A stretch of 64,000 bases of DNA, from the NCBI GenBank assembly GCA_963723515.1, contig CAVRQT010000003.1:256001-320000 (forward strand). Direction: 5' to 3'. Source of the DNA: Vulcanimicrobiota bacterium. Its GTDB lineage: Bacteria; Vulcanimicrobiota; Vulcanimicrobiia; Vulcanimicrobiales; Vulcanimicrobiaceae. The notes beneath the pieces are model-generated. The model was not told the origin of the DNA and searched no databases. It was given only the letters and a program-made list of their open reading frames with translations. Of the stretch, positions 1-64,000 are shown piece by piece. A program made the translations under genes and the position numbers. Each line of letters starts with the position of its first letter. Positions within the stretch are counted from its first letter, which is position 1.

Positions 1-183
1 CGGCGTGTAGACGGCGCGGACTTGATTGCAGACTCAGAACTTTGGCTCGCCGACGGCGGTTTCAGCAATGCGCGGGTTCGAAAGAGCAAGCGGATCGGCA
101 TCACAAAAGCGGCCCACCGGCACCTTCGTTTTTACGAGCCCGGCAGCCAATTCGTCTCTGGGCCGCGGCATCTCTCGCCGTAA
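1..183 (+). CDS. 3' end of DNA-3-methyladenine glycosylase (MPG family), truncated by window edge
   Basis: Frame 1 reads ...DGADLIADSELWLADG...RIGITKAAHRHLRFYEPGSQFVS...*, matching the MPG C-terminal RIGI..A...RF....S..VS pattern. Confidence 0.75.
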   Translation, partial: RRVDGADLIADSELWLADGGFSNARVRKSKRIGITKAAHRHLRFYEPGSQFVSGPRHLSP

Positions 184-186
184 TAG

Positions 187-999
187 ATGAAAGATGACCA
201 TGCCGCATTTGTCGGTTCGATTCCGCAGTATTACGATCGCATTCTCGTTCCCCTGATTTTTGCGCCATGCGCTGACGATCTGGTTGCGCGCGTCAAGCCA
301 TGCGCGGCATCACGCGTTCTCGAGCTGGCTTGCGGAACTGGCTCAGTGACAACACGGCTGGCCGAAACGCTTGGGCCGTCGGCACGCATTATGGCGACCG
401 ATCTCAACGACGCGATGCTGGACGTCGCGCGCTTAAAGCAAATCTCCGGCGCGGCAGTCACATGGCAGCAGGCGGACGCGACGGCGCTTCCTTTTGCAGC
501 GCGTTCATTCGACGCCGTCGTCTGCCAATTCGGTTGGATGTTTTTCCCGGACAAAGCTCGTGCGATGCATGAAGCGCGTCGAGTGCTCGTCCCGGGCGGC
601 CGATTGTTCTACACTGTTTGGGATCGCATTGAGTCTTGCCCGGTCTACGACCTTGCGAACGCTGCGGTGCACGCGTGCTTTCGAGCGGATCCACCGACGT
701 TTCTTCAGACGCCGTTCGGCATGTCGGATCCGGACGTGCATCGCCGCCTCATGGCGGATGCCGGATTCACGGGCGTTTCAATTGACGTTCTGGCGCATAC
801 CGGTGCGCCGATGAACGCCGCGCGGATGGCCGAAGGCATCGTTCGGGGCGGCCCGCTTGCGACGGAGATCGAGGCGCGCAAAGGGGACGTGGCTGCCGTC
901 GTTCGCTCCATCGAAGAACGGCTCGAGGACCGTTTCGGACGCGAACCATTCACCTCGCCGATGAAGGCGGTATTCTGCACCGGTTCGGCTCCATCTTGA
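187..999 (+). CDS. Class I SAM-dependent methyltransferase (UbiE-like)
   Basis: VLELACGTG motif I, ATDLN, QADATALPF, FDAVVCQFG. Confidence 0.9.
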   Translation: MKDDHAAFVGSIPQYYDRILVPLIFAPCADDLVARVKPCAASRVLELACGTGSVTTRLAETLGPSARIMATDLNDAMLDVARLKQISGAAVTWQQADATALPFAARSFDAVVCQFGWMFFPDKARAMHEARRVLVPGGRLFYTVWDRIESCPVYDLANAAVHACFRADPPTFLQTPFGMSDPDVHRRLMADAGFTGVSIDVLAHTGAPMNAARMAEGIVRGGPLATEIEARKGDVAAVVRSIEERLEDRFGREPFTSPMKAVFCTGSAPS

Positions 1000-1025
1000 T
1001 TGCGCACTAAGGCCTATGCTATAGT
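996..1025 (+). promoter_or_regulatory. Sigma70-type promoter for rho
   Basis: TTGATT (996-1001), 18 bp spacer, extended -10 TGcTATAGT (1017-1025). Confidence 0.6.
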
Positions 1026-1165
1026 GTGCACGTCGCCACGGCGGTTGTAGAGACCGCGGCGGTGCACGTTATTCCCTTCGCGCCACACACACGTTAAGGA
1101 TGAAGGCAGCCTCGCCGGTCGTTCTTCGCACATGATGCGCGCGATTTCTTTCGGAGATCAATCCG

Positions 1166-2602
1166 CTGCAATTCGAAAACCGCCCCAATCAAAACGGCCC
1201 GGAAGGCCGGGGTCGCCGCCGGCGCCCGCGACGGCACCACCAACAACGATTTAACCCGCAATCTCACTTCGGTGAAAACTTTCCTCAAGCCGAAGCCGTG
1301 ATGCCGGCGCTGCTGACGGCGCCGCAACTCGAAGAGAAGTCGAAGACGGAGCTCAACGAGCTGGCCAAAGAGTTCGATGTCCTCAATCCGCTCAAGCTCA
1401 AGAAAGACGAACTGATTCCGCGCATCCTTGAAATTCAGGCGGCGCGCTCGGGCATCGAGATGGCGAACGGCGTACTGGACATCCTTCCTGAGGGCTACGG
1501 TTTCTTGCGTCGCGACGGCTATTTGATCGGCCCCGACGACATCTATGTCAGTCAATCGCAGATTCGGCGCTTCGAACTGCGCCGCGGCGATCTAATCGAA
1601 GGACAGGTTCGGCGCCCGAAAGACAACGAGAAATACTTCGGCCTGATCAAGGTCGAGACGGTCGACGGCTATGATCCGGAAGAGATTCGCGGCCGGAGCG
1701 TCTTTGAAAAAGGCACGCCGATCTATCCGAACGATCGGTACAAACTCGAGGTGCGTTCAACGCAGCTCTCAACGCGCGTCATCGATCTCATCTGCCCGAT
1801 CGGCAAGGGACAGCGTGCGCTGATCGTCTCGCCGCCGAAAGCCGGCAAGACAACGCTCCTCAAGAACATCGCCAATTCGATTTCGATCAACCATCCCGAA
1901 GCGCACATCATAGCGCTGCTTGTGGACGAGCGTCCGGAAGAAGTGACGGACATGCAGCGCACGATCGATGGTGAGGTCGTCGCCTCAACCTTCGACGAGC
2001 ATCCGGAGAATCACACGGCAGTCGCCGAATTAACGATGGAGCGGGCCAAGCGCCTCGCCGAGCTCGGCAAAGACGTCATCATCTTGCTGGATTCGATTAC
2101 GCGACTCGCGCGGGCGTACAACCAGGTGATTCCGACTTCGGGCCGCACGCTTTCCGGCGGCTTAGACACCGCGTCGCTTCACAAGCCCAAGCGCTTCTTC
2201 GGCGCGGCGCGTAAGATCGAAGAAGGCGGCTCGCTGACGATCGTCGCGACCGCGTTAATTGAAACGGGCTCGAAGATGGACGACGTCATCTTCGAAGAGT
2301 TCAAAGGCACCGGCAACATGGAGCTCAACCTCACGCGCAAGCTCGCCGAATCGCGTATCTTCCCAGCCATCGACATCAAGCGCTCGGGAACGCGACACGA
2401 AGAGTTGCTCCTCAGTGAAATCGAGATGCGCAAGATCTGGATGCTTCGTCGCGCAACATCCGTGCTCAACTCCGGCGACATCACGGAGATCATTCTCGAC
2501 AAGATGGCGCAGACGCGTTCGAACGCCGAATTCTTGGACACCGTCACAAAAGAGGCCCTGTCACTCTCGCGCGGCTACGAGGACGGCAACGGGAAGTACT
2601 AA
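1166..2602 (+). CDS. rho: Transcription termination factor Rho (start probably CTG 1166; alternative GTG 1298)
   Basis: GYGFLR, DIYVSQSQIRRF, PIGKGQR, PPKAGKT, DERPEEVTD, EEFKGTGNME; frame open from 1136 with GGAG 9 nt before CTG 1166. Confidence 0.97.
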   Translation: MQFENRPNQNGPEGRGRRRRPRRHHQQRFNPQSHFGENFPQAEAVMPALLTAPQLEEKSKTELNELAKEFDVLNPLKLKKDELIPRILEIQAARSGIEMANGVLDILPEGYGFLRRDGYLIGPDDIYVSQSQIRRFELRRGDLIEGQVRRPKDNEKYFGLIKVETVDGYDPEEIRGRSVFEKGTPIYPNDRYKLEVRSTQLSTRVIDLICPIGKGQRALIVSPPKAGKTTLLKNIANSISINHPEAHIIALLVDERPEEVTDMQRTIDGEVVASTFDEHPENHTAVAELTMERAKRLAELGKDVIILLDSITRLARAYNQVIPTSGRTLSGGLDTASLHKPKRFFGAARKIEEGGSLTIVATALIETGSKMDDVIFEEFKGTGNMELNLTRKLAESRIFPAIDIKRSGTRHEELLLSEIEMRKIWMLRRATSVLNSGDITEIILDKMAQTRSNAEFLDTVTKEALSLSRGYEDGNGKY

Positions 2603-2651
2603 GGCGAGCATTTCGCCTGCCTAAGTCACACCTTCCCTTCGCAGACCGCTC

Positions 2652-2681
2652 GAAAGGGCCGGCTGCCAACGCCGGCCTTTC
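2652..2681 (+). terminator. GC-rich hairpin downstream of rho, probable terminator
   Basis: GAAAGGGCCGGC-tgccaac-GCCGGCCTTTC inverted repeat. Confidence 0.5.
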
Positions 2682-2863
2682 TGCTGCCTGCATTTCTTGC
2701 AGCATTTGTGAGCTAACTGTTTGAATGCAACAAATGTCAGAGCTTTCGCGAGAAAGCGTCGACCGAACAGCGCGAGGCGCATCATTGTCACCCTATTGTA
2801 TGTGACCGCCTTGCAAGAAAGCGTCACTCGATAACCGCGCCTTAGCGTGAAGGTAGGCTGAGC

Positions 2864-3385
2864 ATGCGGCTAGATTGCGGGATATGCGTCGTGCGCTCGT
2901 ACCGGCACGACGATGCCGAAGCGCTTGTCAGACAAGCGAACAATTCGAACGTCTCACGTTATCTGCGAGATAGCTTTCCATATCCGTACACGATCGCGGA
3001 CGCGCGCGCTTGGCTGCGGTATGCCGTTGATATCGATCATGAAGAGACACACTTTGCGATCGAGCGCGGCCGTGAAGTCGCAGGCGGCCTCGGCTTCACG
3101 CGCTTTCCCGGCGAACGACAGTTTACCGCGGAGTTCGGCTACTGGTTAGGCGAAGCGTTTTGGAATCAAGGCATCATGACAGCGGCCGTGCGATCGTTTG
3201 TTGAGTGGTTGTGGCGCGAAACCGATCTGCAGCGCGTTCAGTCGGGTGTCTTTGAGCCGAACGTCGCGTCGCGTCGAGTCCTCGAGAAATGCGGGTTCGT
3301 CCATGAAGCGACGCTGCGGCGCGACGTTTGCAAAAATGATTGCTTCCTCGATACGCAGCTTTTTGTACGGTTGCGCCCCGCGTAA
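2864..3385 (+). CDS. GNAT N-acetyltransferase, RimJ/RimL family
   Basis: AEFGYWLG...WNQGIMT, N.ASRRVLEKCGF. Confidence 0.9.
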   Translation: MRLDCGICVVRSYRHDDAEALVRQANNSNVSRYLRDSFPYPYTIADARAWLRYAVDIDHEETHFAIERGREVAGGLGFTRFPGERQFTAEFGYWLGEAFWNQGIMTAAVRSFVEWLWRETDLQRVQSGVFEPNVASRRVLEKCGFVHEATLRRDVCKNDCFLDTQLFVRLRPA

Positions 3386-4293
3386 TGCGGCTGCAGCGCT
3401 TTCTGGCTCAGGCGGGCGTTGCATCGCGCCGCAAAGCCGAAGAGCTGATCGTTAGCGGGCGCGTCAGCGTGAACGGCACAAAAGTTGAGCGACTCGGCAC
3501 GACGGTTGAAGCGGATGACGTTGTTTGCGTTGACGGGAAAACGATCAGCATCGCGCCCGAGCGCATCTACCTTGCGCTGAACAAGCCGGCCGGCGTCGTC
3601 ACCACGATGCGAGATCCGCAAGGGCGCCGCACCGTTGCCGATCTGCTTCCGGAAGGTTCGGCCGGCGTCGTGCCCGTGGGTCGACTCGACTATGACACGA
3701 GCGGCCTATTGCTGCTGACGAACGACGGCGACCTCGCGCACCGCTTGATGCATCCAAGCTTTGGGGTGCAGAAGACGTATCGCGCGTTGCTCGCAGGACG
3801 GTTCGTCGCTGCTGCGGCGCAGCGGCTCATCAAAGGCGTCAACCTTGACGACCAGCCAACGTCGCCCGCACGGCTGCGCATTGTCAGCGCACGTGCGGAT
3901 CGCTCGCTTGTCGACGTCACGATTCACGAAGGCCGCAAGCGCCAAGTGCGCCGTATGTTCGAAGCTGTCGGCCACCGCGTTCTTACGTTGGAGCGGCGTG
4001 CATTCGGAACACTTACACTCGGAACGCTGGAATCCGGGCGATGTCGTTTGCTCGCTCCGAGTGAGATAGCGGCCCTGCGAGGATGTGTGACGAAAAGAGG
4101 GCGCCCGTGGAGCAGTTTGCCTCGATTCCGCAAAAATACCGGCTCGTCAGAAGCGAGCCGGGCCGCGAACGTTCGATCGTCCAACTGGACGGCCACCGCG
4201 TCGCCTTCGGAGCAGAAGCGCTCGTCGTCTGCGCCGGACCGTGCAGCGTCGAGTCGGAAGCGCAGATTGACCAGACGGCGCAAGCCGTCGTAA
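3385..4293 (+). CDS. rluB: rRNA pseudouridine synthase, RsuA/RluB family (true 3' end probably near 4100; tail overlaps aroF)
   Basis: S4 domain MRLQRFLAQAGVASRRKAEELI, LNKPAG, catalytic GRLDYDTSGLLLLTNDG, IHEGRKRQVRRM. Confidence 0.88.
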   Translation: MRLQRFLAQAGVASRRKAEELIVSGRVSVNGTKVERLGTTVEADDVVCVDGKTISIAPERIYLALNKPAGVVTTMRDPQGRRTVADLLPEGSAGVVPVGRLDYDTSGLLLLTNDGDLAHRLMHPSFGVQKTYRALLAGRFVAAAAQRLIKGVNLDDQPTSPARLRIVSARADRSLVDVTIHEGRKRQVRRMFEAVGHRVLTLERRAFGTLTLGTLESGRCRLLAPSEIAALRGCVTKRGRPWSSLPRFRKNTGSSEASRAANVRSSNWTATASPSEQKRSSSAPDRAASSRKRRLTRRRKPS

Positions 4294-4977
4294 CATCCGG
4301 CGCGACCGTTCTGCGCGGCGGCGCGTTCAAGCCTCGCAGTTCACCCTATGCGTTTCAGGGTCTTGGCGAAGATGCGCTCAAGATGTTGCGGAGCTGCTGC
4401 CGACCGGCACGGAGTCGCCGTCGTCACCGAAGTGCTCGACGTTCGTCACGTTGAGCTTGTCGCGCAATATTCCGACATGCTGCAGATCGGCGCGCGCAAC
4501 ATGCAGAATTTTAGTTTGTTGCGGGAAGTTGGCGAATGCGGTAAACCCGTTTTGCTAAAGCGCGGCCTTGCAGCGACGGTTGACGAGTGGCTGATGGCCG
4601 CTGAGTACGTCGTTCTCGCCGGCAACGAACGCGTCGTCTTGTGCGAGCGTGGCGTGCGTTCGTTCGATTCGGCGACGCGCAATTTGCTCGACCTAGCGGT
4701 CATCCCGCTGTTGCGTCAACTGACGCATCTGCCGGTCATCGTCGATCCGTCGCACGGTACCGGCATCGCGCGTTTGGTGGAACCGATGGCGCTGGCGGCG
4801 GTTGCGGCCGGGGCCGACGGGCTGCTCGTCGAGGTCCATCCTGAACCGCACAATGCCGCTTCCGACGGCGCTCAATCCCTGCGGCCATCGGATTTTGCGC
4901 ATTTGATGCAAAAACTGCCGCAGTTCGCCGGCGTCGCAGGACGCTCGGTCGCAAGCGGCGCCTTCCTCGCCGTATGA
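4107..4977 (+). CDS. aroF: DAHP synthase type I-beta, frameshift near 4395
   Basis: AGPCSVES and [17 protein letters not shown] in one frame; [30 protein letters not shown] in the next. Confidence 0.92.
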
Positions 4978-5140
4978 GGGATCTCTGAAGAAGCCCCGCG
5001 CGTTCCATCGCTGCACCGCTTTTCGGCCATTTCGTCGTTGCTGCGGCGGCCACAATGCGCTGCATTGCGTCCGTCCTCGCGCCTCGAACTGACCAAAAAT
5101 CGCCGCAACGCTGGAACACGGCGGCTTCTTCAGAGGTCCC
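4978..5140. mobile_element. 163-bp palindromic MITE-like element
   Basis: Terminal inverted repeats GGGATCTCTGAAGAAGCC / GGCTTCTTCAGAGGTCCC (17/18), imperfect pairing continuing about 55 bp inward, central CAATGCgctGCATTG hairpin. Confidence 0.65.
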
Positions 5141-5198
5141 AAGGCGAGCGTTTTAACAAATCGGTCCTGGGTATCGTTACTGCTGCAGAGAGGTGCTT

Positions 5199-6419
5199 AT
5201 GAACTTGCTTCGCATCGCCGGCGCGATCCTAACCGTCGCCGTCGGGTCCACCGCTGTTACGTCAGCTGCCACTTACGGAACCGACTTTAAGCCGCCCAAG
5301 CTTTCCCAACTTGGAAAGACAACCGTTCCGATCGCCGGCTCGGGGACCGTCATTGTTAAGGTGCTCGTCAAAGGCGACGGCAGCTTCAACGTGCAGAACG
5401 TCATCCGTTCGACGAACTCGGCGGACAACGCGGCGGCGCTGGACATTGCAAAGAACTCCAGCTACCACGTCGCCACGCGGGGTGGAAAGCCGACAACCGC
5501 GTTTTACGATTTCACGCTGAAGTTCAACGGGAAGGCTGTCTCATCGCCCGACGAGGAGGCAGTCGGAATTTCAAGCGGGACCGTGTCCTCAATCAACACG
5601 CTGCTGCGGGCCCAAAACTATGTCGGCGCTGCGGCCGAATTTGACAGGATGAGCACGATTCCGGCGCGCGATCGGTCGACTGCGGCCTCAGTCTATGCGA
5701 CGGCTGCAATTCAGTTGCACACCTCAAACGCGCAGCAGGCTCTTACGTACGGGCAGAAGGCAGTATCGCTTTCGCCGGTGGGAACGTCATACTTCGCGCT
5801 CGGCGTCGCCCAACTCGCGAACAATGACAACGCCGGCGCAGTGGTCAGCTTAAAACGCGCGCACGATTTTGGCGGCGGTCCGAGATCCACAAGCGATCGT
5901 GTCGCCGTCGATCAGTATCTTATTCAAGCCTACAATGCAACCGGCGATACGGCCGATGCCAACGCGATGAGCGCAGAGCTTCAGCGCATCGCACCAAATT
6001 CAACATCGTCCTCAGGTGGGGTGATGGTCCCCCCGGTATTCAACCAGGCAATGCAAGCTGAGAGCGCCGCTAGATACGACGATGCCGTCAGGCTTTACGA
6101 ACAAGCTGCGCAGCAATCGCCGTCGATTGCCGTCACGGCATACGGACGGGCGGCGTTAGCAATTGGCAGGATGGATAAGCCGGACTTCACTCGGATGAAG
6201 GCCGAAGCCGATAGGGCAGTCGCGCTGAATCCAACCGATCCAACTGCGAATTTCGCTGAGGGTGTCGCCCTGATCCAACTTTCGGTGATAAACCACAACG
6301 ATGGGCAAAAAAAAGAAGGGCTCGACACATTGAAAAAGGCCGACGATGAAGCGAAATCAGCCCATATTTCAGCGTTGATAAACGCCATCGAAAACTTCAT
6401 CAAGAGCGTGCCGCAGTAG
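5199..6419 (+). CDS. Secreted protein with N-terminal TonB C-terminal-like domain and TPR-like helical repeats
   Basis: Signal peptide; GTVIVKVLV..DGS...S....N.AALDIAK.S.Y TonB_C pattern; repeated A..L.P and YFALGVA TPR-like motifs. Confidence 0.7.
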   Translation: MNLLRIAGAILTVAVGSTAVTSAATYGTDFKPPKLSQLGKTTVPIAGSGTVIVKVLVKGDGSFNVQNVIRSTNSADNAAALDIAKNSSYHVATRGGKPTTAFYDFTLKFNGKAVSSPDEEAVGISSGTVSSINTLLRAQNYVGAAAEFDRMSTIPARDRSTAASVYATAAIQLHTSNAQQALTYGQKAVSLSPVGTSYFALGVAQLANNDNAGAVVSLKRAHDFGGGPRSTSDRVAVDQYLIQAYNATGDTADANAMSAELQRIAPNSTSSSGGVMVPPVFNQAMQAESAARYDDAVRLYEQAAQQSPSIAVTAYGRAALAIGRMDKPDFTRMKAEADRAVALNPTDPTANFAEGVALIQLSVINHNDGQKKEGLDTLKKADDEAKSAHISALINAIENFIKSVPQ

Positions 6420-6484
6420 TACGAGGAGAATCCTGGAAGGTGGGCCAATGGTCCGCCTTCTACTGACGGGAGGGGCCGAAAAAA

Positions 6485-7171
6485 GTGGATTTCTTCAGTA
6501 ATTTCTACGGGTTCATCCAACGCGGCGGACCTGCGATGTGGGCATTGCTGATCTGCTCGATCGTTGTGATCGCAATCGTTATCGAACGTCTCGTTTTCTT
6601 CGCATCCCAGCACGGCGATACGAAGGGCTTGCTCAAAGCGCTCGGCGACCGCATCGCCAGCGACGACATAGACGGCGCCGTGCAATATTGCCGGCAGAAC
6701 AAAGGCATGCTGCCGCGCATTCTCGAGTTCGGACTGCTCCGCGGTGAAAAGAACCGAGCGGACATTACCGATGCGCTTTCGATTGCGCTGATGGAGCATC
6801 TCAATTCGCTCGAACGCAACCTGGGCATCATCGGTACCGTCGCGGTCATCGCGCCGTTCGTCGGGCTGTTTGGAACCGTCTTAGGCATCATTCGTGCCTT
6901 CCAAGACATCGCGCTCAAAGGCAACTCGACGCCGGCGGTGGTTGCGGCGGGCGTCTCAGAGGCCTTGATCACGACTGCGGCCGGACTCTTCGTGGCGATC
7001 GTTGCCGTGATTTTCTTCAACTACTTCAAGACGCGCATCAAAGCGTACAACCAAGAAATGATCGTCGCCGCCAACCAGCTCGCCGAAATGTTGCACTTCC
7101 ACAACACCGGCGCCCCGATTCCGACGGACCTCTACCAGCCTACGACTGCGGCGCGCCAGGCCGCGACATAA
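6485..7171 (+). CDS. exbB: MotA/TolQ/ExbB proton channel protein
   Basis: IGTVAVIAPFVGLFGTVLGIIRAF, GVSEALITTAAGL. Confidence 0.93.
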   Translation: MDFFSNFYGFIQRGGPAMWALLICSIVVIAIVIERLVFFASQHGDTKGLLKALGDRIASDDIDGAVQYCRQNKGMLPRILEFGLLRGEKNRADITDALSIALMEHLNSLERNLGIIGTVAVIAPFVGLFGTVLGIIRAFQDIALKGNSTPAVVAAGVSEALITTAAGLFVAIVAVIFFNYFKTRIKAYNQEMIVAANQLAEMLHFHNTGAPIPTDLYQPTTAARQAAT

Positions 7172-7174
7172 ACC

Positions 7175-7588
7175 GTGTCCCTCCTCTCAGCCAAGCAAGA
7201 AGATGAGGTGATGGCGGAGATCAACATCACGCCGTTCACCGACGTGCTGTTGGTTTTGCTCATCATCTTCATGATTCTCGCCGCGTTGATCACGCCGCCC
7301 GGGTTCGAGAAGCAGCTTCCGAACAAGAGCAGCAACAATCCGGCTGAGAATCCAAACAAAAAAGACAACATCGAAATTGACGTCAACAACAAAGGCGTGA
7401 TCTTCGTCGACGGCAAGAAGAGCGATCTGGCGCACATCTACTACGACATGAACGCGGTCGCGCTGAAGAAGCCGGGCAAGCACGTCTCGATCGTTGCGGA
7501 TGCGAAAGCGCCCTATGGGATCATCATCCGCATCTTGGACGCGGCGAAGCTCGCCAATCTTCAAGACGTCGGCTTCGTGACCTCATAA
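7175..7588 (+). CDS. exbD: ExbD/TolR biopolymer transport protein
   Basis: EINITPFTDVLLVLLIIFM, ADAKAPYG. Confidence 0.92.
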   Translation: MSLLSAKQEDEVMAEINITPFTDVLLVLLIIFMILAALITPPGFEKQLPNKSSNNPAENPNKKDNIEIDVNNKGVIFVDGKKSDLAHIYYDMNAVALKKPGKHVSIVADAKAPYGIIIRILDAAKLANLQDVGFVTS

Positions 7589-7601
7589 GGAAGGCGTAAG
7601 A

Positions 7602-8015
7602 ATGGCCGTTTCAACGGGACAAGGCGAAGAGGAGGTCATGTCGACGATCAACATCACGCCGTTCACCGACGTGCTGCTGGTTTTGCTGATCATCTTCATC
7701 ATCTTGGCGGCGGTCACCAAAGAGCCGAAACTTCCTAACGCCAAGAATCGCGATAAGGTTCACCCGTCCCAAATCGTCGTCATCGTCAACGACAAGGATG
7801 AGATTCAGATCGGTTCAACGGTCGTGCCGATTCAGCAGGCCTCCGATACGTTTAAGACCCTGCAAGAGCAAACGGGTCACGTTTACAAGAGCGTAATCAT
7901 CAAAGCTGATCCGGCGTCGCAGTACGGCACAATCTTGCAAGTCATGGATGCCGCGAAATCGCAAGACTTGACCGACTTCGGTCTCGCGAACCACGTCGAA
8001 GGTCAGAAAACCTAA
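7602..8015 (+). CDS. exbD: ExbD/TolR biopolymer transport protein (second paralog)
   Basis: INITPFTDVLLVLLIIF, KAD...YG..LQVMD. Confidence 0.92.
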   Translation: MAVSTGQGEEEVMSTINITPFTDVLLVLLIIFIILAAVTKEPKLPNAKNRDKVHPSQIVVIVNDKDEIQIGSTVVPIQQASDTFKTLQEQTGHVYKSVIIKADPASQYGTILQVMDAAKSQDLTDFGLANHVEGQKT

Positions 8016-8018
8016 GCG

Positions 8019-8765
8019 ATGGCCAAGCTCGCAGGTGGCTCTCCGTTCCTAACGACCGGCGAGCGCATTCGCACCTTTTTAGGGTGGGCGTTCGTGATCT
8101 CTATTGCCGGACATCTGGTCTTAGGACCGCTGATTCCGTTCAAGCAAACCCACACGGAAGAGCAGCAAGTCGAAAAAGTTTCGCTGATGAAGAAGACCAA
8201 GGTCAAGGTGCCGACGCCGCCGCCTCCGACGCCGACGCCGAAACCGACTCAGCCACCGGTATCGACTCCCAAGCCAAAGCCGCAACAGCAGCAGCCGCGG
8301 CTCAAGGTCAATCTGGTGCATCAGCATTCAACGACCGGCTCGAACCAAAACGAGCCGGCTTACACGGCGCCGAAGAGCGGCAGCGAAAACGGCGCCCCAC
8401 AGGGCGTCAGCACGGCCTCTGCCGGAACGGGCCAGCAAGCAAAAGTAGCGGCGCCGCCCCCGACGCCCAAACCGGCGTGTGCGGATCCGTATCGAGAAGC
8501 GACGATGACCAACGGCGTCTCGCCCGAGTATCCTGAATCGGCGAAGGAACAGGGACTCGGCCCGGTGACGGTCATCGTGAAGATTACGCTTTCGCCGGCA
8601 GCCTCGGTTGAAAGCGCCAGCGTTCTGCAAAGCTCGGGGAATATGGCGGTCGATCAAGCAGCGATCATCGCGGCTCGTCAATCGTCGTATGCACCGAAGC
8701 TCATGAACTGCCAACCCGCGGAAGGCACGTACTCCTTCCGTGCCAACTTCGACCCCGCTCAGTAG
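8019..8765 (+). CDS. tonB: Energy transducer TonB
   Basis: TM anchor with S-x3-H (SIAGH), Pro-rich linker, PEYPESAKEQG and SSGNMAVDQAA TonB_C. Confidence 0.88.
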   Translation: MAKLAGGSPFLTTGERIRTFLGWAFVISIAGHLVLGPLIPFKQTHTEEQQVEKVSLMKKTKVKVPTPPPPTPTPKPTQPPVSTPKPKPQQQQPRLKVNLVHQHSTTGSNQNEPAYTAPKSGSENGAPQGVSTASAGTGQQAKVAAPPPTPKPACADPYREATMTNGVSPEYPESAKEQGLGPVTVIVKITLSPAASVESASVLQSSGNMAVDQAAIIAARQSSYAPKLMNCQPAEGTYSFRANFDPAQ

Positions 8766-8804
8766 TTATTTAGACGGTCGACGACGCGAGGCTCATCCTC
8801 CCCG

Positions 8805-9458
8805 ATGAGCCTTCGTTCTGCGCGGCGCCTGCTGCTCGGCGCGCTCCTTCTCTCGATCGTCCTCCATCTGCTCGGCGTGCTTTTCATTCACTGGAGCGTG
8901 CCGGCCACGCAGGAAGTGCCTGAAAGTTTGCAGCTCACGAAAATTTACAAAGTTCGCGCCACGATCTTGCACTCACCACGGCCGCCTGCACCGCCGAAGA
9001 CGGTGCCGCACAAGGCGATCAACGTTCCGAGGACGGTTGCTCGGAGCGCGCGCGGTCCTGCAATCGTTGCAATGCCGAAGTCTGCCGTCGCAACAGCGAC
9101 TCCGTCGCCGTCACCGACCGTTGCACATCTGCCGACGCCGGCCGGCGTCAGCGGGTGTACCAAAGCATATGCGGTTGCAACGGTCATGGCGTCGCCGCAA
9201 CCACCGGACGTTCCCGACGATGCACGACGTTCGGCGACCGCCGGCGTCACGGAAATCCACGTGCAACTGGATGACCGCGGAGCGATCGTCGATGCAGCGG
9301 TCGCCGCCAGTTCCGGAAATGCCCAACTCGATCAAGTCGCATTGAACCTCGCCAAGGGCAGCACGTACACGCCTGCGGTTAGCGCGTGCAAGAAGATCGC
9401 ATCAACGTACACGTATCGTGTGCGCTTCGAACCCGCAAGCACGAGCGAGCTGAGATGA
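8805..9458 (+). CDS. TonB family protein (second)
   Basis: SIVLH anchor, Pro-rich linker, SSGNAQLDQVAL TonB_C. Confidence 0.85.
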   Translation: MSLRSARRLLLGALLLSIVLHLLGVLFIHWSVPATQEVPESLQLTKIYKVRATILHSPRPPAPPKTVPHKAINVPRTVARSARGPAIVAMPKSAVATATPSPSPTVAHLPTPAGVSGCTKAYAVATVMASPQPPDVPDDARRSATAGVTEIHVQLDDRGAIVDAAVAASSGNAQLDQVALNLAKGSTYTPAVSACKKIASTYTYRVRFEPASTSELR

Positions 9459-10309
9459 CGTTCGCCCAAGCAATTCTGCTTGCGATCTTGCAGGGAGTGA
9501 GCGAGCTATTCCCCGTTAGCAGTCTCGGGCATACGATCTTGGTTCCGGCGCTCTTGCACTGGACGGTGAATCGACGGGATCCGTCATTTCTCGCCTTCAT
9601 CGTCGTCCTGCACTTAGGAACGGCGATCGCCCTTGTGATCTTCTATCGACGCGAGTGGATAGCGCTCGTGCGCGCGTTCGTCGCAAGCATCGTTCGGGGA
9701 CGGCTATCCGGCGAGCGCAATGAACGCATCGCGTGGCTGCTCGTCGTCGGCTCGATTCCCGTCGGAATCCTTGGCGTCTACCTCGAGTCGCCGGTGCGCA
9801 ATCTTTTCGGCTCGGCAGCGTTTGCGGCGATCTTCTTGATGATTAACGCGCTGATCATGTTTGCCGGCGAATTCTTTCGCAAGCGGCAGCATGAAGATCG
9901 CAGCAAGCAATATAAGCGGCTAGAGAAGATGACGTGGATCGAAAGTCTCGGTGTCGGTTTGGCACAGTCGCTCGCACTTTTGCCGGGGATCTCGCGTTCC
10001 GGGTCGTCGATCGTGGCGGGTCTGGCCGTTGATCTCGATCATGAGGATGCAGCGCGTTACTCGTTCTTGCTTGCAACTCCCGTCATCGGGGCGGCTGCGC
10101 TGATCGAGATGCCGCGTCTTTGGGCAGGCGCGCACGTCGTTCCGGTGCAAGCGTTAATAGGTGGAATACTAGCCGGCATCGCCGCGTATCTCTCGGTTGC
10201 ATTTCTCACGAAATACTTTGAGCGCAACGATCTACGTCCGTTCGGCTGGTATTGCTTGATCTTTGGAGCGCTCTGCTTGTGGCTGGCTTATAAAGGAGTC
10301 ATCGTTTGA
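9455..10309 (+). CDS. uppP: Undecaprenyl-diphosphate phosphatase
   Basis: QGVSELFPVSSLGH, LHLGT, PGISRSG; ATG 9455 overlaps the upstream stop. Confidence 0.95.
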   Translation: MTFAQAILLAILQGVSELFPVSSLGHTILVPALLHWTVNRRDPSFLAFIVVLHLGTAIALVIFYRREWIALVRAFVASIVRGRLSGERNERIAWLLVVGSIPVGILGVYLESPVRNLFGSAAFAAIFLMINALIMFAGEFFRKRQHEDRSKQYKRLEKMTWIESLGVGLAQSLALLPGISRSGSSIVAGLAVDLDHEDAARYSFLLATPVIGAAALIEMPRLWAGAHVVPVQALIGGILAGIAAYLSVAFLTKYFERNDLRPFGWYCLIFGALCLWLAYKGVIV

Positions 10310-10494
10310 AAATCGTCGCCCTCGTTATCGCAATCATCTGCTTTGTCATTGCCATCGGCTATGCGCTCGGAGTAATTAATTGGTTTGTTTTCGACCCGAC
10401 GCATAAGCATCACATCAGCCACTTCGCGCTCTTCGTCATACTCGGTGTGCTTGCGCTGATCTGGATGCGCTTCGCCGGTGCGCGCGCGACGTAA
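10306..10494 (+). CDS. Small two-TM membrane protein, unknown function
   Basis: Two hydrophobic helices around a His-rich loop (PTHKHHISH); overlaps both neighbours. Confidence 0.65.
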   Translation: MKIVALVIAIICFVIAIGYALGVINWFVFDPTHKHHISHFALFVILGVLALIWMRFAGARAT

Positions 10495-10969
10495 AGCAGC
10501 GCCTCTCTCGCACGTCCGCGCTGATGGAACGGTTGCGATGGTCGACGTTTCCGCGAAGAAGCCGTCGGCACGAATCGCAAGAGCGCAAGCACGGCTGAAG
10601 CTCTCGCCGCCGGCGGCAAACGCAATTCGCACAGCCGCATTGCAAAAAGGCGATGCGCTTGCGACGGCGCAGATCGCGGGCATCCTGGCTGCAAAACAAA
10701 CGCCGGGGCTGATTCCGTTGACGCATCCAATCCCGCTCTCCGGCGTTGACGTTACATTTGCGTGGGAGAGCAATGTGCTCGTGGTGCAGGCGGAGGCGCG
10801 CACGAACGCGGCAACGGGAGTCGAGATGGAAGCGCTCGTTGCGGTGGCGATTGCGGCCTTAACGATTTACGACATGACGAAATCGATCGCTCGCGGTACT
10901 CGCATCGAACGTTTGGCCCTGCTTGAGAAGCGCGGCGGCAAGAGCGGTTCCTGGAAGGCGAAGCGATGA
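10478..10969 (+). CDS. moaC: Cyclic pyranopterin monophosphate synthase MoaC
   Basis: LSH......MVDVSAK, KGD, AAKQT..LIPLTH, TGVEMEAL, IYDMTK, KRGGKSG. Confidence 0.96.
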   Translation: MRARRKAAPLSHVRADGTVAMVDVSAKKPSARIARAQARLKLSPPAANAIRTAALQKGDALATAQIAGILAAKQTPGLIPLTHPIPLSGVDVTFAWESNVLVVQAEARTNAATGVEMEALVAVAIAALTIYDMTKSIARGTRIERLALLEKRGGKSGSWKAKR

Positions 10970-11448
10970 AATACCGCGCTGCACTGATCGTACTCTCCGA
11001 TCGCGCCGCGTCGGGGGAGCGTCCGGACCAATGCCTTCCGATCATGAAAGATCGCTTGGGAGCAGCGTACGACATCGTTCATGAGAGCGTCATACCGGAC
11101 GATGCGAGTGCGTTGCAGGCACAACTGATCGATCTCGCGGATCGCAACGTTGCCTCGCTGATCTTGACCAGTGGCGGCACCGGACTCTCGCCGCGCGATC
11201 GCACGCCGCAGACGACCGCCGCAGTGATTGACTATGAGGTGCCGGGCATCGGCGAAGCAATTCGGAGCTACTCCTTGGGCATCGTGCGCAGCGCGATGCT
11301 TTCACGCGCAGTCGCCGGAGTGCGGCATCGAACGCTCATCGTCAACCTTCCGGGCAGTCCGAAGGCGGTCGCGGAATCTCTAGACGTCATCGTGCCGGTG
11401 TTGCCGCATGCCATTGAGCTACTGACCGATGAGGTCGTCGACGGATGA
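10966..11448 (+). CDS. mog: Molybdopterin adenylyltransferase, MogA/MoaB family
   Basis: SDR...G.R.D, TSGGTGLSPRD.TP, AMLSR, NLPGSPKA. Confidence 0.92.
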   Translation: MKYRAALIVLSDRAASGERPDQCLPIMKDRLGAAYDIVHESVIPDDASALQAQLIDLADRNVASLILTSGGTGLSPRDRTPQTTAAVIDYEVPGIGEAIRSYSLGIVRSAMLSRAVAGVRHRTLIVNLPGSPKAVAESLDVIVPVLPHAIELLTDEVVDG

Positions 11449-12776
11449 ATTACGAGCAGGCCGAGGCCTATCTTTACGGCACGGTCAGCGAGATCGTCTC
11501 GCCGCGGGTTCCGTATCGTTTAGATCGGATGCGCTTCTTTCTTGAAGCGCTCGGTAATCCTCAGCGCCGCTATCCGTCGTTGCACATCGGCGGCACGAGC
11601 GGCAAGAGCTCGACCGCTACGATGGCCGCAGCTGTCTTGACCGCCGGCGGAAAGCGTTGCGGGTTGCATACGAAACCGCACCTCGAATCGATGACGGAGC
11701 GCGCGAGAATCGATGGCATCGCAATTTCACGCGAACGGTTCGCTCAGTTGCTGACCGAGATGGAAAGCGCGATCGATGAAGTGGCGCGCGAGTACAGCCG
11801 GCCATCCTACTACGAAACACTACTCGCCTTGGGGTTCTTGCATTTTGCGATCGAGCAGGTTGAAATCGCGGTGATCGAGGTCGGCCTTGGCGGCACGCTC
11901 GATGGCACGAATGTGATCACGCCGCTCGTCAGCGTCATCACGAACGTCGGGCTCGACCACACCGACGTGCTCGGCGACACTCTCGAAGAGATTGCATCCG
12001 ACAAGGTTGGGATTGCGAAACCCGGCGTGCCGCTGGTCACCGCCGTCTCCGATGCGGGTGCGGAACGCGTCATTCGTGCCGGTTGCGCAGCCGTTGGTGC
12101 GCCATATGTTTCTGTGCAATCGCAGGTTTGCGCGGTCACGCAGCAGTTTGAGGGACAATACGGACAACGCTTTACGCTGGAGACCAACCAGGCGAAGTAC
12201 AAAATCGAGATGCCCTTGCTCGGTGATTTTCAGATTCGAAATGCGGAAGCGGCGGTTGTTGCGCTCGAACAGTTGCCGGCTCTCTGCCGTCCGGGCGCGA
12301 CGGATGTGGAACGGGGCTTCGAAAGGGTCCACATTGCGGGACGCATGGAGGTGCTGCCTGGAAACCCGACGGTCGTCTTCGACATCGCGCATAACGCTGA
12401 TAAGGCGCAAAGTTTTGCGCAAGCGCTTCGCGCACATTTTGGGACCGGCCATCGCTATTGGTTTGTCATCGCGATTGGCGAACGCAAAGACGCAAAGGAT
12501 CTTCTGGCGGCGTTCAACGACTTCGAAGGCTCGTTCATTTTCACGACGTTCAGTGCGGTCGGAAGAACGGCTGCAAAGCCACAGCGGCTGGCGAGCATCG
12601 CGCAAGACCTCGGCATCTGGGGGCGAGAAATCAACGATCCGGTCGAAGCGCTCTCCGTTGCGCGCCGTAATGCGGAGCCCGGGGACATCGTCGTTGTAAC
12701 GGGCTCGACGTTCGTCGTCGCGCAACTGCGCGCGTGGTGGCTTGAAAACGTCGGTACGCAAGCCCCAGCGCGATAA
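11445..12776 (+). CDS. folC: Folylpolyglutamate synthase / dihydrofolate synthase
   Basis: HIGGTSGKSST, EVGLGG.LD.TN, GLDH...LG, GRME, D.AHN. Confidence 0.95.
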   Translation: MNYEQAEAYLYGTVSEIVSPRVPYRLDRMRFFLEALGNPQRRYPSLHIGGTSGKSSTATMAAAVLTAGGKRCGLHTKPHLESMTERARIDGIAISRERFAQLLTEMESAIDEVAREYSRPSYYETLLALGFLHFAIEQVEIAVIEVGLGGTLDGTNVITPLVSVITNVGLDHTDVLGDTLEEIASDKVGIAKPGVPLVTAVSDAGAERVIRAGCAAVGAPYVSVQSQVCAVTQQFEGQYGQRFTLETNQAKYKIEMPLLGDFQIRNAEAAVVALEQLPALCRPGATDVERGFERVHIAGRMEVLPGNPTVVFDIAHNADKAQSFAQALRAHFGTGHRYWFVIAIGERKDAKDLLAAFNDFEGSFIFTTFSAVGRTAAKPQRLASIAQDLGIWGREINDPVEALSVARRNAEPGDIVVVTGSTFVVAQLRAWWLENVGTQAPAR

Positions 12777-13614
12777 GCGTCGCGGCGCCCTGCAGCTGCG
12801 CGGGCGCACGCTGCCGTGGGGCGAGCGAACCTACTTGATGGGTGTCGTCAACGTGACGCCCGATTCATTCTCAGGCGACGGCCATCTCGAGCGCAGTGAT
12901 GCAATCGCCCATGCGCTCGAACAGCATTCGAAGAGCGCCGATATCATCGACATCGGTGCGCAGTCGACTCGTCCGGGATATACGCCGATTTCAGCGGAGG
13001 TTGAAGCGGAGCGGCTCTTACCCGTCCTTCAGGGCGTTCGCAAACAACTGTCCGACGCGATCATCTCCGTGGACACTTTTGAGGTTTCCGTGGCGAATGC
13101 GGCCGCCGACGCCGGCGCCGACATCTTGAACTCAATTTGGGGCCTTTCCAACGACCTGCTCTCGGTCGCGCTGCAGCACGAGATGCCGTTCGTCATCATG
13201 CATAACAAAGACGTGGCAGCCTATAAAGGCGACGTCGTGGACGAAGTGCTCAGGTTCTTAGAAAACGGGGCGCAACGCGCTCTTCGTGCCGGCATGCGCG
13301 AGGAGCATATTATCCTCGACCCTGGCATCGGATTCGGAAAACTGCCCGAAGACAATATGTCGGTCTTGCGCGAGCTAGAACGAGTCGTCGCGCTCGGATT
13401 CCCAACCTTGCTCGGAACATCTCGCAAATCGATGATCGGTAAGCTGACCGGCCGGCGAGCGGAGGAGAGGGTCTTGGGAACGGCCGCGACCGTCGCGCTC
13501 GCGATTGCGGCGGGCATCGACGTCGTTCGCGTCCACGATGTGCGTGAAATGCGCGACGTCATCGACGTCTGCGATGCGATCGAACGCGGATGGCGGCCGC
13601 AAGAATGGATGTAA
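12742..13614 (+). CDS. folP: Dihydropteroate synthase
   Basis: MGVVNVTPDSFSGDG, STRPG, DPGIGFGK, GTSRKS, VRVHDV. Confidence 0.96.
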   Translation: MKTSVRKPQRDKRRGALQLRGRTLPWGERTYLMGVVNVTPDSFSGDGHLERSDAIAHALEQHSKSADIIDIGAQSTRPGYTPISAEVEAERLLPVLQGVRKQLSDAIISVDTFEVSVANAAADAGADILNSIWGLSNDLLSVALQHEMPFVIMHNKDVAAYKGDVVDEVLRFLENGAQRALRAGMREEHIILDPGIGFGKLPEDNMSVLRELERVVALGFPTLLGTSRKSMIGKLTGRRAEERVLGTAATVALAIAAGIDVVRVHDVREMRDVIDVCDAIERGWRPQEWM

Positions 13615-13976
13615 TCGAAATTCGTGGGATTCGCGCGTTCGGCAAACATGGCGCCGACGAGCCGGAACGTTCACACGAGCAGCCGCTGGATATAGATGTT
13701 CGTCTGGAGATTGATTTGAGCGCCGCCTCGTCAAGCGACGATCTAGAAGCGACGCTCGACTATGCAAAACTTCACGCGCGGATCCTGAGCACCGTGCGCG
13801 AGCAGTCATATCATTTGCTCGAACGCCTCGCAGCCGAACTCCTGAAAACCATCTTCGATGATGTTCGCGTGGCTCGTGCCCAAGTCGCTATTGCGAAGCC
13901 CGCCATTCTCGGCGGGGCGACGCCGCGAGTACGACTGCGCAAGAAAAATCCCCGCTATCTTGGACCATGCCGATAA
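13605..13976 (+). CDS. folB: Dihydroneopterin aldolase
   Basis: MDVIEIRGI...G.HG...ER, SDDL..TLDY, LLERLA, KP. Confidence 0.93.
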   Translation: MDVIEIRGIRAFGKHGADEPERSHEQPLDIDVRLEIDLSAASSSDDLEATLDYAKLHARILSTVREQSYHLLERLAAELLKTIFDDVRVARAQVAIAKPAILGGATPRVRLRKKNPRYLGPCR

Positions 13977-14842
13977 CTGCCATCGGAATCGGGTCCAATC
14001 AAGGCGACGCTCGAGCGAACGTCACCGCAGCCTTCAACATGCTGCGTGAAATCGGCGACGTCACCGCAACCTCGCGGCTCTACCGAACGCGTCCGTGGGG
14101 TGTCAAAGATCAACCGGAGTTCATCAACGCGGCGGCGTTGGTCGAAACGACGCTCACGCCACACGAGTTGTTGCACGCCCTGCAATCGCTGGAACGCAAA
14201 CTTGGCCGCCGCCCAACGTATCGGTGGGGACCCCGCGTCATCGATCTCGACATTCTGTACTATGACGACGAGCGGATCGATGCATCCGACTTAGTCATTC
14301 CGCATCCGCGCATCTTGGAGCGCCAATTCGTTCTCGCGCCGCTCGCCGACATCGATCCGCGTTATGGTAATATCGCGCGCTCAGGATACGATGCGCAACC
14401 CGGCGAATGCACCCCGCTCATGCCTGAAGAGAGCGAAGATGTGACGATGCGAGTTCGCCGTCTCGTCGATGCATTCGAGCAAACGGACCTGATCGGCTTG
14501 CGGATCAGCGATGCGAATGGTGATGCGATCGAGCTTCGCCGTGCGCCCCGGAGCGCTTCCGATACAGAGCAAGATGGGTCGCAGCGCAAGTCATTCGAAG
14601 ATCGCAACCGAATCCCGGTGGACGTCATAAAAGCGAATCTCGTCGGTATCGCGCATCTTATCAAACCCGTTCCGCCGACCGGCACGCAACTCGATGGCGA
14701 GCGGGAACTTGCGTACGTCGAAGCGCTCGGCATTCGCAATGCCGTCGTCGCGCGAGGTCCAGGCCGACTTCATGCAGTTCTCGTTGACGACGGGCAGCCG
14801 GTCGAATACGGTCAACCACTCTTCGAGATCGCGCGGCCTTGA
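13967..14842 (+). CDS. folK: HPPK (FolK) fused in frame to a BCCP/AccB-like domain lacking the biotinyl Lys
   Basis: GIGSNQGD, QPEFINAA, RWGPRVIDLDIL, LVIPHPRI.ER.FVL.PL; C-terminal YVEALGIRN...GQPVEYGQPLF. Confidence 0.88.
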   Translation: MPITAIGIGSNQGDARANVTAAFNMLREIGDVTATSRLYRTRPWGVKDQPEFINAAALVETTLTPHELLHALQSLERKLGRRPTYRWGPRVIDLDILYYDDERIDASDLVIPHPRILERQFVLAPLADIDPRYGNIARSGYDAQPGECTPLMPEESEDVTMRVRRLVDAFEQTDLIGLRISDANGDAIELRRAPRSASDTEQDGSQRKSFEDRNRIPVDVIKANLVGIAHLIKPVPPTGTQLDGERELAYVEALGIRNAVVARGPGRLHAVLVDDGQPVEYGQPLFEIARP

Positions 14843-14864
14843 CTACTACCACTTCACGTAGCCT

Positions 14865-14887
14865 GTCACCCCGAGCTTGTCGAGGGG
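14865..14887 (+). repeat. Dispersed variant of the GIY-YIG-associated hairpin repeat
   Basis: GTCACCCC-GAGCTTGTCGA-GGGG; loop identical to the 34.8 kb repeats, stem changed to CCCC/GGGG. Confidence 0.75.
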
Positions 14888-14890
14888 GCC

Positions 14891-16244
14891 GTGTTTAGAA
14901 AGGTCTTGATCGCCAATCGCGGCGAGATCGCGCTTCGAATCAACCGCGCATGTCAAGAATTGGGCGTGTCAACGGTCGCGATTCATTCCGAGGCGGATCG
15001 GAGCTCGCTTCACGTTCGGCAAGCGAACGAAGCATTTTGCGTGGGTCCGGGGTCGGCCGCGCACTCCTATCTCAATATTCCGAACATCATCTCGACGGCA
15101 TTGATTACCGGCGCCGACGCTGTTCATCCCGGCTACGGATTTTTAGCCGAGAACGCTCGTTTTGCGGAGATCTGCGCCGACCATGGGCTCGTCTTCATCG
15201 GCCCACCACCGGATGTCATCGCATTGATGGGTGATAAGGCGAACGCGAAGCGTGTCATGGCGCAGAGCGGCGTTCCGACGACTCCCGGAACGGAAGTTCT
15301 TGAAACGGCCGCCGATGCGGCGCATGCCGCTGAAAAGATCGGCTTCCCAGTTCTCTTGAAAGCGACGGCCGGCGGCGGCGGCAAGGGCATGCGCGAGGTC
15401 GACGCTTCGGATCAGATGGAGCGGACCTTTGCGATGGCGCAAGCGGAGGCGGAAGCGAATTTTAACGACGGCCGGCTCTATTTAGAGAAGCTGATCGAAC
15501 ATCCGCGGCACATTGAAGTTCAAGTTTTGGGCGATACGTTCGGCAACATCGTGCATCTCGGGGAGCGCGACTGCTCGATTCAAAAGCCATCGCACCAAAA
15601 ATTGATCGAGGAAGCGCCCGCGGCGAATCTCGCCGGAGCGCGTGCGGCGAACGCTGCAAGAGACGGCCGTTCGCGCCGCAGTAGCCGTCAAATATACCAA
15701 TGCCGGAACGCTGGAATTCCTCGTGAGCGATCGGCAGGCGTATTTCATGGAGATGAACACGCGCATTCAAGTCGAGCATCCGGTGACGGAAATGGTCTAT
15801 GGCATCGACCTCGTCAAGGAGCAGATTCGCATTGCGGCCGGCGAGGCGCTCGGTTACGCGCAGGGCGACCTGCGTGCAAGAGGCCACGCGATCGAGTGCC
15901 GGCTGAACGCCGAGGATCCGACGCGCAATTTTGCGCCCGTCGCCGGTACGCTGACCGATGTCGTCTTTCCGGGCGGCCCGGGAATTCGCGTTGATACGCA
16001 CGCTTATTCCGGCCTCGAAGTCCCGCCGTTTTACGATTCGATGCTTGCCAAGGTGATCGCATTCGCCGATACGCGTGAAGCGGCGATCGCTCGGATGGAA
16101 CGTGCGCTCAAAGAAACCGTAATAGAGGGCGTGGCCACGACGATAGCCCCGTGCCTCGGCGTGCTCGCCTCGCGTGCGTTTCGTTCAGGCAATTACGGGA
16201 TCGATTTTCTGCCGTCGTTCATTCACGAGTCGACGGCTGCCTAA
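14891..16244 (+). CDS. accC: Acetyl-CoA carboxylase biotin carboxylase subunit, frameshift near 15640
   Basis: KVLIANRGEIA, HPGYGFLAEN, GGGGKGMR, then EMNTRIQVEHPVTE, CRLNAEDP, YDSMLAK. Confidence 0.95.
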
Positions 16245-16249
16245 TTGCA

Positions 16250-16675
16250 ATGCCGACCCGCCGCATGGCTCGAGAGCTGGCCCTACAGACGCTCTTCAGC
16301 GTCGAAGTCGGACATCAGCCGCCTGACGATGCGCTCACGCAAACATTCACGCATAGCGGCAGCCGGGGTGCCCAACGCGCGTTCATTCAGGATCTGGTCT
16401 TTGGAACGCTCGAGCACTCCGAGGAAAGCGATCGCGAATTCTCGCCGCTGCTCGAGGGTTGGACGATCGATCGCTTGCCGACGATCGATCGGCTTCTGCT
16501 GCGCATGAGCCTTTTTGAACTGCGCCACCGGCCACAAATTCCGCGCGCCGTCGTCATCAACGAGGCGGTGGAACTCGCGAAGAAATTCTCGACGGACGAC
16601 TCGGGCCGCTTCATCAACGGCGTGCTCTCGGCCGCGTGCAATGGCCGTCCAACGAAAGCCGATGCAACGCACTAG
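16250..16675 (+). CDS. nusB: Transcription antitermination factor NusB
   Basis: RRMARELALQTLF, W...RL..IDR..LR, VVINEAVELAKKFS, FINGVL. Confidence 0.96.
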   Translation: MPTRRMARELALQTLFSVEVGHQPPDDALTQTFTHSGSRGAQRAFIQDLVFGTLEHSEESDREFSPLLEGWTIDRLPTIDRLLLRMSLFELRHRPQIPRAVVINEAVELAKKFSTDDSGRFINGVLSAACNGRPTKADATH

Positions 16676-18727
16676 ATTTCGCACCGATTACGTGCGGCCT
16701 GTGAGGCGCCCGTTGCCTTTGTGGTGGCGCATTTTGGCGGTCTGCCTCTGCGTGATCTTCTTCATCGGGCTCTTCGCCGCAGGGACGATCGCCGGCGTGA
16801 TCGCTTCGTACTCGCAAAATTTGCCCGACATCAACCGTATGGCGGATTTTCAACCGGAACGTTCGACGCGTCTGTACGCGCGCGACGGGACGCTGCTCGC
16901 AAACCTCTATCGGCAGAATCGCATCTGGGTACCGATCAACAAGATTCCACCGATCGTTCGTGACGCGTTCATTGCGGTCGAAGACGAGCATTTTTACCAG
17001 CATCACGGCGTCGATTTTCAAGGCATAGCGCGCGCCGCGATCGCCGACTGGCGGCACGAGCGCTTCCAAGGCGCATCGACGATCACGCAGCAGCTCGCGC
17101 GCGCGCTCTTCCTTTCCGGTGAAGTCTCGGTATCGCGCAAGATTCAGGAAGCGCTGCTGGCGATGGAAATCGAGCGCTTTTATACGAAGGACGAAATCCT
17201 CGAACGCTACCTGAACATGATCTATTTCGGCTCCCAAGCCTATGGAGTCGAGGCGGCCGCGCATACGTACTTTGGAAAGAGCGTCCAAAATTTGAGCGTT
17301 GGGCAGGCGGCATTGCTTGCCGGTTTGCCCGCCGCGCCGTCGGACTACTCACCGTATGTCAATCTTTCGCATGCTAAGCAGCGGCAAACGCACGTTCTCG
17401 ACCGGATGGTCGCGGGTGGCTACCTGACGCAGGCGCAGGCGGCGGCGGCATATGCTGAGCCGTTGCATTTAGCGGGTGAACGCAGCCCCGGTTTCAGGGC
17501 TACGCTTATCCGTATTTCACGACGTACGCAATCAACCAACTCGAAAAGACGTTCGGGCGACAAGCAACGTACGAAGCGGGCTTGCAAGTGTACACGACGC
17601 TCGATCCCAAACTGCAAAAACTTGCGCAAGATTGCGTCAATTGGGGCGTGCAGAGCGCAATTGCGGAAGGCATCGGCGCCGATCAAGAGGCGCTCGTCGC
17701 GATCCGTCCGTCAACGGGAGAGATTCTCGCGATGGTCGGCGGCGCCGGCGGCTTTCTCGCTGCACAACCAATTCAACCGCGCGTGGCAAACGCGCCGCCA
17801 GCCGGGTTCTTCCTTTAAAGTGTACGTTTACACCGCTGCAATCGACAGCGGCATGCCGCCGACCGCAATCATGGAAGATACGCCGGTTTCTTACCCGATG
17901 GGCGACGGTACGCTGTGGGAACCGAAGGACGACGATCTGAGCTATATGGGTGCGATCCCGCTGCGAACGGCGCTCGCGCAATCGCGCAATATCGTCGCCG
18001 TCAAACTGGCGCAATTGCTCGGCGTCGACCGCGTGATCGCGTATGCGCAACGGATGGGCGTCCGCTCGCCGCTCGAAGCGAACCTTTCACTTGCGCTCGG
18101 CACTTCGGGCGTGAGTCCGCTCGACATGGCCTCCGGCTTCTCGACCTTAGCCAATCAGGGCGTGCACATTGAGCCCTCGCCGTTTCGGATCGTCAAAGAT
18201 TCGCTCGGGACGATGATTCTCGACAACCGCTTTCCGCAACAGACCGAAGTGGTCGGCGCGGGCACCGCATACATCATGGACTCGATGATGGAAAGCGTCA
18301 TCCAATCGGGCACCGGAATCGAATGCGCAAAATCGGACGGCCCGCAGCCGGCAAGACCGGAACGACCTCGAGCTTCCGCGATGCCTGGTTCGTCGGGTTC
18401 ACGCCGGATCTCGTGGCGGCGGTTTGGCTGGGCAACGACGATTACGCGCCGATGAACGAATCGTACGGGGGGAATATCCCGGCGCGAACCTGGGCGCGTT
18501 TCATGGAAGCGGCGCTTGCCAAGACGCCCAAACATGATTTTCCGTTCCCGAGCGGCGAGGTCGTGAAAGTTGCCAACTGCGGCGGCGGCTACGAATACTT
18601 TCTGCCCGGCACGGAGCCGCTGAGCCGTTGCGCGAGCCCGGGCTCCGAGCGCCGCGTCGACATCAATGCGTACCAGCCGCCCGAGGGAGCTGCAACGCTG
18701 CAGCCTTTACCGACCGCGACGCCATGA
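16662..18727 (+). CDS. Class A penicillin-binding protein (PBP1A family), frameshifts near 17490, 17755 and 18320
   Basis: EDEHFYQH.G, GASTITQQLAR, RKIQE, RQPGSSFK, SRN, then AGKTGT...DAWFVGFTP in the 18323 frame. Confidence 0.93.
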
Positions 18728-20277
18728 ACACTCCCATGCGGCAACAAGCCACCAATGCGATGCCGCTCACGGTGAGCCAATTTGTCCGAGGGGTCGATAC
18801 GTTTTTCAAAAAACACAGTGTACTCAGCAGCTTGGCCATCGCCGGCGAAATATCGGGGTACGCGCCGGTACACAGTGGTTCTATCTTTTTTAAGCTCAAA
18901 GATGAAGACTGCAGCCTCGAGTGCTTTGTGTCTAGAGCGAACGTGCTGGAGCTGCCCGCTCTTCGAAATGGCTTAGAAGTGATTGCCCGCGGCGGAATGT
19001 CGCTTTGGGCGGACGGCCGGTGCACAATGCTTGTCCGCCAGGTCACGCTAACCGGCGAGGGCGCACTCTTCGCGCGTCAGGAAGAGCTGCGTAAGCGGCT
19101 TGAGCGCCAAGGCGTTTTCTCCAGTGCACGTAAAAGAAACTTGCCGCCATATCCGTTCGCAATAGCGATTGTTACGCGACGCGGAAGCCATGCCGAAAGT
19201 GACTTTCGCGCGAAGATGGTTCGAGCGAGCCATATTACTGTAACGACTGTCGATTCACCGGTTCAAGGTGCTGTGGCTGGTCCCGAGATTGCAAACGCAA
19301 TTGAGCGCGCTAACCAAATGCCAGTGGATTTGATCGTTTTAGCGCGAGGCGGTGGATCGCTTGAAGAACTCTTTGGATTCAGCACGGAACCAGTGGTTAC
19401 CGCGATCGTCCAAAGTAACATCCCGGTCGTCACCGGGATAGGCCACTCGGCGCATAAAATGCTCGCCGATCTGGCCGCCGATAGAGTGTTCGACACGCCG
19501 GGAGACGTTGCAAGCTATATCGTTGAATGCACGCAGTCAACTCTGCAGAAGCTGACAATTTGCCAACGTGACCTAAGCAGAGACGCCGAACGCGCGCTGG
19601 CCCTAGCCGCTGACAAGGTCGGCGGTGCGCTTCGCCGATTGGGTTCAGCCGGTCAGGTGTATCTGAACCAGAGGATGAGCAAGCGCGAGAGGCTCCATCA
19701 TCTACTTGTCGAGCTCAGACCGTCCGCTGAAATGTCCCGCCGAAATAGCCGGCTTGCGGCCGCTCGGGCGCGCCTTTTAGCGGTTCGTAGAAATGGGCTG
19801 AAGCCTTTTCATCGGCAACTAAAAAGCATCGAGCGGCAACTTGTGCCAAGCGTCCGCAGAAGCGTATCATTGTTGATGGCGCGTCACCAATCGTGCAAAT
19901 CGCAGCTGCACGCGAACAACCCAGCCGCTTCCGTAACCCAAGCCAAAAGACTGCTGCGCGGACACGCGCAGCAGTTGCATAGGCTGCGTCGTCGCGGCCT
20001 CGAGCCGTCTAGAGTATTTGTGCGATCGGCGCATGGGCGGCTGCTCCAGATATCAAAGGACAATGTGATGGCGTGCGAGGCTCGATATCGGCTTAGCGCT
20101 TCAAAGCTGGGAACACTCGATCCTAAAGCAATTCTCAGGCGTGGGTACGCTATAGTCCGAAGAGATGGCAAGGTCGTTAAAGATTCACGCTTGCTGACAA
20201 CCGGTTCTTGCGTTGAGGCCGAACTTGCGCGCGGGGTCATAGGTGCACGCGTTGAAAGCATCAGGAATGCCAGATAA
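18724..20277 (+). CDS. xseA: Exodeoxyribonuclease VII large subunit
   Basis: GEISG....SG.IFFKLKD OB fold, ARGGGSLEEL..F, GIGH, AD....TP, C-terminal P.AIL.RGYAIV. Confidence 0.92.
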   Translation: MNTPMRQQATNAMPLTVSQFVRGVDTFFKKHSVLSSLAIAGEISGYAPVHSGSIFFKLKDEDCSLECFVSRANVLELPALRNGLEVIARGGMSLWADGRCTMLVRQVTLTGEGALFARQEELRKRLERQGVFSSARKRNLPPYPFAIAIVTRRGSHAESDFRAKMVRASHITVTTVDSPVQGAVAGPEIANAIERANQMPVDLIVLARGGGSLEELFGFSTEPVVTAIVQSNIPVVTGIGHSAHKMLADLAADRVFDTPGDVASYIVECTQSTLQKLTICQRDLSRDAERALALAADKVGGALRRLGSAGQVYLNQRMSKRERLHHLLVELRPSAEMSRRNSRLAAARARLLAVRRNGLKPFHRQLKSIERQLVPSVRRSVSLLMARHQSCKSQLHANNPAASVTQAKRLLRGHAQQLHRLRRRGLEPSRVFVRSAHGRLLQISKDNVMACEARYRLSASKLGTLDPKAILRRGYAIVRRDGKVVKDSRLLTTGSCVEAELARGVIGARVESIRNAR

Positions 20278-20545
20278 GCGCGCAAGAAAATTTGAGGAGG
20301 CCATGAACGAGCTTGAGCAAATTATAAGCAAGCTCGACGGTGGCAGTGTGGATTTAGAAGAGCACGTCGAGCTTTTTAAGCGCGGAACTGCGCTTGCACG
20401 CGAGTGCGAGAAAATGCTTAAAGCCGCGCAAGATCAGATAGATGAAGCGACGCGCATTCCAAAGTCGGATTCTAAGGCTTTTCCAAAAGTTACTGAGGAA
20501 GACGTCGCGGCCGAAGCCGTGGTCGACGAAGAGATTCCATTCTGA
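20267..20545 (+). CDS. xseB: Exodeoxyribonuclease VII small subunit
   Basis: FEEAMNELEQII.KL..G.V.LEE....F.RG..L...C...L..A. Confidence 0.92.
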   Translation: MPDKRARKFEEAMNELEQIISKLDGGSVDLEEHVELFKRGTALARECEKMLKAAQDQIDEATRIPKSDSKAFPKVTEEDVAAEAVVDEEIPF

Positions 20546-20641
20546 CTTTCTAGTCGCGAACAGCCCGCTCGGCCGCGCTTAGATTACATATCGTGGAATA
20601 CGACGGGGGTGACGCTGATGTTCACTCGAACGGCCAAGCAG

Positions 20642-21121
20642 ATGCGTAAAGTTAACTCGAAAGACGTTGACGAGGAAGCCTGGGAATCACCCAAAGGCAA
20701 GTTCAAATCCGCCGGCAAGCAGATATCCATGGCGCTGGGGCGCAAGCCGGAATCGTTGGATCTGCACGAGCGGCATCCGTTCGATGTGGAAATTGCCCGC
20801 ATACCCGCCGGTGCAACGCCCTATCCCTATCACTCGCATAGCGCGCAGTGGGAGTTCTATCACGTCATTGAGGGTCGTGGAATCGTTCGCCATGAGGACG
20901 GCACAACGGAAGTCGAAACGGGCGATGCGTTCATCTTCAAACCCGGCGAAGCGCACGTCGTTTCCAACAACGGCACGGAAGATTTGATCATGTATGTCAT
21001 TGCCGATAATCCAATCGGTGAATCGTGCTACTATCCAGATAGCAAGAAATGGGTGGTGCGCTCGCCGGAGCGCCGTCTGATCCGCTCCGAACCCTTAGAC
21101 TATTTCGACGGCGAAGAGTAA
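20642..21121 (+). CDS. Cupin domain protein
   Basis: PYHSHSAQWEFYHVIEG...GD.F.F.PG.AH.V.N cupin motifs. Confidence 0.88.
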   Translation: MRKVNSKDVDEEAWESPKGKFKSAGKQISMALGRKPESLDLHERHPFDVEIARIPAGATPYPYHSHSAQWEFYHVIEGRGIVRHEDGTTEVETGDAFIFKPGEAHVVSNNGTEDLIMYVIADNPIGESCYYPDSKKWVVRSPERRLIRSEPLDYFDGEE

Positions 21122-21148
21122 CTACTCAAACGCGCGTGCAGCCGCGGC

Positions 21149-21919
21149 GTGACCATGCGCCTCGACGATGCGGTCGTTCGGCGTGCCGGCGTGACACGAT
21201 CTCGTGCGCGTAGTCTTATTCTCGAAGGTCGCGTGCAAGTGAACGGAGCGCTCGCGACAAAGGCCGGCGCAAAGGTTCGCGATGATGCGCGCATCCAGGT
21301 GCAGGACGCGAAGCCCTACGTCAGCCGCGGCGGTGAGAAGCTGGAAGCGGCGCTGCGGTCCTTTGGAATTGATCCAAGCGCGAAGCGCGCGCTCGACATC
21401 GGCGCCAGCACCGGCGGCTTTACGGATTGCTTGCTGCGCTTCGGTGCAGGGCACGTTACGGCGGTCGACGTTGGTTACGGGCAATTGGCATGGCCGCTTC
21501 GCAATGATGCGCGCGTTCATGCCGTCGAGCGAACGAACTTCCGTTATATTAAAGACGATGAACTTGGCGAGCCGTTCGACTTGATTACGATCGATGCGTC
21601 GTTCATCTCGCTTCGCACGATCGTCGAGCGCGCTCGCGCATTCTTGGCGCCGAGCGGCATCATCATTGCGCTCGTCAAGCCGCAGTTCGAGGCCGGCCGC
21701 GCCCGCGTGCAACGCGGCGGTGTTGTCCGTGATGCCGAAGTACATGCGGCCGTATTGCGCGAAGTGCGCGATGCGATGAACGAACTTGGCTTACGGGCCG
21801 TTGCGCTCGCTCCCTCACCGCTGCTTGGGCCGGCGGGAAACCGAGAGTTCTTTATCGCCTTGCAGCGCAGCGGCAATCCGATCGGCGATGGGGCGATTGC
21901 AGAGGCCGCCGGAATTTGA
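21149..21919 (+). CDS. tlyA: TlyA family rRNA 2'-O-methyltransferase
   Basis: S4 domain, YVSRGGEKL, LDIGASTGGFTDCLL, DASFISL, LVKPQFE, GN.EF. Confidence 0.95.
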   Translation: MTMRLDDAVVRRAGVTRSRARSLILEGRVQVNGALATKAGAKVRDDARIQVQDAKPYVSRGGEKLEAALRSFGIDPSAKRALDIGASTGGFTDCLLRFGAGHVTAVDVGYGQLAWPLRNDARVHAVERTNFRYIKDDELGEPFDLITIDASFISLRTIVERARAFLAPSGIIIALVKPQFEAGRARVQRGGVVRDAEVHAAVLREVRDAMNELGLRAVALAPSPLLGPAGNREFFIALQRSGNPIGDGAIAEAAGI

Positions 21920-22758
21920 CCGGAGCGAGCATCACCGCCAAGAGTCAAACGATCGCGTTATTTGTCGATCCGAATCGCGGCAATGCGCAAGCCCTCGCTC
22001 AGCGCGTCTCGAGCGCGTTTTCGAAACGCGGATATGGCGTGCTCACGATGGATGGCGGGGCACAATTGCGAGACGCCTCCTTGCTCGTAACGATCGGGGG
22101 CGACGGTACGCTTCTGCGTGCAGCGCGTCTTGCGATTGAAACCGATACGCCGCTCTTGGGAATCAATACCGGCCGCCTTGGATTCTTGACGGAGTTCGAT
22201 GAAGGCGATCCGCGCATCGAGCAGTTGCCGGAACTGTTCGCCGGCGGTTTGCACATCGAAGAGCGCGTCGCGCTGCGAGCCGAGTATGAGGGGCGGCAAT
22301 ATTTTGCGCTCAACGATGTGATCGTGCGCAAGGGCGGCATCTCGCGCATCGTTCCCTTCGGGCTTTGCCTCGACGATGAACAGGCAGCGCACATTCCCGC
22401 GGACGGGATCTGCATCTCGACGCCGACCGGTTCGACTGCGTATTTCCTTTCGGCGGGAGGCGCCATCATATCGCCGCGCGTCGAGGCGTTCGGTATCGCG
22501 CCGCTTCTTGCACATACGCTGTTCTCGCGTCCGCTGATCGTTCCGATCACCTCGCGCATCGTGATCAGCGTCGACTCCGACATCGAACATGCAAATTTAG
22601 AAACCGACGGCGATCTAGCGAGCGATCTCGCGCCCGGCACGAGCGTTGTGATCACGAAGCACCCCAAGATGATCCGCTTTGCGCGCACATCGCCGTTGCA
22701 TTTCTTCGAGCGCCTTGAAGAGAAGATGCTCTGGGGCGTCTCGATCAAACGAATTTAA
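21916..22758 (+). CDS. nadK: NAD kinase
   Basis: GGDGT, GINTGRLGFL, ALND, ADG...STPTGSTAY..SAGG. Confidence 0.95.
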   Translation: MTGASITAKSQTIALFVDPNRGNAQALAQRVSSAFSKRGYGVLTMDGGAQLRDASLLVTIGGDGTLLRAARLAIETDTPLLGINTGRLGFLTEFDEGDPRIEQLPELFAGGLHIEERVALRAEYEGRQYFALNDVIVRKGGISRIVPFGLCLDDEQAAHIPADGICISTPTGSTAYFLSAGGAIISPRVEAFGIAPLLAHTLFSRPLIVPITSRIVISVDSDIEHANLETDGDLASDLAPGTSVVITKHPKMIRFARTSPLHFFERLEEKMLWGVSIKRI

Positions 22759-22775
22759 ACGAATTTAACTGAAGA

Positions 22776-22855
22776 GTCCCAGTGTCATGCTGAGCCTGTC
22801 GAAGCATGACTGGCGGTCATGTCACACTTCGACAAGCTCAGTGTGACACAGGGAC
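22776..22855. repeat. Inverted doublet (REPIN-like) of the 27-bp hairpin repeat between convergent nadK and pyk
   Basis: GTCCC..GTCATGCTGAGCCTGTCGAAGCATGAC (22784-22810), 10 bp, GTCACACTTCGACAAGCTCAGTGTGAC (22821-22847)..GGGAC. Confidence 0.9.
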
Positions 22856-22937
22856 AATCGCATGGAACAAAACCAACGATCTCCGGCTTCAACTTCTAAT
22901 TGCTCTCAATCAGGTTCTCTGCATCGTAAAGCTGTCG

Positions 22938-24362
22938 CTAGCTTATACGATGTATTTTTAGCACGTTCGTGCCGCCGGCGCCGACCGGCATGCCCGTCGT
23001 GAACGCGACGCAGTCGCCCGATTTGGCGAGGCCGGTTTCCTTCAAACGTTGTTCGGTGTGCTGGAGAAGCTGATCGAACGAGCCGTAATCCTCGATCAAC
23101 AGCGATTCCACGCCCCAAACAAGTGAGAGCCGTCGCGCCACCTCGATGACGGGTGTCAAGGCGATGATGCGCGCGCGCGGCCGGAAAGCAGAAATGTGGT
23201 GTGCCGTGTTGCCCGTTGTCGTGCCGGTCACAATGTAAGGCAGCTCCAGCTCATCCGCGCTGCGCACGGCCGCCTCAGCGATCGAGCTTGCGATGTCCGG
23301 GCGGATGTTCTCGAGCCGGCGCGCGTGCAGAATTTCGTGCGGATAAGAACGTTCCACTTCGCGCGCAATCTGCGCCATGACGCGAACCGCTTCAGTCGGA
23401 TAAGCGCCGCGGGCCGTCTCTCCCGAGAGCATCACTGCGTCAGTTCCGTCCAGGATCGCATTGGCAACGTCGGCCGCTTCGGCACGGGTTGGTCGCGGCG
23501 CCGAAATCATCGATTCCAACATCTGCGTTGCGGTGATGACGGGCTTTGAAACGCGGTTGCAACGCGCCACTAAATCTTTTTGCACCATCGGTACGAGCTC
23601 GAGGGGCATCTCAATGCCGAGATCACCGCGTGCGATCATGATGCCGTCTGCTGCCCGAACGATCGCTTCGATGTCTTTTAAGGCGTCATGCCGCTCGATC
23701 TTGGCGAGGACTCGAGCGACGCCGTGATGTTGCGCGATGAACTCTTTGACCTGGATGACGTCATCGGCTGAGCGTACGAATGAGACCGCGACCCAATCGA
23801 CGTCCTTCGTTAAACCGAATTCAAGGAACTCGAGATCGCGCTCTGTTACCGCGGCAATATTGAGCGAGCCGTCAGGATAGTTGATACCCTGCGTCGCGCG
23901 CAGATCGCCGCCGACCTCGACGACTGTGTCGATCGACGTTGCATCCTTTCCGGTAATGCGTAATGCAATCGCGCCGTCGGCAAGGTAGATTCGCTTTCCG
24001 AGAGCGACGTCGGCCGCTAGATTCGCATACGAAACGGAAACATGTTGCGCATCGCCCGAAACAGAGGCGGTTTCCAAGCGAAACGGCTTTCCGCGTTCGA
24101 GATGCACGGACGACGCATTTCCCCCGAGCGTTCCAGTGCGCACTTTTGGTCCCGGAAGATCTTGCAAGACGCCCGCGTGTACGTCCAGCTCCTCGCTGAG
24201 GCGGCGCACGGCATCGACGACGGCGCCATGTTCGTCCGCACTACCGTGCGAGAAATTGAGGCGTGCAACGTTCATTCCGGAGATGAGCAGCGAGCGCAAA
24301 ATCGGATCGCTGCGCGATGCCGGCCCGATCGTTGCAACGATCTTCGTGCGTTTATGCAGCAT
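22938..24362 (-). CDS. pyk: Pyruvate kinase
   Basis: RTKIVATIGPAS, RLNFSHG, DLPGPKVR, AKIE, MIARGDLGIE, ATQMLESM, DAVMLSGETA. Confidence 0.97.
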   Translation of the reverse strand: MLHKRTKIVATIGPASRSDPILRSLLISGMNVARLNFSHGSADEHGAVVDAVRRLSEELDVHAGVLQDLPGPKVRTGTLGGNASSVHLERGKPFRLETASVSGDAQHVSVSYANLAADVALGKRIYLADGAIALRITGKDATSIDTVVEVGGDLRATQGINYPDGSLNIAAVTERDLEFLEFGLTKDVDWVAVSFVRSADDVIQVKEFIAQHHGVARVLAKIERHDALKDIEAIVRAADGIMIARGDLGIEMPLELVPMVQKDLVARCNRVSKPVITATQMLESMISAPRPTRAEAADVANAILDGTDAVMLSGETARGAYPTEAVRVMAQIAREVERSYPHEILHARRLENIRPDIASSIAEAAVRSADELELPYIVTGTTTGNTAHHISAFRPRARIIALTPVIEVARRLSLVWGVESLLIEDYGSFDQLLQHTEQRLKETGLAKSGDCVAFTTGMPVGAGGTNVLKIHRIS

Positions 24363-24368
24363 CGGCGT

Positions 24369-24391
24369 GTCATGCTGAGCTTGTCGAAGCA
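24369..24391 (+). repeat. Dispersed copy of the hairpin repeat directly upstream of pyk
   Basis: GTCATGCTGAGCTTGTCGAAGCA. Confidence 0.85.
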
Positions 24392-24455
24392 CGCGTGCCC
24401 GCTTGCGTTACTGTAACGGCAGGCTCCTGCGGCTGATTAATCGCACTAACGCTCG

Positions 24456-25832
24456 ATGCCCCGCCGCGATCCCACCGACGAGCGTATGCATCGCCGGTTG
24501 GCGGTCAGTTATGTCATTTCAATTCTCCTTCACGCGCTGATCGCGCTACTCTTCGTGACAACGGCTTCGCAAATGTCGGAGCAATCTGCACCCGAAGCGA
24601 CGCAAGGCGCTCCCGCTGTTAGCGTCTCGCACATACGATTGAGCACGCGCGCGAAGAGCACGGCGGTTCAAAAACGCGCGCCCTCTCCGAGTGCACCGCG
24701 CATCGCGCCGCCGCAAGCGATTCCTCTTATCGCAGGACGACCGCCGGTGCCGACACGTCGTGAATTAGCGAAGATCGTTCCGAAAGCACCGCCGAATCCG
24801 ACGCCGGCACCGCCGGCACCGTTGCAGCGTAATCCGCAACGGGTGCAAGTCGCAGTAGGCACACCCACGCCTGCGCCGATTCCGGCGGTCCCAATATCCG
24901 CGCCGACACCGATTCCGATCATCGCTCCAAAGCCGCAATTCACGACACAACCGACCGCTGCGCCCTCGGTCGCGCCGACCGCGCATGCAACGCTTGCACC
25001 GCGCGCGACCGCGTCACCAATGCCGTTGAAGTCGCCGGTCGTCGCGACAAGGGCCGTGCCGACGCATGCGCCCACTCCGGCCACTGCCGCAGCGACACCG
25101 GCCGCGGCTGCATCCGCCGCAGCGCGCGTCGCCGCAAGCCCCGCGGCACGACAGACGCCCGGTGTTCCAAGACCGGCACCATCCGGTATTGCGAGTCCCT
25201 CCGCGCAGCGCGGCAATGCGCCAAGCCCCGGTCCCAAAGCCGCGGCAAGCGCGGGACCCGGAGCCGTTCCTCGCGCCGGCGCGAAACCGCAACCGCCGCG
25301 TCCGATCAACCTTCCGCCGACGCCATCACCTTCGCCGCGTCCGACAGCCAAACCGGCGAAGCTCCCACCGCAAAAAGAGAAGGCCTATGCCGATCTCAAC
25401 GCGCGCTTGCGCAAACTCTTGCCGAACAACGCCGTCAAGCCGACAACCAAGCACTTTACGACAGGGCCCGAAGCGATGCGACCCGCCGAACCGACGCCTC
25501 CGCCGGATGTCCTCGCGAAGACGAAGTACATCTACCGCTCGGCGAGCCATCGAGCCGAAGATCGCTTCACGATGTGGGTGACGTCGCTCAAGAAGCTCGG
25601 TTTCTTGACCGTCTGCCACGGTTGGCTCGTGCGCTATCCCGCAGCGCCTCCCTCGTATGGCAGCGTCGCGGCCGGATCTGGCGGGCCGTTGCACGGTGGT
25701 GCGGTCGCCTTGCCCGACCCCGGGCCGCGGCCGCAAAACGCTTTCATGCCCATCATCGAAACCGACGCCAGCTACGTCTGTCCGGCGAGCGCTTTGCAGC
25801 CATTTTATCCACAGCCGGCGCCGCAAAAATAG
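24456..25832 (+). CDS. Membrane-anchored Pro/Ala-rich protein with TonB/TolA-like anchor and unknown C-terminal domain
   Basis: SYVISILLHALIALL TM with S-x3-H, about 250 aa P/A/T-rich linker, globular C-terminus with two Cys. Confidence 0.7.
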   Translation: MPRRDPTDERMHRRLAVSYVISILLHALIALLFVTTASQMSEQSAPEATQGAPAVSVSHIRLSTRAKSTAVQKRAPSPSAPRIAPPQAIPLIAGRPPVPTRRELAKIVPKAPPNPTPAPPAPLQRNPQRVQVAVGTPTPAPIPAVPISAPTPIPIIAPKPQFTTQPTAAPSVAPTAHATLAPRATASPMPLKSPVVATRAVPTHAPTPATAAATPAAAASAAARVAASPAARQTPGVPRPAPSGIASPSAQRGNAPSPGPKAAASAGPGAVPRAGAKPQPPRPINLPPTPSPSPRPTAKPAKLPPQKEKAYADLNARLRKLLPNNAVKPTTKHFTTGPEAMRPAEPTPPPDVLAKTKYIYRSASHRAEDRFTMWVTSLKKLGFLTVCHGWLVRYPAAPPSYGSVAAGSGGPLHGGAVALPDPGPRPQNAFMPIIETDASYVCPASALQPFYPQPAPQK

Positions 25833-25846
25833 GCGTTCTGCCCCTA

Positions 25847-25875
25847 TTGAATCGCGTAATTCAGGCGCGTAAAAT
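25847..25875 (+). promoter_or_regulatory. Near-consensus sigma70 promoter
   Basis: TTGAAT, 17 bp, TAAAAT. Confidence 0.75.
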
Positions 25876-25880
25876 ATGGG

Positions 25881-26098
25881 TATCTCGTTCGAGATCAGAG
25901 AGCGTAAGACACAAGGAGGGCGGTTGGAACCGCAAAGTCCACCGGGTCAGAGAGACCCCAACGAGCGCGCCTAGCGGGCGCTAAGTGATCTAAGCGCTCA
26001 ACGCATGCCGGACGTATTCCGGCCGGCGCAGACTCGAAGAATATCGGAAACCAGCAAAAGGGCCGCGTTCTAGTGCATCTAGGACACGGCCGTTTTGC
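25881..26098 (+). ncRNA. Candidate structured small RNA (or sORF transcript), family unidentified
   Basis: Own promoter, several GC hairpins, 5'/3' complementarity (TTCGAG/CTCGAA), own terminator, no long ORF. Confidence 0.55.
26054..26098 (+). terminator. Intrinsic terminator
   Basis: GCAAAAgGGCCGcGTTCTAG-tgcat-CTAGGACaCGGCCgTTTTGC. Confidence 0.7.
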
Positions 26099-26103
26099 AA
26101 AAG

Positions 26104-26132
26104 TTGCCTGAGCGGCGACTTTTTGCTATCCT
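26104..26132 (+). promoter_or_regulatory. Promoter of the rimP-nusA-infB operon
   Basis: TTGCCT, 17 bp, TATCCT with extended TG. Confidence 0.6.
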
Positions 26133-26154
26133 ACTTTTCGGTCATTTTTGATAC

Positions 26155-26180
26155 AAAGCGTGGGCAGGTCCCGCGCTTCG
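26155..26180 (+). promoter_or_regulatory. rimP-leader-type hairpin
   Basis: AAGCGTGGG-caggt-CCCGCGCTT, matching the GGG...CCC hairpin commonly found upstream of rimP. Confidence 0.6.
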
Positions 26181-26188
26181 TTGTTCAA

Positions 26189-26287
26189 TGGGGCCCCGCC
26201 CGCGACACTTCGACAGGCTCAGTGCTTGGGCGGGGGCGGCGTAGATCGCTTTTCGTCGCATCGTGACGAAATGCGATTGGAGCGCCA
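26189..26287. repeat. GC-rich composite palindromic element containing a hairpin-repeat copy (26205-26224)
   Basis: GGGGCCCCGCCC..ACACTTCGACAGGCTCAGTG..GGGCGGGGGCG...GGAGCGCC; similar ends to the element upstream of rbfA. Confidence 0.6.
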
Positions 26288-26333
26288 AGCGTTGCGCACG
26301 GTGCAACGCTATGTTAAATGGGGGTCGAGAAGT

Positions 26334-26840
26334 ATGGCTCTGGCTCGCGCCTTCGAGCGCGCAGTCGATCAACTACGATACGACGCTGCATTCGCGGATG
26401 TCGAAGTCGTTTCGCATTCCGCACAGCATCGCCGTGATACGCATGCCCTTAAAGTCGTGCTCGATCGACCGGGCGGAGCGGACGTCGCACTCTGCGAGCG
26501 CATCGCCGGCGAGCTCAACGCACGGCTGCAAGGCTTTGACGAGCCATACACCTTAGAGGTGGAAACGGCCGGACTAGATCGTCCCCTTAGCAAAGCCGCC
26601 GACTACGCGCGTTTTTCCGGTCGCGAAGTTAAGGTTGCCACGACGCTATCGATCAGCGGTCAGAAGACGCATCACGGCACGCTGCTCGGAATGCGCGGGA
26701 CGAACGTTGTCTTACAAACAAAAAGCGGTGAGCTGCCGATTCCCCTGGACCTAATCAAATCTGCCCGCCTCGAGTTCGATATTCGAGCCGACCTGCGGCG
26801 GGCAAAAGAAGAAAGAAAACGACATGAACACCACGCTTGA
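26334..26840 (+). CDS. rimP: Ribosome maturation factor RimP
   Basis: LKVVLDRPGG.D...C, YTLEVE.AGLDRPL....DY.RF.G; upstream of nusA. Confidence 0.93.
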   Translation: MALARAFERAVDQLRYDAAFADVEVVSHSAQHRRDTHALKVVLDRPGGADVALCERIAGELNARLQGFDEPYTLEVETAGLDRPLSKAADYARFSGREVKVATTLSISGQKTHHGTLLGMRGTNVVLQTKSGELPIPLDLIKSARLEFDIRADLRRAKEERKRHEHHA

Positions 26841-28047
26841 GTCGAGTGAACTGCTGACTGCGCTGCGCGAAATCGCGCGGGAGCGCGACATTCCGTTTGA
26901 AATGTTACTCGAGGCGCTTGAGGCCGCGTTGATCACGGCGTACAAACGGCACTATGGCGGAGAAGCAAACGCCATCGTGACGCTGGATCGCCAGAGCGGC
27001 GAGTACACCGTCTACCATCGACGCAACGTGGTTGCCGAAGTTCTGGATCGAAAACTCGAGATCTCGCAGAAAGAAGCGGGCGCGCGGTATCAAATCGGCG
27101 ATTTTTACGACGAGGTCGTCACGCCGAAAGACTTCGGACGCATCGCCGCGCAGACCGCAAAGCAAGTGATCGTCCAACGGATTCGCGAGGCCGAGCGCGA
27201 CACAATCTATAACAAATATGCTGCCCGCGTCAACGACATCGTTCGCGGTACGGTGCAACGTTACGAACAGCGCAATATGTACGTCCTGCTGGAAGGCAAA
27301 GACGAAGCGCTTTTGCCGCTTTCGGAACAGGTGCCGCGCGAAAACTTCCGCATCAACGATTTTATTCGCGCCTACATCTTAGACGTGCGCAAATCGCCGA
27401 AAGGCCCGACCGTCATTCTTTCGCGCGCCGCTGAAGGTCTCGTGCAGCGGCTGCTCGAGTTCGAAGTTCCGGAGATAGAAGGCGGGATCGTCGAGCTGAT
27501 GGCAATCGCGCGCGAAGCGGGCAGCCGAAGCAAAGTCGCGGTGCGTTCAAATCGCAATGAAGTCGACGCCGTCGGTGCATGCCTGGGCCCGAAGTCGAGC
27601 CGCATTGCCAATGTCTCCGATGAACTGCGCGGGGAGAAGATCGACGTCATTCGTTGGGACCCCGATCCCGTGACGTTTATCAGCAACGCGCTCGCGCCGG
27701 CGAAGGTGATCGGTGTCGAGCTCTTTCCGGAAGACGGTTCGGCGCTCGTCACCGTGCCGGATTATCAACTCTCGCTTGCGATCGGACGCGAAGGCCAAAA
27801 TGTGCGCCTTGCGGCCCGTTTAACCGGCTGGCGGTTGGACATTGCGAGCGAAGCGGAGGCGGCGCAAGCGCGAGAGCGGTACTTGAGCGATCGTGTGCGC
27901 ACGGCCGAGCAGCCGCCGCCGATCGAAGAAACCGTCGAGCCCATCGCTGAAGAGAAACTCGAAGAGCCGGCAATCGATGCCGATCTGATTCGTAAGCTCG
28001 AAGAGTTCAAGCGCGAGCGGCTTGGGCAAGGTGGAGAACCAAAATAG
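26824..28047 (+). CDS. nusA: Transcription factor NusA
   Basis: FGRIAAQTAKQVIVQRIREAER, AREAG.RSK.AV, LSLAIGREGQNVRLAARLTGW. Confidence 0.98.
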   Translation: MNTTLESSELLTALREIARERDIPFEMLLEALEAALITAYKRHYGGEANAIVTLDRQSGEYTVYHRRNVVAEVLDRKLEISQKEAGARYQIGDFYDEVVTPKDFGRIAAQTAKQVIVQRIREAERDTIYNKYAARVNDIVRGTVQRYEQRNMYVLLEGKDEALLPLSEQVPRENFRINDFIRAYILDVRKSPKGPTVILSRAAEGLVQRLLEFEVPEIEGGIVELMAIAREAGSRSKVAVRSNRNEVDAVGACLGPKSSRIANVSDELRGEKIDVIRWDPDPVTFISNALAPAKVIGVELFPEDGSALVTVPDYQLSLAIGREGQNVRLAARLTGWRLDIASEAEAAQARERYLSDRVRTAEQPPPIEETVEPIAEEKLEEPAIDADLIRKLEEFKRERLGQGGEPK

Positions 28048-28297
28048 GCCGCCGATTCGCACCTGCGTCGGTTGTCGTGAGCGAAAGGCGCAAGCGGCGA
28101 TGCGGCGCTTCGTTCGGCGCGGCACTCAGTGGGTGGCCGATGCAGCGCCAAAACGCAGCGCGGGGCGAGGCGCCTACTTATGCTCCGCTGAATGCGCCCG
28201 GCGAGTTTTCAAGAATAAGCGTTACGCGAGCCTTGCATCCGCAGCGCTCGAGAACGTGTTTGAAAGTGGCTACGATGCTCAACATCACTGTCCGTGA
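28031..28297 (+). CDS. ylxR: YlxR/RnpM family protein
   Basis: PIRTCVGCR, GRGAYLC...C; between nusA and infB. Confidence 0.9.
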   Translation: MENQNRPPIRTCVGCRERKAQAAMRRFVRRGTQWVADAAPKRSAGRGAYLCSAECARRVFKNKRYASLASAALENVFESGYDAQHHCP

Positions 28298-28371
28298 ATA
28301 AGGGGATCTGGATGCCCCGGGGATGCGCGCCATGAGCTGACGCGCGACCCTTTGGGGGCTCACAATACAAT

Positions 28372-31002
28372 ATGGCAACTGGTAAAGTACGAATTTTTGA
28401 GCTCGCCAAAGAGGTCGGGCTAACGTCAAAAGAGCTGATCGCGCTGTTTAACGACCGTCTCGGCGGGGTGTTCGAAGCGCGCAACCAGCTGAGCGTCGTT
28501 CCCGATCAAATCGCGGATCTCGTGCGCACCGTGCTGGCGAAACCCGCGCCCGCGCCCGAATCTCGCAAGCCGGCAGCCCCACCGAAGAAGGCGCCGGTGG
28601 CTGCCAAACGCGCGTCGCCCGCCGCGCCCGCCGCGCCACCAACACCTGCGGTTGCTGCACCAACGCTGAAACCAGTTGCCGCGACATCGCGCCGTGCTCC
28701 GGCAGCGAAGCCTGCCGTGCCGCCGCAAGAGGTGGCCGCGCCCCCTGAAGCACCGCCGTCACGCCCTGCCCCTACGCGCCGCCCGGCGGCCGCAGCCGAA
28801 CAGACGGTCCCTACGCTGCGCCCTGTGCCGGCAGGGCAGTCGTCGGTCACACCGCGCCCGCCCGCACCGCCGCCGCAGAGCACCCCCATGCCTCGCCCTG
28901 GCCTTTCGCCCCGCCCCGGTCAGATGGGGTTGCCCGGTCAAGGGTACCAACCGCGAACCGGCGTGCCGGGTCGTCCTCCACAAACGGGGCGCCGACCATC
29001 AGGCAATGGGCCATTCCGCCCACTTGGACCGCCGCGACCGCTACGGCCCGTCGGGCCAGTCCTTCCGGATCAGTCGGCACCCGCGCCGAGCTCCGGCGAA
29101 AAAGGCGGCCGTCCCGGAGAGCGCGTGCGCGTTCACGAGGACAAAATCTCAAAGAAAGATCGCGAAAAAGATCTTCTCTTAGAAAAGGAACGTGCGCGCA
29201 AGAAGCGGTCTGATGGGACTCCGGTTGCACCAGCTCGACAACTCGAGACGATTGAAATTCCGGATTTGCTGACCGTGCAAGAGCTGGCAACGTCGATGAT
29301 CGTTCCCGCTAAAGACGTGATCACCGAACTGATCAAGACGGGCACGATGGCCACGATCAATCAAAATATTCCGAGCGACGTTGCGATTTCGGTGGCCCGC
29401 AAGTTCGGCTTTAACGCCGTCGTCAAGGAAGCCGGCGAAGAAGTGACGGTCGAGCAAGAACAGGACAAAGCCGAAATGATGACACCGCGTCCGCCGGTCG
29501 TCACGGTGCTCGGACACGTGGATCACGGCAAGACCTCGCTGCTCGACAAGATTCGAGAAGCGAATGTTGCCGAAGGCGAGGCCGGCGGAATCACGCAGAA
29601 GATCGGTGCGTATACGGTCGATCGCGGCGAGCGGAAGCTCACGTTCATCGACACGCCGGGCCACGAAGCATTCACCGCGATGCGCGCGCGCGGCGCCAAA
29701 GTTGCGGACGTCGCGGTGCTCGTCGTGGCCGCCGATGACGGCGTGATGCCGCAGACGAAGGAAGCGATCGCACATGCGCGAGCAGCCGAAATGCCGATCG
29801 TCGTGGCCGTCAACAAGATGGACAAACCGGAAGCGCAGCCCGAACGCGTCAAACAGCAGTTAGCTCAAGAAGGTTTACAGCCGGTCGATTGGGGCGGGAG
29901 GACGGAAACCGTGCCCGTGTCTGCGCGCACTGGCGACGGCATCGACCAACTGCTCGAGACAGTGCTCCTTGAGGCCGACATTCAAGAACTGCGCGCCAAC
30001 AAGAATCGGCGCGCGACCGGCGTCGTTATCGAGTCGGCGCTCGATCGTGGTCGCGGTGCCGTTGCGACGGTACTCGTGCAAAACGGCACGCTGCGAGTCG
30101 GCGATATCGTCGTCGTCGGTGGAACATTCGGCAAGATTCGAGCGCTGGTCGACGACAAGGGCAAACAAGTCAAGAAAGCCGGCCCATCGATTCCGGTCGA
30201 GATCATGGGTTTGCAAGATGTCCCGTCGGCGGGCGATACGCTGATGGTCGTCAGCGACGAACGTGTCGCGCGCGAAACAGCTTCGAAGCGTAAGACGCGC
30301 CGGCGTGACACGCGCATTGCGACCGCGGGCGGTCAACGTGTTTCGCTCGAGACGTTCATGCAGATGCCGGCTGAAGGCAAGAAGACGCTCAACCTCATCA
30401 TCAAAGCTGACGGACAAGGTTCGCTTGAAGCGCTGCGCGCGCGAATGGAGTCACTCTCAACCGCGGAGGTTGACATTCGCGTCATTCATGGCGGCGTTGG
30501 CGCGATTACACCCAACGACGTCAACCTCGCGAGTGCTTCCAACGCGGTGCTCATCGGCTTCAACGTTCGTCCCGACGAGACGGCGAAGCGCTTAGCCGAA
30601 AACGAGCGCGTTGATTTGCGCTTCTATCAAGTAATTTACGATATCGAAGACGATCTGCGCAAAGCGATGCTGGGCATGCTCGAGCCGAAGTTCCGTGAGG
30701 TTACGCTGGGCCGCGCGGAAGTCCGGAAGATCTTCAAGGTCAGCAAGGTCGGCACGATTGCCGGCTGCTATGTAGTGAGCGGCAAGATCGCCCGCAATGC
30801 GAAGGCTCGCATCTTGCGCGACAACACGGTGATCTTTGACGGCGAGATCGAATCGCTGCGACGAGTCAAGGACGACGTCAAAGAGGTCACAGAGAACTTC
30901 GAGTGCGGCGTGCAGATCGGGCGCTTCAACGATCTCAAAGAAGGCGACATCATCGAAGCGTACACGAGCGAGCTCGTCGCGCCGGAACCCGCACTAGCAT
31001 AA
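28372..31002 (+). CDS. infB: Translation initiation factor IF-2
   Basis: [39 protein letters not shown]. Confidence 0.98.
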
Positions 31003-31010
31003 TGTTCTTA

Positions 31011-31136
31011 GGGGCGCCCACGGGGAATGATGCATCGACCGGGATGATGAGCGCCCCATGGGTTGGGGGCCCCAGCTCGGCTGGGGGGCGCCCTTCGACA
31101 TTGCTCAGGACAAGCTGCGCTTGGAGCGGAGCGCCT
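31011..31136. repeat. GC-rich palindromic intergenic element containing a hairpin-repeat variant (31091-31116)
   Basis: GGGGCGCCC...GGGGGCCCCAGCTCGGCTGGGGGGCGCCC then CCTTCGACATTGCTCAGGACAAGC..GGAGCGCC. Confidence 0.6.
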
Positions 31137-31141
31137 TCCAA

Positions 31142-31489
31142 ATGAACAAGCAGCGCATGGAGCGGATCGACCACGAGATCCAGCGCGTGGTAGGAACGCT
31201 GATTTCTCGCCAACTCAAGGATCCACGGCTGGGCTTTGCGACCGTCACGCGCGTTGAAACGACGCCGGATCTGCGCAGCGCGCGGGTCTTCGTCTCGGTT
31301 ATCGGTGACCGTCATGGCGCGCGTCAGACGATGGATACGCTCGCGCATGCGGCAAAGTTTTTGCGCGGTGAGCTCGGCCACCAAATCGCGTTGCGTTATG
31401 TTCCTGAGTTGATCTTCGTTGAAGATCGGACGACCGAACGCGCGATTGCCGTCAGCAAGGCGATTCGCGACGCGCAGGACAGCCTGTGA
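31142..31489 (+). CDS. rbfA: Ribosome-binding factor A
   Basis: LKDPRLG..TVT.V..TPDL..A.VFVS, LRYVPELIF..D. Confidence 0.95.
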   Translation: MNKQRMERIDHEIQRVVGTLISRQLKDPRLGFATVTRVETTPDLRSARVFVSVIGDRHGARQTMDTLAHAAKFLRGELGHQIALRYVPELIFVEDRTTERAIAVSKAIRDAQDSL

Positions 31490-32469
31490 TCGAGCAAAGC
31501 GTTAAGCCCTCGAACACAACGGCCGAAATCATCGCCGAGTTAGGTCGGCGCTCGACCTTCGTCATGGTCAGCCATGTTCGGCCCGATGGCGATACGCTGG
31601 GCGCTGGACTCGCCCTCGGAATCGCGCTCACCCGTCTGGGAAAACGCGTCCATTACTTTCAGCAAGATCCGGTGCCGCGCAATTTGCGGTATCTGCCGAG
31701 TGCGCAAGCCGTTTCGCGCAGCATCCCGGACGATCTGCCGGCGGATACGCTCTGGTGCTTCTATGATATGAGCGACACCGCTCGGGCAGGTGAGTTTTTG
31801 CCGCCCATTGCGCGCGAAAACACGCTCAACATCGACCACCATCTCGGCAACGCGCGATTCGGAAAGTGGAACTACGTGATCGAGACGGAGTGCTCGACCG
31901 GCACATGCGTGATGCGCCTGTTGCGCGCCATGAACGTGCCGATCGATCAGGAGATCGCCACCTGTGTTCTGACGACGATCATGACGGATACCGGCGGCTT
32001 CATGCATAGCAACACCACGCCGGAAGTTTTAGTCCTTTCATCCGAACTGATGATGGCGGGTGCTGACAAAGAGCAAATCACGGAAGAAGTCTTCGGCAAC
32101 AAACGGTATGCGGCCGTTAAATTGCTTGGCCGTGCGCTCAGTGAATCGCGGCTGATTCGCAATGGCCGCTACTGCTGGTCGTTCGTTGACGACGCGATGT
32201 TGCGCGAGTGTAAGGCCGACGAAGAAGACACCGAGGAGATTATCGGTCATCTACGATCGATCGACGGCGTTGAAGCGGCGGCTCTCTTCAAAGCGTTCGA
32301 TGGAGAAATTCGTGTCAGCTTGCGCAGCAACGGACGCGTCAACGTGCAAGCCGCGGCCGCGCGGCTCGGCGGCGGTGGTCATTTTCGCGCTGCGGGACTG
32401 AGCTTTACCGGTTCGCTCGACCAAGCGCGCGACGCCGTCGAGCAGGCACTCGCCGCCGAAGGACTTTGA
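31486..32469 (+). CDS. nrnA: DHH/DHHA1 oligoribonuclease / pAp phosphatase (NrnA family)
   Basis: H.RPDGD, IDHH, TDTGGF, SLRS, GGGH..AAG. Confidence 0.9.
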   Translation: MIEQSVKPSNTTAEIIAELGRRSTFVMVSHVRPDGDTLGAGLALGIALTRLGKRVHYFQQDPVPRNLRYLPSAQAVSRSIPDDLPADTLWCFYDMSDTARAGEFLPPIARENTLNIDHHLGNARFGKWNYVIETECSTGTCVMRLLRAMNVPIDQEIATCVLTTIMTDTGGFMHSNTTPEVLVLSSELMMAGADKEQITEEVFGNKRYAAVKLLGRALSESRLIRNGRYCWSFVDDAMLRECKADEEDTEEIIGHLRSIDGVEAAALFKAFDGEIRVSLRSNGRVNVQAAAARLGGGGHFRAAGLSFTGSLDQARDAVEQALAAEGL

Positions 32470-33341
32470 TCGGGTTCGTCAACGTCTTTAAGCCGGCGGG
32501 CCCAACGTCGGCCCAAGTCGTTGCACGCATTCGGCGAATTTACGGCGCCCTCGCACCGGACCGCAAACAAACTGCGGGGCATCTCGGCACGCTGGATCCG
32601 CAGGTTGCAGGCGTCCTTCCGATCGCGGTCGGCAAAGCGACGCGACTCATTCCGCTGCTCGGACCGCAACGCAAGTCATACGTCTGCGTTTTGAATCTTG
32701 GGCGCGCGACAACAACGGGGGACGCGCTCGGCCAAATAACTGCGACCGAGCCTGTCCCGCACGATTGGCAAGAACGATTGCCGGGTGTCGTCGATCGATT
32801 CATCGGCCAGATCGAACAGTGTCCGCCGATGTTCAGCGCGTTAAAGCATCGCGGACGACGCCTCTACGATCTAGCGCGTGCCGGTGAAGTCGTTGAGCGC
32901 AAGACGCGGCGCGTGACGATTTACGCGCTCAACATTCTTGGCTTTGAGGGCGATCGTGCCGTTCGGTTGCGGGTTGCCTGCAGCGAAGGAACATACATTC
33001 GAACGCTCTGTGAGGACATCGGCGCTGCTCTCGGCGTTCCCGCCCACATGGGCGCCCTGCTGCGCGAAGGATGCGGCCCATTCGTACTCTTCGAGAGCCG
33101 TACCGTTGCCGAAATTGCAGACGATCCCAAAGGCGCCTTGACCGCTCCCGAACACATCATTCCGTTTCCGACGGTGGTGCTTGATTTGCGCGGCTCAGCC
33201 GACTTTCGCGCCGGGCGTGCCGTTGCAATCCCGGCCGGCGCACACGGAAAGCACGTTTTCGTGCGCGATGAAACGCGAGTGCTCGTCGGTGTGGGCGAGA
33301 TGCACGGCGCCCTTTTGGCGCCGCAAAAAGTCTTCGTGTGA
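32466..33341 (+). CDS. truB: tRNA pseudouridine(55) synthase
   Basis: KP.G.TS, GHLGTLDP, PPMFSALK..G..LY.LAR.G, CSEGTYIRTL. Confidence 0.95.
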   Translation: MIGFVNVFKPAGPTSAQVVARIRRIYGALAPDRKQTAGHLGTLDPQVAGVLPIAVGKATRLIPLLGPQRKSYVCVLNLGRATTTGDALGQITATEPVPHDWQERLPGVVDRFIGQIEQCPPMFSALKHRGRRLYDLARAGEVVERKTRRVTIYALNILGFEGDRAVRLRVACSEGTYIRTLCEDIGAALGVPAHMGALLREGCGPFVLFESRTVAEIADDPKGALTAPEHIIPFPTVVLDLRGSADFRAGRAVAIPAGAHGKHVFVRDETRVLVGVGEMHGALLAPQKVFV

Positions 33342-34252
33342 ACATCCACTACCGCTTGGAGTGGCGTGACGAACATCCACTCGTCTTAGCGATTGGATTC
33401 TTTGACGGCCTGCATCGTGGACACGCTGCGATTCTCAACGAACTCCGCCGGCTCCGAAAACCAGGGTATCGAACCGGCATCTTAACGTTTTCAAATCATC
33501 CGGCGACGCATTTGCGAACGGCGCCTCCGCCGTTGATTAACACCGTCGAGGAACGGCTCGGTCTGCTTGCCGATGCGGGCATCGAAGAATGTTTCTTCGT
33601 GCCCTTTGACGAGCGTATCGCGGCGCTCTCGCCAAACGATTTTGTCGATGGGGTGCTGATCGCTGCGCTTTCCGTCAGCGCTGTTGTCGTGGGGGAGAAC
33701 TTTCGCTTCGGCAAAGGCCGTAGCGGCGACGTCGCGTTTGCGCGAAGTGCGTTGGAGCGATGCAACGTCCGCTTTACCGCCGTCGCCAACCAGATCGACG
33801 GCGGCCAGAGAATTTCGAGCACGCGAATTCGTGAACTGATTGCAGAAGGGGAGATTGGGAAGGCGGATGCGTTGCTCGGACACCCATTTACGTTGCGAGG
33901 CCGCGTGATGTTAGGGGCGGGTCGCGGACGATCGTTGGGGTTTCCAACCGCAAATCTGAGCGTCAGACCGGGAAAGATTTTGCCGGTTGACGGCGTCTAT
34001 TCAGCCGTCGCTCGCCACGACGGGCGCGATTTCGCGGCGCTCGTATCGATCGGGACGAATCCGACGTTCGATGGAACGACGCGGAGCGTCGAAGCATGGC
34101 TGCGTGATTTTCGCCGTTCGATCTACGGAGAGGAGCTAGCGGTGCGAGACTTGCGCTTCGTGCGGGCTCAGCAGCGGTTTGCGAGCCCTGAGGAATTGCG
34201 CGAACAGATGGAGCAGGATGTCGTGGCTGTCGCCTACCCATCGTATGGGTAG
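33338..34252 (+). CDS. ribF: Bifunctional riboflavin kinase / FAD synthetase
   Basis: GFFDGLHRGH, ISSTRIR, GR.LGFPTAN, G.NPTF, VEA. Confidence 0.96.
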   Translation: MNIHYRLEWRDEHPLVLAIGFFDGLHRGHAAILNELRRLRKPGYRTGILTFSNHPATHLRTAPPPLINTVEERLGLLADAGIEECFFVPFDERIAALSPNDFVDGVLIAALSVSAVVVGENFRFGKGRSGDVAFARSALERCNVRFTAVANQIDGGQRISSTRIRELIAEGEIGKADALLGHPFTLRGRVMLGAGRGRSLGFPTANLSVRPGKILPVDGVYSAVARHDGRDFAALVSIGTNPTFDGTTRSVEAWLRDFRRSIYGEELAVRDLRFVRAQQRFASPEELREQMEQDVVAVAYPSYG

Positions 34253-34289
34253 AAACTTCGTGCCGTTCTCGCGCGTTGTAAGGAAGCAT

Positions 34290-34769
34290 ATGAAACGTCT
34301 CCTCCCGATCGTTGCGCTCTTGGCTGCGCTACCCAGCGCGGCGTTTGCCGGCGCTTCGGTCGGCAAGCCGGCTCCCAACTTTTCCGCTCCGCTTGCCTCA
34401 GGGGGCAAATTGACGCTATCGAGCTTGCATGGGAAACCGGTCTATTTGAACTTCTTTGCGACCTGGTGCGCACCGTGCAATGCGGAAGCGCCCGACATCA
34501 ATGCGCTGCAAAAACAGTATGCGCGCCGCGGTTTCGTCACGATCGGCGTGGATGAGCGCGAGGATGCCGACAAGGCAAAGAGCTTCGTGCACAAATTTGC
34601 GCTGGTCTATAAGGCGATCGTTGATGAGAACGGCGACGTGTTAAATCCGTACGGCGCGATCGGCCTGCCGGTGCACGTGTTCATCGACCGCCGCGGCAAT
34701 GTCAAACTGATCCGCAACGGCGAGATGTCCAAAGCGGAGATGGACTCGGCAATCAAGTCCATTTTGTAG
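34290..34769 (+). CDS. TlpA/ResA family thiol-disulfide oxidoreductase
   Basis: Signal peptide, GKPVYLNFFATWCAPC, GLP. Confidence 0.9.
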   Translation: MKRLLPIVALLAALPSAAFAGASVGKPAPNFSAPLASGGKLTLSSLHGKPVYLNFFATWCAPCNAEAPDINALQKQYARRGFVTIGVDEREDADKAKSFVHKFALVYKAIVDENGDVLNPYGAIGLPVHVFIDRRGNVKLIRNGEMSKAEMDSAIKSIL

Positions 34770-34777
34770 TTTCTAGT

Positions 34778-35007
34778 GTCACACTGAGCTTGTCGAAGTG
34801 TGACTTGGAGTAAAACGTGCGTGGACACAGCCCCTTTGTCACACTGCGCTTGTCGAAGTCCCTGTGTCACACTGAGCTTACCGAAGGTCGCGGTGTCACA
34901 CTGAGCTTGTCGAAGTGTGACTTAGAGAAAATCGGGCGAAGAGAAGGTCCCGATGTCACTGCGCTTGTCGAAGTCCCTGTGTCACACTGAGCTTGTCGAA
35001 GTGTGAC
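34778..35007 (+). repeat. Array of 6 hairpin repeats GTCACACTGAGCTTGTCGAAGTGTGAC on the 3' side of the GIY-YIG gene
   Basis: Perfect copies 34778-34804, 34895-34921, 34981-35007; variants at 34838, 34866, 34955. Confidence 0.95.
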
Positions 35008-35284
35008 TTCGGCACAATTCGCGAATCGTCGCGAAGTCGCCGTTGATCAGCGCCGTCTTCTTATCGTGGCTCCAACCTTTGAGCTTCTTTTCGCATTGGA
35101 TGGCGTCCAGCACTTCGTGAAAATCTTGCGACCATACCAGCCGCACGGGCCTGCGGCCAAAAGTGTAACAGGTTGTGAAGGTGCCGTATTCGTGCTCGCC
35201 TACGCGTTTCTCAAGCTCGCTCGTGATCCCGATGTAGTATGTGCCATCCGAGCACAGCAACATGTAGACGTAATAGATTTTCAC
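34982..35284 (-). CDS. Stand-alone GIY-YIG nuclease (UPF0213/YhbQ-like)
   Basis: YYVYMLLCSDGTYYIGIT..L..R..EH..G....YT..RRPV.LV, A...EKKLKGWS..KK.ALI. Confidence 0.92.
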   Translation of the reverse strand: MKIYYVYMLLCSDGTYYIGITSELEKRVGEHEYGTFTTCYTFGRRPVRLVWSQDFHEVLDAIQCEKKLKGWSHDKKTALINGDFATIRELCRSHTSTSSV

Positions 35285-35291
35285 ATGGCGA

Positions 35292-35582
35292 CATTACCGC
35301 TCGGTCACACTTCGACAAGCTCAGTGTGACACTGGGACCCTGCTCCGATGCCCCATTACCGCTCGGTCACACTTCGACAAGCTCAGTGTGACACTGGGAC
35401 CCTCCTCCGATGCCCCATTACCGCTCGGTCACACTTCGATGCTTCGACACTTCGGCATCGCTCAGTGCAGGCTATGCTCAGCACAGGCTCGCTCAGTGTG
35501 ACACAGGGACTTCCTGTAAGGCTCGATTACCGCTCGGCCACACTTCGACAAGCTCAGCGTGACACAATAGCTCAGTGTGACA
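35292..35582 (-). repeat. Array of 4+ hairpin repeats in opposite orientation on the 5' side of the GIY-YIG gene, in 62-bp tandem units, one copy nested
   Basis: GTCACACTTCGACAAGCTCAGTGTGAC at 35304-35330 and 35366-35392; nested copy 35428-35502; variant 35537-35563; half copy about 35570-35581. Confidence 0.95.
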
Positions 35583-35622
35583 CGGGGCCCTTCGGTGGCG
35601 GGATTTCGAAAAAGCGGCCACC

Positions 35623-37587
<1,965 letters not shown>

Positions 37588-37630
37588 CTGCCGTTGCTAC
37601 TCATGAGCGCGAGGCGGAGTTTCAGCGCTC

Positions 37631-38326
37631 TCAGGGTCCAATGATGTACCAAACGGTCACGTTCGCATGCACGTCAACATTTGAAGGCTGGATCTGAGTC
37701 GGTGTTGCGCGGTACACATCAGCCGCTACGCCCGGTCTGACGACACCAATCAGCGGCATGGCGCCTGTCTGCATCCCTGCGATGCGAACGATGCGCATAT
37801 TTGCGGCCGATGCCATGGCTTTCGCTTGGCGTTGCGCGTCCGCAACCGCCGACCCAAGCGCTTCAGCATAGACGGCGCGCTCGTTTGACAGCGTGAACGT
37901 CACGTTGTTGATGTCGGTTACGCCCGCGGAAACGGCTTGATCGATGATGTTTCCCACCATGTCGAGGTTCGTCAGTTTCACGTCGACTTGCCGCGAAACG
38001 GTGTATCCGCTGCGGGGTCTCTCTCTGACCGGCACCGAGGGATCGGGCGCCACGTAGTTGACGTTGAAACCCGTCGTCCGAATCGAAGGATCCGCAATTC
38101 CCAGCGCATGCAGTCGCGTGCGCAGGTCCTCGTAGCGACGGTTATTGTCGCTCGTTGCATTCTGCTCTGCGTCGTTGATCGTGACGATGCCGAGCGAAAC
38201 CGTGGCAACGTCCGGCGTGCGGGTGACGACGGACTCACCGTTGACGATGATCCGTATGTCCTTTGAAGGCGGTGCCGCTGCGCCGAGAAGCGCAATCGCG
38301 ATGAGGGATAATACGAAAGCTCTCAT
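37631..38326 (-). CDS. SIMPL/DUF541 periplasmic protein
   Basis: Signal peptide, V.G...V...PD.A...LG, I.T, AL..AV.DA...A..MA. Confidence 0.88.
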   Translation of the reverse strand: MRAFVLSLIAIALLGAAAPPSKDIRIIVNGESVVTRTPDVATVSLGIVTINDAEQNATSDNNRRYEDLRTRLHALGIADPSIRTTGFNVNYVAPDPSVPVRERPRSGYTVSRQVDVKLTNLDMVGNIIDQAVSAGVTDINNVTFTLSNERAVYAEALGSAVADAQRQAKAMASAANMRIVRIAGMQTGAMPLIGVVRPGVAADVYRATPTQIQPSNVDVHANVTVWYIIGP

Positions 38327-38410
38327 GCCTTAGCAACGCACGGCTTGGCTCCGAAGTGCCGCTTGCCTTCTTGGGCAGGAGAAGTGCCCCTCGCCAGCAA
38401 TCGTCCCGCC

Positions 38411-38680
38411 ATGAGTGTAACGACCTTTCTCGTTTGGATAATCGTGGGATTGATTGCCGGAGCGCTTGCTAAAAGCGTCGTTCCAGGCGAGGGTCCGGGT
38501 GGAGTTCTCGGCGATATAATCGTCGGTATCATCGGGGCCTTCATAGGCGGCTGGCTCTTTACCAGCGTCTTTCACGTCCATTTCGGAGGCTTCATCGGTT
38601 GGATAATCGAGGCATTGATCGGGGCAATCGTGTTGCTGCTGATCATTCGTCTCGTTAGCGGACGGCGCACCGCGGTCTAG
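38411..38680 (+). CDS. GlsB/YeaQ/YmgE transglycosylase-associated membrane protein
   Basis: WIIVGLIAG.LAK.V.PG, IIVGIIGAFIGG, IGAIVLLLI. Confidence 0.9.
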   Translation: MSVTTFLVWIIVGLIAGALAKSVVPGEGPGGVLGDIIVGIIGAFIGGWLFTSVFHVHFGGFIGWIIEALIGAIVLLLIIRLVSGRRTAV

Positions 38681-38716
38681 TAGGAGGCGCTCGAAAGGCG
38701 CCGCAATTAGCCTCGT

Positions 38717-38965
38717 ATGGCCTATATCATCACCGAACCGTGCATCGGTACGAAGGACAAGTCGTGCATTGACGTCTGCCCCGTCGACTGTATTCACGGT
38801 ACCGATAGTGATGAGATGCTGTACATCGATCCCGAGGTTTGCATCGACTGCGGCGCGTGCGTTTCGGCATGTCCCGTCGAAGCGATCTTCGCGGATTCCG
38901 ATGTGCCTGAAAAGTGGCAGAACTATACCGAAATAAACGCGGAGTACTTCAAAAAAGAGTCATGA
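38717..38965 (+). CDS. Ferredoxin (FdxA-like, 7Fe/8Fe)
   Basis: MAYII.EPC..TKD.SC..VCPVDCI; CIDCGACVSACP. Confidence 0.93.
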   Translation: MAYIITEPCIGTKDKSCIDVCPVDCIHGTDSDEMLYIDPEVCIDCGACVSACPVEAIFADSDVPEKWQNYTEINAEYFKKES

Positions 38966-38981
38966 GGTTCGGGCTAAAGCG

Positions 38982-39653
38982 GTGAAACGTGCGACCGGCC
39001 GGGAGTTGATGGACGATCCCGCCGAGTCGATTGCTGAACTCGAAGAGAACCTCCGCGACATCGAACGCGCAAATCGCTGGCTGGGAGGCATCGCTCCGGT
39101 ACGGTCGGCGGTTTTTTCTTTGGGCGCAGGCAGCGTGCTTGATGTAGGATGCGGAAGCGCCGATATTCCGCGCGCGCTCGTTGCTGCGGCGAGAAAGAAT
39201 GGCGGCGATCTTCACGTCACCTGTCTCGATTCCAGTTCGCAAATGCTTTCGATCGCAGAGGATCGTGCCAACGGCGAAACGGGCATACGGTTCTTGCAAG
39301 GTAACGGGATGGCGTTGCCGTTTCCCGACCGATCGTTCGATGTCGTCAGCTGCAATCTCGCGCTGCACCATTTTGAACCGGCGGCGGCGGTGAAACTGCT
39401 CGGTGAAATGCGTCGGGTTGCGCTGATCACGCCGATCGTTTGCGATCTCCGTCGCGCGCGGCTCGCGTACGCCGGCGCGGTGGTGCTCAGCCGGTTGTTT
39501 ACTCGCAATCGCTTTACGCGCCATGACGCGCCGCTCTCAGCGCGTCGCGCCTACACGCCGGCCGAAGCGTGTGAGCTTGCCCTTAAAGCCGGCTGGCGCA
39601 ATCCAACGGTGCATAAAAAAGCGTTCTATCGAATGCTGATGCTGGATGCCTAA
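38982..39653 (+). CDS. SAM-dependent methyltransferase of the polyketide-associated type
   Basis: ELMDDP, NRWLGG, VLDVGCGS.D, LHHF, DL.R, TRHDAPLS.RR. Confidence 0.88.
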   Translation: MKRATGRELMDDPAESIAELEENLRDIERANRWLGGIAPVRSAVFSLGAGSVLDVGCGSADIPRALVAAARKNGGDLHVTCLDSSSQMLSIAEDRANGETGIRFLQGNGMALPFPDRSFDVVSCNLALHHFEPAAAVKLLGEMRRVALITPIVCDLRRARLAYAGAVVLSRLFTRNRFTRHDAPLSARRAYTPAEACELALKAGWRNPTVHKKAFYRMLMLDA

Positions 39654-40814
39654 GGTTGCCGTCGTCGGCGGCGGCCCGGCGGGATCGATGTGTGCGACGC
39701 GATTGGCGGCTCGCGGCATTGACGTCACGCTGCTCGAACGAACCGCATTTCCGCGCACGAAAGTTTGCGGCGAGTATATCAATGCCGGTGCGCAAGAAGA
39801 GCTGATAGACACCGCAGTCGCAGACGAAATCCGCGCTGAGTGCAATCGAATTGCCGGCATTCGACTCCACGTCGATGGACTCGAACTTGAGCTGCCGTTT
39901 GGAGGCGAAGCGTGGGCAATCGCGCGCAGCCGCCTCGACGACATTTTGCTCGCAAACGCTCGGCGCGCAGGGGCGCAAACGATTACCGGGCGCGTTGAGG
40001 ATCTTGAACGAAACGGCGATCGAATCGGGGTCCGCTTCAGAGACGCTTCAGGATTAGAACATATGATTGACGCCGATGTTGTTGTCGGTGCAGACGGCCT
40101 TGGATCGCTCGTCGCGCGCAAATGCGGTCTCGCGTCGCCATCGAGCGGCGGCCGGTTTGCGATCGGCGGTCACTACAGCGGCTTCGGCGGCGCTCAACGG
40201 CTTTATTGAGATGTATGTAACGAAAGAGGCCTATTTCGCGATCAATCCGTTGAGCGATGAACTCGCAAACGTCATGATTGTCGTGGAACAGTCGTCGTTA
40301 CACGAATGGACCGGCGCTATCGATGCGAACATGGAGCATGTCTCGTTGCAACTGGCGGCCGGAAAACGAGCGATTGGCACGGTGCAACGCGTCGGCAAGC
40401 GCGTCGCGATCGGACCGCTCGCGCATAAGGTTCGCAGCGTCGCCCGGGAAAATGTATTTCTCGTCGGTGATGCCGCAGGGTTCATCGACCCATTCACCGG
40501 CCAAGGCGTTTTCCTCGCGTTACACACGCGCGAAGCTTGCCGCCGCAGCGATTGAAGCGCGCCTATCGGGAAAGGCGACCGCCGAGCAGTCGGCAGCGCA
40601 GTATCGTTCGCAACATCATCAGATCTTCGGCGCACGCGCTAGCTTAGCAACTCTCGTTTCCAAACTGGTCCGCACGCCGTGGCTGGCAAAGCGTGCGGCG
40701 CGCAACCTGCTGCGAAGCGCTGAATTACGTCGCTCTGTCATGGCCGCAATTGCCGGGCACGAGCGCGCGCCGGCAGGGCTCAATTCAACGATGCTTCTGA
40801 GACTCGTGGCCTGA
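39646..40814 (+). CDS. FAD-dependent oxidoreductase (geranylgeranyl reductase-like), frameshifts near 40190 and 40525
   Basis: VVGGGPAG, FPR.KVCGE, GADG, VGDAAGFIDPFTGQG. Confidence 0.87.
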
Positions 40815-41254
40815 TGCAGACGAGCAACGAAATCTTCATTGTGGCTCCCGCGGAACGCATTTTCGAAATTGCCGCTTGCACCGAGCGCTGGCCCGCCATT
40901 CTTCCGCATTACCGCAGCGTCCGAATCCTCGATCAGAACGGCATGCAACGGGTCGTTGAGATGGCGGCGTGGCGCGATTTTATTCCGGTTCGCTGGGTCG
41001 CGCAGCAGTGGAACGATTCATCGGTTCCTCGCATTCGTTTTCATCACGTTCGCGGTTGGACGAAGGGCATGGATGTTGAGTGGCGCTTCGAGTCTGAAGC
41101 GGGCGGAACGCGAGTTAAGATATTGCACGACCTCGATTTTCAGTTTCCGTTTGCGCGAAGATTTCTCGGTCAACATGTCGTCGGAGATTTCTTCGTCCAT
41201 GACATCGCCGGCAAGACCCTCAAGCGCATGAAGCAACTGGCGGAAGATCGCTAG
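40814..41254 (+). CDS. SRPBCC / polyketide cyclase-aromatase family protein
   Basis: I.AP.E.IF..A...ERWP..LPHY, I.F.H..G.TKGM.V.W.F. Confidence 0.85.
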   Translation: MQTSNEIFIVAPAERIFEIAACTERWPAILPHYRSVRILDQNGMQRVVEMAAWRDFIPVRWVAQQWNDSSVPRIRFHHVRGWTKGMDVEWRFESEAGGTRVKILHDLDFQFPFARRFLGQHVVGDFFVHDIAGKTLKRMKQLAEDR

Positions 41255-41255
41255 C

Positions 41256-42512
41256 GTGATTGAGCATAGCCGAAATGGACTCGCGCATCGGGTCGTGGTC
41301 ACCGGCATGGGGCTGATTACGCCGATCGGCACTGGACACGAGCGATTTTGGGATAATTTACGCGCCGGCAAGAGCGGCGTGCGCCGTATCACGCGCTTCG
41401 ATCCTGGAGAATTCTCATCGCAAATCGCCGCGGAGATCGACGACTTTGATCCCGCGGATTACCTTTCGGTGAAGCGACGGAAGTGGACCGACCGATTTGC
41501 GCAGCTTGCAGTCGGCGCCGGGCGGCTTGCGCTCGACGATGCTGCTTTCTCGGTGAACGGAAACGGCAATGACGTCAGCGTCTTCGTCGGCTCCGCACTC
41601 GGCGGCTTAGCATACGCAGACGAGCAGTACCAAGTGTATCAAAGTCGGGGCATCGGCGCGGTGCACCCTTTGCTCGCGATCTCGGTGTTCGGCGGTGCCT
41701 CGACGAGCAACATGTCGCTCGAATTTGGTTTAAGCGGACACAATGTCGCGAACGCAAATTCGTGCGCTTCCGGAGCGGTTGCCATCGGGCAAGCCTTCCA
41801 AGCGATTGCGCGCGGTGATGCACGTGCGGCGTTAGCCGGGGGCGTCGAAGCGCCGCTCTCTCCACTGATTTTCGGCGCGTTCACCGTCATCAACGCGATG
41901 TCGCGGCGCAATTCGGATCCCGTGGCGGCGAGCCGGCCTTTCGATCGTGAGCGCGATGGCTTTGTGATGGCAGAAGGCGCCGGCATCTTTGTCCTCGAGC
42001 GGCTCGACGACGCGATCCGCCGGAACGCGCGCATCTACGGCGAGCTTGCCGGCTTCGGCCTTTCGAACGACGCCTATCATATGTCGGCGCCAAGGCCAGA
42101 CGGCGCGCAAGTCGCACGCGCACTGCGTGAAGCGCTCGATCAAGCCGCGCTCTCGCCCGGCGAGGTTGAAGCCATCAACGCACACGGTTCATCGACGCCG
42201 CTCGGCGATCGGACTGAATCGCTCGCATACCGTCTGGCCTTCGGTGAATCGGCGGCGCGAATCCCAATTAGCGCCACGAAGGGGCAACACGGCCATGCGT
42301 TGGGCGCGACAGGAGCCTGGGAAGTCGGTATTGCGCTGCTGAGCATGCAGCATGGCGTCATTCCCGCGACTGCGAACTTGATCGAAACCGAAGAAGATTG
42401 TGCGATCCGGCCAAGCGCGCAAGAAATCGAATGCCGCCCCCAAGTCGTGCTTTCCAACTCCTCCGGTTTTGGCGGAATAAACGCCGCCCTCGCGATCAAA
42501 GCCTACCGGTAG
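41256..42512 (+). CDS. Beta-ketoacyl synthase (FabF / KS-alpha-like)
   Basis: RVVVTGMG, NSCASG (Cys), SRPFD.ERDGFVM.EG, NAHGSST, GHALGA, SGFGG.N. Confidence 0.92.
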   Translation: MIEHSRNGLAHRVVVTGMGLITPIGTGHERFWDNLRAGKSGVRRITRFDPGEFSSQIAAEIDDFDPADYLSVKRRKWTDRFAQLAVGAGRLALDDAAFSVNGNGNDVSVFVGSALGGLAYADEQYQVYQSRGIGAVHPLLAISVFGGASTSNMSLEFGLSGHNVANANSCASGAVAIGQAFQAIARGDARAALAGGVEAPLSPLIFGAFTVINAMSRRNSDPVAASRPFDRERDGFVMAEGAGIFVLERLDDAIRRNARIYGELAGFGLSNDAYHMSAPRPDGAQVARALREALDQAALSPGEVEAINAHGSSTPLGDRTESLAYRLAFGESAARIPISATKGQHGHALGATGAWEVGIALLSMQHGVIPATANLIETEEDCAIRPSAQEIECRPQVVLSNSSGFGGINAALAIKAYR

Positions 42513-42653
42513 AACTGCAGCCAAAACGTCGTCGCGGGGCGACGGGTACTGGTCCGGTGACGTGGCTGCGCACAGCAATGCGCTCGATTTGGCGCGGCCG
42601 GCGAAGCGCCATGATAGAGGTTCGGCGCGTTCGAAGAAGCGAACGAAATAACG

Positions 42654-42893
42654 ATGGACACCGCTGCGGTCCTGGATCGATTCTTTGCAATTGCGCCGTG
42701 GGTACTCTTTGCGGCGATCGTGCTCTTCGTTTACATACTATCGCGCGGCGGAAGCCGAAGCGCGAGCGTTCCGATTACCCAAACATTCTCGTGCAGCCGG
42801 TGTGGACATCGGGGAAAGCGCGAACACATGGTGCCGATCTCGCGGGAGGGATCGATCGTTTGGTATTGCCCGCGCTGCGCCGCGCAGCTTTAG
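42654..42893 (+). CDS. Small membrane protein with C-terminal Zn ribbon
   Basis: One TM helix followed by CSRC...WYCPRC. Confidence 0.7.
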   Translation: MDTAAVLDRFFAIAPWVLFAAIVLFVYILSRGGSRSASVPITQTFSCSRCGHRGKREHMVPISREGSIVWYCPRCAAQL

Positions 42894-42897
42894 CGCA

Positions 42898-44542
42898 CTA
42901 CCACGTTTTCATGCCCGGCGCCAAGAAGCCGGGATGTTGGAAAATATCGTAGAGCGGTCCGATATACGCGAGAATCGCCAGCCCGATGGCGACTGCTCCC
43001 CAGCGGAAGAGATGCTGAAGTAGAGCGGGTGTTGGCCGCGAGCCTTCCACCGGTTGCGCGAATTGCACGCTCATGTCTTCGAACTTTTCATTTCCCAGCG
43101 CTGTCCCGATTGCGATGACCGCGAACAGAATGATGCTGCAGAATAAGAAGAATCCGCCCGCCGCTGCGATCACCATCAACGGTTGCCACTGGTTCGCCGT
43201 CTGCGCGCCTAAGTAGCTGACCTCAGCGGTGCGTCGCGGTGCGCCCATCAATCCGGCCCAATGCATCGAAATCGACATAAAAAGCATCCCGTAAAACCAG
43301 ATTTTGGTCTGCACAACGGCCAAGTCGGGGCGCCACAGCGAGCGGCCGGTCAGCTTTGGAACCAGCCAATACGCCGCACCTAAGAATGTCAATGCAACCG
43401 GGCCGCCGACCGTAACGTGGAAGTGCCCGACGATCCAAACCGTGTTGTGCACGACGGTGTCCATGCTGTACGACGCATTGATGAGGCCGCCGAAGCCGCC
43501 CAGAATAAAGAGCATCATCCCATACGCAGCACCGCTGAACGCCGGATCCTTCCACGGCAAGCGATTTGACGGTTTCGACGAAGCCGCGGTTTCCACGCGC
43601 ACGCGCCGCTAGTTCAAAGGATGCGAAGACTGCGAATGCTGTGATGAAGGAGGGAATCGCAACGCCGTAGGTCGTCAGGGTGTGCAGCATCTTCCACTTC
43701 GTCGCAATATACGGCTCCATAAACTGGTGGTGGATGCCGACCGGCGTTGAGAGCAGCAGCAGCAGAATGAATGCGAGGCGCGTTAAGGCCGTCACTGAAC
43801 ACATATCCACCGTACCGCGTCGGAATGACGTTATACCAGATGATGTACGCGCCCATGATCCAGAAGTAGACCAGTGGGTGGCCAAAATACCAGAAGAGCA
43901 TGCGCGTCAGCATCACGTTGACGCCGCTCGTCCACCCGAATGCCCACGGAATCAGCAGTACATTTCGCCGACGACACCGAGCGTCGCGATGAACCACATC
44001 AAAAACGTCGTAGCACAGCCAAAGACGATCAGCGGCACGGGCGTGCCGGGATTGTTGCGCCTGAACCAGATGACGTTTGAAAGTATCTCGGCTCCGACAA
44101 TCCACGTGCCGAGAATCAGGATCGTCGCGCCGATGTAAAACCATGGGCTGGCTTTCAGCGGCGCGTAGAAGGTGTAGAGTACCGTCGCTTTTCCGGCTAA
44201 AATATTGACGGCGGCCATCGCGGTGCCCACGAGCATGACGCTCCAGCCGAGCCATCCCAAGAGCATCGAACGCTCTCTTGGGATCGAGCGATAGACCGCG
44301 AACAGCCCGAGGCCAGTGATGAAGAACGTCGTGAAGACGAGCGCCATCAAGACGCCATGCATCGTTAGAATGCGATAGTAATCGAACCACGGCGGCACCG
44401 CGATTACCGAAGCGCGCGAAAAGCCTTGAACCGCGCCAAAGACGGCGCCCAAGACGATGGCGGTGGTCGAAGTGTAAATGTGCGCCAGAACGACCCTGTT
44501 CTCGCGCAACACCTGCGGCTGTACTCTCGCAGAAGCGATCAT
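42898..44542 (-). CDS. cbaA: ba3-type (family B) heme-copper oxidase subunit I, frameshifts near 43965, 43785 and 43560
   Basis: YY..LT.HGVLMA, FWYFGHPLVYFW, GIHHQF, HNT.W..GHFH.TVG. Confidence 0.92.
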
Positions 44543-45006
44543 TGAACTTCTATGCTCGCGGACATGTTTTGGTGGCCGATGCCGCAGTACTCGTGACAGA
44601 GCAGCAGGTACGTGCCGCGCAACCGAAAGACGTGCGTCTGTGAATTGATCCACCCCGGCACCGCCATCATGTTGATGTCGGTGTGCGCCACCAGGAAACC
44701 GTGCACGACGTCGGGACTCGTAACATAGAACGTCACCTTGCTGCCCACCGGAACTTTCAGCACCGGTGGATTGAACGAGAAGACTTGTGCGACGTAGTAC
44801 GCCTCGTAGCTTCCGTCCGATAGTTTGCGTAGCCCCGGCTTATCGAATGGCGGCGTCTGCACGACCTTCGTCGGGTCGATGGCCTGCAAGCCGCTCGGGG
44901 GATTGATATTATCTTCAAATGCGGCGTACCCGATGATGGCGAGGAACAGCACGAGCATCGCGACGCCGAACGTCATCCACCACTTTTCGTAACGGTGGAT
45001 ATGCAT
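44539..45006 (-). CDS. cbaB: ba3-type oxidase subunit II (CuA)
   Basis: MHIHRYEKWW start, one TM, DVVHGF, CHEYCGIGHQNM. Confidence 0.93.
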   Translation of the reverse strand: MHIHRYEKWWMTFGVAMLVLFLAIIGYAAFEDNINPPSGLQAIDPTKVVQTPPFDKPGLRKLSDGSYEAYYVAQVFSFNPPVLKVPVGSKVTFYVTSPDVVHGFLVAHTDINMMAVPGWINSQTHVFRLRGTYLLLCHEYCGIGHQNMSASIEVQ

Positions 45007-45137
45007 CACCAGCGCCCTTTGAGTAGCATGAACATCAACAGCCATCCGATCAAGAACGCGATGCCCATGATCATGACGAACTTCAACGTTACGGGAAGCG
45101 GAGTGTCGCCGCCCGTTTTGAGATCTTCCTGCTCCAA
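45006..45137 (-). CDS. ba3-type oxidase small subunit IIa (43 aa, below the ORF-track cutoff)
   Basis: TTG-started MEQEDLKTGGDTPLPVTLKFVMIMGIAFLIGWLLMFMLLKGRW; single TM; TGA overlaps the subunit II ATG. Confidence 0.75.
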   Translation of the reverse strand: MEQEDLKTGGDTPLPVTLKFVMIMGIAFLIGWLLMFMLLKGRW

Positions 45138-45148
45138 TCGCGGCGTCT

Positions 45149-45643
45149 CTACGGTCCAAAACGTTGCGCTTGTGCGATGTCCGCTTCGCGGCGCCTGATG
45201 TTGCTCTCCGCGGTCGTTGTCACTCTATCGAGGAAGGCACGCAACGAGCGTTCTGCCACGCTTCGCAGGACCGTCGTGTTGACGACCCGTCCCACCGTGC
45301 CCATTGGCGGCTTGTATTCTCCTCGCAGTCGTACGCAAGAATATGGAGAACCCGCCGGCTCAACGCTAAGCGAGCCGTGGAACGTCGGAAATAGCGTATC
45401 GTGCTGTTTTGCACGAAAGGTGAAATGCATCCCATCACTCCCGTGCTGTTGCATTCGCCGCAACTCGATCGGAACCGAAATGGCACCGGCGCTCGGGAGA
45501 TGAAGATCGCTGAAGTCAGCGTTGATCGCGAAGTCTTCGAAAGGCGACTGCTCTTTTTCAATCGCCGTCAACAGACGTATCAGCTCGGCTTGAAGCAACG
45601 AGGCCGGAATTGGAACGCCTACATTGAGGTCAATCTGCGGCAT
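45149..45643 (-). CDS. Hypothetical protein, paralog family with P.F.G.L...L.G.Y.PP.G..G motif (copy 1)
   Basis: LFPTFHGSLSV...LRGEYKPPMGTVG...VAERSLRAFL. Confidence 0.75.
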   Translation of the reverse strand: MPQIDLNVGVPIPASLLQAELIRLLTAIEKEQSPFEDFAINADFSDLHLPSAGAISVPIELRRMQQHGSDGMHFTFRAKQHDTLFPTFHGSLSVEPAGSPYSCVRLRGEYKPPMGTVGRVVNTTVLRSVAERSLRAFLDRVTTTAESNIRRREADIAQAQRFGP

Positions 45644-46123
45644 GATGTTGTTTGCGCGGCTTCCTGTTTTTCATACCGTGACTGAACTTCGCGTCCCAGG
45701 ACGTTGAGCAACTCGCGTGCGGTCGCGGACGCAATGCGATTACCGACCATCGCATCAAAGGCCTGTCCCGGCGACGCCGCCCGGTGGCTTGTAATCGCCG
45801 CGCAATTCCAATGCGCAACTATCGTAATCTTCGTCCGCGCGTACCGTGAGCTCCCCGTCGAAATCCGGATAAGGACCGCCGCCTTTTGGCGTCCAGTGGA
45901 CTTTCCAGGGCTCATCCATGTGCATCGGATCCGAACCCGCAGAGTACGTCGCAAGAACTTCGCGCCGGATTTCGCCGCCTAAGGCGCCCTCGCCGAGCGG
46001 CAAGGAGAGCGTCAGCGTCGTTGGCTTGTGCGACTGCGCCAAGGGCGCGAGCGCATCGTGCAGGTAGATCCGCGCCAAATGATAGGGCGTCTTCACGACA
46101 AGACGCTGATAGAGGTGCGTCAT
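45619..46123 (-). CDS. Hypothetical protein, same family (copy 2), frameshift near 45765
   Basis: PYPDFDGELTV...LRGDYKPPGGVAG / QAFDAMVGNRIASATARELL. Confidence 0.75.
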
Positions 46124-46233
46124 GGCTTCACGTACTCTACCTGCGCCGCGCGAAATCTTCGGGAAAAAATACGGACAACGCGTTCCCAAGCCCTTCACAT
46201 TCGCTTCCTAGATCCGCCGTAGCATGCGAAAAG

Positions 46234-46612
46234 ATGGCCGAACATTTTGATCGTCGAGCGTGAGCGGCGGCTCGCTGAAACCTTGAGCGGGCATCTGCGC
46301 CGGCATGGCTTCGGCACGACGGTGTGCGAAATCCACTGGAGGCGCTGCCTTTCTAATTCGGCGAACCGCGGATCGTGATGATCGTGGAGAATTGCTGGTC
46401 CGCCGAGCAGAGGCACGACGTCTTTTCGAACCGCAGCATGCCCATCACATTCCAACGATCGTAATCGGATCGCGGGATGAAGAGTCGGCCAGCATCAAGC
46501 GCTCGAGCGCGGCGCAGACGATTTTCTCGTGAAGCCGTTCTCGCTGGCGGAAATAACCGTTCGAATTAGAGCGCTGTACCGACGTTCGCGCGCCGTTAGC
46601 GATCGCCGCTAA
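46234..46612 (+). pseudogene. Single-domain response-regulator receiver, multiply frameshifted
   Basis: NILIVERERRLAETLSGHLRRHGF ... IPTIVIGSRD ... LERGADDFLVKPFSLAEITVRIRAL pieced together across frames. Confidence 0.6.
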
Positions 46613-46666
46613 AAACCTAGGGAGGGCGCAAAAGAGCCTGCGTCGGAACCCCTCGATGGTGCTGCG

Positions 46667-47356
46667 ATGAGCTCGGGGAAACGAATCTTAATCGTCGACG
46701 ACGAGCCGCAAATCGTCGAAGTGTTGCACGCGTACTTGCAACGTGAAGGTTTCGAGACCGTCCTCAAAGACAGCGCGGCGGCCGCTCGTGCCACGATTGC
46801 CGATCAGCCGCCCGATTTGATGATTCTCGACATCAATCTTCCCGATGGCAGCGGTTTCGATCTGTTGCGTGAGTACGGCGCCGAGCGCGGGATCCCAACG
46901 TTGATGCTGACGGCTCGAACGGAGGAAGTCGACCGTATCGTCGGCTTGGAAATGGGCGCCGACGATTACATCGTCAAGCCGTTCTCACCGCGTGAAGTCG
47001 TTGCGCGGGTTCGCGCCGTCTTCCGTCGCTTGAGCAATGGTGGATCGCGTGCCGCACGCAAGGTGATCGCAATTCGCGAGCTCGAGTTGGACGTGAACGG
47101 CCACACGGTGCGAATGCAAGGGCGTGACATTAACCTTACACGATCAGAATTTGACATCTTGCGCGTGTTGGCTGAATCACCCGAGCAAGTATTTTCGCGT
47201 ACCCAACTGCTGGATTTGATCAATGATGAGGGAGGCATCTTCGAACGAACGCTCGATCGCCACATCAACAATCTGCGCAAGAAACTCGAGCCTGATCCGC
47301 AAGACCCATCCTATGTCGTCACCGTTTACGGAGTGGGATACAAACTGAAACGATGA
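46667..47356 (+). CDS. OmpR-family response regulator
   Basis: ILIVDDE, LDINLPD, GADDYIVKPFS, D.HI.NLRKK, TVYGVGY. Confidence 0.95.
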   Translation: MSSGKRILIVDDEPQIVEVLHAYLQREGFETVLKDSAAAARATIADQPPDLMILDINLPDGSGFDLLREYGAERGIPTLMLTARTEEVDRIVGLEMGADDYIVKPFSPREVVARVRAVFRRLSNGGSRAARKVIAIRELELDVNGHTVRMQGRDINLTRSEFDILRVLAESPEQVFSRTQLLDLINDEGGIFERTLDRHINNLRKKLEPDPQDPSYVVTVYGVGYKLKR

Positions 47357-48216
47357 AACAGCTCGAGCAAACAAATGAGCAGCGGATCCTCCATGCAGTG
47401 GACTTGGCTTTGGTGCAGGAGTACGATCGCGCAAAGGCCCTCCTCGAGCAAATCGAGGATCCGCTCGGAAATCGGCTGTTCATGCTGATTGCCGCGCTCG
47501 AACAGCGCTTGCACACTCGACGTGAACATCAATCTGAACTGCGCCATGAGATCGGCAACGCGCTTGGAGTCGTGCAAGCAAACGTCGAGGGAATGCTGGA
47601 CGGCGTGCTCGACCCGACGCCTGCACGCTTACGCGGTGTTCACGACGCGTTGCGAAGTGCGGTCCGGCTCTTAGATGAGTCGAAGCTGGAACGCCCTGCC
47701 AGCCGGGCGACGGTGGACGTGCATCTTGATACTTTCAACGTCTGCGCGCTGATCACGGCGCAGATGTCGATGATTTCCGGCATGGCGACGGCCAAGAACG
47801 TAACGGTTATCTACGATAAGTGCGCAATGCATTACGCGGCGTGCGAATCTTTCCGTGGCGACGGCGATCGAATCGGGCAGATACTGCGCAACGTTCTGAT
47901 CAACGCCGTGAGATACACGCCGCCCGGAGGAGCCGTCGAAATCGACTGTGGGCGTCCCGGCGGCGAGCTGACCCTGCGCATCAGCGACACCGGTCCCGGA
48001 ATTCCCAGGGAAGACTTGCCCCATGTCTTCGAGCGGGGCTTTCGCGGTAAGAATGTCGAGGAAGAAGGCAGCGGAACCGGTCTAGCAGTCGCGGCTGAAG
48101 TCGCTGCGGCGATCGGCGGCGACATTCGGGTCGAGAGTGAGCACGATCACGGCGCGACGTTCACCATTCAGCTGCCGGCTGCGCCGCTAAGCGACAAGGC
48201 GAGTTCGACCAGCTAA
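47353..48216 (+). CDS. Soluble sensor histidine kinase (no TM segment)
   Basis: LRHEIGNAL H-box, NVLINAVRYT, DTGPGI, F box, GTGL. Confidence 0.9.
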   Translation: MKQLEQTNEQRILHAVDLALVQEYDRAKALLEQIEDPLGNRLFMLIAALEQRLHTRREHQSELRHEIGNALGVVQANVEGMLDGVLDPTPARLRGVHDALRSAVRLLDESKLERPASRATVDVHLDTFNVCALITAQMSMISGMATAKNVTVIYDKCAMHYAACESFRGDGDRIGQILRNVLINAVRYTPPGGAVEIDCGRPGGELTLRISDTGPGIPREDLPHVFERGFRGKNVEEEGSGTGLAVAAEVAAAIGGDIRVESEHDHGATFTIQLPAAPLSDKASSTS

Positions 48217-48707
48217 TCTTTCGGCGAATCGGCAAGCGTCGTTTTTCGTGCGACGCCATAGGTCTCTTCAATAAATGTCTTCATATCTTGGAGAAGAGAG
48301 TTGGCAGTCGCGGCAGCGATACGTTGCCCCAAAACCGCATCAAACGCTGCGCCTAGCGCGCCAAATGGCGGCGTATATTCGCCTTCCAAAATTAACATGC
48401 TGTGGGCGCCTTCAGTGCGCTCGGCATGCAAGACGCCGGCGAACCTCGGAATGATCTTGTCCTTGGGATCCCATGCGAGCGAAATGGCATCTGCTTCATT
48501 GCCGTTCGCCTTTTTCAGTTCATATGCGATAGCGACTTGATGGCTTGCCTGGACCCGACCCGGGATGTTTAACGCGGCCGAGTCAACCGTCAAAGTAAAG
48601 ACGCCTTGCTCTTGGCCCCTTCGGTGCACGCTGAAGTAGCGCTCCGCATAGTACATGATCTCGTGGAGCGGGCAGTCAACCGAGATGGACTGCTTGATCT
48701 TCGTCAT
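48213..48707 (-). CDS. Hypothetical protein, same family (copy 3)
   Basis: IPRFAGVL...LEGEYTPPFGALGAAFDAVLGQRIAAATANSLL. Confidence 0.78.
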   Translation of the reverse strand: MTKIKQSISVDCPLHEIMYYAERYFSVHRRGQEQGVFTLTVDSAALNIPGRVQASHQVAIAYELKKANGNEADAISLAWDPKDKIIPRFAGVLHAERTEGAHSMLILEGEYTPPFGALGAAFDAVLGQRIAAATANSLLQDMKTFIEETYGVARKTTLADSPKD

Positions 48708-48804
48708 CGCGCCTCCAAATTTTAAGCAGCATCCTCGCCTTAAAATAGCGCAATCCCTTGGCGATTCGGGGAAGAGGTGAGGAAGGTTTGGGGTATCGCT
48801 TACG

Positions 48805-49176
48805 TTACAACGATTCCACGTAAGCCGCGACGTCGCGCACGTCTTTGTCGCTAAGAGGACTCGGATAGAGCTTTGGCATCGGCGGTTGCGGATGCTTAAT
48901 CCAAGCGATCGCTTGAACTAGATTTTTTCGCGACTTCTCATTTTTCAAAGCCGGCCCAACGCCGCCGTTGGCCGTCGCGCCGTGACATGATGCGCAGTTC
49001 TGCATGAAGATGGTCTTTCCGTGCGACGCATCGCCACCGGCAGCGACGCTGCGCGCCATTGAACCCGTAGTTGTCGGTGACGTTGTGTTTGATGTCGTTG
49101 ATTTATTGCCCGAACAAGCGACGAAGAGTGTCAAGAACAGCGTTCCACAGAAAAAAGCGTACAAAGCCCTCGCCAT
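48805..49176 (-). CDS. Monoheme cytochrome c lipoprotein
   Basis: Lipobox-like LFVAC, CASCH, GPAL, distal Met (PPMP). Confidence 0.88.
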   Translation of the reverse strand: MARALYAFFCGTLFLTLFVACSGNKSTTSNTTSPTTTGSMARSVAAGGDASHGKTIFMQNCASCHGATANGGVGPALKNEKSRKNLVQAIAWIKHPQPPMPKLYPSPLSDKDVRDVAAYVESL

Positions 49177-49424
49177 CGGTAAGGCCCTCCGTTTCCCAGC
49201 GATTTCGGTATCTTGTTGATACCCACCGTGCCACGGTGAATAACCGGTACCTGTAGCTAAGTACCGCAGCGCGCTTGCGCGGGCAAACGATTTTCCAGGC
49301 TTTTTGACTTTTGTCGTAAGCGCTGTTATCGGCGGCCTGCTGTTCGCTGCATCTTCACAAGTTCTGCCTCGGATATGCGCCTGCGAACGCTACGATGACG
49401 GCAGCTAATCACCGGAGATACTAC

Positions 49425-49787
49425 ATGCAAGCATTTCTTAGGACATTTCTCGTGGCCGCTCTCGTCGCGGCGGCGTTAGGCGCACCAATTCAGAGAGCGA
49501 TCGCGCATCCCAGCATCGACATTGCAGCATCGAATTGGAAATTCACGCCTGACATCATCAAGCTTCATGTCGGGGAGACAACCACTCTCCGGCTGACATC
49601 CACGGAGGGCGTTCACGGCATTAAATCGGATGAACTCGGCATTCCGTTAACGACGATCAGCCCCGGCAAATTCGTCACGGTTTCCGTGACGCCGAAGAAA
49701 GAGGGCACCTACATCCTTCATTGCGCGATCATTTGCGGTCCTGGTCACGATAAGATGGCGCTGACGGTCAAAGTCGAGAAAGACTGA
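49425..49787 (+). CDS. Secreted cupredoxin with CuA-like ligands
   Basis: Signal peptide, GVHG, HCAIICGPGHDKM. Confidence 0.85.
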   Translation: MQAFLRTFLVAALVAAALGAPIQRAIAHPSIDIAASNWKFTPDIIKLHVGETTTLRLTSTEGVHGIKSDELGIPLTTISPGKFVTVSVTPKKEGTYILHCAIICGPGHDKMALTVKVEKD

Positions 49788-50899
49788 TGCGCGCGAAGCG
49801 TTTCGTCGTAAGTGTCGGAGCCTTCGTCCTAGCGGCGTCCGCTCCGGCGCTTGCGATGCCGCCCTTCGCGGAAGCGTATGGAATGAAGTGCAGCGTCTGC
49901 CACACACAAGTACCCGGACTCAACGCCTACGGAAGATACGTTCAGCGAACCGGCTATGCATCATTGGACTACCATACACTGCACCGTTCGACGCCGTTTT
50001 GGATCGGCGAAAGCGCCAACTACGATTCGCAAAATCCAGACGCCCCGCACCATTGGCAGTTTGGAAATCTCGCAATACATGCGGCGGGCGCTTTTGACCA
50101 AGACTTTACCTTCCATGCGCAACAATGGATCACCCAGAACAATCAATCCGGCGGCGTCGACACGCTGTGGCTGACGTACAACAATATCTTCCATCGCGAC
50201 GGTCATCTCTTTGTTGGAAAGATGCCGGCGCCGGGGCCGTCAGGATATAGCCAATGGTTCGATCTTGCCTCGTTTGCGACGCCTGAAATAACGGTCGGCG
50301 AACATGTCTACCAATTGGATGCGAATCGCTGGGGCACCAAGCTGAACTACGTGCACGGCTCACTCGATTTCGAAGCGGGATATTTTAGTTCAGGAGCAGA
50401 TCTGAGCGGTTTCGGGGACTTCAGCTGGGTCAATGACAAGACGCTGTTGTGGAAGCTTGCTCACGCGAACCCCGAACAGCCGCTGGAGTTCGGATTACTT
50501 GGTTCCCGTGGATCGTGGCCGCTCGCCGAAGGCGGTTTCGATCAATACTGGACGCTCGGCGGCTATGTTCAGCGCGATCCTGTCGATCGATGGCCGGGAG
50601 CGCTTTTCATCTACCAGAGCGGGTACGACCAAATGCCGATGCCCGGTGTAGGTGCGGCCGGTAGCAACGCCGCGACGTTTGAGCTCTACGAGCCGATCGG
50701 CGAACGGGCGCTCATTTCGGTGCGCAAAGAATTCACGAACGACGGTTTAGGGACGCAAACGCAAACGGGCAATATTGATCTCAGCTATCACATAGCGCCG
50801 TTTCTGCACTTCTATGCGGAGGCAGCCCTGGCGCGGAACTCAACGCCGGCTTGGCGCTACATGTTGTGGTGGACGATGCCGCTGCAGAAGGTAAAATAG
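49787..50899 (+). CDS. Putative outer-membrane beta-barrel protein with N-terminal CxxCH motif
   Basis: Signal peptide, MPPFAEAYGMKCSVCH...PGLN.YGR, aromatic-rich beta-strand-like remainder. Confidence 0.7.
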   Translation: MRAKRFVVSVGAFVLAASAPALAMPPFAEAYGMKCSVCHTQVPGLNAYGRYVQRTGYASLDYHTLHRSTPFWIGESANYDSQNPDAPHHWQFGNLAIHAAGAFDQDFTFHAQQWITQNNQSGGVDTLWLTYNNIFHRDGHLFVGKMPAPGPSGYSQWFDLASFATPEITVGEHVYQLDANRWGTKLNYVHGSLDFEAGYFSSGADLSGFGDFSWVNDKTLLWKLAHANPEQPLEFGLLGSRGSWPLAEGGFDQYWTLGGYVQRDPVDRWPGALFIYQSGYDQMPMPGVGAAGSNAATFELYEPIGERALISVRKEFTNDGLGTQTQTGNIDLSYHIAPFLHFYAEAALARNSTPAWRYMLWWTMPLQKVK

Positions 50900-50907
50900 A
50901 TATTGAA

Positions 50908-51326
50908 ATGACCCAGATCGTCCGAACGATCGAAGTGAACGCGCCGCGGGATCGTGCGCTCGATGCCGCGGCCGCGTTTTTTAGGGAACGCGCTCCTAAT
51001 TTCAAAGTACAGGCGCTCGGCGCGGCACCGCGCCCGTTGAATTGCGCTATAGCTTGCTGGATGATTGGACGAAGCTCGTGCATCATCACTCGGCTCTTGC
51101 CTTTGCGTGGCGCCCGCGCTTTCAAGGCTTTCCGAATTTTGGAGCAATGCTGACAGTGCGTCCGAAGGACGGCGCATCGTTGGTCTCGCTTGAAGGTTCG
51201 TACAATCCACCTGCGGGTTTCGTCGGGCAACTTTTCGACCGTTTTATCGGCGAGCGATTGGCAAATCGGACGATGGACGCGTTGCTGCAACAGATTAAAG
51301 ATTACATCGAGCACCGAGCGACATGA
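50908..51326 (+). CDS. Hypothetical protein, same family (copy 4), frameshift near 51035
   Basis: MTQIVRTIEVNAP... / FPNFGAMLTV...LEGSYNPPAGFVGQLFDRFIGERLANRTMDALL. Confidence 0.72.
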
Positions 51327-51787
51327 TCGAAATACTCAACGACGACGAGATCGATAAAATGCTCGGCGCGCATTCCGTTGGTCGCCTCGGCTGCCACGCT
51401 GACGGGCGTACGTACGTCGTGCCGATCGCCTATGCTTATGATGACGGCGCAATCTACGGCCACAGCACCGAGGGCCTGAAGCTGCGCATGATGCGCCACA
51501 ATCCGCAAGTGTGCTTTGAGGTTGACGAAGTTGAGAATGTTCTTGATTGGCGCAGCGTCGTCGCATGGGGAACGTTCGAAGAATTGCATGGAACTGATGC
51601 GGAGCAGGCCATGCGGAAGCTGCTCATACATTTCCTGCCTGCAAAAGCGCAGGCGACGACGCGGTACCTTGAAAAATCGCGTCCTGGAGTGATGGAAGCG
51701 GGAGCGGTGATTTACCGCGTTCGGTTATACGAAAAAACGGGCCGTTGCGAGCGGTCCGCCGGACGCCTCTTTCGCATCCAAGAGTAG
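51323..51787 (+). CDS. Pyridoxamine 5'-phosphate oxidase-like (NimA-type) flavin-binding protein
   Basis: VGRLGC....YVVPI.Y, G.K..MMR.NP.VCFEVD, W.SV.A.G.FEE. Confidence 0.88.
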   Translation: MIEILNDDEIDKMLGAHSVGRLGCHADGRTYVVPIAYAYDDGAIYGHSTEGLKLRMMRHNPQVCFEVDEVENVLDWRSVVAWGTFEELHGTDAEQAMRKLLIHFLPAKAQATTRYLEKSRPGVMEAGAVIYRVRLYEKTGRCERSAGRLFRIQE

Positions 51788-51795
51788 CGGTTTTC

Positions 51796-52026
51796 TTAGA
51801 ACTGCTCGACGGCCGAAATTTCCGGGACCTCGGCCGTCACCGTTTGTTCGATCGCCATCTTCAGCGTTGCATTCGCCATCGCGCAACCGCCGCACGCGCC
51901 GAGCATTTGCACGAATGCGACGTCGTTTTCAACCTTGATCAGCCACACCTCGCCGCCATCCATCTGGATGCCCGGCCGAACTTTATCGAGCGCCGCGTTG
52001 ACGCGCTCTTCAACTGTCGCCGTTAT
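51796..52026 (-). CDS. NifU-like (NfuA C-domain) Fe-S carrier; start codon uncertain
   Basis: LDKVRP.IQ.DGGEV, GACGGC, TLK..IE. Confidence 0.88.
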   Translation of the reverse strand: MTATVEERVNAALDKVRPGIQMDGGEVWLIKVENDVAFVQMLGACGGCAMANATLKMAIEQTVTAEVPEISAVEQF

Positions 52027-52934
52027 TGACCGTGCCTTTGCATGAGCTCGTGAATGCGCGATGCGATCGTTAAAGCATCGTCCCATTTACGCTGCCACAT
52101 ATTGCGCCCGAAAATCAATCCGACGCAGCCGGCTTCCATCGCAATCTGCGCCTTGTGCATCGTATCTTCGTCACCCATTTTGCTGCCGCCCGAAACCAGA
52201 ACGAGCGATCGGCCTGCCGATTTGACGACTTTTGCAAGGCCTTCTTCGTCGGAGAGATGCAGCGTGTTGTACGGTTTCGGAAGTTTGTCCGCGGTTGCGT
52301 CATCCCATTTTGGGACGTTTAGCTTGATAACGTCGGCGCCCATTTCGCAGGCAACCCGGGCCGCATAATCGACGGCGTAGAGCGAATCGATGCCGCCTGT
52401 GGCTTTGACTGCTTCGCCCCGTGGATAGGCCCAAATGACGAACGGCATGCCGTTTTTCTCGCATTCGCGCCGCACTTCGTTGCATTGTGCGATGTCAACG
52501 TCTTGAGCGGGACTGCCGACGTACAGTGTGTAGCCGACGGCTTCGGCGCCAATGCGAACCGCGTCTTCGACGGACGACGTCAGTGAACTAAACGCCTCGT
52601 CGTCATTTGGAATGTTCGTCTTTCCGTTCACCTTCAAGATCAAGGGGACTGTGCCGGCGTACTTTGTCAGATACTTTTCGGCAAGTCCGATGTGCATGGC
52701 GACGCCCGAGAAATTGCCCTCAACGGCGAGCTTGAAAATCCAATCCGTGTCGATCGAATCGGGATTGGAGAAGAAATCGACCGGACCGTGCTCGAGGCCC
52801 TGATCGATCGGCAAGAGCATCAGCGTGCCGTTCGCGGGCCCGTGCTCGTACATCAAGCGGTGCAAACGCACGCGCTTCCCCATTGAAAGGTTGAGATCGT
52901 CGAATGTCGGGCGGCGAACCGGCGTTAAAAGCAT
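52023..52934 (-). CDS. fbaB: Class I (DhnA-type) fructose-bisphosphate aldolase
   Basis: LPIDQGLEHGP, W.YPRG, AAR.A.E.GADVIK, SGG, IFGRN.WQ. Confidence 0.9.
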   Translation of the reverse strand: MLLTPVRRPTFDDLNLSMGKRVRLHRLMYEHGPANGTLMLLPIDQGLEHGPVDFFSNPDSIDTDWIFKLAVEGNFSGVAMHIGLAEKYLTKYAGTVPLILKVNGKTNIPNDDEAFSSLTSSVEDAVRIGAEAVGYTLYVGSPAQDVDIAQCNEVRRECEKNGMPFVIWAYPRGEAVKATGGIDSLYAVDYAARVACEMGADVIKLNVPKWDDATADKLPKPYNTLHLSDEEGLAKVVKSAGRSLVLVSGGSKMGDEDTMHKAQIAMEAGCVGLIFGRNMWQRKWDDALTIASRIHELMQRHGQ

Positions 52935-52983
52935 CGTTGTCAGAACTCCTATTCTCTATTACCCATCCTGATTTGTGAGGGTG

Positions 52984-53919
52984 TCAGACTGCGCCTCTCG
53001 CCACAATTGCGGCGGCATAACCGAGCGCCCCGCACGCGACCGTGACGGCAAACAGTAGGACGCCGCGTGCCGCGATTGCAACCGCTTGGACTGGATTGGC
53101 CGAATTGCCAATGGAGCGAGGCTGCTCCAGCGTTCTCCAGAGTGAGACGGCGACTGGGACTGCCCCCAGTGCGAAGTAACCAAAGGTTGCCGGAGCGACT
53201 CGCGTTGCTGCCGCGACGCCGGCCACGACAAAGATCGCTAACGAGCAAAATTCAATGATTCGCCGCGTGCTCGGCAAGCCGAACCGAACGAGCAGATTCA
53301 CTTTCCCACCGGCACAATCGGCATCGCGGTCGGGAACCTCAACGCAGAGCATCATTGCGAACATCGCGCACGCCGCCGGAATGGCACTCAGGAAAGCGCG
53401 CAGGTCCACGGTTCCCGTTTGTATCGAGTAAGCGAAAAGGGGAACGAGAATCGCAACGACGAGCGCCGTTGTCGCTTCGCCGAGGCCACGCGCGAGCAGA
53501 CGTGCCGGCGGCGCAGAGTACGACCAGGACAGAATGCCGATGGCGAGAGAGAGAGCGGTAGCGATCGGTGAAAAGCACATCGCCGTCCAGATCGTGGCGA
53601 GAAGTCCAAGGCTTGCTGCGCCAAGTGCAAGCCGCGCCGCAACAACCGGTGCAAACACGTCGCTTTGCAGCACGCCACTGCCGCCTGAAAACGGCGTGCG
53701 CACTACGCGCTCGTCGCACTCGCGGTCGAAGAAATCGTTGCTGTAGTGCGTCATCAGTTGAAAAGCCGCCACGGTGAAGAGCCCAAGGAGCGCGGCGGGA
53801 AGATTAAAACGGTAATGCTCGTATGCGGCGATCAGCGTTCCCAAGGCGACACACAAGATTCCACCGATGATGAACTTCAGCCGTGATAAACGAACGATCG
53901 CCCAAAGCGTTCTCACCAC
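52984..53919 (-). CDS. UbiA/MenA family prenyltransferase
   Basis: HYSNDFFD...D, SGGS, YSAPP.RL..RGLGE, PDRDAD..GGK. Confidence 0.85.
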   Translation of the reverse strand: MVRTLWAIVRLSRLKFIIGGILCVALGTLIAAYEHYRFNLPAALLGLFTVAAFQLMTHYSNDFFDRECDERVVRTPFSGGSGVLQSDVFAPVVAARLALGAASLGLLATIWTAMCFSPIATALSLAIGILSWSYSAPPARLLARGLGEATTALVVAILVPLFAYSIQTGTVDLRAFLSAIPAACAMFAMMLCVEVPDRDADCAGGKVNLLVRFGLPSTRRIIEFCSLAIFVVAGVAAATRVAPATFGYFALGAVPVAVSLWRTLEQPRSIGNSANPVQAVAIAARGVLLFAVTVACGALGYAAAIVARGAV

Positions 53920-53968
53920 GGTCGTGGCTTAAAGGGGGGCGCCCAAACTTCATTCAAAAGCACGCTTC

Positions 53969-54865
53969 GTGCAAGACCGCATCAGTGTCGGCTTTGTTGG
54001 CATTGGGACGATGGGTGAGCCGATGGTGCGCTGCCTCTTGCGTGCCGGCCATCAAGTCGTCGTCTCGGCGCATCGCAATCGTGAACGCGTCGAACGCGTC
54101 GTTGCAGAAGGTGCACGCGAGGCAAAGAATCCGGCAGCGATTGCCGAGCAGTGCGATTTTCTCATCACCTGTGTACCTGATGCACCGCAAGTTGAAGAAG
54201 CGATCTTCGCGACGGATGGCTTATTGAGCGGAGCGCACGGCACAAAAACCTTCGTTGATATGTCGACGATTTCACCGCTCGCAACGGTGCGCATCGCCGA
54301 GCGCCTCTCTAAAGATCGCCACCGTTTCGCCGATGCGCCCGTCAGCGGCGGCCCGGTTCGCGCAGCAGACGGATCGCTGACGATCATGCTCGGATGTGCG
54401 GATGAAGATGTGAGCGGCATCGTTGCGGTGTTGAAAGCCATGGGAAAGCCGAGCCACGTCGGGCCTGTTGGAATGGGCGAGACGGTAAAATTGACCAATC
54501 AGATTTTGATCGCCAACATCATGGTTGCGAATGCTGAGGCGCTCAGCTTCGCGCGAAAAGCCGGCGCCGATCCGAACGTCGTGCGCGAGGTGATCGCAAG
54601 CGCGACGGGCGCGAATTATTTGCTGCAAACATGGCTGCCGAAGACCTGGTTTGCCCAGAACTTTGAAGGCGGCTTTGCGATGGATTTACTGCGCAAAGAC
54701 CTAAACGCCGCCCTTGAAGCGGCTCGTACGATGAATCTTCCGATGCCCTCAACCGCGCTTGTCTCGCAGTTTTACACGGCCCAGGCTGCGAAAGGAGATG
54801 CCGCGCATGACTATAGCGCCGTCGCAAAGTTCTACGAACAGTTTACGCAAGATTCTCGTCGTTGA
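53969..54865 (+). CDS. NAD(P)-dependent beta-hydroxyacid dehydrogenase
   Basis: GFVGIGTMG.PM, DMSTISP, DAPVSGG, KL.NQ, F..DL..KDL. Confidence 0.9.
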   Translation: MQDRISVGFVGIGTMGEPMVRCLLRAGHQVVVSAHRNRERVERVVAEGAREAKNPAAIAEQCDFLITCVPDAPQVEEAIFATDGLLSGAHGTKTFVDMSTISPLATVRIAERLSKDRHRFADAPVSGGPVRAADGSLTIMLGCADEDVSGIVAVLKAMGKPSHVGPVGMGETVKLTNQILIANIMVANAEALSFARKAGADPNVVREVIASATGANYLLQTWLPKTWFAQNFEGGFAMDLLRKDLNAALEAARTMNLPMPSTALVSQFYTAQAAKGDAAHDYSAVAKFYEQFTQDSRR

Positions 54866-55526
54866 CGATGAGTCGGCGATCTTGCAAACGCTGCGCTTCA
54901 ATCTGGAACGCAGCGGTTATGCCGTCTGCACGGCGTCCGACGGGCGAAGCGCGATCTCGACCGCCGCCCGCGAACAACCCGATCTGATCGTCCTCGATAT
55001 CATGCTTCCAGTCGTTGACGGCGTTGAAGTCTGTAAAGAGATCCGCAAGCACAGCGGCGTGCCGATTATCATGCTAACGGCCAAAGATCAAGAGATCGAT
55101 AAAGTTCTGGCACTCGAGCTCGGCGCGGACGATTACGTTACCAAGCCGTTTTCGCTCTACGAGCTGCTCGCACGCATCCGCGCACGATTGCGCCGCCAAC
55201 TTCCGATCGAGCTGCAAGCGCATGAGGAGCCGCTCATTGCCGGGGACATCACGCTCGATCCGGCGCGTCATCTGCTGACGGTTCGGGGCGAAGAAGTGAC
55301 GGTCGCGCCCAAAGAATTCGCGCTGCTGTGGCTGTTTATGGAGAACAGCGGCCGAGTCGTCACTCGCCAAACGATCCTGGATAAAGTTTGGGGCTACGAT
55401 TTTGAAGGCGAACAGCAAACGGTCAGCGTGCACGTGCGTTGGCTGCGTGAGAAGATCGAACGCGATCCCCGCAATCCGCGGCATATTCTGACCGTGCGCA
55501 GCCGCGGTTACATGTTCCGGGAGTAA
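54807..55526 (+). CDS. phoB: PhoB/PhoP-like response regulator
   Basis: ILVVDDE, LDIMLP, GADDYVTKPF, V.VHVRWLREKIE, TVR..GY; upstream of the kinase and pst genes. Confidence 0.85.
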   Translation: MTIAPSQSSTNSLRKILVVDDESAILQTLRFNLERSGYAVCTASDGRSAISTAAREQPDLIVLDIMLPVVDGVEVCKEIRKHSGVPIIMLTAKDQEIDKVLALELGADDYVTKPFSLYELLARIRARLRRQLPIELQAHEEPLIAGDITLDPARHLLTVRGEEVTVAPKEFALLWLFMENSGRVVTRQTILDKVWGYDFEGEQQTVSVHVRWLREKIERDPRNPRHILTVRSRGYMFRE

Positions 55527-56717
55527 CCACGAACGCAGCTGATCTTGCCGCGTTAGCTGCACTCGGCGCGGGGGTTATCGCAGGCTACGCTCTCCGCTCC
55601 TTCTTCGCTCGAGAAGGGATAACGGAAACGCCGGCGCCTGTGCCATCGCCCAATCAGGATGCCTCCGAAGAGCGCTTCGACCGGCTCGTGCGCGCCTTAC
55701 CGCTCGGCGTCTTAATGCTCGATCGGCGCGCGCGCATTACTTTTGCCAATGACGCCGCGGCAGCGATTTTCAACTTTGACCGCCGTCGCGTCCTCGGTCA
55801 ACATGTCATCGAGCCAATTTCATCCTTAGATCTCGAGCGTCGCGTTGAGGATGCGCTTGGCGGGTGAAGCATCGCTTGGGCCGTTGATTTTAGCGGCCAA
55901 AGGCCGCAACAGGACGTACGGGATTTCGGTTTATCCGCTTACCGAGAGCGACTCACGGCACAGGACACCAGACGATACATGGTGCGCTGATCCTCGCCGA
56001 AGATCAAACGGAACTCTTGGCGATGGAGCGTGCACGCCAAGAATTTCTCTCGAATGTCTCGCATGAACTTCGCACGCCGCTTTCATCCGCGAAATTGATG
56101 CTCGAGACGGTTATCGCCGCGCCGGAAGATGAAGCGCGGGAAATGTTTTTGCCGCAAGTACTCGGCCAGATTGACCGGCTCGGCGCGCTCGTTGAAAAAC
56201 TTGTCGAACAGGCGCGCGCGCAATCGGGCGACATGCCGCTCAAAGTTGAGCGTCTCGAGCTGGAGACGATCGTCGCGCCGATCGTACAAAGTTTGCAGCA
56301 GCAAGCCGAAACGAAGGGCATCTCGCTTAGGCATGGAAACAAAAACAAATCCGCGCGTTGATGTCGATCGCGATCGTATCTCGCAAGTCGTCGTCAACCT
56401 CGTAGACAATGCTTTACGTTACACGCGAAGCGGGCGGAAAGATCGCCGTGATGCTTTCATCCGAAAAAGATGAAGCGCTCATCACGGTCGCAGACAGGGG
56501 CATCGGTATCCCTTACAGGGATTTGCCGCATATCTTCGAGCGCTTCTATGTTGTCGATCGCTCGCGCGCTCGCGAAGTCAGCGGCGCCGGGCTCGGTCTT
56601 GCGATCGTCAAGCAAATCATCGACGCGCACAAGGGCTCGATCGCCGTCGAATCGCGTCTGGGCCGCGGCACGAATTCATCTGCCGCCTGCCGCTCGCTTC
56701 TTCTTAAGATTTGTTAA
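55523..56717 (+). CDS. phoR: PhoR-like PAS histidine kinase, several frameshifts; start uncertain
   Basis: PAS-like segment, EFLSNVSHELRTPL, NLVDNA.RY, DRGIGI, IFERFYVVDRSR, GAGLGLAIVK. Confidence 0.82.
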
Positions 56718-56752
56718 CATAACGTTAAGGTGGCCTTAGCCAGGTCTTAAGT
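56704..56752 (+). promoter_or_regulatory. Pho-box-like direct repeats upstream of pstC
   Basis: TTAAGA/TTAACA/TTAAGG/TTAGCC/TTAAGT at 56704, 56714, 56725, 56736, 56747 (10-11 bp period). Confidence 0.7.
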
Positions 56753-56755
56753 AGC

Positions 56756-57652
56756 ATGAAGAGACCTGTGATCGCGAGCACGCCCACCCGCGCACACCTT
56801 CAAAACACTATCGCTCGGGCGGTGCTTTTTGCGGCTAGCGCGCTTGTGATCGTCGCAATGGCGGCCGTCGTTCTGTATCTCGCGTCCGAAGGGACGCGTC
56901 TCTTTTTTTCAGACCATATTTCGCCGCTCGCGTTTTTGGGCCGGCTCTCATTCGATCCGGATAATCGCATGCCGGGCGCGCTCGTCTTTATCATCGGCTC
57001 GCTCGGCGTGACGCTTTTCGCAATTCTTGTCGGCGGCCCGTTCGGGGTTGCGGTCGGCATTTTTCTCTCGCAGCTGGCGCCGCAACGACTCGCCGCATTC
57101 ATGAAGCCGGCAATAGAGATTCTCGTCGGCATTCCGTCCGTCGTCTACGGATGGCTCGGTTTGACGCTGCTCGCGCCTTTCACCCGCCAACATTTCGGAA
57201 GTCAAACCGGCTTTGGACTCCTGACCGCTGGGATCGTGCTCTCAATCATGATTTTACCGACCGTCATCTCGCTTTCCGAAGATGCGCTGCACGCCGTTCA
57301 CGCATCGATGAAAGAAGGTTCGATGGCGCTTGGTGCGACGCGCTGGCAGACGATCTTCCACGTGCTCTTGCCCGCCGCGCGCAGCGGGTTGACCGTTGCG
57401 ATCATCCTCGGCATCGCGCGTGCAATCGGCGAAGCTCTCGCGGTGCAAATGGTCATCGGCAATAGTGCGGTGTTGCCGAAAGGGCTACTCAGTCCGACGT
57501 CAACCTTGACGACGGAGATCGTAACCGATATGGGAAGCGCACAAGCCGGTTCGGTCATGCAGCATGCGCTCTTCTCGATGGCGTTCTTGCTGCTGATCAT
57601 CGCCATGCTGTTGATCGTCGGCGTTCGCACCGCGCTGCGGCGGTCCGCATGA
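56756..57652 (+). CDS. pstC: Phosphate ABC transporter permease PstC
   Basis: GIPSVVYG..G, IMILPT, ALGATRWQT, RAIGEALAV.MV.GN. Confidence 0.95.
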   Translation: MKRPVIASTPTRAHLQNTIARAVLFAASALVIVAMAAVVLYLASEGTRLFFSDHISPLAFLGRLSFDPDNRMPGALVFIIGSLGVTLFAILVGGPFGVAVGIFLSQLAPQRLAAFMKPAIEILVGIPSVVYGWLGLTLLAPFTRQHFGSQTGFGLLTAGIVLSIMILPTVISLSEDALHAVHASMKEGSMALGATRWQTIFHVLLPAARSGLTVAIILGIARAIGEALAVQMVIGNSAVLPKGLLSPTSTLTTEIVTDMGSAQAGSVMQHALFSMAFLLLIIAMLLIVGVRTALRRSA

Positions 57653-58560
57653 CTTCGACAGCCCAACAGCGGTTGCTCGAGACGCGAGGATTGGTCGCGG
57701 CGCAGCGCCGCGTTGCGGATTTCGTTGCGACGATTCTGCTGTGGGCCGCGGCGTGCAGCATTTTGCTGCTGCTTGCATTTTTTATCGGCTATCTCTCTTA
57801 TCTCGGCGTCGGTGTGGTGAACTGGCATTTCTTGACCGCTCCGCCCAGTGAGATCTCGGCCGGCGGCGGCATCGGACCGCAGATCTTCAATTCGTTTTAC
57901 ATCCTCTTTTTAACGCTGATCTTCACCGTGCCGATCGCGATGGGCGCGGGCATCTACCTTCAAGAATACGCGCGGCCCGGCGCTTTCACGACCACCGTCC
58001 AATTCTGCGCGGAATCGCTCGCGACGATTCCGTCGATCGTGATGGGGCTTTTCGGCTTGATCGTCTTTGTGACGCTCCTGCACTGGCATTTCACGGCGCT
58101 GGGCGGCGCGCTCACTTTGACGTTGCTAAATCTGCCTGCGCTCATGCGCGTCACGCAAGAAGGGCTCGCGAGCGTGCCGCTGATTCTGCGGGAAGGCTCG
58201 ATGGCGCTCGGCGCGACGAAATGGCAAACGATCCGCCGCGTCGTGCTTCCGAGCGCAATCTCGCCGCTGACAACCGGAATCGTCTTAATCGCCGGACGCA
58301 TCTTCGGTGAGACCGCCGCACTGATCTATACCGCCGGCGTGAGCGTCAGCGCGGGACGCAGCGCGTACGATTGGAATCCCTTTCATACCGCGGAAACGCT
58401 GTCCGTGCATCTGTGGTACACGCATTCTGAAGGTCTTGTCCCTGATGCAGCGCGTATTGGAAACGGCTGCGCACTCGTTCTGTTGGTGATGATCTTGGCA
58501 TTTAACATCTTGGCTCGCGTCTTGGGACGGCTCTTGAGCCGGCGTTTGACCAGCAAGTGA
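57649..58560 (+). CDS. pstA: Phosphate ABC transporter permease PstA
   Basis: [35 protein letters not shown]. Confidence 0.95.
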
Positions 58561-59348
58561 TTTCATCAACACTTGCGCCGCCCGAAGTTGCGCCGGCCTG
58601 CAAACTGCAGGTCGAAGATCTCAACGTCTACTACGGGGATTTCCAGGCCATCAAACATGCCTCGCTCGACGTTCCGGAGAATCGTGTTACCGCGCTTATC
58701 GGGCCTTCAGGGTGCGGAAAGACGACGTTTATCCGCGCGCTCAATCGGATGCACGATCTTTCTCCAAACGTGCGCGTTGAGGGCAAGGTGTCACTAGACG
58801 GCGAGGACATCTATGCGCGCGACGTCGATCCCGTCGCGATCCGCCATCGAATCGGCATGGTCTTTCAACGGGCTAATCCGTTTCCGAAATCGATTTTCGA
58901 AAACGCCGTCTACGGTCCGAGGATCCATGGAATCGGCTCGCGACGTCAACTGGCCGAGATCTGCGAACGAAGCTTGCGGCGGGCCGCATTATGGGATGAA
59001 GTCAAGGATCGTTTGAATCGGTCTGCGCTCGATCTTTCCGGCGGCCAGCAGCAACGCTTGTGCATCGCGCGCGTGCTGGCAGTCGAGCCGGAAGTGATCC
59101 TGATGGATGAACCGGCCTCCGCGCTGGACCCGATTGCGACGTCAAAGATCGAGGATCTCATCGTCGAACTCAAAGACGACTTTACGGTCGTCATCGTCAC
59201 GCACTCAATGCAGCAGGCGGCTCGCATCTCCGATTTCACCGCATTCTTTTTGATGGGCGATTTGATCGAAGTCGGCACGACTTCGGAGATCTTCACGAAA
59301 CCTAAGGACAAGCGAACCGAGGATTACATCACCGGCCGTTACGGTTAG
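58557..59348 (+). CDS. pstB: Phosphate ABC transporter ATPase PstB
   Basis: [47 protein letters not shown]. Confidence 0.97.
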
Positions 59349-59384
59349 GCGTTCTCGCCGCCGAGTTTGGGTACACTCATTGCC

Positions 59385-60237
59385 GTGAGCGACACTCTTC
59401 CGGCCCAACATCAAGATCGTCAACCCGGCTTGCAAACCGAGATGCGGCCTCAGCCGCGGACCGACCGCCCGGAACGGCGCGGCGCGCAGAAACTCCAAGA
59501 TCGAGTCGTCTTGATCACGGGCGGCGATAGCGGAATCGGACGCGCCATTGCGGTCGCTGCCGCGAAAGAAGGCGCGAATATCGCCTTCATCTATCTCAAT
59601 GAACATCAAGATGCGCAAGAGACGCGACGTTTGGTCGAAGAGCTCGAGCGTCCATCGTTCTCCGTCGCAGGCGACGTCGGCGATGAGAACTTCTGCCGCA
59701 GGTGCGGTGCGAACAGACCGTGCAGCGGTTCGGCAAGCTCGACGTTCTGATCAACAACGCCGGCGAGCAGCATCCGCAAGAGAACGTTGAAGAAATCACG
59801 CGCGAGCAGATCGAGCGCACCTTTCGAACGAATATCTTTGCGCAATTTTTCATGGTCAAAGCGGCGTTGCCGCACTTGCAGAAGGGCGCGTCAATCGTCA
59901 ACATTGCCTCGGTAACCGCTTATGAAGGCAATCCGCGGCTGATCGATTACTCGGCGACGAAGGGCGCGATTGTTTCATTTACGCGCGCGCTCTCAAACGC
60001 TATTATCGAGCGAGGCATTCGTGTCAATGCGGTCGCGCCGGGGCCGATTTGGACGCCGTTGATTCCAGCGACATTTCCAGCCGATAAAGTCAAAGAATTC
60101 GGCAAGGATACGCCGATGAAGCGGCCGGGCCAACCGATGAGGTGGCGGCCGCCGTCATTTTCCTCGCCTGCGACGACGCATCGTACATCTCCGGCCAGAC
60201 GTTGCACGTCAACGGCGGACAGGTCGTCAATAGTTAA
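59385..60237 (+). CDS. SDR oxidoreductase (YdaD/YghA-like), frameshifts near 59700 and 60140
   Basis: Q.RQPG....M.P.P, ITGGDSGIGRA, NNAG.Q, YSATKGAI, PGPIWTPL, SYISGQTLHVNGG. Confidence 0.9.
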
Positions 60238-60238
60238 C

Positions 60239-60613
60239 ATGCCGCGCGCTACGTGGAAACCTCACGAAAAGCATGGCGAGCTGACCGAACGCGGTGATCT
60301 GCCCGATAGCGTCTTCGCCTATCCGAAGAAACGCAAAGAGCCGATGACGGATGCCTCGCATGTTCGCAACGCGATCGCGCGCTTCGATCAGGTGACCGGC
60401 GTTTCGGACGAAGAACGCGCTCAGGCCTTTGCAAACATCAAGAAAGCCGCCAAGCATTACGGCGTCGAGATGTCCGAAGATAAGTGGAAAGAGCTCGGCC
60501 GGCGTCCGAGCACGGCCGAACGCGCGAAGATCGCAAACGATCGGCACGCAAAGCGGCTCGCACGCGCAAGAAGAAGACGCGCAAGAAATCGCGCTAGCGT
60601 TTACTTAAACTAA
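60239..60613 (+). CDS. Small conserved hypothetical protein (DUF6582-like)
   Basis: LPDSVFAYPK.RKEP..DASHVRNAIARFDQV..VSD.ER..A. Confidence 0.7.
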   Translation: MPRATWKPHEKHGELTERGDLPDSVFAYPKKRKEPMTDASHVRNAIARFDQVTGVSDEERAQAFANIKKAAKHYGVEMSEDKWKELGRRPSTAERAKIANDRHAKRLARARRRRARNRASVYLN

Positions 60614-60632
60614 CCTTAACTGGGTCTTAACG
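60604..60632 (+). promoter_or_regulatory. Pho-box-like direct repeats upstream of porin-pstS
   Basis: CTTAAAC, CTTAACT, CTTAACG at exact 11-bp period (60604, 60615, 60626). Confidence 0.7.
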
Positions 60633-60692
60633 TAGCTCGCTTACACTAAGCGCGTTGCTGCCCTATTTCTCACAAGGAAGAGCTAACGTGCT

Positions 60693-62141
60693 ATGTGCTT
60701 GCCGCGTTCTTTGCTGGTCGTGCCGTTTTTCGTGTGTTGCGCCACTGCGATCGCCTCAGCGCAGTCGACGCCCTCGCCTGCACCAACGGTGAGACCGGCC
60801 AGCGCGCCGCTATCGCCATACGGCTTTCATTATAGCGGAAATGCGCGCATTTATTATTTCACCCGGACCAATCGCGTCGGCGTCAATTCTTCGGCTTTCA
60901 ACACCGAAGCCAAGCTCCACGGCGAATATACATTTCCCGGCACTCCTTGGACGGTCGGCGCAACGTACTTCGGCGCGGAGCCCTTTGGAGCGAACGGGCA
61001 AAATCCGGGCTTCAACAAGAAAGTCGACGACACGCTTCCGGGCTACGCCTTGAGTCTGCTCGGCGAATATTACCTGCAGTACAAGACGAAATACGCGTTC
61101 GGATCACCGGTCGAGAGATCATCAACACGCCGTGGGCAAACCCCTCTGATTCACGTCTCGTGCCCGGTCATCTTTCAAGGGACAGCCGTGAGCTTCAACG
61201 TCACACCGCAGACGACGCTCGGAGCGATGTACATGGCGCGCTTCCGGCATCGCACGTCGTCTTCGTTCGAATCGAATACACTCTTAACGAGCTGTGACGA
61301 TACGGCCTCGGGTGTTCCGGGCGATCCCTGCAATCCGCAATTTACGACGAAAGGGTTCTTGTTGATCCAGGGGACGCAGAAGTTCAGCAACCAATTCACG
61401 CTCAACGCGTACAATTACCAGATCTACGACATCATCAACTTGCTGCACCTCGACACAAAGTTCAACTACGCGCCGAACTCGCCGCTGAACCCGTTCGTCG
61501 CAATGCAGTACATCGCTGAAAACAACACCGGCGCTTCCGACATCGGCGTCGTCAAGAACCACACGTTCGGCTTTCAGTTCGGAGCAAGTGCGAGTAAAGA
61601 GATCGATCTGGCGCTAAGCTTCAACACATCGCCGGTTGAGACGTTCACCTTAAGTAAGGCGTCATTGTGCGGGAATGGCGCCGGAAAGTTTGCTCCCAAA
61701 CTCGACGGCATTTTCGGTGGAGGCGTCGGTGGCAGCGTACCTGGTGCCCTAAAAGGAACCGTCTATTGTTACGGCGGTGGCCTAGCATCGCCATACACCG
61801 ACAGCTACGCAACGGATCCGCTTTACACGACGACCATCACGCAAGGCTTGGCCGATACACACAAACCCGGCTATGCGGAGAAGATCGGCGGCACATTTCA
61901 GACGCCGAATCACAGGTTCCGGCTCATTCTGGCGCAGGGTTGGTACAACTACACGCTTCCATCCGCCGCTACGGATCGCCGCCGCGAGTTTAACGCCGAT
62001 TTCACGTACTTCTTCAACCCGGTCGACCCGAATAAGCCCTATCATGGCTTAGCGATCCGTCATCGTTACGCCGATCGCGTTCAACTGAGCGCACCGTTTG
62101 ATTTCAAATACAACCGAACCCAACTCGAGTACACATTCTAA
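60693..62141 (+). CDS. Outer-membrane porin (OprD-like), compensating frameshifts about 61100-61170
   Basis: Signal peptide, G...R.YYF.R, LGE.YLQY, beta-strand pattern, C-terminal R..LEYTF. Confidence 0.72.
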   Translation: MCLPRSLLVVPFFVCCATAIASAQSTPSPAPTVRPASAPLSPYGFHYSGNARIYYFTRTNRVGVNSSAFNTEAKLHGEYTFPGTPWTVGATYFGAEPFGANGQNPGFNKKVDDTLPGYALSLLGEYYLQYKTKYAFGSPVERSSTRRGQTPLIHVSCPVIFQGTAVSFNVTPQTTLGAMYMARFRHRTSSSFESNTLLTSCDDTASGVPGDPCNPQFTTKGFLLIQGTQKFSNQFTLNAYNYQIYDIINLLHLDTKFNYAPNSPLNPFVAMQYIAENNTGASDIGVVKNHTFGFQFGASASKEIDLALSFNTSPVETFTLSKASLCGNGAGKFAPKLDGIFGGGVGGSVPGALKGTVYCYGGGLASPYTDSYATDPLYTTTITQGLADTHKPGYAEKIGGTFQTPNHRFRLILAQGWYNYTLPSAATDRRREFNADFTYFFNPVDPNKPYHGLAIRHRYADRVQLSAPFDFKYNRTQLEYTF

Positions 62142-62167
62142 TGCGATCTTTACAAATGGAGTGTCAA

Positions 62168-62977
62168 ATGCTCAAGTCTATTGCGGCCTCTGCGCTGCTG
62201 GCAATCTCGTTCGCGCCGTTTGCCGCGCAAGCTGACGACCAATCTGACCATTGCAGGCTCAACGGCGCTCTTGCCGCTGGTCAAAGAAGCCGCGCAAAGC
62301 TATCAATCGAGCCACCCAACCCTCAAGATCTCCGTCTCGGGTGGCGGCTCCTACGTCGGCATAAGCCAGGCGATGTCGAAATCAATAGACATCGGCGATT
62401 CTGACGTGATCGCACCTGGAAACAGCGGCTTACGCGATCACAAAGTGGCGGTTGTTGGTTTCGGCATCATCGTCAATCCCGCGACCGGCGTAACGGAGCT
62501 TTCCAGAAAGCAGATTCGCGATATCTTTGCCGGACGCATCAACAACTGGAAGCAAGCCGGCGGCAAGGATCTCGCAATCACCGTCATCAATCGCCCGCGT
62601 TCTTCCGGAACGCGCGCCGTCTTCACCGCGACGTTGATGGGGACGTCCAAGATCGCAGAAGGGCAAGTCGAGGATAGTTCCGGTCAAGTCGTTACGACAG
62701 TGGCCACGCTTCCCGGGCGCGATATCGTACGTTGCCTCCGCGTACACGCGCGGCAAGAACGTCAATGTGGTCAAGATCGATCGCGTCGCGCTGACCGACG
62801 AGAACCTGCGCAGCGGCAAATATCCGTATCTGGTCGTACGAGCATATGTTCACGCATTCCGGCAGTCCGCGAGAGGCGGAAGATTTTATCGCATACGTTG
62901 CTCGCAGCAAGGACGTTCTGGAAAAACTTGGTTACATCGTCGTTTCCAGCATGAAAGTTGCGGAAAATAACCGCTAA
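62168..62977 (+). CDS. pstS: Phosphate ABC transporter substrate-binding protein, frameshifted
   Basis: IAGSTALLPL, GGGS..G, DIG.SD, I.NWK..GG.D, R...SGTR..F. Confidence 0.88.
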
Positions 62978-63086
62978 TCGATAACGGCCGAGGTCGCGCC
63001 CTGCAGCCCTGAGAATACCAGGGCGCGATGGCCCTCCCCACGCGCGAGCGGCTGCTTAGCGGCAGCATAACTTCGCAGCTTCCCGG

Positions 63087-64000
63087 ATGATGACGGCGTT
63101 GCGCAAAGTCGCGCCCGAGCCGGGTTTCGCGCTTGAAGAGATACCGCTGCCGCAAATCGGTTCGACCGATGTTCTGATTCGCGTGCAGATGGCGGGCGTT
63201 TGCGGTACGGATCTGCACATCTACGAGTGGGATCGGTGGGCGCAACATCGCGTGCATCCGCCGCTCACTGTCGGCCATGAATTCATGGGCGTCGTGGCCG
63301 CCGTTGGTTCGGAGGTTGACGCATTTGCGCCCGGAGATCGCGTTTCGGCCGAGGGACACATTGCGTGCGGCGTATGCGCGCTCTGTCGCACCGGTGAAGC
63401 GCACATCTGCAAGGAACTACGCGTCATCGGAGTTGACCGCGACGGCGCCTTTGCGCAATACATCGCGATGCCGCAGCAAAACGTTTGGAAACTCGACGCC
63501 ACGATTCCCGATCAGTACGCCGCGATATTTGATCCGCTGGGAAACGCCGTGCATAGCGTCATGGCGGCGGGCGTGAGCGGAAAGAGCGTTGCGATTACCG
63601 GTGCCGGTTCAATAGGACTCATGGCGGTTTGTGTGGCGCGAGCGGCCGGTGCATCGTCGATCTTCGCGATTGACGTTCGACCGGAGAAGCTAGAGCTTGC
63701 GAAGCGGATTGGCGCCGACGAAACGTTCTTAGCCGGCGATGCGCATTGGATCGATAAGGTCCGCGACGCGCACTGATGGTCATGGGGTTGACGTGCTCCT
63801 TGAGATGTCCGGCAGCGCTGCAGCGATCGAGCAAGGGTTGACGGTCATGCGCAACGGCGGCCGAGCGGCATTGCTCGGTTTGCCGAATGAGAAGATCGAG
63901 CTCGATATCGCGGAGCTCGTGATTTTTAAAGGCGCTTACGCTGCTCGGCATCCATGGCCGAAGGATGTTCGAGACGTGGTATCAGATGCAACGCATGGTG
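63087..64000 (+). CDS. tdh: L-threonine 3-dehydrogenase, frameshift near 63770, truncated by window edge
   Basis: GVCGTDLHIY.WD.WA, GHEF, VSAEGHI.CG.C..C..G..H.C, DPLGNAVH, then LEMSG...GIHGRRMFETWYQM. Confidence 0.92.

Follow-up and report, generated by a model that had tools for sequence, protein, structure and literature searches.

A probable BADC-like paralog of biotin carboxyl carrier protein, without the biotinyl lysine and thumb, encoded before accC in Vulcanimicrobiota

The gene directly upstream of accC in a Vulcanimicrobiota genome was found to encode a protein with the overall shape of AccB, the biotin carboxyl carrier protein (BCCP) of acetyl-CoA carboxylase (ACC), in which glycine stands at the place of the biotinyl lysine and the thumb is missing. 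This protein, counted from the ATG at 14420, is called BCCP* in this report. It is probably a non-biotinylatable, non-catalytic BCCP paralog that serves ACC as an accessory subunit, in the manner of the plant BADC proteins. The analysis started from a window of 64,000 nucleotides (C3:256001-320000) of the source genome (G000; 2.11 Mb in 4 contigs), and positions are those of the window unless a contig is named. The relevant features are as follows.

11445..12776, forward strand: folC-like gene (Mur-ligase-type folylpolyglutamate synthase); Pfam Mur_ligase_M 59 bits, Mur_ligase_C 54 bits
12742..13614, forward strand: folP (dihydropteroate synthase); Pfam Pterin_bind 240 bits, profile covered in full
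13590..13976, forward strand: folB (dihydroneopterin aldolase); Pfam FolB 92 bits
13967..14419, forward strand: folK (HPPK) part of a 291-aa frame; PF01288 138.1 bits, TIGR01498 136.9 bits
14420..14842, forward strand: BCCP*, AccB-like, 140 aa from ATG 14420; lacks both the biotinyl lysine and the thumb; stop codon at 14840-14842
14714..14740, forward strand: hairpin YVEALGIRN of BCCP*, with GGC (Gly) at 14729-14731 at the place of the biotinyl lysine of AccB
14891..16244, forward strand: accC (biotin carboxylase), in two frames, 14891-15994 and 15642-16244; Pfam and NCBIfam matches
15572-15601, forward strand: AccC loop CSIQKPSHQK
16253..16675, forward strand: nusB; PF01029 115.6 bits, residues 40-161 of a 174-aa ORF

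A first-pass annotation had described an AccB-like domain at 14420..14842 that reads YVEALGIRN and lies directly before accC and nusB. The hairpin is indeed found there, in the frame of ATG 14420, and both genes do follow directly: accC starts 49 nt past the BCCP* stop, and nusB comes next, its listed ORF beginning at GTG 16151 and its NusB domain at about Met 16253. The boundaries given for the domain were also right as to ATG and stop, but the annotation had missed that the frame is continuous with folK from 13967. No stop intervenes between folK and the BCCP-like domain, and 13967-14842 is thus one open frame of 291 aa. Its residues 6-131 constitute HPPK, matching positions 2-116 of the 116 of PF01288, and the TIGR01498 score of 136.9 bits, against a cut-off of 54.1, assigns this part to HPPK/FolK.

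BCCP* aligns over its full length with the canonical AccB of the same genome, with EALG on EAMK and the glycine on the biotinyl lysine. E. coli AccB (4HR7_B; E 1.7e-12) is likewise aligned along its full length with a profile of 20 BCCP* relatives, again with glycine on the biotinyl lysine. Against both of these proteins BCCP* has a 5-residue gap at the thumb, and its N-terminal module is aligned with that of AccB and is kept. The hairpin is free of lysine, the only lysines of the domain lying in VIKAN and LIKPV, and the glycine codon GGC is at least two base changes away from any lysine codon. The AF2 model, computed from a 20-row alignment, contains a helix (residues 3-22), two strands (26-30 and 36-40), a low-confidence or disordered linker (44-62) and a barrel-sandwich domain of eight strands (66-140) predicted with pLDDT 95-97. 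The top Foldseek match of this model is 1BDO (E 2.3e-5, target TM 0.81, rmsd 2.2), followed among the other top PDB matches by P. horikoshii BCCP, 4HR7 and Arabidopsis BCCP1, all of them biotinyl domains of BCCPs. The AccB-like N-terminus and barrel-sandwich C-terminus reported in the first pass are thus borne out by alignment, predicted fold and Foldseek match, the model folding as a biotinyl domain. The whole architecture of AccB, namely an N-terminal module, a flexible linker, a barrel-sandwich domain and a gene before accC, is found in BCCP*. The AccB equivalog model TIGR00531 gives BCCP* 36.8 bits against a cut-off of 115.2, with the match confined to profile positions 105-154; lysine, thumb and score all fail, which places BCCP* outside that equivalog family. 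PF00364 (Biotin_lipoyl) scores 21.5 bits on the BCCP* of the window, below the gathering threshold of 22.1, and a precomputed PF00364 match is present on many of its relatives. Nothing but generic Biotin_lipoyl clusters of Vulcanimicrobiota came from a protein atlas search.

A functional accB had been expected elsewhere in the genome, and an EAMK-containing copy was found at C2:596362-596772. The AccB encoded there is 164 aa long, contains CIIEAMKLMNEI and has a thumb; its gene has no adjacent accC, and this copy scores 114.8 bits with TIGR00531 by itself and 119.6 bits with its in-frame neighbours (cut-off 115.2). Relatives nearly always have a canonical AccB as well (40 of 41), and EAMK and a thumb are present in all 30 loci that were read; the exception is G028 (90% complete, 360 contigs), in which the sole match of the canonical-AccB search was BCCP* itself. 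The remaining ACC genes of the source genome include adjacent accD and accA at C3:337911-339706, both above cut-off. Its two further biotin carboxylases carry their own fused BCCP domains, and accC of the window is thus the only stand-alone biotin carboxylase (BC). The biotin ligase match in this genome is partial (61 bits, profile positions 70-176, C2:834440-834763).

How widely is the lysine-less protein conserved? A protein search in 41 genomes, spanning the source genome and its genus, family, order and class, gave a BCCP* match in all 41; this tally and that of canonical AccB include the unpublished genomes G020, G022 and G036. All 20 loci read from this search have LG at the MK position, the hairpin residues L, G, I and R are invariant in 20/20, and the RELAYVEALGIRN block contains the majority of the invariant columns. 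A one-genome-per-species scan yielded 80 loci, 51 of which (L035-L085) belong to Vulcanimicrobiota/Eremiobacterota-type MAGs; every one of these 51 reads E[AST]LG[IV]R and has accC directly downstream. With ten more loci from families f1 and f2 (10/10), LG was found at the tip in 81/81 loci of the window's order (20/20 + 51/51 + 10/10), some genomes being counted twice through the use of two tools. In 80 of these 81 loci accC is the next gene after BCCP*, and in the remaining one the contig ends first; accC is also directly downstream in 20/20 loci L145-L164 of families f1, f2 and f3. Among the best 120 of 372 database matches, LG was recognized in 117 by pattern and in 2 by eye, one further case being a pattern mis-hit, so that at least 119 of these 120 share the substitution first noticed in the window. 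When 401 genomes of the phylum were searched with a profile (E<=1e-20), BCCP* was detected in 283/296 genomes of f1, 5/5 of f2 and 29/30 of f3, that is, in 317 of the 331 sampled genomes of the class; unpublished genomes (G020, G022, G036, G229, G249, G260, G275 and G374) are included in this tally, and no conclusion stands on them alone. The dN/dS of BCCP* was estimated at 0.09-0.45 over 10 pairs in which dS is mostly saturated, and the least saturated pair (dS 0.38) gives 0.14. Frame-breaking changes are absent from the 81 loci apart from two split copies (L164 and G006). Judged from these sequences, BCCP* is a conserved gene under purifying selection, neither an error nor a relic. Three loci (L054, L074 and L075) are titled Binatia, Dormiibacterota and Limnocylindria and carry the gene pair typical of the window's order; the protein tail of L074 is identical to that of L023 (G027, of the window's order), and the odd taxa are probably labels that differ between sources.

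Outside the window's order, the residue at the hairpin tip varies. In the sister family f3 (L145-L154), the accC-linked copy is thumbless and has EALK in 7/10 and EALR in 3/10 loci. The accC-linked proteins of f3 also have a 30-50 residue C-terminal extension with the conserved end ...EPPR[LIM], which may be a short docking motif. The accC-linked copies of other classes of the phylum carry N, S, R or G at the tip (L177-L180), and canonical EAMK AccBs are located elsewhere (L181, L182). Two Armatimonadota genomes, G041 and G043, each contain a thumb-bearing EAMK AccB away from accC together with a thumbless tip-R copy, which lies before accC in G041; in G043 no accC is present within the contig stretch read. 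The 30 best loci from 61 Armatimonadota genomes have K (15), G (7), R (4) and T, A, S and D (1 each) at the tip. Eight Armatimonadota loci (L188, L189, L191, L198, L200, L202, L210 and L213) contain a small prepilin-like gene between the BCCP-like gene and accC, in 8/8 gaps; the N-terminal segment of its product is hydrophobic and of LIE type, and the C-terminal part contains a CP..G.PY.YDP.TG motif. Among the best 150 representatives of 50% clusters in a database of 1.84 billion proteins, the tip is K in 60, G in 52, R in 27, A in 3, S in 3, T in 2 and N, Q and E in 1 each; among 20 Lys-less representatives outside the window's clade that were looked up, a taxon name was available on 2, both Armatimonadota. 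A quick tree with SH-aLRT support only unites all canonical AccBs, each of which has lysine, in one clade (98) and the BCCP* of the class in another (96), and leaves every Lys-less sequence outside the canonical AccB clade. Since the outgroup AccBs are biased to the PVEYGQPLF motif and the tree is a quick one, no donor or order of events is claimed from it. The lysine tips in 7/10 loci of f3 and 15/30 of Armatimonadota mean that some members may still be biotinylated, and the role of the family is perhaps not a single one.

The relation to folK was examined in the same 81 loci. The two genes share one open frame, as in the window, in 20/81 loci, and are adjacent but separate in another 20/81; in 11 of the latter, a single in-frame stop is all that divides them. 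In 25/81 loci folK is more than 400 nt away, and in 16/81 it is missing from the locus. The constant partner gene of BCCP* is accC, not folK. Across 50 distinct upstream regions, GCGAA at -17 to -13 and C at -3 of the BCCP* ATG are kept, and no Shine-Dalgarno-like motif was found before the ATG in these regions. This conserved stretch (window 14403-14422) is the same in fused loci, where it is coding sequence of FolK, and in unfused loci, where it is untranslated. Because the nucleotides before the ATG are conserved whether or not the genes are fused, we infer that the ATG still serves as a start inside the fused frames.

A complex of BCCP* with AccC was modelled from own alignments for the cognate pair of the same-genus genome G001 (AccC, 450 aa; BCCP*, 141 aa). 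BCCP* was predicted to sit on AccC with an ipSAE of 0.74 (0.74, 0.77 and 0.74 in the runs; 0.00 for the best of three controls), a score that may be the model's memory given that the E. coli BC-BCCP complex has been solved (4HR7) and a likeness to it is possible. The mark of 0.74 was reached by 116/157 solved complexes and 2/215 mismatched pairs, counts that are only roughly valid here because own alignments were used. At least 74% of the contacts agree between the runs, and the partner pLDDT is at least 70. The modelled interface comprises L75-V76-G77-I78, A103-L104 and S128/E130-Q133 of BCCP*, and residues 34, 49-53, 59, 64-72 and 98 of the N-terminal domain of AccC. The docking surface of BCCP* for AccC looks intact in the model, which speaks for likeness and not for retained binding as such.

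The adjacent AccC had been noted to read CSIQKPSHQK in place of the usual CSxQRRHQK. This loop, one residue longer, is real, but it turned out to be a trait of the class and is not tied to the loss of lysine; the split of accC in frame had also been overlooked. The loop is present in 47/47 readable accC genes beside BCCP* in L035-L085 (4 of the 51 being cut or truncated) and in 19/19 readable ones in L145-L164, the class-wide form being CS.QKP[SGAT]HQK, whereas 26 accC genes beside canonical AccBs of other phyla read CSxQRR[HY]QK. One Armatimonadota accC reads CSVQTRRHQK. Co-variation of QKPSHQK with lysine loss was considered and rejected, the loop being found with K, R and G tips within the class. 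Lys-less copies in other classes of the phylum occur with QRRNQK or QRRHQK, so that the loop marks the class and is not a partner of the lysine loss. In 37 AccC sequences there is no variation at the columns that correspond to the catalytic residues of E. coli BC.

In the window, one frame of accC matches positions 1-250 of the profile, and the second frame matches 251-445. The frame changes, within 15626-15641, between ...EEAPAANL (to 15631) and PERVRR (from 15633), with one extra base near 15632, as judged against the accC of the same-genus G001, which reads NLPDRVRK and is intact (450 aa). This split is considerably more probably an assembly indel than a real frameshift; if it were real, the partner of BCCP* would be broken in this organism. 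A truncated accC was also observed in 2/51 related loci, both in long-contig MAGs. Other genes appear cut as well: the transpeptidase domain of PBP1A (16509-18727) is interrupted, its remainder lying in ORF 18323-18727; hisS is split (L001 2041-3337); and a second BC-BCCP gene is broken (G000:C2:246959-248888), as birA perhaps is too. The broken PBP1A, hisS and second BC-BCCP genes and the partial biotin ligase are likely residual assembly indels. Rampant frameshifting in the window was rejected as a description, most of the 42 frames scanned giving full-length domain matches; the genes that look broken among these 42 are only accC, PBP1A and perhaps a COX1 fragment. The last of these, on the reverse strand at 43617-44549, has a COX1 profile match limited to positions 183-242 of 436, and could be either divergent or broken as well.

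Among known systems, the plant BADCs are the closest in kind. PMC11926652 and PMC12706156 describe them as non-biotinylated relatives of BCCP with binding to BC and BCCP, whose action as a brake or a glue is under debate, and the abstract of the former calls BADC 'unique to the plant htACCase'. Like BCCP*, plant BADC is BCCP-like, lacks the biotinylation motif and coexists with a true BCCP. Unlike plant BADC, BCCP* is bacterial, its gene precedes accC in an operon, and in some loci it is joined to FolK; the likeness proposed between the two is one of function. Canonical AccB (E. coli; 1BDO, 4HR7) shares with BCCP* the three-part architecture, the fold, the place before accC and a similar predicted docking to BC; BCCP* differs from it by Gly for Lys, the lost 5-residue thumb, the sub-cut-off TIGR00531 score and a position outside the all-Lys clade. 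According to passages of PMC11160672, E. coli BCCP parks at a non-catalytic site of BC beside the N-terminus of AccD, and the alpha/beta/beta motif made up of the first 30 residues of BCCP may multimerise. Both of these modules, the N-terminal motif and the docking domain, are kept in BCCP*. The thumb is reported as necessary in E. coli BCCP in the part of PMC11926652 that cites Cronan 2001, and the same source mentions the AccE/PccE epsilon subunits as 'glue'. The BLAP protein of B. subtilis (YngHB; 1Z6H) resembles BCCP* in being a small biotinyl/lipoyl-type domain, with a weak profile match (E 2.1e-5). It differs in lacking both the AccB N-terminal module and the linkage to accC, and in keeping the modifiable lysine. 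The actinobacterial AccE/PccE proteins are, as is proposed for BCCP*, small non-catalytic subunits that aid assembly and activation of a biotin carboxylase complex; they are not known to be related to BCCP* in fold or sequence. No description of a bacterial Lys-less accB paralog was found in the literature, in which subscription journals were thinly covered, and the passages available of PMC3459881, PMC11077971, PMC3199775 and PMC12706156 describe none.

What else could BCCP* be? There is a negligible probability that the glycine comes from a normal accB whose lysine codon was garbled in sequencing or assembly: the assembly does contain indel errors or pseudogenes, as the split accC, PBP1A and hisS illustrate, but GGC is two or three bases away from AAA/AAG, the same glycine occurs in every relative from independent assemblies, and it is accompanied by the thumb deletion and many other differences. 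It is also very improbable that BCCP* is a decaying, functionless remnant of an ancestral accB left behind after the second accB took over. The gene does occupy the usual place of accB before accC, has lost lysine and thumb, and falls far below the AccB model (36.8 vs 115.2 bits); yet a remnant would hardly be kept in 317/331 genomes of the class at a dN/dS of 0.09-0.45, with a confident fold model, with the hairpin as its best-conserved block and with frames intact in 81 loci save the split L164 and G006. A protein still acting as carboxyl carrier through another residue or cofactor attachment is scarcely more credible. Some family members keep a lysine tip, and the loop of the neighbouring AccC is unusual, whereas the hairpin of the window's protein has no lysine, those of its domain being limited to VIKAN and LIKPV, the tip is free to differ from one lineage to the next (G, R, N, S, A, T, D), the thumb is absent and a canonical AccB coexists.

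The alternative that deserves the most weight, although we consider it unlikely, is that BCCP* acts outside the catalysis and assembly of ACC, as an apo-BCCP mimic that titrates BirA, in autoregulation of the acc operon only, or as a module serving FolK. A basic residue at or near the tip (R at tip+2 in f1/f2; K or R at the tip in f3) could mimic the unmodified lysine hairpin. The N-terminal module of AccB, which has a role in acc autoregulation in E. coli, is retained, and folK is fused in 20/81 loci and one in-frame stop away in 11 more. Against this, accC and not folK is the invariable partner, folK being more than 400 nt away or absent in 41/81 loci; the conservation of the nucleotides leading up to the ATG speaks for a separately made protein even when the genes are fused; and the predicted contact surface for AccC draws on the conserved residues.

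The accessory-subunit reading proposed at the outset remains the best explanation. The first-pass suggestion of a BADC-like regulator or scaffold is supported by the second accB, the conserved glycine and the fold, and the role itself is what we infer from them. The biotinyl lysine and the thumb, both of which an ACC-type BCCP needs for carrying CO2, are lost in BCCP*. The protein would be produced along with AccC, starting at its own ATG, and in the source genome perhaps additionally as a fusion to FolK. Its part would be either to keep the ACC complex together ('glue') or to limit the access of holo-AccB ('brake'), as plant BADC does; on this reading it would bind AccC in the cell and affect ACC activity. 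Co-expression with accC and near-universal retention lead us to lean towards a constitutive structural role, and the sign of the effect could go either way. More speculatively, and with distinctly less assurance than for the accessory role itself, it may be suggested that two phyla (Vulcanimicrobiota/Eremiobacterota and Armatimonadota) run a heteromeric ACC on two BCCPs: a mobile, biotinylated, thumb-bearing carrier encoded away from accC, and an ancient, accC-linked, thumbless 'dummy' whose tip is free to vary (G, R, K, N, S, A, T). Such a dummy would occupy the non-catalytic parking site between BC and AccD for good and, through the N-terminal module that both proteins share, keep the true carrier tethered. 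It would form the bacterial equivalent of BADC, and would in part of the lineage be coupled to folate synthesis by the FolK fusion.

BADC is a debated control point of plant oil synthesis. If the reading of BCCP* as an ACC accessory subunit is true, a two-carrier architecture arose outside plants too, and Vulcanimicrobiota would offer a simple operon-encoded system for testing glue against brake. Sources label BCCP* as 'accB', 'acetyl-CoA carboxylase biotin carboxyl carrier protein' or 'biotin/lipoyl-binding protein', so that metabolic reconstructions may name the wrong gene as the carrier; the same reading would correct a systematic annotation error in poorly cultured phyla.

Follow-up and report, generated by a model that had tools for sequence, protein, structure and literature searches.

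Results

The 64-kb window, by which we mean the whole stretch of DNA analysed, comes from a genome of 2.1 Mb that is 88% complete (G000). The locus of interest lies between two convergent genes assigned by Pfam, a thioredoxin-fold gene on the left (34179–34769, plus strand; AhpC/TSA and Redoxin, 'tlpA-like', here tlpA) and a gene for a Clp-type double AAA+ ATPase on the right (35623–37587, minus strand; here clp), and the stop codons of both bound the insertion site. Between them, an ORF with a GTG start (34982–35284, minus strand) encodes 100 aa ending in ...SHTSTSSV. The ORF itself, its Pfam match, residue conservation and a reciprocal best match identify it as a single-domain, Ssn-like GIY-YIG nuclease gene. 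An inverted-repeat search delimited a cassette of 366 bp (34973–35338, minus strand), in which this gene is enclosed by the two innermost 35-nt ends, an inverted pair (repeats I4/I5, 97% complementary). Each end is composed of GTCCCWG, a TGTC tag and a hairpin, the class A consensus.

Two arrays of the hairpin unit flank the gene, and the core CTGAGCTTGTCGAAG is common to all copies in both. The left array (34776–35007, plus orientation), which lies 3' of the gene and was defined by repeat searches, core matching and folding, holds six copies with cores at 34784, 34844, 34872, 34901, 34959 and 34987. Three of these cores are exact and have the full 8-bp stem (hairpins at 34778–34804, 34895–34921 and 34981–35007); those at 34844, 34872 and 34959 are degenerate or truncated. 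The right array (35304–35582, minus orientation), which lies 5' of the gene and was defined by repeat families D2–D4 and core matching, is inverted relative to the left one and comprises three full copies together with a nested form and a half copy. Full hairpins at 35304–35330 and 35366–35392 form a 62-nt tandem unit, a nested long form of three modules spans about 35428–35505, and a near-complete copy (35537–35563) is followed by the half copy (35569–35582); exact cores in the minus orientation are found at 35310, 35372 and 35543. The hairpin copy at 34981–35007 overlaps the gene and supplies its last seven codons and its stop. An earlier note on this DNA had described a stand-alone GIY-YIG gene of 100 aa with six hairpin copies on its left, oppositely oriented copies on its right and one copy giving its last codons and stop. 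The ORF and Pfam PF01541, core matching and the repeat search, and the overlap just mentioned bear out these three points.

With up to two mismatches allowed, the core occurs 14 times in the window, compared with 0.16 expected from 100 shuffles. Folded as DNA, a single copy (8-bp stem, 11-nt loop) has an energy of −6.8 kcal/mol, with z between −2.2 and −2.6, which is modest for one copy, and the nested form reaches −18.2 kcal/mol (z −3.3). A search of Rfam over 34600–35800 returned no family at E up to 5, indicating that the hairpin is not among the catalogued RNAs. Core matching also located solo copies at 24375–24389 (plus) and 26208–26222 (minus), as well as a gene-less inverted doublet at 22776–22860 (cores at 22790, plus, and 22827, minus), which has the same ends as the cassette (GTCCCAG...hairpin, 10-nt spacer, hairpin...CAGGGAC) and is a MITE-like or REPIN-like derivative. 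The doublet lies within a 183-bp stretch that is absent from the same-genus relative G001. This insert carries extra sequence, and the duplication of AAACGAATTT adjacent to it is uninterpretable.

The encoded protein matches the Pfam GIY-YIG family (PF01541) over residues 4–75 with E = 2.4e-14 and no second family was found; no NCBIfam model matched it at E up to 1. Residues Y7, Y17, R27, H31 and E65 are retained among its homologues, whose C-terminus, H[TP]STSS[VAG], is encoded by the hairpin; in the window protein, the tail past residue ∼92 is encoded by the repeat. Since its closest solved structures are the UPF0213 proteins 1zg2 and 1ywl (E about 1e-10), the label 'UPF0213-like' given to it previously is a fair one. 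The likeness to small GIY-YIG proteins of the UPF0213 or YhbQ type is one of fold family and size. G000 has a YhbQ-like gene of its own (contig C3, 112536–112810) that, unlike the cassette gene, lacks flanking repeats and is not matched by an SsnA-type query. GIY-YIG homing endonucleases of the I-TevI type combine the nuclease domain with a separate DNA-binding domain and are encoded in introns or as free-standing phage genes. An enzyme of this type was considered and rejected for the cassette gene, which encodes 100 aa with one domain and is a chromosomal, intergenic gene between housekeeping genes.

Counting the repeat genome-wide, as the earlier note had proposed, gave 141 core copies in G000 at up to one mismatch, 87 of them exact. 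At this threshold the cassette locus is the largest of 86 core clusters, with eight copies, and its derived core density is ∼14 per kb versus ∼0.44 per kb across all spacers. Although 88% of G000 is called coding, only 29–31 of the 141 copies are found well within ORFs, which were called crudely. Core copies in G000 showed no striking preference for convergent, tandem or divergent spacers and no preferred orientation relative to the upstream gene. A weak trend that may point to a replication-strand bias of the copies was seen in G000, and copy counts differ between strands in some near-complete relatives.

By class, 26 of the 141 copies match the cassette ends, 35 are nested (class C) and 80 belong to class B, which has two flanking pairs only and the tail GCCACCGTAATCG; most copies in G000 are without the full 8-bp stem. 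The 5' tag of the unit in G000 is TGTCAC or TGTCAT, both of which fit HGTCWY. The invariant heart of the hairpin, CTGAG/CGAAG, consists of two Watson–Crick pairs, a tandem G.A/A.G mismatch and a G:C pair, and closes either a short loop or a variable distal insert. The G.A and A.G positions are invariant in 449 and 446, respectively, of 483 distinct units. The stem pairs covary: pair 6–22 is found as CG (157), GC (100) or AT (65) and pair 5–23 as CG (195), TA (87) or GC (40), and pairing is kept in the variants GTGAG..CGAAC (6 sources) and CCGAG..CGAGG.

The association of gene and hairpin was assessed at 79 homologous loci from Eremiobacterota, Nitrospinota, Nitrospirota, Bacteroidota, Acidobacteriota, Ignavibacteriota, Pseudomonadota and Patescibacteria. 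The core (up to two mismatches) is present no more than 150 bp upstream of the gene at 42 loci and at its 3' end at 45, being absent on a given side at 34–37 of the 79, and its density falls from 5.18 per kb close to the gene to 0.113 per kb at distances above 300 bp. Orientation is strongly skewed, with 53 plus versus nine minus copies upstream and 57 minus versus 15 plus copies downstream. A generalised tagged hairpin was found upstream in the sense orientation at 43 loci, downstream in the antisense orientation at 45 and on both sides at 33 of the 79, compared with 18 of 3600 control windows (0.5%), so that the flanking-hairpin enrichment among homologues that the earlier note had envisaged is indeed seen. 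Within one genome, small GIY-YIG paralogues each have their own hairpin, TGTCATTCC..GGAATC for the SsnA type and CTGAG..TCGAAG for the window family. The 15-nt core is conserved while the proteins drift to ∼50% identity, suggesting that it is recognised by the encoded protein.

Among 19 members of the family, high copy number accompanies the gene in seven of the eight genomes with at least 50 copies. The relatives in this group number seven; a close homologue is present in G002, G006, G007, G008, G016 and G017, and none was detected in G001 (77% complete). In most relatives, the genome has just one intact copy of the gene. Across the two sister families (12 genomes), there are 0–4 copies of the core and only distant GIY-YIG matches. 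G004 and G014 have a close homologue yet no canonical cores, the CCGAG..CGAGG variant being found instead, and no homologue was detected in G001, G012 and G013 (the last 96% complete), which have 22–59 copies.

Orthologues of clp were found in 30 of 30 relatives, the gene order ribF–tlpA–clp is kept in relatives, and in several of them the tlpA–clp gap is only ∼0–60 bp. The cassette gene was found between tlpA and clp in none of 20 relatives; the site at which the earlier note had suggested looking for an empty counterpart is without the gene in all 20. Judged from these sequence comparisons, the cassette is a lineage-specific insertion between the convergent tlpA and clp genes. No clean target-site duplication is definable from the single filled/empty comparison, in which the genomes are only ∼78% identical, and no public sequencing runs are listed for the window. 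Paralogous cassette copies of ∼365 bp, with similarity ending at the hairpin, occur on one contig elsewhere, and decayed gene copies carry in-frame stops. A RAYT or IS200 TnpA elsewhere in the genome, which the earlier note had named as the competing source of the repeats, was not found: a profile search for PF01797 (Y1_Tnp) gave no match in G000 at its 88% completeness and none in the repeat-rich relatives, the family being present in four of 31 genomes, each with 0–1 copies of the hairpin core.

Chenal et al. (Nat Commun 2025, PMC11893778) have described Ssn, GIY-YIG nucleases of ∼94 aa that cut ssDNA site-specifically and whose genes have cognate hairpin repeats on either side. Reciprocal best matching pairs the window protein with an NTS-flanked SsnA-type gene, at ∼35–37% identity. 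In an NTS-rich genome, its best match is 36.6% identical over residues 2–90, and the matched SsnA-type gene has an NTS in the plus orientation 49 bp upstream and one in the minus orientation 30 bp downstream, a layout and orientation as in the window. When an SsnA-type query was run against G000, the window gene was the sole match (E = 3.8e-7). Matches to NTS-flanked SsnA-type genes had E values of 1e-7 to 1e-10. In the published scheme, homologues are defined by CDD cd10448 and by tblastn against the N. meningitidis protein with E < 1e-10 (PMC11893778), a threshold that the tblastn values obtained here (1e-8 to 1e-10) reach at best. A tree joining the window family and the SsnA-type group was not rejected (p-AU 0.85). 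The published SRM search sequence, HGTCWYN(0-2)YYVSBRHN(0-5)WNVSBRGN(0-2)RNCYNB (PMC11893778), has nine matches in G000 versus 7–19 in five first-order Markov simulations, and none of the nine overlaps a core copy.

Discussion

We interpret the locus as an Ssn-type hairpin–gene–hairpin cassette with a cognate dispersed repeat, and assign this reading a probability of about three in four. The association at 79 loci, the co-occurrence of gene and repeat in relatives, the lack of a Y1 transposase and the published biochemistry of homologues, four of which cut ssDNA only, strand-specifically and beside the hairpin (PMC11893778), together argue that the GIY-YIG protein and the hairpins are a cognate pair analogous to REP/RAYT with another nuclease class. 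This pairing is strongly supported, and in this respect the REP-like system proposed in the earlier note stands, with spread of the hairpins by the enzyme as a putative part of it. The note's statement that no characterised system of this type was known is out of date, the Ssn/NTS (SRM) system being of such a type (PMC11893778). A literature search for GIY-YIG-based bacterial transposon or REP systems found that study as the only relevant one.

Such a locus encodes a single-domain GIY-YIG nuclease of ∼95 aa and has the cognate hairpin in inverted copies on either side of the gene. By analogy with SsnA, the protein most likely binds the folded hairpin only in single-stranded DNA and on one strand only. 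It would be expected to cut just beyond the hairpin, a few nucleotides away on its (T/C)GTCAY-tagged side, with the TGTC-tagged stem and its CTGAG/CGAAG heart as the probable recognition element. Both the ssDNA specificity and the cut position are predicted for the window protein from its characterised homologues.

The same parts could, with rather lower probability, serve a domesticated host function, in which nuclease and repeats mark genes and restrict or tune ssDNA recombination, the layout being a relic or a means of autoregulation. SsnA/NTS has been proposed to act in this way in Neisseria natural transformation, by marking genes and restricting or tuning recombination of incoming ssDNA (PMC11893778), and the single intact gene copy in most relatives is consistent with domestication. 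A further pointer is a class A inverted bracket around a competence-type gene for a ComF-like phosphoribosyltransferase in G000 (contig C3, 1046625–1047560), also ending SHTSTSSV. This bracket is one case only, however, and the lineage-specific insertion at the cassette site argues for a different history, as do the paralogous 365-bp copies and the decayed copies with in-frame stops, which resemble the turnover of a selfish unit.

It is improbable that the hairpins are primary, as REP-like elements or terminators spread by the host or by another enzyme, and that the GIY-YIG gene is a homing-type guest targeting them. Such a history would account for the enrichment of copies between genes, for the 22–59 copies in some genomes without a detected homologue and for the nested copies, in which hairpins accumulate inside hairpins. 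It is difficult to reconcile with flanking copies that are strictly inverted about the gene across phyla, with a separate hairpin type for each small GIY-YIG paralogue within one genome or with a 15-nt core kept despite ∼50% protein identity, and the 100-aa protein is without the extra DNA-binding domain of homing enzymes. Finally, we reject as highly implausible the view that a RAYT/IS200-type tyrosine transposase encoded elsewhere in the genome serves these repeats as classical REPs, the GIY-YIG gene being a bystander: despite a general resemblance to REP/BIME arrays, and although a RAYT gene may be missing from the assembly because G000 is only 88% complete, Y1_Tnp is lacking from G000 and the repeat-rich relatives, the four of 31 genomes that have it all contain 0–1 copies of the repeat, the tag is TGTC and not GTAG, and CGTC/TGTC-tagged REPs have been reported without a transposase (PMC3733652).

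The Ssn-type cassette reading can be extended, more tentatively, to mobility. The 366-bp unit may be an autonomous mobile element, with the ∼140 solo, doublet and nested hairpins as gene-less derivatives copied through template repair; we regard this extension as possible but doubtful. In outline, a cut in ssDNA at the hairpins would lead to template-used break repair and to copying at new sites, among them the loops of hairpins already present, giving the enzyme a putative role in hairpin spread. The tandem-G.A CTGAG/CGAAG helix, which is conserved in at least eight phyla, might then be the universal recognition module of the clade. If this were true, bacterial insertion elements would have in the 366-bp unit both their smallest kind and their first example based on a GIY-YIG nuclease. 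Comparative evidence on the mobility of such cassettes comes from the insertion at a conserved site, the paralogous copies of ∼365 bp, the gene-less doublets and the nested copies.

The findings extend Ssn nuclease–hairpin pairs to an uncultivated phylum, the closest loci coming from Eremiobacterota MAGs, and add a separate and very widespread protein clade. At least 591 genomes contain a relative. As the hairpin of this clade is missed by the published pattern, surveys using that pattern undercount such systems. The TGTC tag with the tandem-G.A CTGAG/CGAAG helix is a candidate recognition element that would offer a new specificity for ssDNA-tool enzymes, and the nuclease is a candidate enzyme for the TGTC-tagged REPs reported without a transposase.

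Comparison with known systems

REP/REPIN–RAYT systems resemble the window locus in having short palindromes that are inverted around an enzyme gene and dispersed between genes, in arrays and in inverted doublets such as that at 22776–22860. They differ in that RAYT is an HUH Y1 enzyme, whereas the window gene encodes a GIY-YIG protein without covalent tyrosine chemistry, and in the tag, which is GTAG there and TGTC at the window units.

The CGTC/TGTC-tagged REPs, reported without a dedicated transposase (Di Nocera, De Gregorio and Rocco 2013, PMC3733652), have a terminal tag, an 8–9-bp stem starting with A, a loop of 4–5 nt and a short tail. The window repeat shares with this superfamily the TGTC tag, the A at the start of the stem, and head-to-head dimers and clusters. 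A stem of 8–9 positions with a short loop is matched only when CTGAG/CGAAG is read as a tandem-G.A stem. The conserved tandem G.A, often with a distal insert, sets the window stem apart; the main text of that paper has no match to 'ctgag' and does not mention CTGAG..TCGAAG.

The closest likeness is to Ssn, which its authors themselves compared with IS and REP/RAYT (PMC11893778). In both systems the protein is a single-domain GIY-YIG nuclease of ∼94–100 aa without an extra DNA-binding domain, the hairpin lies in the sense orientation upstream and in the antisense orientation downstream of the gene, and the hairpin recurs across the genome, as in G000, in tens to hundreds of copies. Both also have repeat units tagged at the 5' end with (C/T)GTCAY. 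The window family nevertheless forms a separate clade in the tree, on a long branch from the SsnA-type clade, and its hairpin, CTGAG..TCGAAG with a tandem G.A, differs from the Ssn hairpin, ATTCCCGC..GCGGGAAT. Canonical window units do not match the SRM pattern, whereas the HGTCWY tag alone does. In the table of PMC11893778, SRM is not enriched in genomes with the window clade (0.96x, 1.84x and 0 matches); three genomes named in that table have 4–5 small GIY-YIG genes each. The strings TCGAAGG, CCTGAGC, GTCGAAG and 'Eremiobacter' are absent from the supplementary files of that paper that were searched (one file excluded), among which Supplementary Data 5 is a list of genomes with no sequences. 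We conclude that the window system probably belongs to the Ssn kind described in 2025, to which its clade and hairpin would be additions.

A small GIY-YIG gene is enclosed by hairpin arrays

The gene at 34982–35284 on the minus strand is an ORF of 100 aa with a GTG start, the product of which matches the GIY-YIG domain (PF01541, residues 4–75, E = 2.4e-14) and no other domain in Pfam. The core of the surrounding repeat, CTGAGCTTGTCGAAG, was found 14 times in the window at up to two mismatches, compared with 0.16 expected from 100 shuffles. The opposed hairpin arrays described in the earlier note are present: six cores on the plus strand (34784–34987), three of them degenerate, lie directly to the left of the gene, and three exact cores on the minus strand (35310, 35372 and 35543) directly to its right, where the sequence and repeat analysis also place a nested three-module form (∼35428–35505) and a half hairpin copy. 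In the nested hairpin, spanning 35428–35505, the arms are three CTTCGA modules against three GCTCAG modules, with spacers of 2 nt and of 9–10 nt. As had also been noted, the gene, which ends in SHTSTSSV*, takes its final codons and stop from a hairpin copy (34981–35007). Repeat analysis showed that the innermost pair of 35-nt ends, 97% complementary (34973–35007 and 35304–35338), bounds a 366-bp unit, hereafter the cassette. Folded as single-stranded DNA (ssDNA), the hairpin unit forms an 8-bp stem with an 11-nt loop (−6.8 kcal/mol, z −2.2 to −2.6).

Distribution of the repeat in the source genome

Counted across the source genome (2.11 Mb, four contigs, 88% complete), as the earlier note had suggested, the core occurs 141 times at no more than one mismatch (87 exact) and 183 times at no more than two. 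The copies form 86 clusters, and the eight at the GIY-YIG locus make up the largest. Only 29–31 of the 141 copies lie deep within ORFs, as judged by a rough longest-ORF caller that gives 88% coding. Three classes could be distinguished: class A (26 copies), a full hairpin preceded by GTCCCWG, which corresponds to the cassette ends; class B (80 copies), with two flanking pairs only and a GCCACCGTAATCG tail; and class C (35 copies), in which AGCCTGCA-core-TG is nested inside an outer CTGAGC/TCGAAG unit. The full 8-bp hairpin is therefore the minority form in this genome, and the nested copies suggest that hairpin copies arise within the loops of others.

An inverted doublet of cassette ends with a 10-nt spacer (22776–22860) lies in a 183-bp insertion that is missing from the same-genus relative G001, where the two convergent genes directly adjoin; a AAACGAATTT duplication is seen at its left edge. 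GIY-YIG matches in the source genome number three, namely the window gene, a YhbQ-like gene and UvrC. The YhbQ/UPF0213-type gene, outside the window on contig C3 (112536–112810), has no hairpin repeats nearby.

Repeats and insertion site in related genomes

Thirty relatives were searched, one of which (G030, flagged as unpublished) enters the tallies only; since relatives are not independent, the figures are given as counts. Core numbers (at most one mismatch) range from 0 to 463 among same-family genomes, with 463 in G017 and 417 in G006. Seven relatives reach 50 copies or more: six of them carry a close homologue (E < 1e-24), and in the seventh, G001 (77% complete), none was detected. Two genomes bearing a homologue have no canonical core and carry a CCGAG..CGAGG variant beside the gene, and three genomes without a detected homologue, one of them 96% complete, hold 22–59 copies. 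In two sister families (12 genomes) copy numbers are 0–4 and the hits are distant throughout. Hairpin arrays can be long, with at least 10 tandem copies past the G006 homologue (locus L126). In near-complete genomes the copies are unequally split between strands (53 versus 21 in G016, 95 versus 51 in G007, 156 versus 261 in G006), an imbalance that might stem from a replication-strand preference such as an enzyme acting on ssDNA would be expected to show; the corresponding trend in the source genome is weak.

The cassette lies between the convergent genes tlpA and clp, and the relatives have this locus without the GIY-YIG gene, the empty site that the earlier note had proposed to look for. Gene order ribF-tlpA-clp is maintained in the 19 relatives whose region could be retrieved (a twentieth was cut off by the end of its contig), no GIY-YIG match lies between tlpA and clp in those examined at the site, and in several the two stops are ∼0–60 bp apart. 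Among gaps lacking the gene, that of G017 (L087) has five core copies and that of another relative one; on a second contig of the same-genus genome G001 the gap contains a single hairpin together with a small ORF of unrelated type. Because none of these relatives has the gene there, we conclude that the cassette is a lineage-specific insertion at a variable spot between convergent genes. The 3′ part of clp is found on two G001 contigs, C14 and C46 (93% and 91% identical to the Clp protein of the window), probably because the assembly mixes strains or breaks at the repeats.

Covariation in the hairpin stem

A survey of 483 distinct units, from the source genome and 88 loci, showed that the two pairs adjoining the core covary (CG 157, GC 100 and AT 65 at one; CG 195, TA 87 and GC 40 at the other). 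Within the core, CTGAG faces CGAAG as C:G, T:A, G·A, A·G and G:C; the G·A and A·G positions are near-invariant (449 and 446 of 483 units), and compensatory variants occur at both Watson–Crick positions (GTGAG..CGAAC, from six sources, and CCGAG..CGAGG). We infer that the tandem G·A, counted as loop by the folding program, is a structural element. An estimated ∼55 of 592 units (at most three mismatches) could be chance matches in a 2.1-Mb genome, which lowers the pairing percentages and leaves the covariation unaffected.

Homologous loci in other phyla

Residues Y7, Y17, R27, H31 and E65, to which catalytic roles are assigned in the GIY-YIG superfamily, are conserved among homologues of the window protein. 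Five of its 16 close relatives end in H[TP]STSS[VAG], and one protein starts within a hairpin-encoded stretch. When relatives were sought in one genome per species, at least 591 encoding places were found; the 79 loci retained span Eremiobacterota/Vulcanimicrobiota, Nitrospinota, Nitrospirota, Bacteroidota, Acidobacteriota, Ignavibacteriota, Pseudomonadota and Patescibacteria. With each gene oriented to the plus strand, 42 of the 79 loci have a core (at most two mismatches) in the 150 bp upstream and 45 have one at or directly past the 3′ end, predominantly in plus orientation upstream (53 versus 9) and in minus orientation downstream (57 versus 15). The enrichment of flanking hairpins that the earlier note had proposed to test for is seen at these loci: core density is 5.18 per kb near the gene and 0.113 per kb at distances above 300 bp. 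Loci without the 15-mer have variants in which an insert separates CTGAG from TCGAAG, such as CTGAGCGGAGTCGAAG or long self-pairing inserts; a generalised tagged pattern matches upstream in 43/79, downstream in 45/79 and on both sides in 33/79, compared with 18/3600 control windows of the same loci. The cassette proteins of two metagenome-assembled genomes labelled Eremiobacterota and Acidobacteriota (L019 and L026) are near-identical (tree distance ∼0.016), which points to a recent transfer or else to an error in binning.

Another Eremiobacterota genome has three cassette copies on a single contig, with 89% and ∼75% identity over ∼365 bp, whose similarity starts at the upstream hairpin. In-frame TAG stops in cassette genes (L034, 3001–3291; G010 contig C1, 2937250–2937519; G026 contig C5, 172781–173056) suggest decaying copies. 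Paralogous copies, in-frame stops and the inverted doublet are what a unit undergoing copying and decay would be expected to leave; the assemblies compared showed neither a fresh insertion nor a target duplication or excision junction.

Relationship to Ssn nucleases and REP systems

The earlier note knew of no characterised system of this type, a statement overtaken by Chenal et al. (2025; PMC11893778), who describe the Ssn nucleases and their NTS repeats. According to that paper, SsnA of Neisseria meningitidis is a ∼94-aa single-domain GIY-YIG protein that binds and cuts ssDNA only, on one strand, beside the NTS hairpin repeat; ssnA homologues (CDD cd10448) have SRM repeats on at least one side in 71% and on both sides in 42%; four homologues cut their own repeats; and the NTS-ssnA-NTS layout is likened to insertion sequences and REP/RAYT. 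An SsnA-type query matched only the window gene in the source genome (E = 3.8e-7), leaving the YhbQ-like gene unmatched. A tree built by a quick method from 92 rows and few columns (100) groups the six SsnA-type genes into a single clade (SH-aLRT 97) and sets the window family apart; a tree joining the two was not rejected (p-AU 0.85). The published SRM search pattern hits nine places in the source genome, compared with 7–19 in five simulated genomes, and none of the core copies. Three named Bacteroidota genomes with the window clade show no SRM enrichment in the table of that paper (0.96×, 1.84× and 0 hits). All three are scored there as having a cd10448 homologue, and since each holds 4–5 small GIY-YIG genes the table cannot tell which is meant. 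In these genomes NTS-like TGTCATTCC..GGAATC hairpins border the SsnA-type paralogues, and CTGAG..TCGAAG hairpins the window-family gene. Within one genome, several small GIY-YIG paralogues (L115–L122) each have a flanking hairpin type of their own, and two further types directly adjoin tRNA-like sequence.

The hairpin-flanked GIY-YIG locus is a real and well-supported feature and belongs to a known kind, probably the Ssn type. By analogy, we consider it probable (roughly 0.75) that the window protein is an Ssn-type nuclease that would recognise a folded TGTC-tagged hairpin in ssDNA through the CTGAG/CGAAG module and then cut next to it. Its activity, strand specificity and cut site, and any part it might play in repeat spread, are predictions; what the sequences show is the anatomy of the locus, the hairpins' association with the gene and their orientation, the covariation, the homology and the insertion.

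The system may serve the host, as has been suggested for the control of transformation in Neisseria, or it may be selfish, a reading that we consider less likely than not. A ComF-like (competence-type) phosphoribosyltransferase gene in the source genome, outside the window on the minus strand (contig C3, 1046625–1047560), is bracketed by class-A hairpins (++ left, −− right) and, like the GIY-YIG gene, has a hairpin-encoded SHTSTSSV end. This single case is intriguing and may be relevant because SsnA/NTS affects Neisseria transformation. A RAYT/IS200 TnpA as the repeats' partner is rejected, there being no Y1 match in the 88% complete source assembly and only 0–1 core copies in each of the 4 of 31 genomes with Y1_Tnp.

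CGTC/TGTC-tagged REPs have been defined and were noted to have no dedicated transposase (Di Nocera et al. 2013, PMC3733652). The literature searched, mostly outside subscription journals, contained no description of the window clade or its CTGAG..TCGAAG hairpin, and no GIY-YIG-based bacterial transposon. An NTS pattern search of 401 genomes of one order (a tally including G329, flagged as unpublished) yielded NTS-rich genomes, in one of which the best match to the window protein (36.6% identity, residues 2–90, E ∼1e-8 per genome) has an NTS in plus orientation 49 bp upstream and one in minus orientation 30 bp downstream. This arrangement is the published NTS unit, with the same orientation as the window cassette; the window family is an uncharacterised clade whose distinct hairpin escapes the published motif.
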